From Tolypothrix carrinoi HA7290-LM1 (GTDB lineage: Bacteria > Cyanobacteriota > Cyanobacteriia > Cyanobacteriales > Nostocaceae), in NCBI GenBank assembly GCA_019358935.1, contig JAHHIK010000107.1, forward strand, positions 1 through 27,834: a stretch of DNA of 27,834 nt, read 5' to 3'. Under the pieces are notes generated by a model. It was not told where the DNA came from, searched no databases, and saw only the letters and a list, made by a program, of their open reading frames with translations. The position numbers and the translations under genes are program-made. Shown here one piece after another: positions 1 through 27,834 of this stretch; positions within the stretch are counted from its first letter, which is position 1, and each line of letters starts with the position of its first letter.

Positions 1-126
1 AATTGAAGACTTGCTTGATACTTTGCCGGAACCACTAAAAGAAAATATCACGGCGCTTGGTTAACCCTGCATCGTAGCTTTCATCCCCTGGCTAAAGCCA
101 AGGGGTTTTCAGCATACCTCTTATAA
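1..126. mobile_element. End of a probable IS200/IS605-family element; continues beyond the left edge
   Basis: Subterminal imperfect hairpin CCCCTGGC-TAAA-GCCAAGGGG (85-105) within GCTTTCATCCCC...GGGGTTTTCAGC, resembling cyanobacterial IS605-type ends. Homology of the downstream CAP gene to its paralog stops abruptly at about 128-131. Confidence 0.7.
2..64 (+). CDS. 3' end of a small ORF (...IEDLLDTLPEPLKENITALG*), possibly a small accessory gene of the element; partial
   Basis: Open frame from the window edge to TAA at 62-64, directly before the hairpin. Only 20 codons visible. Confidence 0.4.
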   Translation: MEDLLDTLPEPLKENITALG

Positions 127-127
127 T

Positions 128-454
128 ATATCTTTAGCTGCGAAAGATCATGTCAAAGACACTGGAAAAATCGGTGCTATAGGTCACGATGGTAGCGATG
201 GTAGTGACGCTTCTACTCGAATGAACCGCTACGGAACCTGGCTAATTACCGCAGGTGAAAGCATTAGCTACGGTTTAAACAACCCCCAGGATATTGTCAT
301 GCAGTTAATTATAGATGACGGTGTACCGTCGCGGGGTCATAGAAAAAACATGTTTAACGCCGATTTCAAAGTTGTGGGAATCGCTTACGGAATTCACGCA
401 AAATATAGAAGAATGTGCGTGATTGACTATGCTGGAGGATACCGGGAACAATAA
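128..454 (+). pseudogene. 3' part of an interrupted CAP (SCP-like) domain gene, paralog of 566-1261
   Basis: From 131 it reads [35 protein letters not shown]...[11 protein letters not shown]...[10 protein letters not shown], collinear with the C-terminal half of the next gene. No N-terminal half lies upstream. Confidence 0.8.
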
Positions 455-565
455 ATTTAATTGCGATCTTGTCTCTGTTTCAAAGCGGCTAAGAAAGGAA
501 ACCAATTCTCGCTCTATGAATCTAGTCATATATTGATTGGTTGCTTTCTACTTTTGAGGTTATTG

Positions 566-1261
566 ATGCGTCGCATACTATTTTGGGTATTTATCCCTAT
601 TACCCTACTAGTTACATCCTGTGATACTGTGTTTGAATCTCACTCTTCTGTCCCGGAAACTACTGAAAAAGATTCGCAATTATCCGCAAATAAAAATAGC
701 CTCTCGCTATTGGAAAAACAAGTGATTGTAGAAATGAATAAAGCGAGAACAAACCCTGCTGCTTATGCGGCTATCTTAGAAAAGTATAAAAAGCGCTTTT
801 CAGGTAAACGAGTAAAAATCTCTGATACTGTCTATTTGCAAACGACTGAAGGAGTCAAAGCAGTCGATGAAGCGATCGCTTATCTCAATTCAGTCCGTCC
901 GGTGGGAACTTTAATTGCATCTAAGGGTATGTCTTTAGCCGCTAAAGATCATGTGAAAGACCAAGGAAAAACAGGTGCAATTGGTCATGATGGTAGCGAC
1001 AAAAGCGATCCGTTTATTCGCATCAACCGTTATGGAACTTGGCAAAAAACTGCTGGGGAAAACATCAGCTATGGTTCCCACACGGCTCAAGATATCGTTA
1101 TGCAATTGATTATAGATGACGGAGTACCATCGCGGGGTCATAGAACAAACATGTTTAACCCCGATTTTAAAGTCGCAGGAGTTGCTTTTGGCATTCACTC
1201 GACTTACAGGCAAATGTGCGTGATTGATTATGCTGGAGGATATCAAGAAAAATCCGTTTAA
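566..1261 (+). CDS. CAP (SCP/PR-1-like) domain lipoprotein
   Basis: CAP motifs GENI and GHRxNM. ATG at 566 follows GAGGT and gives a signal peptide ending in lipobox LVTS-C, so it is preferred over the track's TTG at 461. Confidence 0.88.
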
Positions 1262-2109
1262 TGTACCACCCTTATAGTAAAGCCGTTAATCTCAACGTAC
1301 AAGTCCAAGGCGAAGGATTCCCTATTTTATGCTTACACGGTCATCCTGGTTCTGGTTCTAGCCTTTCTGTATTTACCGATCGCTTATCAAAACGTTTTCA
1401 AACTATCGCCCCTGATTTGCGCGGATACGGCAAAAGTCGCTTTAAAGGTAATTTTGATATGCGCGACCATTTAACCGACTTAGAAGCGCTTCTAGACCGC
1501 TTAGGGATAGAAAAATGCTTAGTGTTGGGATGGTCGCTCGGTGGCATTTTGGCGATGGAACTGGCACTAATGCTACCAGAGCGGGTGACTGGATTAATTT
1601 TGATTGCTACGGCTGCTAGACCTAGAGGAAATCATCCGCCGATTAGTTTGCTGGACAATTTGTATACTGGGATTGCTGCTCTTTTAAACTGTGTAAAACC
1701 AGGTTGGCGGTGGAATATTGAGACATTTGGCAAGCGATCGCTCTTTCGTTATTTGATTCAACAACATACACCCACCGCTTACGGCTACATCGCTTCATCA
1801 GCAGTGCCGGCTTATTTGCAAACTTCAAACGCTGCTACTCGCGCCCTTTTTACTGCGATTCAATCTGGTTACAATCGACTTACAGACTTAGAGCAAATTT
1901 TCTGTCCCAGTCTAGTACTCGCTGGTACCGAAGACCGTCACATCACAGTTAATTCCAGTTTAGAAACTGCTCAACACCTGCTAAATTGTCAGTGGCAAAG
2001 CTACCCAAACACCGCTCATCTCTTCCCGTGGGAAATTCCTGACCAAGTACTGAGCGATATTGACTTTTGGCTGCAACAGCATCCGCAAGTAATAGCTAAT
2101 AGCCATTAG
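1261..2109 (+). CDS. Alpha/beta fold hydrolase
   Basis: LHG oxyanion motif, PDLRGYG, nucleophile elbow GWSLGG, late Asp and His. TAATG overlap with the upstream gene. Confidence 0.92.
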   Translation: MYHPYSKAVNLNVQVQGEGFPILCLHGHPGSGSSLSVFTDRLSKRFQTIAPDLRGYGKSRFKGNFDMRDHLTDLEALLDRLGIEKCLVLGWSLGGILAMELALMLPERVTGLILIATAARPRGNHPPISLLDNLYTGIAALLNCVKPGWRWNIETFGKRSLFRYLIQQHTPTAYGYIASSAVPAYLQTSNAATRALFTAIQSGYNRLTDLEQIFCPSLVLAGTEDRHITVNSSLETAQHLLNCQWQSYPNTAHLFPWEIPDQVLSDIDFWLQQHPQVIANSH

Positions 2110-2135
2110 CCATTAGCTATTAGCTATAAGCCATT
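2092..2135. repeat. Short tandem 7-mer repeat (TAGCCAT/TAGCTAT), STRR-like
   Basis: About 6 imperfect units between convergent genes. Confidence 0.75.
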
Positions 2136-2138
2136 CGA

Positions 2139-2441
2139 TTACATTTGACCGCTAAAGGCAGGCTTTACTTTACGGTCAATCCGTTCCCCCAAATCTTCAG
2201 CAATTGTTAAAGTACCGGGTTTGCAGCGTTTGACATTTACTGCAATTCCTTGCGCTCCTTCAACTTCCAAATCTTCTACATAGCCTGTGATTGCTGCTTT
2301 GGCTTCAGAAGAACTGAGAAATGGTCCAAAGTAGTAGGTGCAATTGGGCTTTTGTGTCCCAATCTCAACCCACCAAGCCAAGCCAAAGGTGTCAAACGTA
2401 TTAATTAAGGCTTCCTTGAGGTTATACCAAATGGTTTTCAT
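2139..2441 (-). CDS. DUF1816 family protein
   Basis: WWVEI.T..P.CTYYFGPF...A...GY.EDL..EGA motif typical of this cyanobacterial family. Confidence 0.85.
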   Translation of the reverse strand: MKTIWYNLKEALINTFDTFGLAWWVEIGTQKPNCTYYFGPFLSSSEAKAAITGYVEDLEVEGAQGIAVNVKRCKPGTLTIAEDLGERIDRKVKPAFSGQM

Positions 2442-2514
2442 AGTTTTCGCCAGTTGATAAGTGTGCTTTTTGGGTGTTAAACGTGTCTTGCTGATTTTGT
2501 ATCTTTACATTTCT

Positions 2515-3894
2515 TTATACTCTGTTATCATTCGTTTTCCAAGCGGTTTTTTGTAATTTGTCTAAATGCAACGTATTTAACCAGCGTTGGCGATAAATTT
2601 CATAAAGCGCCATACCTGCCGCTACAGAAGCATTTAGGCTTGGAGTATTGCCTTGTAACGGAATCGACACCAAAACATCGCAAGAGCGTTGTGTGAGCAT
2701 ACTCAAGCCTTCGCCTTCCGAGCCAACTACCAATACAATCGGAATTGGTTTTTTGTTTTCATCTTTGGGATTGACGAATTCAACGGTATGCAGCGGTACG
2801 CTACCAGTGACAGCGGTGCCGTAAATCCAAAAATTAGCGGCTTTCAAGGCATCCATTGCGCGGCTGAGGTTAACTACTCTTGCAACCGGAAAGGTTTCTA
2901 GCGCACCTGCCGCGACTTTCATCACCGTGGAAGTGATTCCAGAAGCTCGGCGTTGCGGGATTACTAATCCTTGAGCGCCGATCGCTTCAGCTGTGCGAAT
3001 AATTGCTCCCAAGTTGTGCGGATCGGTAATACCGTCAGCCACGACAATTACTGGCGCATCGGTAGTAGAAAAAGCTTTGGTAATTAACTCGTCTAACTCG
3101 ATGTAAGCGTGGGGAGCAATTTGCGCCGCTATTCCCTGATGATTTGCGTAGGAGGTAATTTGGTCTAAGCGCTTTGGTTCAACTTCATCAATCACCGTGC
3201 CGTTGTCTTTCGCTTGCAAAATCAAATTATGAAAGCGGGGATCGTAGCGCAGCTTAGAAGTAATCCAGATTCGATTTAGACCGCGCTGATTTTCTAATGC
3301 AGTCAACACTGGATGGCGACCGTAGATGAGATCGCTATCTTCTGTTGGTTTATATGCAGATGCATCGGAGAAACTGCGACGTGGTGGGCGTGAGTCGTCT
3401 GTTGCGCCTTCGCTCTTGTTATATGCACGACGTGGTGGGCGTGAGTCGTCTGTTGCGCCAACGCTAGCTTTATATGGCGATGCATCGGAGAACTTGCGAC
3501 GTGGTGGGCGTGAGTCGTCTGTTGCGCCTTCGCTCTTGTTATATGCACGACGTGGTGGGCGTGAGTCGTCTAAAGCGCTTTCACTCTTGTTAGATGAAGA
3601 TGCATTACTGAACTTGCGACGTGGGCGTGGATCGTCTAAAGCGCCTTCGCTCTTGTTAGATGGGGATGCATCAGAGAACTTGCGACGTGGGCGGAAGTCG
3701 TCTAAAGCGCCTTCGTTTGGTTTAGATGGCGATGCATGAGAAAACTTGCGACGCGGGCGTGGTTCATCTTTTGAGCCTTCACCATCTTGAGGTCGGGGAC
3801 GAATCGAACTAGAAATGACACGCTTGCCTTTAATTTTTAAGGATGGTGCGCGATTCGATTCGCCATTCGAGTTGTTTTTTCTTGGATTTGACAT
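2515..3894 (-). CDS. rlmB: 23S rRNA Gm2251 2'-O-methyltransferase RlmB (SpoU/TrmH family) with N-terminal repeat extension
   Basis: [26 protein letters not shown] and SLNASVA SPOUT motifs; downstream of mini-RNase III. ATG at 3894 chosen over the track's GTG at 3951. Confidence 0.92.
3345..3770 (-). repeat. Coding tandem repeat in rlmB: 7 units of 17-23 aa (DDSRPPRR...)
   Basis: Units of 66, 66, 66, 51, 69, 51 and about 60 bp. A 120-bp higher-order duplication is visible (3361-3450 vs 3481-3570). Confidence 0.9.
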
Positions 3895-3985
3895 ATTACT
3901 TTGGTAGAAGGATGAAGAGCATCCCGATTTAATCAAGTTGGATTTACACACTCTCAGTTATTATTTTTTTAGTGAGGTATATTTC

Positions 3986-4468
3986 TCACGGTTTTTCTAG
4001 CTGGAGTTTTTGCAGCAGTTCGGTTAAGCGTTGAGAATCGGTAAGATACAAATAACCAATTAAAGTTTCGAGACTAGTTGCTTGTTGATAAATTTCTCTT
4101 TCAAGGCGCTTGGGACTTTTTGTAGCGGCATTACGACCGCGCCGAACAATTTCTAATTCTGTGTCCCTCAGATAAGGAGTAAGCGATCGCAACATTTTCG
4201 CTTGTGTTTCTGCTCGCACTTGCGCCACAACTAAACGATGGTAAGCTTCTACTCGCTGCGGTGGCAGCAGATAAAACATCCTCATATGAAGTTCATAAAC
4301 TGCATCCCCCAAATATGCCAGGGCTGCTGGAGAAACTTTTCGCACATCCGAGCCGGAAATCTGTTGAGGTAATTGCTCTGTGGTTGCCTTAATTAATTGG
4401 CACGAAGATGAATTTTGCTTGTTTGTTGCATTTGATTCATCTAATAGCTCTTCCTCCTTTGATTCCAC
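3986..4468 (-). CDS. mrnC: Mini-ribonuclease III
   Basis: LAYLGDAVYEL, V.AE.QA, RRGRNA, Y..AT.LE.LIGYLYL; no dsRBD; conserved adjacency to rlmB. Confidence 0.92.
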   Translation of the reverse strand: MESKEEELLDESNATNKQNSSSCQLIKATTEQLPQQISGSDVRKVSPAALAYLGDAVYELHMRMFYLLPPQRVEAYHRLVVAQVRAETQAKMLRSLTPYLRDTELEIVRRGRNAATKSPKRLEREIYQQATSLETLIGYLYLTDSQRLTELLQKLQLEKP

Positions 4469-4801
4469 AAGTTAATCATTCCTTTCGGCTACATTAATTT
4501 TTTCCACAGATTATGGTGCTGATATACCTAGCATAATCAACACTACCAAAATTATTACTAATTTTATCTTTTTAGTTTGAAATTTACATTTAGTTAGACA
4601 ATTTTCAGATTGGTCTATACTTTACCAACAGGTTTTACCAAGCTTTTGTATCTTTAATTGCGATCCCCAAGTTTGAGTTTATTATTCTTTATTTTAGCTA
4701 GTACGCCACTAGGCATTTATACGCAATAGCAAAAAGTGGGCGATCGCACTTTTATTTTTATCAGGGGAAATATCTGTTTTGTCGGAAAGTAATAAAAATT
4801 A

Positions 4802-4830
4802 AGCTATCCAGATTTTAACATCGGATAGCT
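4802..4830 (-). terminator. Probable intrinsic terminator after the STAS gene
   Basis: AGCTATCC...GGATAGCT stem followed on the minus strand by TAATTTTTATT. Confidence 0.55.
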
Positions 4831-4857
4831 AAATTATATTTGTCAAGCAATTCCCGA

Positions 4858-5220
4858 CTACTTAATGTTTTCTAGAGCCGCATCAACTGATGTTTGCAGG
4901 GAGAGAAACTTCTCTAAGCGAACAAGCTTGACTGTTTGAGTAACGCGGGCGTTAGTGACAATTTGCAAAGTGCCTTCGGCGTTTTGAGCCTGCTTGGCTA
5001 GCTGCACTAGAGCACCCAAGCCAGAGCTATCCACAAAGTCAATCTGTGAGAGATCCAGAATTATGTGAAGAGGACCTTCATCAATTTTGCTGCCTAGCAC
5101 CTTGCGAAAAGTCGGTTCCGAAAAGGCATCCAACAGACCTGTGAGACGGAATAGCTGACAGTTATCCCGGACTTCGCGAGTACCTCTCAGGCTCACGGTT
5201 AGATTAAGTGGTTCAGCTAT
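4858..5220 (-). CDS. STAS-domain anti-sigma factor antagonist (SpoIIAA-like)
   Basis: LDLSQIDFVDSSGLGALV phospho-Ser motif. Start placed at ATA 5220 after GAGGAGG; alternative is GTG at 5196. Confidence 0.88.
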   Translation of the reverse strand: MAEPLNLTVSLRGTREVRDNCQLFRLTGLLDAFSEPTFRKVLGSKIDEGPLHIILDLSQIDFVDSSGLGALVQLAKQAQNAEGTLQIVTNARVTQTVKLVRLEKFLSLQTSVDAALENIK

Positions 5221-5298
5221 AACTCCCTCCTCATCGTTAAGTTAAACGTTTAAGTATAGATAATTTTTGAGCAAGTTGTCTACAACTGGCTTCATGGG

Positions 5299-5511
5299 AT
5301 AGGGGCATCGGGCATCGGGCAGGGGGCAGGGGGCAGGGGGCAGGGGGCAGGGGGCAGGGGGCAGGGGGGAGCAGCGGGACAATTACCAATTACCCTTCGG
5401 GTTCGCCAGTTGCTTCAAGTCGGGAGACCCTTTCCAACGCACTGGCTCACCAATTACCAATTACCAATGCCCATTACCTATTCTCAATCCCTAATCCCTA
5501 ACCCCTAACCA
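5299..5511. repeat. STRR-type heptamer arrays (GGGGGCA, CCAATTA, CCCTAAT) with an embedded ~45-55 bp structured dispersed repeat (5393-5448)
   Basis: Tandem 7-mers read directly. The embedded element CGCCAG...CAACGCACTGGCT recurs at 22588-22630. Confidence 0.85.
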
Positions 5512-5523
5512 CTTTCTACATTT

Positions 5524-6687
5524 TTAGCTTACTTCAGCGGCGGCGCGACGTGCTGTTTGCATCGATTGGACAAACTGTTCAAACAAATAATCAGCATCGT
5601 GAGGTCCGGGACTTGCTTCTGGGTGATATTGTACTGAAAACACAGGTAAAGACTTATGACGCAATCCAGCAACGGTGCGATCGTTTAAGTTCAGGTGGCT
5701 GATTTCTACCTGGGTGTTGGATAAAGAATCTGGGTCAATAGCAAAACTGTGATTTTGGCTGGTAATTTCTATCCTTTGTTGCAATCCTGCGGGCTGATTT
5801 AAACCCCGATGCCCAAATTTGAGTTTAAAGGTTTCTGCCCCCAATGCATGACCTAAAATTTGGTGTCCCATGCAAATGCCAAAGATGGGTTTTTCCGCGC
5901 CAAGCAAAGCTTTCGCGGTTTCAATTCCTTCAGTGACTGTGGAGGGATCGCCAGGACCATTGGAAAGAAAGATACCATCTGGATTGTGTTTGAGAATTTC
6001 CTCTGGTGGGGTGTCTGCGGGAACAACGATAACTCGGCATCCGTAAGCAGCTAAACGGCGTAAAATATTGCGTTTTACGCCAAAGTCAAGAGCGACAACG
6101 GTGTATGTTTCTTCAGAATTTGCCACACCAACCGGGTTAAATTCCCAAGTTGAGGTGGTGGCATCTGACCATTCATAAACGGTTGGGGTGGTGACTTCGC
6201 GAACCAGATTTAATCCCTTCATGCTCGGAGCGGCTTGTACTTTTTCTAACAATTCCGCCTCATCAAGAATTGAGGTGGATATGCCGCCGTTCATCGCTCC
6301 AAACATGCGAATTTTGCGGGTGAGAGCGCGGGTATCAATCCCGTAGATACCCGGTACTTGGTGCTGTTTGAGGTAGTCTGGTAACGATTGTGTCGATCGC
6401 CAATTACTCGGTTTATAACAAATATTGCGAGCGATCGCACCTTGTACTTGTGGTCCTTTTGATTCCTCATCAAGAGGATTCACTCCAGTGTTTCCTAATT
6501 CTGGATAAGTAAAAATAACTATCTGACCGCAGTAACTAGGGTCGGTCAGCACTTCTTGATATCCGGTCATCCCAGTATTAAAGACCACTTCCCCGATCGC
6601 AGTGCCAGTAGCACCGAAAGACCAACCGCGATAAGTAGTTCCATCTGCCAGGACAAGTAAAGCAGGTATTGCGTCAGACAGGGGCAT
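5524..6687 (-). CDS. carA: Carbamoyl-phosphate synthase small subunit
   Basis: [42 protein letters not shown] at 6687 (MPLSDAIP); the track's extension runs through a heptamer repeat. Confidence 0.97.
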
Positions 6688-6699
6688 AGGTAAAAAAGT

Positions 6700-6850
6700 A
6701 GGGAATTGGGCATGGGGCAGGGGGCATGGGGCATCGGGCATGGGGCATGGAAAGAATCGTATTTATTCGGGTATCACAAGAAGCGTCTTTAAAACCTTTT
6801 ATTCAATTCCTATGCCCAATGCCCCATGCCCATTGCCCAATTCCCCCAAT
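6700..6850. repeat. Inverted pair of STRR-type arrays (GGGCATG / CATGCCC)
   Basis: 6705-6750 and 6811-6848 are approximate reverse complements. Confidence 0.75.
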
Positions 6851-6990
6851 CGAATGTTAATTATCTCATGAGTTGTTCAATTTTGAGTTGTAAGCAAAAT
6901 TAATTAAAAATTAATAATTAAACAGATAAAATTTTAGGAGGTGCAGAAGTAGATTTCAACAGCCTTGGGCAGGTAAAATGTCAAGTAATT

Positions 6991-8061
6991 ATGCTTCATT
7001 CTTATTTATCCCGTTCAGCGCTAATTTTTCTATCAGGCACTTTGGCGGTGTTGAGTTTTGGCTGTCGTGAAGACAAACAAAATACCGCGCTCGGTGGCAA
7101 TGAGCAACCTGCTCAATTGAATAATCTGGCAGCACCTGACATAAGAGAAACTGCACCAGCAGCTAGTCCAGAAACAGAATCTCAGACACCGGTTAACATT
7201 GAACCGACTTCTTTTGAGTTGGGGTTGGATAAAGCGACTGGTGGTTTAAGTATCAGTCAGTCTGCTCAATCAAGCGCAGATTGGAAGTTGGTAGCAAGTC
7301 AATACCAGGATGCGATCGCTCTGATGAAACAAGTTCAGCAAGAAAGTCCGGACTTTGCTCTAGCTCAAAGAAAAATTACTGAATATCAACTCCAAGCCAA
7401 ATATGCTCAGGAAAAAGCGACTGTTAACCCGCTTTTAACGACATCACCAGAACCGCAGAAAATAGTAGTTGCTGTTCCACAAGCATCCCCATTACCAAAG
7501 TTCATCCTCCGACGTTTGCCCCAACCTGCACCCGTACAAGTAAAAAAACTACCACCGACCGTATCATCGCCGCCACAAGCACTCAACCAAGCCAAAGAAA
7601 AAGAACGGCAAGAAGTATTTTCAGTACCCATCAAACGGCGAATTGGTGGTACACCAATTATAGAAGTCACCTTCAATGGCAGTCAGCAATTTGAGATGAT
7701 TGTCGATACAGGAGCGAGTGGTACAGTTATCACTCAGCAAATGGCTTCTTCTTTGGGAGTCGTGTCTGTGGGGAAAGCTAAAGCTAACACCGCTAGTTCC
7801 AAAGCCGTAGAATTTGCCATCGGTTATGTTGATACCATCGAAGCCGGTGGAGTATCAGTTAATAAAGTAGCAGTAGCGATCGCCGGCTCAGATTTAGAAA
7901 CTGGACTTCTCGGACATGACTTTTTTGGCAATTACGACCTCACCATCAAACGCGATGTGGTCGAATTTCGCCCCCATGAGGATTTACAATCTAATTCCTC
8001 AGAAACTCAACTAACTGTTCCAACTTCGCCCAAGCCGCGCCGGATTGTAGAATATCCTTAG
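6991..8061 (+). CDS. Retropepsin-like (retroviral-type) aspartic protease family lipoprotein
   Basis: Lipobox LSFG-C, helical mid region, Pro-rich linker, C-terminal IVDTGASGT and GLLGHDFF. Confidence 0.88.
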
Positions 8062-9166
8062 CCGCACTAACACCTTGAGCACAATTCATCAACTCAACTG
8101 CACCCCCAACTTGCAGCGCTAAAGCCGCATTTAATGCCACTACATCTCGTTGTGCAGCAGTTCCCTTACCTTGCAGTACTGCTTTGAGAATCTCCGCATT
8201 TTCTTGAACATCGCCACCCCGTAGCATTCCTATGGGAGCAGGTGTTAAATTTAATTCTTGGGGATTAATACTTGTCAACTGCACTTCATTCTCAGACAAA
8301 ACCGCCAAATCGGTTAAATCTCCCAAACCAGCTTCATCAAGTCTTTCTCGTCCGTGCAAAATAATTGCTTTTTGTGTACCCAATTGCTGTAAAGCTTGAG
8401 CAATTGTTGCTAAAAGCTGCGGATCGAATATTCCTATAACTTGCCCAGTCGGACGCAACGGATTTACTAAAGGTCCAAGTAAATTAAACACCGTCCGCAC
8501 CTTCAAAGTACGTCGCAATGAAGCAACAGCTTTGAGTGCTGGATGCCAACCAGGGGCAAACAAAAAAGTAATCCCCACTTCTTGTAGTGCTGCTTGTACC
8601 TTATCGCTGGAGACAGCCAAATTCACACCCAAAGCTTCCAAAACATCCGCACTACCCACCCGACTTGATGCCGAACGATTGCCGTGCTTGGCAACTTTCA
8701 CACCATATGCAGCAGCCACAAAAGCCACCGCAGTGGAAATATTAAACGTCGATGCACCATCACCGCCAGTACCACAGGTGTCGATGAGGGGAGTGGGGGA
8801 GGTGGGGAGAGGGGGAGTGGGGAGTGGGGGAGTTAGGAGTGAGGAGTTAGGAGTTAAGAGTTCTCCCCCTTGTCCCCCTTGTCCCCCTTGTCCCCCTTGT
8901 CCCCCTTGTCCCCCCTGTCCCCCTTGTCTCCCTAAAGACTGAGCTTGCAATACTTCAGCCATTCCTGCCAATTCGTCGGCAGAAACGCCTTTGAAGTGCA
9001 ATGCTGTCAAAATTGCTCCTGATATTTCTGGCGGAATAGCTTCGTTTAACCATCCTTGCATCAATTCAGCGGCTTGATTGCGAGACAAGGATTCGCGGTC
9101 TAATAATTGTTGTAGCAGTGTCCAGCTAGCGGAAAATTCGGGCGCGGGGATTGGGGAATTTGTCAT
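7991..9166 (-). CDS. trpD: Anthranilate phosphoribosyltransferase with in-frame low-complexity insert
   Basis: [42 protein letters not shown]. Confidence 0.97.
8788..8933. repeat. Repeat insert in trpD: (CCCCTTGTC)n plus GGAGT-rich heptamers
   Basis: Encodes RQ(GGQ)6[27 protein letters not shown]. Same 9-mer family as the intergenic arrays at 13950-14062 and 20524-20568. Confidence 0.9.
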
Positions 9167-9470
9167 AGATTGGATTCTTCGTAGTAAGCGTTTTAACGCT
9201 TAATATGGCACGCTTCGTGCCCACTACCAACTTCAAAATAACAAAGTCAGTCTTTCACCTGACTTTTGTTTTTCCCGTATTGCTGCCGTGAAATCTTCCT
9301 ATAAGTAGATGCAAAATAGCTTACTTAACTTTACATAACTGTCATTGCATTATCCTGAAAAGTCTGAAATACTACGAAGGCTAAGGTGTCTTGGTATAGA
9401 GTTTATTAATAGTGGATTTCATTTCTCAAACCCAACTTGGTTATTCATTTAATAACAATATGAGGACAAG

Positions 9471-10965
9471 ATGACAAATAACCTTTTTGTGCATGGCGTA
9501 GCAAGCGGAGATCCACTTGAAGATCGGGTTGTGATTTGGACAAGAGTCACCACACCCACATCCGAACCTGTGTCCCAACTGGAAAATAGCCAGCGATTCA
9601 AACTTGAGCAAAATCATTGCTTCTGGCACAGCCTTAGCTCAAGCCGATGCAGACTACACGGTTAATGTTGATGTCAGTGGTTTGGAACCTGCAAGTCGAT
9701 ACTTTTACCAGTTTGAGGCACTTGGTCAGACATCACCCGTTGGCAGGACTAAGACCTTACCGACAGAAGGTGTTCAGCATCTGCGTTTTGCTCAGGTGTC
9801 CTGTGTGAAATTCAACGCTGGCTTCTTTAACGCCTATAGTTGCATTGCGGCACGCGATGACCTTGACTTTCTACTACATCTAGGCGATTACATCTACGAA
9901 GCCTCAAACAAGCCGCCAGCGAGCCAAACACCGGGTGCAGATATTGGTCGTCCATTTGAACCGCTTCACGAGTGCAAGACACTTGAAGATTACCGCCGTC
10001 GCTACGCTCAGTATCGCCGCGATCCCGATGTACAAAGTCTCCATGCAGCACTACCGCTGATTGCTACCCTCGACGATCACGAATTCGCTGATGGTGCATG
10101 GCGTGATGGCGCTAGCGAACACAACCCAGAACGCGATGGCGATTGGGCTAACCGTCGCGCCCAAGCATTCCAAGCACGCTGGGAATGGTTACCAGCACGC
10201 CAGCCCGATCCCGCCGATCCACAAAGAGTTTTCCGTAAAGTGACGCTGGGTGGATTAGCCGATTTAATATTGATTGACACTCGTACTCGTCGTGATGAAC
10301 CTGTCCCACCACCAGCGATGTTTGACCCAGCACGGTCTGCTCTGGGTGTTGAACAACGTACTTGGTTGCTGCAACAGTTCGATACATCAAAGGCTCAATG
10401 GAAGTTATTGGCAAACCCATCGGTGATGGCGACAACATGGAGTAAAGATTTCCCACCAACAATTAAGCAAGCACTACTAAAGCTGAAGCTGATCGATGTT
10501 GACGGTATTGGTCCAGATTACGATCAATGGGACGGCTATCCTGTTGAGCGCGATTTACTTCTAAGGCACCTGCGAGACAATGAAATCCAAAATGTTGTTG
10601 TACTCAGTGGTGATGTCCATGTTGGGCTAGCGATCTCGCTCAAGCGAGATGCCTTCGACCAGACAGAAGAACCAATCGCTGTCGAGTTTGTGACTTGTAG
10701 CTTGACTTCACAGAACCTTGACGACAAAATGGGTTGGGCAGCGCGCACAAAGTCTATTCCCATTGAGCAAGAGGTCATGAAGGCTTTCCCCCACATTCAC
10801 TGGTGTGACTTTGACAGTCATGGTTATGTCATTATTGATGTCACTTCCGAACGAGTTACAGCACAATGGTGGGCTGTTGATACAGTACTGCGTCGTAGCA
10901 ACGCTGAAGTATGTATGGCAGCATGGGCGGTTGAGTCAGGTAAGCCAAAGCTCATTCAAGCCTAA
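9471..10965 (+). pseudogene. phoD: PhoD-family alkaline phosphatase, frameshifted near 9576 (pseudogene or sequence error)
   Basis: First frame gives HGVASGDP...IWTRV. Second frame gives NWKIASD...GRTKT, LHLGDYIYE, DDHE, DTR, DQWDGYP.ER, LSGDVH. The frames join at GTG TCC c AAC TGG. Confidence 0.88.
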
Positions 10966-11029
10966 TTAAAAATTTCACAAAGTTGAGTATGAAGCAAAGG
11001 GTACTAATATTTGTTAAACTTCGTTATAA

Positions 11030-11211
11030 CTGAAATCTTGCACCAGTCCCAACAAGCGCCTCACAATGAATTCTGAGGCTAATAGCTAAAATCTTCGCGC
11101 ATAAGACTGAACAAGGGTTTGAGTCCACTTGAGTGGAATGCGCGCTAAAAGCCTGTGAAATTTATTTCTGGGCAGGCGATGGTGCTAATCGAGAATGCTG
11201 CAAGATATCAG
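11030..11211. mobile_element. 182-bp MITE
   Basis: Terminal inverted repeats CTGAAATCTTGCACCA / TGCTGCAAGATATCAG (14/16 match). TTATAA flanks both sides (11024-11029, 11212-11217). No ORF; several internal hairpins. Confidence 0.8.
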
Positions 11212-11358
11212 TTATAACGCACCACTAGCTATCTTGTAATTATTTGTATCTAGCTACTTCCCGTTTTACTTGAAGCTTGATACAAACTTAAGTCCTGATA
11301 GATCAAGAATTGATGAAAATCCCGACTTATTCAGCATACCTGGCTTCTGCACTGATTT

Positions 11359-12780
11359 TTAACGGTTTTGCGGGTGCAATTTGTACCACCCATACAAGTG
11401 AAGAACTGCTAGCCAGACTGCGGAAAGTAAACCCGCAAGGCTGAGGGTAAGACCGCTAAATGATACTAATAAGCCAAAAACGGGTAGCACTGCGCCGGCG
11501 ATGGTGCAAATGAAAGCAGCAAGAGACGCACGCAAATTTACTCCTAACCCCCATGTCAATCCTAGTAAAACAAAGGAAATTAGCGTCCAAGCAAATTCGG
11601 CGTTAATTATACGGGCTAAATAAGTCAAAGTCAATAGACAAGCAAAGAAAATCCCGCCAGCAAGCGCTACGTTTTTTAAACTCATTGGGATGGATAAATA
11701 TAACAACAATATCCACCAGAGAAATAACGCCGGCGCTAGCAATAATAGACGGGGCATGATGCCAGTGTTACGAATCGGCTCGGTGTTGGTATATACTCCA
11801 AAGGGATTTTTGACGGAAACATTATCATCAAATATCCAAGTAAATTGGGTGCTTTTTCTGTCAACTTTAATATCATTTGGTATAATACCGCTGGCAAAAT
11901 TAGCACCAGCGAAGTTAGCGATCGCTATCAAGCGAAAGTTAGAAAGTAACTGCCCTTGGGCACTATAAACCCAACTTGCTCCTGCTTGCGCTTTATAGGT
12001 GACTCGAAAGCTAGTTTCTTCTTTTGGTTGCAAGCTAAATGCAAAGCTATAATCACCGGGATTCGTTTGTTGTAATCTAGTACCGGCACGCTCTACTTTA
12101 TAGCTTTGCAGTAATGAGTAACCGTTGGGTGGTGGTACTTCAAAGAAAAAATTATTAATATTCTCAAGTTGATTGACAACTTTGTAGTCAGCGCTGTAAT
12201 CTACGCGATAAGTTGCACTCCGACCTTGAACGTCTGGAGTTTGGTCAAGCTTTACTTGAATTTGCGAACCAGCTACAGTCAGAAAGCGGTTGACATCTCG
12301 CGTTTCATTTATTTTGACTATTTTGCCATTAACTTGAGTTGTCGTGGTATACGGCTCTTTAACGATGTAGCGTACTTGCGGTGCTGATTGTTCTAATTTA
12401 TCTCCTGCGACCAAGAGAGCAACTTGAGCAACTTTTGCCTGTTCCCAGTAATGATAGCGATTGCTGAGAGTTGAACAAAGAAAAAATCCCACTACTAGCA
12501 AAACTAATACTAAAGCTAGATGCTGCAATCCCCGCAAAAGCTCAGAATAACGAAGCCCCAATTCGCCAATAAATAAAGATTGTTCTTTTGGCAAACGACG
12601 GAGAGAAAAACTTAGTAGTGCGATCGCTATTCCCAAAGCTATCAGCAGAAATACTAATAAAACTGAAGCTTTGAGTATCTGGCTTCCCAAGTGAACTAGC
12701 TCAACAGGATGTGTTAAATCTGGCACTCCGGGAATGCCTTGTGCAGAAACAGACATTAGCTTTTGGAAGAATGTACACAA
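11359..12780 (-). CDS. Multi-pass membrane protein with large extracytoplasmic domain, CreD-like architecture
   Basis: Two N-terminal TM segments, about 230-aa soluble beta-rich domain, 5-6 C-terminal TMs. The family call rests on architecture only; start may be 12756. Confidence 0.7.
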   Translation of the reverse strand: MCTFFQKLMSVSAQGIPGVPDLTHPVELVHLGSQILKASVLLVFLLIALGIAIALLSFSLRRLPKEQSLFIGELGLRYSELLRGLQHLALVLVLLVVGFFLCSTLSNRYHYWEQAKVAQVALLVAGDKLEQSAPQVRYIVKEPYTTTTQVNGKIVKINETRDVNRFLTVAGSQIQVKLDQTPDVQGRSATYRVDYSADYKVVNQLENINNFFFEVPPPNGYSLLQSYKVERAGTRLQQTNPGDYSFAFSLQPKEETSFRVTYKAQAGASWVYSAQGQLLSNFRLIAIANFAGANFASGIIPNDIKVDRKSTQFTWIFDDNVSVKNPFGVYTNTEPIRNTGIMPRLLLLAPALFLWWILLLYLSIPMSLKNVALAGGIFFACLLTLTYLARIINAEFAWTLISFVLLGLTWGLGVNLRASLAAFICTIAGAVLPVFGLLVSFSGLTLSLAGLLSAVWLAVLHLYGWYKLHPQNR

Positions 12781-13108
12781 TCAGACAGATGAAATTTCTC
12801 AAAAGTTTCTGTAGTTTACAAACCTGTAAGCACGGGATAGCTAAACTACCTATAGTTGTTTACCCGGAGTTTCCAGGTTTTATCCTCAAATCACGGTTAA
12901 GCGATAGGAGTACCGTACAATAAATTTATGATTATTTCATTCCTGAGATAAAAAATCAATCTAGCTCTTTACGTCAATTAAAAGATAAAGTATGAAAAAT
13001 AAAGTGATACATTCGTCAATATAGATTTTTGTCTCTTTTTCACTAGCAATCAATACGTTCGCTTTTTATTTTTCTGCATTCATTAGTTATCACGCAAGAA
13101 GTAAAAGT

Positions 13109-13381
13109 ATGACTCAAATTCTTGATTATCTAAATATTGACTCGGAACGTCAAATTTTATGTGGTTATACAAATCACACTTCTCAAATCCAAATTATTCG
13201 GATTTCCAACATTCCCAATTGGTATTTTGAGCGAGTAGTTTTTCCCGAACAAATACTTCTGTTTGAAGCTTTACCAGAAGCTGAATTAGAAATTCATACA
13301 AGTACGTCGTTGGTTGAGAAAATCTGCTGTACTGATTTACACCTGGATAATGAGATCGCGCATTCTTTCACTACTGGGTAA
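13109..13381 (+). CDS. DUF1830 family protein
   Basis: ILC.Y.N.TSQIQI.RI.NIPNWYFERVVFP.Q.LLFEA motif. Confidence 0.85.
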   Translation: MTQILDYLNIDSERQILCGYTNHTSQIQIIRISNIPNWYFERVVFPEQILLFEALPEAELEIHTSTSLVEKICCTDLHLDNEIAHSFTTG

Positions 13382-13399
13382 ATTGTATGCACAAAACAA

Positions 13400-13430
13400 A
13401 ATCCACCTATACATTAGTGTCAGGTGGATT
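13400..13430. terminator. Hairpin terminator between convergent DUF1830 and ssrA
   Basis: AATCCACCT...AGGTGGATT stem; T-rich tract follows on the minus strand. Confidence 0.65.
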
Positions 13431-13444
13431 CTTTAACTATCTTA

Positions 13445-13833
13445 GTGGAACCGGGCAGAATTGAACTGCCGTCCGCAATGGGTATTAACCCCCCACTCGT
13501 TCACAGGTTTAGCCTTTCTGACCCTCAAGGCGGGAATCGTTCATTATCCCGAACGTAGGATGCTCTGATTTAATCTTAGCTAGCAAGCCAACCAGAGAAC
13601 GCTTGCTAGAGCATCCGTTGGGGGTTGGTCTCTAGCCCTTAACGGAGTCAAACTAGAGACGCTCGAACCTGAAAGAGGTGTTTTAGGCTGCTACTAGAGC
13701 ATCCTTACGAGCAAATTTTACGATGTTGTTCGCATTTACTTTTTTTTCGAGCCTTTGATTTACGAGAGGAGACTCACTCTCGACCTGAATCACAGAGCAG
13801 CTTTCGCCATCACGTCGAAACCGTTACGGCCCC
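13445..13833 (-). ncRNA. ssrA: tmRNA
   Basis: 5' GGGGCCGTAACGGTTTCGAC; 3' GGCAGTTCAATTCTGCCCGGTTCCAC (T-arm and acceptor, full CCA not encoded). Tag ORF 13733-13683 reads ANNIVKFARKDALVAA*. Confidence 0.97.
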
Positions 13834-13881
13834 ATGTCATATTTCGATTATAGTGTAGTATTTGGAAATTTGCAACAAATT

Positions 13882-14074
13882 GGGGAGTGGGGAGAGGGGG
13901 GGAGGGGGAAGACAAGGGAGAGGGGGAAGACAAGGGAGAAATTTTTCCTTATCCCCCTTGTCCCCCTTGTCTCCTTGTCCTCCTTGTCCTCCTTGTCTCC
14001 TTGTCCTCCTTGTCCTCCTTGTCCCCCTTGTCTCCTTGTCCCCTTGTCCCCCTTGTCCCCCTAATCCCCAATTC
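13882..14074. repeat. GC-rich tandem 9-mer array (CCTTGTCC[C/T]) with complementary G-rich arm
   Basis: About 12 units at 13950-14062; GACAAGG-containing arm at 13883-13940. Confidence 0.88.
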
Positions 14075-15022
14075 CTAAGTCAACGCCTGGGCGCCGCCAA
14101 CAACCTCTAGAATTTCTTGGGTAATTGCGGCTTGGCGGGCTTTGTTATATGACAAAGAAAGAGATTTAATCAATTCGCCGGCGTTGTCGCTGGCGTTGTT
14201 CATTGCTGTCATCCGTGCGGCTAGTTCGCTGGCGGCTGATTCTTGCAGCGCCCGCAATAGCTGGTTACTCAGATACAATGGCAATAGAGAATCGAGAATC
14301 TGCACTGGATCTTGTTCAAAAAGCATGTCGCGGGGAAAAGCGCGAACTGGGGTAGTGACTTTCTCGCGTTGCACTTCAAATTGACCGCCACGAGTTGTCA
14401 GGCGGAAAATTTCGTCGTCACCTGCTTCTAAACCTTGAACGTCAAAAGGAAGCAAAGTTTGCACGACTGGGCGAGAACTAACCAGAGAGATGAACCTGGT
14501 GTAGACTAGCTCTACGCGGTCTACGCTTTCTGAAAGGAACAAAGAAAGCAGTTGATCGGCAATTTGATTTGCCTCAGATGCGACAGGAATTTGCTCTAAG
14601 CCTGTGTAAGTTGCATCAATCGGCTGTTCTCGGCGTTGGAAGTACTGAATGGCTTTGCGTCCTACCAGTACAAATTTGTAGTTTACGCCTTCTGCTTTCA
14701 GTTCCTTGGCGCGATTTTCGGCACGACGAATGACGTTAGTGTTGTAGCCACCACACAAACCCCGATCGCCTGAAATTACCAACAAACCGACAGACTTCAC
14801 ATCCCGTTTTTTCAGAAGTGGTAAATTTGCTTCTTCAAACCGCAAGCGAGTTTGTAAGCCATACAAAACTTGTGCCAAGCGATCGGCAAAGGGACGGGTC
14901 GCAATTACTTGTTCTTGAGCGCGACGCACTCTCGCTGCTGCTACCAGTCGCATCGCTTCTGTAATTTTTTGGGTATTTTTGACCGACTGAATGCGATCGC
15001 GTATTGCTTTGAGATTAGCCAT
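14075..15022 (-). CDS. atpG: F1 ATP synthase gamma subunit (cyanobacterial atpC)
   Basis: [26 protein letters not shown]; last gene of the operon. Confidence 0.98.
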
Positions 15023-15028
15023 AATCTG

Positions 15029-15162
15029 ATTGGTAATTGCTAATTGCTAATTGGTAATTGGTAATTGGGTAAAAGGCAATTGGGCATTGCTCATGAGGGG
15101 AAAAGGGGAAAATTTTTATTCCATTACCCATTACCCATTACCCATTACCCATTACCCATTAC
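15029..15162. repeat. STRR heptamers (GGTAATT / CCATTAC) between alpha and gamma genes
   Basis: Two roughly complementary tandem arrays. Confidence 0.85.
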
Positions 15163-16683
15163 CTAAACGGTAGCCAAGAATGTTTTCTTGTATTCGGTAA
15201 GTGCTTCTTTCAAAGCAGTTTCCTCAGCGTCGCCTAGTACTTTCTGACTTTGTACTGCTTGGCTGTATTGAGGTTTGCTGCTCTTTAAGTATTCCCGCAG
15301 ACCTTTGGTGAAGGAAGTAACTTTATTGACGGGAATTTCATCCAAGTAGCCGTTAATACCAGCGTATAGAATTGCTACTTGCTCGTATACCGATAGGGGT
15401 TCGTTTTGCGACTGCTTCAAAAGTTCGCGCAAGCGCTGACCCCGCGCTAACTGGTCTTGGGTGGTTTTATCTAAGTCAGAAGCAAATTGCGCGAAGGCTT
15501 GTAAGTCGTCAAACTGCGCCAATTCCAACTTGATTTTACCAGCAACTTTTTTCATTGCCTTGGTTTGAGCGGCAGAACCTACACGGGATACAGAAATACC
15601 GGGGTTTACAGCCGGACGGATACCTGAGTTAAACAAGTCGGAGGAAAGGAATATCTGACCGTCGGTAATCGAAATTACGTTGGTGGGGATGTAAGCAGAT
15701 ACGTCACCAGCTTGGGTTTCGATGATTGGTAGAGCGGTCATGCTGCCTTTACCTAATTCATCGCTGAGTTTAGCGGCTCTTTCCAACAAGCGGGAGTGGA
15801 TGTAGAATACGTCTCCAGGATACGCTTCGCGTCCGGGTGGACGACGCAGCAGCAAGGACATTTGGCGATAAGCTTGAGCCTGCTTGGACAAGTCATCGTA
15901 AATTACTAGGGTAGCTTTGCCTTTGTACATGAAGTACTCAGCCATTGTTGCCCCAGTGTAAGGAGCCAAGTATTGTAGTGTTGCTGGTTCACTGGCGCTG
16001 GCGGCAACAACTATGGTATAATCCATTGCGCCTTTTTCTTGCAATGTTTGCACCACGTTGGCAACGGTGGAAGCTTTTTGACCGATCGCTACATAAACAC
16101 AAATTACATCTTCCTCTTTTTGGTTGATGATTGTGTCGATCGCGATCGCAGTTTTTCCGGTTTGGCGATCGCCAATAATTAATTCGCGCTGACCCCGACC
16201 GATGGGAATCATCGAATCAATCGCGGTGATACCGGTTTGCATCGGTTCGTGTACGGAACGACGCGCAATAATACCGGGTGCGGGAGATTCAATCAAGCGA
16301 GTTTCTGTAGTTTTGATTTCTCCTTTACCATCAATCGGACGACCTAAAGCATCAATAACTCGTCCAACCATCGCATCACCCACCGGCACCTGAGCAATTC
16401 TGCCAGTAGCGGTAACGGAGCTACCTTCTTGAATATTACGACCTTCACCCATCAACACCGCGCCCACGTTATCTTCTTCCAGGTTTTGGGCGATGCCGAT
16501 TGTACCATCTTCAAATTCTAATAGTTCCCCAGCCATAGCCTTTTCTAGACCATAGATCCGGGCAATACCGTCACCTACTTGCAGGACGGTACCAACGTTA
16601 GCAACTTTGACATCTTGGTCGTATTGCTCGATTTGTCTCTGAATAATGCTGCTGATTTCGTCAGGTCTGATGTTAATAGCCAT
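15163..16683 (-). CDS. atpA: F1 ATP synthase alpha subunit
   Basis: GDRQTGKT P-loop, [19 protein letters not shown]. Confidence 0.99.
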
Positions 16684-16714
16684 GTGTCTATCTTTATTTG
16701 GGAGACTGAGGAAG

Positions 16715-16812
16715 TAGTTAGTGGTTATTTGTTAGTGGTTATTTGTTAGTGGTTAGTAGTTATTATGATTCTTTCAACTAACAACGCTCCAACTAACAAC
16801 CAACAACCAACA
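16715..16812. repeat. Short tandem/inverted repeats (GTTAGTG/GTTATTT vs AACTAAC/AACCAAC) between delta and alpha genes
   Basis: Read directly from the sequence. Confidence 0.7.
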
Positions 16813-16817
16813 CTTTA

Positions 16818-17372
16818 TTAAGAGCCACTTAAGCGTAAGGAAAGACGGCGTAACTGACTCCGCAAACTGGCGTCAATTACTTGAGAGCCAACTTTGATGA
16901 TGACACCACCAATCAAGTCACGGTCTATTTTTGTTTCTAGATCGACTTGACGAGCGTTGGTCATAGCGATGACTTTTTCTCGTATTGCTTGTTCTTGCTC
17001 TTGAGAGAGGGGAACGGCTGAGGTTATTTCTGCTAAGACAGTTTGATTTTTCTGTCTGAGAAGCGCTATATACTGTTCGCAAATTGGTTCTAGCAACAAA
17101 ATGCGCCGTCTATCTACCAACAGCATCAAGAAATTACGGAAGTTTGAGTTAATGCTTTGACCAATGACTTCGTTGATGACTGCCTTTTTTTTGTCTGGCT
17201 CAATAAAGGGGTTGCCGACAAAGCTCTGCAATTCTGGAGAATTTTGCAATAAATTCAGCAAAGAACGTACATCTTCGCCGAATTCTTCTGTCTGGTTTTT
17301 TGACTCGGCTACTGACATTAATGCCTGTGCATAAGGCTGGGCGATTTCGGCTATTGCTATGTCGCTTTTCAT
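16818..17372 (-). CDS. atpH: F1 ATP synthase delta subunit (cyanobacterial atpD)
   Basis: AQPYAQAL, LIGGVIIKVGSQVIDAS; operon position. Confidence 0.97.
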   Translation of the reverse strand: MKSDIAIAEIAQPYAQALMSVAESKNQTEEFGEDVRSLLNLLQNSPELQSFVGNPFIEPDKKKAVINEVIGQSINSNFRNFLMLLVDRRRILLLEPICEQYIALLRQKNQTVLAEITSAVPLSQEQEQAIREKVIAMTNARQVDLETKIDRDLIGGVIIKVGSQVIDASLRSQLRRLSLRLSGS

Positions 17373-17374
17373 AC

Positions 17375-17935
17375 CTAGCCTCCCACCTGCGCGATGCTGC
17401 GGTCAATTAATGTTTGTTGAACGTCGTCGGCAATGCCACTTTGCAAATTAGATTCGACTTTTTGCAATGCTAGGGCAGCTACTCTTTGTCGCAGTTCGGC
17501 GATCGCTCGATCTCTTTCTGTATTTAAATCAGCTGCGGCTGTTTGTTTCAAGCGTTCTACGTCTTGCGCTGCCTTTGCCAATGTTGCTTCTCGCGCAGAT
17601 GCCGCATTTTCTTCGGCTGCTTTGCGGATGCGTTGTGCTTCTGCTTGCGCTTGAGTTAACTGTTCTTGCGCTTTGGAAAGGGCAATTTGTGCCTCTTTTA
17701 AACGCGCTTCCGCTCCCTGAATTTCGGTTTCAATATTTATCCGCCGTTCATTCAGGATGTTGGTTAAAACTTTACGTCCAAAGTAAAATAGTATGCCAAT
17801 TAGAAGCGCTAAGTTAATCAGATTGGTTTCTAATATGTCTAAGTTTAGACCGAAACCACCTTCGCCTTCTGCCATTTCTGAGTGATGAACAGCGGCTTCT
17901 GCGGCAAGTAATATGAAAGTCCCCATGTTAGCCAT
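17375..17935 (-). CDS. atpF: Fo ATP synthase subunit b
   Basis: [15 protein letters not shown] followed by TM segment and coiled coil. Confidence 0.96.
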
Positions 17936-18086
17936 TTACACGCTCGCGCTCGCTTGCTGATTAATTTGAACTTTACCGATGAGAAAAAGTGTTTTTCGAC
18001 ACTTAATTAAGCGCCCTTCAAGACTTTCGTTAAGATGCGCGTATACTTTCAACAGAACCAATGTTATAATCTGTGAAGATATTACT

Positions 18087-18521
18087 CTATCTAACCAGAC
18101 TTGTTGGTCCTAATAGTTTTTCTAGAATCTGCCTGCTCAGGGCATCAACTTGTTGTTCTAAGGATTGCATAGCTTCTTGCTTTTGCTGCTCGATTTCCAC
18201 AGATGCTTCTTCGCGTTGAGCTTGAGCTTCTTTTTGCGCTTGGGCAATTTTCTCTGCGGTAATTTTCTTAGCTTCGGCTTGAGCTGCTTCTACAGTAGCT
18301 TGCGATTGTCTGCGGGCATCGGCTAGCTGCTGTTCATATTCTTTAGTTAAGCGCTCGGCTTTTGCCAAGCGTTCGCCAGCTTCAAGGTTATTCGTCCGGA
18401 TATAATTATCGCGATCGTCTAATACCTTGGTCAGTGGCTTGTAGAAAATTGCATTCAACAAAGCTGCTAACAGCAAAAATTGCAATGCCATCAAGGGCAA
18501 GGTAGCATCGAAATCAAACAT
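18087..18521 (-). CDS. atpF2: Fo ATP synthase subunit b' (cyanobacterial atpG)
   Basis: [17 protein letters not shown] plus coiled coil; AGGAGAG RBS. Confidence 0.95.
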
Positions 18522-18654
18522 TTCTCTCCTATGCAGGTTGGAATAGCACTATTTCATGGCTAGCTAATTCATCCAACCTTTAATATTCTATAGACCCCAT
18601 AGCCAACCAGGGTCAACTTACATCAAAACGACTATCCGAAAGCTAGATGTCAGT

Positions 18655-18712
18655 TGTAGAGACGGTTGGATGTGTCGCAGCACAAACTGCCTAAATCGTT
18701 CGCGTCTCTACA
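18655..18712. repeat. TGTAGAGACG...CGTCTCTACA stem-loop just downstream of the subunit c gene
   Basis: Perfect 10-bp inverted repeat with a 38-nt loop region. Confidence 0.7.
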
Positions 18713-18729
18713 CTAACAATTTTTAGGTC

Positions 18730-19059
<330 letters not shown>

Positions 19060-19821
19060 TTAATGCTCCTCATGTCCTTCATCACCGTGACCAGCTATTG
19101 CCTCGTGAATGTATGCTCCTGCTAAGGTAGCAAATACCAGGGCTTGAATGGCACTGGTAAATAGACCTAAAGCCATAACGGGCAAAGGTATAAACAGAGG
19201 AACCAATAGAACTAGCACACCTACTACCAATTCATCCGCCAAAATATTACCAAATAGACGGAAGCTTAGGGAGAGAGGCTTGGTGAAGTCTTCGAGAATA
19301 GCGATCGGCAATAAAATCGGTGTCGGCTCTATATACTTCTTAAAGTAGCCTAAACCCCGTTTGCTAAATCCGGCGTAAAAATACGCTAAAGAAGTTAGCA
19401 ACGCCAATGCGACAGTCGTATTGATATCATTTGTCGGTGCTGCCAATTCACCCGAAGGCAGTTTGATTAACTTCCAGGGAATTAAAGCACCCGACCAATT
19501 CGACACGAAGATAAACAAAAATAGTGTGCCAATAAACGGCACCCAAGGACGGTAGTCTTTCTCACCAAGTTGGTTTTTTGCCAAGTCCCGAATAAATTCT
19601 AGGGCATATTCCATCAAATTTTGGATGCCTTTAGGAATTCTCTTGGCGTTGGTAGTAGCAGCGATGGAAGCTATGGCGAGAATGCCAATCACAAACCATG
19701 AGGTGAGAAAAACTTGCCCGTGTATTTTCAGATTGCCCAATTGCCAGTAGAGGTGATGACCTACTTCCAATTTGGCGAGGGGAAAAGAATTAAAGGCGTT
19801 TGAGACACTAAGCATGTGCAT
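19060..19821 (-). CDS. atpB: Fo ATP synthase subunit a (cyanobacterial atpI)
   Basis: [26 protein letters not shown]. Confidence 0.98.
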
Positions 19822-19881
19822 TCTTCAAGATTTTTCCCCAAAAAGCGAGGATTGGAGATATTGTCTTTGTGAGCCTGACTT

Positions 19882-20325
19882 TTAAGAATCAGGAATAAAC
19901 GCAGTTTGCACTGTATAGACGATGAGCGTGGCTTTGTAAGTGAGGAATCCCAAGAATATTGGCAGGACGTGTAAATCGCGCCATTGAGTCGCAACTACCA
20001 TCAAACCAATAAACAGAGCAAAACGGTCTTTGCTCAAACTTTTTTTTTCGCTACCTAGCCGCTCAACGTCTCTAGCCAGCAATTTTAAGTAAACCACACC
20101 CGCACACGCCCCTATCAAATAATTCAGGGCAATGTTTAGGGAATAAAAAATCCACACTGAGATAAAAATAATCCCGGTCAACACGAGTGTGATTTTCAAC
20201 AACTTCTGAAAGAGTTGATAAAACTCTTCCATAGAAGAGGTGGCTGGTTTTGTATCCTCAAAACCAGGTTGAGCATCTTGTCGTGTTGTCGGCGTGGGGT
20301 TAATCGATTCGTCTGACAAGCTCAC
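19882..20325 (-). CDS. atpI: ATP synthase protein I (Atp1)
   Basis: First gene of the operon; 4 TMs; LGFLTYKA motif of cyanobacterial Atp1. Confidence 0.92.
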
Positions 20326-20433
20326 GGGAAGGAGAAACCAGTACAGCTAATTATGTTGACTGCACATTCAGTCAGCTGAATCATATCACGGTTGGGTAAC
20401 AATACTTTAGGAAAAAACAATTAACTTCTTGTT

Positions 20434-20570
20434 TGGGAGTTGGGGGAGGGGGAGAGGGGGGGATGGGGGGAGGGGGGGGATGGGGGGACAAGGGAGAGGG
20501 GGAAGACAAGGAGGAGGAATTTCCCCCTTGTCCCCCTTGTCCTCCTTGTCCTCCTTGTCCCCTTGTCTCA
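20434..20570. repeat. G-rich arm plus (CCTTGTCC[C/T])n array upstream of the atp operon
   Basis: Same architecture as 13882-14074, sharing GACAAGGGAGAGGGGGAAGACAAGG. Confidence 0.85.
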
Positions 20571-20679
20571 TTACCTTGGTGTTAACACTCATTACCTGCT
20601 GCTGGAAGAGCGATCGCACTTTCTCTGCTAACTCAAAGAGCAAATTTATACCTGACAGCATTTTCCTAGAAATGCAGTT

Positions 20680-21033
20680 TTATTCACCGATTCCTTCTTG
20701 CGCCATCAAGTCTTGTAATTGCAGCACTAACGAGGGAAGGTTATTATCGATGGTGTTCCAGACAATCTTCAAAGTAACTTGGAAGTATTCGTGAGCCATG
20801 ACGTTTCTCATGTCACCCATTACACGCCAGGGAATATCTGGGTAACGAGACTGAATTTCTCAGGGGATGTTAATTGCAGCTTCACCAATAATCAAAAAGT
20901 CGTAGCAAACAGCTTTGGCAATTGTGGAATTGCTTTTGAATTGCTCAAATGTTATGCCATCTGTACGCTGCTTAATCTCAGTAGCTGATATCACAATATC
21001 TTGAATCCGCTGCCGCCAATCTCTAGAAGGCAC
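20680..21033 (-). pseudogene. HepT-like (DUF86/HEPN) RNase toxin with premature stop at codon 58
   Basis: GTG 21033: MPSRDWRQRIQDI...IIGEAAINIP*EIQSRYPDIPW...MRNVMAHEYF...IGE*. R-x4-H motif present; internal TGA at 20862-20860. Overlaps the antitoxin 3' end; absent from the ORF track. Confidence 0.9.
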
Positions 21034-21319
21034 GAATCACATCCTTTAAAACTGGTTGTTGTAAATGTTCCTTCAAAGCATCCAGAGTCCCCATGTCCAC
21101 AGAACGCCCCAAAATATCTTCTAAATACAGTCGCACGCGGCTAAAGTCAAACAGTCCCACTGGACGGCTAAACTCTACCAAAAAATCTACATCACTATCT
21201 GGTCGAGCCTCATCCCGCGCTACTGAACCAAACAAATCTAAAGACCTCACCCCCATTTCTTTCAACTGCTCTTGGTGTGCTTGTACAATTGCCAGAACCT
21301 CATCCCGCTTCATTGTCAT
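21023..21319 (-). CDS. Minimal nucleotidyltransferase (MNT/MntA-type) antitoxin
   Basis: LFGSVARDEARPDSDVDFLV (GS-x10-DxD), 98 aa, directly upstream of a HEPN gene. Confidence 0.92.
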   Translation of the reverse strand: MTMKRDEVLAIVQAHQEQLKEMGVRSLDLFGSVARDEARPDSDVDFLVEFSRPVGLFDFSRVRLYLEDILGRSVDMGTLDALKEHLQQPVLKDVIRAF

Positions 21320-21355
21320 AACTCCAACTCGTAATAATCGTAAAATTCTTGCCGA

Positions 21356-22534
21356 TTAACTTGGTGTCAAGATTATTACCTGCTGCTGGAGGAGCGATCG
21401 CACCCCCTCTATCCCCAACTGCACACCCCCTAAAATCTCTCCTACCGTCGCTTTTCTATCACATTTTTGCAAAAACTCAAATTCGCTGTCCGACAAGTTG
21501 ATAATTTGATAATCGTAGTTAAATATACACTTACTCGGAAAGCCATCTATACACGGATTGAGTTCGGGAATCGCTGTTAATAAAGCATCATCAACTGACC
21601 AATCTACTTTAACTATGGTCGGACGACCGAGGAAAAACTCGTAATGAGTCACTTCTGGATCTAGTAATTCTATCAAGCGGTATAAGGCGCGATCGCTCAA
21701 ACTTTGTGCCCGTTCGATTAACTCCGGTGCTTTGCTCAAAAGTCGCTGCAACTGCCAAAATCCCGGATTTGAAAAGTTAATAAACTCCAAACCCGAAGCA
21801 TCAATTAATTCAAACAGCGTCTCAATGTTGTAGTCAATCTCTTGGGGATGAACATACATATCGGCAAAGCATTCGTCTCGTTGGTTTTCCATTGCCCAAC
21901 GTTGTTTCTCGTACTTGACAATTCTATTATTTTCTGGTAATGATGAAAATAATTGTCGCCCGACTTGGACACCATCGCGATAATCGCCGCGTTTGTCGCC
22001 TTGAAGAAGTGCGATCGCCTTTTGCATAAGTTGAATTTCCCAGCGTCCCAACTCGCCATAGACGAAGATGTGCATCAAGCCACCTGGGGCTAACTTTTTC
22101 GCCAAAGCTTGAATACCGCGAATTGGATCGCTTAAGTGGTGCAGTACCCCCACACAGTTAATTAAATCAAACTCACCCGGAAGCTGTTCCACATCATACA
22201 GACTGAGGTGATGAAATTCTACTCTATTGGCTCCAGAACGTTTACACCGTTCTTTTGCAACATCCAAAGCACCAGCACTTAAGTCAATTCCGACAACCTG
22301 CGCTTGTGGGTTGAGATGCACCAAATATTCAGTACTCACCCCCGTACCGCAGCCAGCGTCTAAAATGCGGATATCTTGCTTTTGGGGTTTTTGTCCGGTG
22401 CAGAAGTTGTAAGCGGCTAACCAATTCCAGCGCCAATTGTAGCCTGGAGGTGGTTCATCTAGCAGCGGTTCTGGGGGAAAGGGATAGGTATTGTAGAGTT
22501 TGGCGACAGCAGCGCTAACGGTTTGATCGGACAT
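21356..22534 (-). CDS. Class I SAM-dependent methyltransferase
   Basis: ILDAGCGTG, GIDLS, FDLI.CVGVLHH. ATG 22534 (MSDQTV); the track's extension enters a repeat. Confidence 0.92.
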   Translation of the reverse strand: MSDQTVSAAVAKLYNTYPFPPEPLLDEPPPGYNWRWNWLAAYNFCTGQKPQKQDIRILDAGCGTGVSTEYLVHLNPQAQVVGIDLSAGALDVAKERCKRSGANRVEFHHLSLYDVEQLPGEFDLINCVGVLHHLSDPIRGIQALAKKLAPGGLMHIFVYGELGRWEIQLMQKAIALLQGDKRGDYRDGVQVGRQLFSSLPENNRIVKYEKQRWAMENQRDECFADMYVHPQEIDYNIETLFELIDASGLEFINFSNPGFWQLQRLLSKAPELIERAQSLSDRALYRLIELLDPEVTHYEFFLGRPTIVKVDWSVDDALLTAIPELNPCIDGFPSKCIFNYDYQIINLSDSEFEFLQKCDRKATVGEILGGVQLGIEGVRSLLQQQVIILTPS

Positions 22535-22571
22535 TTTTGGAGCTTTGATCGCAGCATTTTTGAGTATACCG

Positions 22572-22732
22572 GACGACTGAAGTCGCACGCCAGGTGCTTC
22601 AACGCGGGGAACCCGCGCAACGCACTGGCTTGGCTACACAAACAAAGTCCGCCTACGCGGACTAATAGCCTAAAAGCCTGCCTTCGCAGGCTTTGTTCGT
22701 ATAGCCCCAGGCTTCTAGCCTGAGGGGAGGGG
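22572..22732. repeat. Composite structured intergenic repeat with nested ~45-bp element (22587-22631)
   Basis: Outer stem GGCTACACAAACAAAG / CTTTGTTCGTATAGCC enclosing two hairpins, plus flanking hairpins. Nested element matches 5404-5448. Confidence 0.75.
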
Positions 22733-22738
22733 CGTTTA

Positions 22739-23269
22739 TTAAAGGTCACATTGATGCGTTTGGCAATATTTGGCGTTTTTGATTTCGCTTTGCAAATTAT
22801 TCAAAGAAATTATCTGCAAATTAGTCCCATTCTGAACCGCAGCAGTGATGTAAGCGAATTTTTGCCCGCGAGAAAACGTGTCTCTACCGACTTTGGCGAC
22901 AGAACGAGAATTACGAAAGTCGTTAGCAATTTCCGAATTATAAATATTTTGCAGCAGTTTTACGCCCTTAGCATTATTAGTGGTAAATTTTATGCTGGGG
23001 TCATCGCTGACTGTTATTCCTTCTTTGGTTACAGTCCCGTTTTGGGAAGTAGTATTTACATAAAAGTATAAATTACCGTTGCGACCTTCGTAACCATGCG
23101 CTTCGCTGTTATATTTCAGCGCTGATAGTTGAGGTCTGGTTTTTGCCCAGTTGAGGACGGTGTTAATATTTTGTCCTGGTAGTGCGTTTGCAGGGGCAAC
23201 AGTTAAGGCGATCGCACAAACGGATAAAGCAGCGGTAGATAATAAGTTAAATTTATTACAAGCAGACAT
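22739..23269 (-). CDS. Secreted hypothetical protein
   Basis: Signal peptide ending PANA-LPGQ; 176 aa; C-terminal Cys pair. Confidence 0.8.
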   Translation of the reverse strand: MSACNKFNLLSTAALSVCAIALTVAPANALPGQNINTVLNWAKTRPQLSALKYNSEAHGYEGRNGNLYFYVNTTSQNGTVTKEGITVSDDPSIKFTTNNAKGVKLLQNIYNSEIANDFRNSRSVAKVGRDTFSRGQKFAYITAAVQNGTNLQIISLNNLQSEIKNAKYCQTHQCDL

Positions 23270-23307
23270 CGGTTTTCTCTGTATGGTAGATAAGAATTAT
23301 AGTTTAG

Positions 23308-23342
23308 GCGTAGACGCGGAGCGGCTTGTCGTCAGACATCGC
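23308..23342. repeat. 27-bp small dispersed repeat splitting a HIP1 site (GCG|insert|ATCGC)
   Basis: Removing 23311-23337 restores GCGATCGC. Confidence 0.65.
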
Positions 23343-23432
23343 GCTTTTTTCGGTTAGTGGTTGGCGATTGTCCGTCATGAAAGGCTACGCGATCGCACAA
23401 TTAATTTTAGGAACGAGAATTAAATAATATGC

Positions 23433-23505
23433 AACCTCACCCCTAACCCCTCTCCTTAATAAGGAGAGGGGAGGCTTTGACAATAGTCAAAGACGGGGTG
23501 AGGTT
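23433..23505. repeat. Branched palindromic intergenic repeat
   Basis: AACCTCACCCC...GGGGTGAGGTT outer stem; inner CCCCTCTCCTTA/TAAGGAGAGGGG and CTTTGAC/GTCAAAG stems. Confidence 0.85.
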
Positions 23506-23549
23506 TTACGCTTTATTAAATCGATCTTGCTGACTAATATTTTGATATT

Positions 23550-23693
23550 TCAGGGTTGTACAACAGATATGTTCTGTGTCAACCTGAAGGCAAGATTTGT
23601 GTTTGGTTTTGGTAAGCCATCAGCGGTGTTCGCCCACATCAAGGCTAGAGTGAACAAAGCAGCATGTAATAGTAAGTAAAATTTATTACGCAT
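23550..23693 (-). CDS. Possible 47-aa exported peptide
   Basis: MRNKFYLLLHAALFTLALMWANTADG looks like a signal peptide; no recognisable homolog. Confidence 0.35.
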   Translation of the reverse strand: MRNKFYLLLHAALFTLALMWANTADGLPKPNTNLAFRLTQNISVVQP

Positions 23694-24346
23694 AAATATA
23701 AGTTTTTTATAAGTGAACGTTGATAAATACAGCTTCACTCTCTTCTATTTCGCAATCAGCCTGGAAATTTATTTTTGGGCGATCGCCGTTTGCGTTGCCT
23801 CAATAAAGCTGCAAAATATCAATCATTTTTTTGCGAGTATCAAAAATGCTGTCCAAGTCCACGCGCCAAAATCTTTCACCACACGACGCGATAAAGGGAG
23901 ACTAAAAAGTATCAGGTAATTAAGTTAGGACGCTTAGGTAGCGTTTCAGGACTTTTCAATTAAATAAAGTCTCAGTTGCGTGACTAAGGGCTGTCGAGGG
24001 TTGGCAGTGGGTAAGTTCTAAAACTTTTATATATATATGTATTCTTTCCACAGGTACTGAAAACTTGCTTTGTGAAACTTTATCATAACAATACAAAAAA
24101 CCCGGAATTGTTAAGAGATTTAATTTTTAAAATTACTACTTAGGCTTATATCTATATTTCTTCTTATAAAATTTAAATTTTACAGCACTTTTGTTTAGAT
24201 TAACTTTATAAAAACTTGAGTATGATTTTAGTCAATAACTATTGAAAATTACCTAGACCTTGTGATGGATGCATAAGTTTTAAATCCAAAATTTTGCTAG
24301 GAAAAAATTAGAGATAGTTACAACACTATTTTTATAAGTTAGACTC

Positions 24347-25738
24347 ATGCGCTCAAAAACAAAGAAATCTGTATCTAGATTAGTAGGAATTTGGACGTTT
24401 CTTTTACTTTTTATATTTAAAGGGATTTTTCCTAAACCTGCTTATGCATTCTTGTCATCCCTAGACGCTTGCGCTGCTAACCCTGAATGCGCTGCTGCTA
24501 TAAGTTCTGAAGTAGCCCCTGCTGTTTCTGCTCCTACAGGTGCTGGGTTTGGTGCTTCAACTCTTAGCACTACTACTGCTGCTGGGGCTACTACTTCTTC
24601 TGTGCAAGGTGTTGCGGAAATTTCTGTTGCTGCGAGGCTTGGTACTTTAGGAATTTTATACTATTGGAATCAGTCTCAAAATCATTTGGCTCAGGAAAAG
24701 GCTAGAAAGAAATATTGCCAAGCTAATTCTCAGGATGAAGTCTGTGTTGGTAGCTCGTCAATGGGAATTTCTTATAAGTACAAAACAAACTCGACTGGTT
24801 ATCTGACCGATGCTGTGGTTGTCAGTAGTTGCTTGCCACCACCGCTAGCTTTTACTTTTACAGGTCAAGCTTTAGGGGTTACTGATAGTTCTGGTTATTT
24901 TCAAATTCTTGATGGTATTTGGAATGGTTACACACTAATTTCTCATAGTGAAGTTACTACGGTTTGTACTATTCGGAATCTACCGTGGAAAGATTGGTCT
25001 CAAGAAAAGCGTGATGAAGCAGTTAGATTACTAAATGATTCTGACTGGCAAGGTTTGATTAATTCAATGCCAGAAGCCGGGGTATTAAATCCTGGAGATA
25101 AGATTAATGCTCCGACAATTGTAATACCAGGGGAAGAGACTGACGACCCTAATACACCAGCAGATGAGCGTTTATTGAGGAAGGAACACGGATTCTTTAA
25201 TTTTCCTGGAAATCCTGACTTTGATAAAGATGGCATACCTGACGCATCTGACATAGATGATGATAACGACGGAACACCAGATTCTTCTGACCCACAGCCG
25301 CAAAATTCTTCTGTTCCGACAGCAAGCGGTGGTTCACCTAATCCTGGAGATTCAGGAGAAGAAGTTACTCCTGAAGTCCTTCAAGACATTCGTGATATTG
25401 TAAATCGTCATCCAAATGAAAGGTGTGTTGAATGTGCTAATGAAATTGAGGATTACTTGAGAGAGCAAAACATTCGTGGAAGACGTATCAAACTTGACAC
25501 ACCAAGACAAACAGGAGCTGATGACTTCATTATGGATGATAGTCTTCCACCGACAGCAGATGCTATTGCAACTAATGGTCATCATGAAGGAATTGCGATT
25601 AGGATAAATGGAGAAGAGAGGGTTTTTGACAACCACCATCCTGATGGAGTTCCAACAGAAGAATGGAAAGAAAATCTTGTATTTGATAGTAAAATCCGTT
25701 TCGGAGCAAGTTTTATAGAAAAAGAGTACTTATTCTAG
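24347..25738 (+). CDS. Putative secreted polymorphic toxin with C-terminal papain-fold toxin (Tox-PL-2-like) domain
   Basis: Signal peptide (PAYA-F), Ala/Thr/Gly-rich N-region, DFDKDGIPD..D.DDDNDG.PD Ca-binding-like repeat. Tip has CVECA...NGHHEG...VFDN..P.G...EEW. Followed by immunity-type genes. Confidence 0.78.
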   Translation: MRSKTKKSVSRLVGIWTFLLLFIFKGIFPKPAYAFLSSLDACAANPECAAAISSEVAPAVSAPTGAGFGASTLSTTTAAGATTSSVQGVAEISVAARLGTLGILYYWNQSQNHLAQEKARKKYCQANSQDEVCVGSSSMGISYKYKTNSTGYLTDAVVVSSCLPPPLAFTFTGQALGVTDSSGYFQILDGIWNGYTLISHSEVTTVCTIRNLPWKDWSQEKRDEAVRLLNDSDWQGLINSMPEAGVLNPGDKINAPTIVIPGEETDDPNTPADERLLRKEHGFFNFPGNPDFDKDGIPDASDIDDDNDGTPDSSDPQPQNSSVPTASGGSPNPGDSGEEVTPEVLQDIRDIVNRHPNERCVECANEIEDYLREQNIRGRRIKLDTPRQTGADDFIMDDSLPPTADAIATNGHHEGIAIRINGEERVFDNHHPDGVPTEEWKENLVFDSKIRFGASFIEKEYLF

Positions 25739-25788
25739 ACATAAAAGATATTTCATAAACATTCTTTCTTTAAGTGTAGGTAATCAAT

Positions 25789-26481
25789 ATGAACAATCTC
25801 TCTAGACTTATCCAAGATATTAAAGAAAACCCAGTTACGTATTTAGACAAGCCATCAATTACTTGTCTTCATTTATTCTTAAATGGGTATCTAGATACTC
25901 GAATGGATTTGGGATTGGATCGAGAAGGCTCTGGAATTAAAGGATTTCAAAAGTGGATAGAAGAAAGGGCAAAAACTACAGTGTCTCAATCATGGTCTGG
26001 AATAATTCTCTTTATCAGTGGGAGTGAGAGAAATGCCTTCTCTAAATTTTTTGAACTATTTGATGAGTTTTTAAATCAGAACAAAAGTTCAAAAAATGAG
26101 GAAAATAAAAAAAAAATGAACTCGACTATAAATGATTTTCAGCCCAGCCCACGCGCTCTCTACGAGCTTATAGGTGGTATCAAGAAAAGACCAGGGATGT
26201 ACTTAGGTACTTGCTCAATTACTAGACTTGATATGCTTTTAAGAGGATATACTCTGGCTCGAAGAGAAGTTTGTTTAGCTCCGACTGAAGAGGAAAAAGA
26301 ATTTGAGGGTTTTCAATCTTGGATTCAAGAAAAATATGAAATGAATTCAAATCAATGTTGGGCGAAAATAATTCTTTTTTTCTCTATAGATGAGCATGAA
26401 GCCTTAGAAAGGTTTTTTGAACTCTATGAAGAATATAAAAATCGTCACCAGAGTTCAGAAGTTGATGAAAATGATGGTTAA
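25789..26481 (+). CDS. Putative immunity protein 1 (two tandem copies of a ~100-aa domain)
   Basis: Halves share IK..P..YL...SIT.L...L.GY...GFQ.WI.E...Q.W..IILF.S..E..A...FFEL; lies 50 bp after the toxin. Confidence 0.7.
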   Translation: MNNLSRLIQDIKENPVTYLDKPSITCLHLFLNGYLDTRMDLGLDREGSGIKGFQKWIEERAKTTVSQSWSGIILFISGSERNAFSKFFELFDEFLNQNKSSKNEENKKKMNSTINDFQPSPRALYELIGGIKKRPGMYLGTCSITRLDMLLRGYTLARREVCLAPTEEEKEFEGFQSWIQEKYEMNSNQCWAKIILFFSIDEHEALERFFELYEEYKNRHQSSEVDENDG

Positions 26482-26608
26482 GCAGTGAACATCGTATTTT
26501 TGTAAAGGTGTAATCTTTAGTGCGAGCATCTTGCTGGCTACATCTTATATCCAAGCAAGATACTCGTATTACCTAATGTCAAATTGAGATGCTACCGAGG
26601 TAATAAAT

Positions 26609-27310
26609 ATGAGTAATTTCTCTAGACTTATCCAAGATATTAAAGATAACCCAGCTACATATTTAGATAAACCATCCGTTACTTGTCTTCATTCATTCTT
26701 GGTTGGGTATCTGGGCACTCTAAATGATTTGGGATTTACTTATGAAGGTTCCGCAATGAAAGGATTTCAAGAGTGGATACAAGAAAGAGCAAAAACTACA
26801 GTATCTCAATCATGGGCTGGGATAATTCTCTTTGAAAGTGGCAGTGAGAGAAGTGCTTTTAATTGGTTTTTTAAAGACTTTGAAAGGTTTTTGAACGAAA
26901 AAGAGAAAGCAGAAAATGAAAAAAATGAAGTGGAAAAAATTATTGAATCTAATGTAGATGATTTTAATTACCGCATAAATTCCGATTTATACGAACTTCT
27001 TGGACGGATGAAAAAGAGACCAGGTATGTACTTGGGTGATAACTCAATTACTAGGCTTGATATGTATTTAAGGGGATACACACAGGCTCGAACAGAAGTT
27101 GGTTTAGATCCCACTGACGAGGAAATAGAATTTGAAGGGTTTCAGAAATGGGTTCAAGAAAAATATGAAATTAAATCAAATCAATCTTGGGCGAAAATAA
27201 TTCTCTTCTTCTCTATGGATGAGCATGAAGCCTTAGAAAGATTTTTTGAACTGTATGAAGAATACCAAAATCAAAACAAAAGTTTTGAAGTTCAAAAAAA
27301 TATTGGTTAA
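26609..27310 (+). CDS. Putative immunity protein 2, paralog of 25789-26481
   Basis: About 70% identical by hand count over the first 97 aa; shares the AGGTAAT.AATATG leader. Confidence 0.7.
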   Translation: MSNFSRLIQDIKDNPATYLDKPSVTCLHSFLVGYLGTLNDLGFTYEGSAMKGFQEWIQERAKTTVSQSWAGIILFESGSERSAFNWFFKDFERFLNEKEKAENEKNEVEKIIESNVDDFNYRINSDLYELLGRMKKRPGMYLGDNSITRLDMYLRGYTQARTEVGLDPTDEEIEFEGFQKWVQEKYEIKSNQSWAKIILFFSMDEHEALERFFELYEEYQNQNKSFEVQKNIG

Positions 27311-27324
27311 GCAAAAAGCATTTG

Positions 27325-27717
27325 ATGACAGCATTTTCAGCAGAAACAAGAACATTGCTACAGCAGGCTGGATGGAGCGAAGATCGTTGTGTGGATACAA
27401 GCGAATACGAGAAAAGCTTGAAGTTAGAAGGTTATCCCCTTTATGAGATTGTATTGGATTTTTTGAAACGTTTTGGGGGTTTGCGAGTAGTATATCCACA
27501 CTACCGCGTCAAAAACGAAAAAGACGAATTCTACATCAATCCGACTGTTGCTGCTGCACACATCTATCCAGAAAGGGTTGAAGAGTATAGTGAACGGGTA
27601 AGTGCCCCGCTCTGCGTAATCGGTGAGGCTTTCAGCTATCACATGACTGTCGTAATGGCTCCAGATGGTAAAGTATACGCAGGCTATGACGACACGCTGA
27701 TTCATGTTGGGGAGTAA
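27325..27717 (+). CDS. SUKH-3 family immunity protein, probably 3'-truncated
   Basis: L.QAGWSEDR.VD, FLKRFGGL, F.INP, LCVIGEA, DGKVYA motifs. Confidence 0.8.
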   Translation: MTAFSAETRTLLQQAGWSEDRCVDTSEYEKSLKLEGYPLYEIVLDFLKRFGGLRVVYPHYRVKNEKDEFYINPTVAAAHIYPERVEEYSERVSAPLCVIGEAFSYHMTVVMAPDGKVYAGYDDTLIHVGE

Positions 27718-27834
27718 TCTAAACGCCATAGACCGTAACAAGTCGTAGCAATACGGACTCCCCCAGACCACTCCTTAAGCAAGAGTAGCTGTTATCTCTA
27801 AGCGTTAAAGTTCGTACCTTGGGGTGTCGAGCAG
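27709..27834 (+). ncRNA. 5' part of a probable HEARO/omegaRNA scaffold (IscB/IsrB-type IS200/IS605 element); runs off the window
   Basis: Stem GGGGAGT (27709-27715) / ACTCCCC (27757-27763) immediately followed by CAGAC, then a short ACTC/GAGT hairpin, then GTTAT...AAGCGTTAAAGTTCGTACCTTGGGGTG. This order resembles HEARO RNAs as I recall them. Confidence 0.6.

Follow-up and report, generated by a model that had tools for sequence, protein, structure and literature searches.

How a secreted protein that ends in a toxin-like domain might reach the cytoplasm of another cell is the question raised by the end of contig JAHHIK010000107.1 of Tolypothrix carrinoi HA7290-LM1; the window analyzed here is the whole of this contig (27,834 nt). 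The original prediction had read this region as a Sec-exported polymorphic toxin with an immunity array, carried on an undescribed delivery scaffold, and four same-strand ORFs (463, 230, 233, and 131 aa) were recovered where it had placed them (Table 1). All four genes had also been called AT-rich, which holds for the two paralogues behind the toxin gene (34% and 33% GC) but not for the toxin gene (40.7%) or the SUKH-3 gene (44.4%; genome, 42.3%). The region of the upstream spacer is kept in a congener (89.5% identity over 22901-24717). Promoter, terminator, LexA, and NtcA scans found no regulatory motif in this spacer, and an Rfam scan gave no result. The sole RNA run contributed two 150-bp pieces at the locus and nothing more.

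Table 1. Features of the toxin-immunity locus, in positions of the window.
Feature	Position	Strand	Remarks
AT-rich spacer upstream of toxin gene	23270..24346	.	1.08 kb
Toxin gene, 463 aa	24347..25738	+	signal peptide, pIII-like scaffold, acidic linker, Tox-PL-2 tip
Predicted Sec signal peptide, aa1-34	24347..24448	+	basic n-region, hydrophobic core, A-x-A site 32-34
Conserved scaffold segment A, aa35-133	24449..24745	+	C42/C48, Ala/Thr-rich stretch, helix ending C124...C133
Hypervariable beta-rich middle domain, aa134-211	24746..24979	+	63-139 aa in homologues
Conserved scaffold segment B, aa212-288	24980..25210	+	W214, R222, A225 helix pair, then Pro/Asp-rich stretch
Acidic TSP3-like repeats and Pro/Ser/Gly linker, aa289-335	25211..25351	+	TSP_3 sub-threshold; tip junction directly after
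Tox-PL-2 papain-fold tip	25352..25738	+	C360, N410-x-x-H413, D428-N429
Cognate immunity protein 1, probable Imm73	25789..26481	+	all-alpha, two repeats in tandem; lacks a signal peptide
Immunity paralogue 2	26609..27310	+	68% identical to immunity protein 1
Orphan SUKH-3 immunity gene	27325..27717 (ORF 27322..27717)	+	cut after about codon 129 by inserted element
End of multi-copy mobile element	about 27709..27834	.	7 contig ends in this genome carry it; depth about 13 times that of the locus

By hydropathy, the predicted signal peptide is the sole strongly hydrophobic stretch of the toxin protein, and A32 and A34 are nearly invariant among homologues. At the other end, Tox-PL-2 (PF15643) matched aa343-444 (Pfam E = 8.6e-36; 122.7 bits against a cut-off of 25), in agreement with the Cys/His/Asp papain-fold tip (C360/H413/D428) that had been proposed; C360, N410-H413, and D428-N429 were invariant or nearly so across 31 aligned rows. 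The Tox-PL-2 motif (C, NxxH, DN) is defined in PMC3482391, which already catalogues a Sec-exported Tox-PL-2/Imm73 pair for cyanobacteria. A sequence search with the tip against the PDB gave no result. RHS, CdiA, LXG/WXG, PAAR, and Hint signatures, which had been reported as lacking, were indeed absent, as were MafB and MuF marker domains, in Pfam, NCBIfam, and PHROGs scans of the toxin protein; no longer fused form of the protein was found, a negative that carries little weight.

Both genes behind the toxin gene encode a tandem of two repeats and are paralogues, as had been noticed. The model of immunity protein 1 is all-helical with two repeats, fitting the description of Imm73 (all-alpha, tandem copies, beside Tox-PL-2 in cyanobacteria); the table of PMC3482391 gives, for cyanobacteria, an Imm73 partner that is all-alpha and present in tandem copies. 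The two all-helical paralogues are probably Imm73; by sequence, the repeat-type genes had no Pfam or NCBIfam match and their homologues are unnamed, and fold searches with the immunity model gave a best Z of 4.9, representing a common helical arrangement. In a docking model, immunity protein 1 is placed over the tip's catalytic Cys/His (ipSAE 0.82 versus 0.01 for the best of three controls; 116 of 157 solved pairs but just 2 of 215 mismatched pairs attained the ipSAE mark), with at least 92% of contacts in agreement among runs and a partner pLDDT of at least 83. A repeat-type immunity gene was the first gene after each of 13 Tox-PL-2 tips and after none of 13 other tips; paralogue 2 probably guards against another Tox-PL-2 allele. 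The third gene was confirmed as a member of the SUKH-3 family (Pfam E = 1.8e-21) but is not intact, its last ~27 codons having been removed by the multi-copy element; the remainder was not found in the assembly, which contains no contigs <10 kb. Because the window is an entire contig, the immunity array may extend past the inserted element. The SUKH-3 gene was considered as the cognate immunity gene and rejected; in a congener, its orthologue directly follows a YwqJ-deaminase tip (YwqJ-SUKH-3 pairs at loci L002 and L018), and the repeat-type gene pairs with Tox-PL-2. Reciprocal orphans are present in genome G008, which has two repeat-type immunity genes downstream, for tips that it lacks.

The scaffold between signal peptide and tip had no match in Pfam or NCBIfam, except for the sub-threshold TSP3 repeat, and an ESM Atlas search gave no result; its structure model was poor (pLDDT 52), and a fold search with this low-confidence model likewise gave no result. 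A homologue search with the N-terminal region, which the original prediction had recommended, recovered about 20 tip types (54 proteins fell into 23 crude tip clusters), with the gene immediately downstream changing according to the tip type. Tox-PL-2 was present on 33 of the 56 first-search matches; tips with Pfam names comprised Tox-PL-2, YwqJ deaminase, EndoU, RNAse_A_bac, CdiA_C, Ntox33, and DUF6972. The middle domain is exchanged as a cassette, independently of the tip, and is a candidate receptor-binding domain; in an independent DNA run, a contig joins 24682 to 24985 with 290 different letters between them. Given these interchangeable C-terminal toxins, the cognate downstream immunity gene, and the orphan immunity genes, the locus is very probably a polymorphic toxin-immunity system. 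It is very improbable that the protein is an effector aimed at a host or grazer, or a secreted peptidase without toxicity, and that the genes beside it have no immunity role; although Tox-PL-2 also occurs in secretory systems that parasitic bacteria aim at host cells (PMC10318531), and papain-like domains can be processing peptidases (PMC3482391), the tip here is terminal, can be exchanged for nucleases or deaminases, and is coupled to a cytoplasmic protein that the docking model places on its active site, and a standalone tip-immunity pair is present elsewhere in the same genome. The alternative tips include nucleases and deaminases, toxins that require the cytoplasm.

The claim of an undescribed scaffold held insofar as no known trafficking family was matched, but the origin of the scaffold had been missed: we conclude with high confidence that the scaffold and the pIII-like attachment protein of cyanobacterial inoviruses are homologues. 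A profile of nine context-verified inovirus pIII-like proteins scored 42.6 bits on aa35-288 (hhalign probability 96.6-97.2%), and with its N-terminal part the toxin gene ranked first of the 11,472 ORFs in its genome (E = 6e-11; next, 0.42), scoring 38.6 versus 9.4 for 500 shuffles; the match survived all nine leave-one-out runs (37-49 bits). In the reverse direction, a profile built only from toxins scored anchor-ended proteins up to 122 bits, the best of 54 decoys reaching 3.4. Reciprocal homology was computed without the signal peptide or the acidic repeats, and an artefact of signal peptide, acidic repeats, or Ala/Thr bias was ruled out by masked profiles, shuffles, and the genome-wide ranking. 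On single context-verified pIII proteins the toxin-only profile was weak (L047, 15.7 bits; L046 and L048, negative; L076, no match), and L089 fell below the threshold used. Segment A is common to the toxin and inovirus pIII-like proteins and segment B to the toxin and anchor-ended pIII-like proteins, and the profile of the latter covers only positions 4-346 of 426 in the comparison with the toxin, from which a C-terminal hydrophobic helix (i.e., a membrane anchor) is absent. One middle-domain family is also present both in a toxin and in the pIII of an inovirus (34% over 109 aa, E = 3e-8). As judged by sequence, a toxin tip occupies the place of the C-terminal virion anchor; the protein is not itself a pIII, although it presumably derives from one.

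The pIII role of the cyanobacterial proteins was assigned from gene position and architecture; the gene is flanked by the major coat gene on one side and the pVI/Zot genes on the other, on contigs of 5.6-8.9 kb that carry Rep, small membrane genes, coat, pIII-like, pVI-like, and Zot genes, and one such contig (7,087 bp) has a terminal repeat. The anchor-ended proteins closest to the toxin (P0095, P0104, P0108, and P0122) are known by their contig sizes (3.1-8.1 kb) only. Ff g3p gave no sequence or fold match to the scaffold or the pIII-like profile, that profile matched PDB sequences by acidic repeats only, and annotated phage and plasmid collections gave no match; viral-contig scans with P0056 and with the window scaffold, and a genome-contig scan with alignment A4, gave no result. 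A prophage remnant in place was rejected; the toxin gene sits in the chromosome with no coat, pVI, Zot, or Rep gene beside it and is surrounded by ATP synthase, a methyltransferase-like gene, and a gene for a small secreted protein. The toxin might also ride on filamentous virions or virion-like particles supplied by a helper phage, which we regard as highly unlikely; four genomes carry inovirus prophages whose pIII consists of signal peptide and anchor only (107-141 aa), which complements the scaffold exactly, and Ralstonia inoviruses carry T6SS toxin clusters (PMC11481896), yet the toxin has no anchor, which assembly needs, and Zot, the inovirus assembly ATPase, was absent from the source genome, from every toxin locus read, and from all 64 scaffold-matching genomes among the 389 family genomes searched.

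In an unrooted tree of 154 columns, in part Ala/Thr-rich and computed under a simple model, the toxin label needs at least five changes and a single toxin clade was rejected (AU p = 3.3e-5). That the toxins are not one clade points to repeated capture; we infer the direction to be from phage to toxin. This bears on the reading of the locus as a conventional polymorphic toxin that is exported by Sec and whose N-terminus is specific to its lineage (MafB-like logic), for which pIII homology would be ancestry only and delivery would occur by vesicles, contact, or shared periplasm. Such a toxin would fit PMC3482391, where N-terminal domains that follow a signal peptide vary by lineage and Tox-PL-2 is assigned to the Sec route, as well as the marked divergence of the main toxin group from verified pIII and the absence of Pfam TolA from the source genome; however, three further toxin groups adjoin different pIII lineages in the tree, and repeated capture and continued exchange of middle domains with phages would be more readily explained if selection acted on the entry function, and we consider this reading unlikely.

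An intact full-length gene was found in 12 genomes, most family matches being broken or shortened. A close profile detected the gene in 2 of 401 genomes in a phylum-wide sample and the pIII-like profile detected toxin forms in further families belonging to the same order; the range is therefore patchy and query-dependent. A tipless form of 240-270 aa with the same end point occurs in about 30 Nostoc-type genomes, with an immunity gene behind it in five of six read, and would fit a decoy in a self-acting anti-phage or addiction module, where a periplasmic pIII-like decoy or sensor would lead the tip to kill or arrest the infected cell or filament segment. The phage-derived scaffold, the rarity of inoviruses in the family (Zot in 2 of 389 genomes), and the failure to find an export route beyond Sec or across the producer's outer membrane are consistent with such a module. 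It is nevertheless decidedly unlikely, as orphan immunity arrays such as those of the window and G008 are expected of attack from outside rather than of a suicide module, and the tip would need to return from the periplasm to the cytoplasm.

We therefore propose, as the probable explanation, a bacteriocin-like polymorphic toxin directed against related cyanobacteria, with a domesticated inovirus pIII-like attachment protein as its carrier. Phage g3p is Sec-exported, has a C-terminal anchor, and binds the pilus and then TolA (PMC8310372), and the Tol route is common to colicins and phages (PMC7391070). In the source genome, MotA/TolQ/ExbB genes and a secretin are present but Pfam TolA is not. 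The toxin would be exported by Sec as pIII is and, having no anchor, would be soluble in the periplasm, leaving the producer perhaps by lysis, vesicles, or the secretin. The middle domain would bind a surface receptor specific to the strain, probably an outer-membrane protein or a pilus, whereas segments A and B would engage the periplasmic or inner-membrane step used by the phage; entry into the target by the phage's route is somewhat favored. The tip would then get to the cytoplasm and act as a thiol peptidase or transglutaminase, and the cytoplasmic immunity array would protect kin. More broadly, the chances seem evenly balanced that the module with which filamentous phages infect was captured repeatedly by cyanobacteria and joined to toxins, giving natural phage-tip bacteriocins with two independent dials (the middle domain for the target strain and the tip for the killing chemistry), and that this module, which would also serve a third, unclassified small-prophage group, may be a general envelope-crossing key.

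Literature searches found no description of a toxin with a pIII-like scaffold. Classifications of polymorphic toxins go by the route of delivery, and the filamentous-phage attachment protein is not among the routes listed in two surveys, PMC3482391 and bioRxiv 10.1101/2021.10.19.465003, the latter having found few polymorphic toxins in cyanobacteria. Our results suggest that a protein with which viruses enter cells became, in cyanobacteria, a weapon directed at relatives; if so, this adds a delivery route, and the toxins might provide soluble probes for the receptors of cyanobacterial inoviruses, known here from sequence alone, and possibly a protein-import tag for cyanobacteria. Flores and Wolk reportedly described, in 1986, protein bacteriocin activity among filamentous nitrogen-fixing cyanobacteria, for which pIII-like toxins could, by conjecture, be a candidate class.

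Among known systems, the Sec/T2SS polymorphic toxins of Zhang et al. 2012 (PMC3482391, available part) have the same signal peptide, variable tip, adjacent immunity gene, and orphan array, as well as the Tox-PL-2 motif and the all-alpha, tandem-copy cyanobacterial partner; the N-terminal domains named there for the Sec class are MafB-N, MicroscillaN, APD1/2, and an inactive transglutaminase, a pIII-like one not being named, and the window toxin differs in having no RHS or Hint parts and an extra second polymorphic domain in its middle. Neisseria MafB, as described in the same paper, shares the signal peptide, a lineage-specific N-terminus, and variable tip/immunity cassettes. The window toxin, in contrast, has no MafB-domain match (Pfam, NCBIfam) and no MafA-like gene upstream. 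MuF polymorphic toxins of temperate phages and tailocins are alike in using a phage structural protein as toxin carrier and depend on a tailed-phage particle, whereas here a single protein of filamentous phages would act with no virion genes around it. For the MuF toxin, packaging in the phage head is predicted (PMC3482391). Like inovirus pIII/g3p, the window toxin starts with a signal peptide and includes a variable domain in its N-terminal module and a low-complexity linker, with a toxin in place of the C-terminal Cys-containing domain and membrane anchor; its scaffold has no detectable similarity to Ff N1/N2 but significant homology to the cyanobacterial versions. Group A colicins show the same combination of receptor-binding/translocation module, cytotoxic tip, and immunity gene; they lack a signal peptide and leave by lysis. 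An f1 g3p-colicin E3 hybrid was reportedly engineered by Jakes, Davis and Zinder in 1988; the window toxin shares its design and would be a natural, repeatedly evolved cyanobacterial counterpart.

The four genes that the original prediction placed at 24347..27717 lie at those positions (table): the first encodes a 463-aa protein that begins with a signal-peptide-like stretch and ends, as proposed, in a papain-fold Tox-PL domain (Tox-PL-2, 122.7 bits; cut-off 25), and it is followed by two paralogues (68% mutual identity), each made of two copies of one repeat, and by a gene matching the SUKH-3 family. AT-richness, claimed for all four genes, holds for the two paralogues and not for the toxin and SUKH-3 genes. 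After about codon 129, SUKH-3 is cut by an element that includes the window's final 126 bases and is present at seven contig ends of this genome (G000), at ~13x the depth of the locus in the probable source sequencing run; this stretch had no Rfam match, and the element body is absent from the assembly. Both a congener and an independent sequencing run show SUKH-3 uninterrupted at this point. The window corresponds to contig C107 of G000. The divergent secreted-protein gene is conserved at the same site in the congener G008; in another congener, G006, nothing of the toxin gene beyond its initial ~35 codons is left, and these lie at a different site.

Coordinates of features in the window and in related loci
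Feature	Location	Strand	Remark
Toxin gene	window 24347-25738
Immunity protein 1 gene	window 25789-26481		repeat type
Paralogue 2 gene	window 26609-27310		repeat type
SUKH-3 gene	window 27325-27717
Mobile-element end, multi-copy	window 27709-27834		begins with run of G; copies identical
ATP synthase operon	window 14075-20325		label from sequence reading
Small nucleotidyltransferase-like antitoxin gene	window 21023-21319		label from sequence reading
176-aa secreted protein	window 22739-23269		divergent from toxin gene; no family match; label from sequence reading
Toxin gene remnant, G006	L003:1489-1647
Standalone Tox-PL-2 gene (134 aa), then single-repeat immunity gene (146 aa)	G000 contig C59:29024-29911	minus
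Mini-pIII genes, 107-141 aa	L079:7676-8089, L099:2602-3027, L088:7561-7944, L087:2421-2744		inovirus prophages
467-490-aa genes	L087:6005-7477, L088:10019-11422		two cyanobacterial inovirus prophages
Third-class loci	L084:5843-11187, L037:779-8403, L085:105-5888		small prophage-like gene clusters
Third-class proteins	P0153, P0156, P0160, P0184, P0192, P0194

The N-terminus had been proposed as a query for varied tips with matching downstream genes, and a search with aa 30-335 of the toxin found both. Tox-PL-2 ends 33 of the 56 homologues, the named ones all being from Nostocales; when the final 125 residues were crudely clustered, 54 proteins taken from the search homologues, profile matches and genome loci gave 23 tip clusters (one or two probably over-split). 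Alternative tips include YwqJ deaminase, EndoU, RNAse_A_bac, CdiA_C, Ntox33 and DUF6972 above the Pfam cut-off, and Tox-REase-5, OTT_1508 and peptidase C39 below it. Counting each locus once, and only loci with a tip, a repeat-type gene is first downstream in 13/13 distinct Tox-PL-2 loci versus 0/13 loci with other tips; this is very probably a real polymorphic toxin-immunity locus. At the same insertion site, G008 carries a YwqJ tip directly followed by a SUKH-3 gene 93% identical to the window's, with two repeat-type genes farther downstream, which makes the window's SUKH-3 an orphan immunity gene, probably retained for protection from the tip of a neighbour.

The repeat protein is modelled as all-alpha (pLDDT 81), which fits the Imm73 entry in the table of PMC3482391, described in the portion available as all-alpha, partnered with Tox-PL-2 in cyanobacteria and at times in tandem. 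A complex model of the tip with immunity protein 1 scored 0.82 versus 0.01 for the best of three controls, with contacts agreeing at least 92% between runs and a partner pLDDT of at least 83; the mark for this score was attained by 116/157 solved pairs versus 2/215 mismatched pairs, a benchmark only roughly applicable because the alignments were custom-made. The modelled interface takes in C360 and N410-H413 of the tip, which supports binding of immunity protein 1 over these residues.

The match pattern of a tipless form (240-270 aa) was seen in ~30 genomes, almost all belonging to a single genus; its fixed site is flanked by genes read from sequence as PD-(D/E)XK-like and transglutaminase-like. 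In the six loci read (L020, L022, L024, L029, L032, L036) it stops where conserved segment B of the scaffold starts, and an immunity gene lies directly behind it in five; such strains are candidates for being disarmed but immune, or the form for being a secreted decoy. The Tox-PL-2/immunity pair on contig C59 has neither scaffold nor signal peptide and is a candidate toxin-antitoxin-like pair or tip donor.

The weakest match of the first search, P0056, has the N-terminus in common with the toxin, but its C-terminal end is a Cys-containing domain followed by a hydrophobic helix; a profile search yielded more such anchor-ended proteins, 16 of which were aligned. The conserved anchor motif led to four viral contigs (5.6-8.9 kb) and nine metagenome loci, some representing the same phage. 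On contigs of sufficient length, the gene order is small membrane genes, a coat-like gene, the anchor-ended gene, a pVI-like gene and the Zot ATPase, and a rolling-circle Rep is also encoded; one contig (L089; 7,087 bp, terminal repeat) carries a full inovirus gene set. By position and architecture, the anchor-ended proteins are thus putatively assigned as inovirus pIII; PHROGs gave only unknown-function or weak matches to them, and solved g3p structures gave none to the pIII-like proteins.

Homology between the scaffold and these proteins was tested on sequences stripped of the signal peptide, the acidic repeats and the tip. A toxin-only profile detected 17 anchor-type proteins at 18-122 bits (best decoy 3.4); on proteins verified by phage gene context it was weak (L047, 15.7 bits; L046 and L048 negative; L076 none). 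A profile of nine context-verified inovirus proteins matched aa 35-288 at 42.6 bits (hhalign probability 96.6-97.2%), and its N-terminal part ranked the toxin gene first among 11,472 G000 ORFs (E 6e-11; next 0.42), scored 38.6 versus 9.4 in 500 shuffles and kept the match in 9/9 leave-one-out runs. The anchor motif had retrieved eight of the nine and the anchor-ended profile the other; both were built on proteins first met via the toxin profile, so that independence is good but incomplete. Positions 4-346 of the 426 in the anchor-ended profile align with the toxin, i.e., all except the anchor; the scaffold structure model was of too low quality for use.

A tree was built from 61 of the 66 aligned rows (154 columns, LG+G4; P0178, P0190, L046, L048 and L092, lacking the segment-B pattern, dropped). 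In it, the toxin label changes at least five times, toxins form one clade in 0/200 bootstrap trees, and the AU test rejects a single clade (p 3.3e-5), suggesting that toxins captured the pIII module repeatedly. Starred branches place the L075 toxin beside the L089 phage protein, two EndoU toxins beside L047, and the P0120/P0191 toxins beside P0122; the window toxin falls within a group of 32 toxins with a weakly supported base. P0168 was entered as anchor-type although its end looks pVI-like. As the tree is unrooted, derivation of the toxin carrier from a filamentous-phage attachment protein is the simpler reading. Among 389 genomes of the family, the scaffold profile matches 64, some few of them through the tip alone, with an intact full-length gene in 12, and toxin forms extend to further families of the order; a cyanobacterial Zot profile matches two of the 389, neither a carrier, and no Zot was found in G000 or in any toxin locus read.

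Several further arrangements were seen. Mini-pIII proteins, in four cyanobacterial genomes (G094, G012, G682, G482), consist of signal peptide and anchor domain and lack the N-terminal module, which makes them exactly complementary to the toxin scaffold; the filaments of their phages may be non-infectious or carry a different tip. Two of these prophages also carry 467-490-aa genes, whose start may resemble a filamentous-haemagglutinin secretion domain. On one 14.7-kb metagenome contig (L092/L093), an inovirus genome is followed in tandem by a near-identical second one, the two differing in Rep allele. A third protein class has the same module, no signal peptide, a long coiled-coil-like C-terminus and weak tape-measure matches; one cluster lies beside an integrase, and for a neighbour the ESM Atlas shows a resemblance to AcrVA2-like viral clusters (a lead only). 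The role of this class may be that of an entry or pilot protein in an unclassified cyanophage.

The middle domain that separates the two conserved segments is 63-139 aa long and comprises many families. The window's own had no match among 95 middle domains; one family is common to a toxin and the L048 inovirus pIII (34% over 109 aa) and also occurs in the third class. In an independent DNA run, one contig matches both flanks, with 290 other letters replacing 24683-24984. Since the exchangeable N-terminal part of M13 g3p is the receptor-binding domain (PMC12477597, excerpt), the middle domain is a natural candidate for target choice.

The phage protein g3p is exported by Sec, anchored C-terminally and binds the pilus and then TolA (PMC8310372), the Tol route is common to colicins and filamentous phages (PMC7391070), and the Tox-PL-2 tip may act as a thiol peptidase or transglutaminase (PMC10318531). 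Because the immunity proteins lack a signal peptide and nucleic acids are the target of many alternative tips, the toxin tip would have to reach the cytoplasm. G000 has ExbB/TolQ-type genes and a secretin, and no Pfam match to TolA.

The scaffold had been put forward as undescribed, and the accessible full texts hold no account of pIII-derived polymorphic toxins or of this cyanobacterial family, most subscription papers lying outside that coverage. In the portions available, the main text of an inovirus survey (PMC6813254) does not contain 'cyanobacteria' and reports toxin-antitoxin pairs alone, a 2022 toxin survey lists anchors without a pIII-like domain, and Ralstonia inoviruses with T6SS toxin clusters (PMC11481896) differ in arrangement; some of these proteins may be entered, as a signal peptide with Tox-PL-2, in the supplement of PMC3482391. 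What appears new is the carrier, together with its origin; the tip, the class of immunity protein and the type of system have been described before. An engineered g3p-colicin E3 hybrid (Jakes, 1988), reportedly altered in receptor specificity, has the same design as the anchorless pIII plus toxin proposed here.
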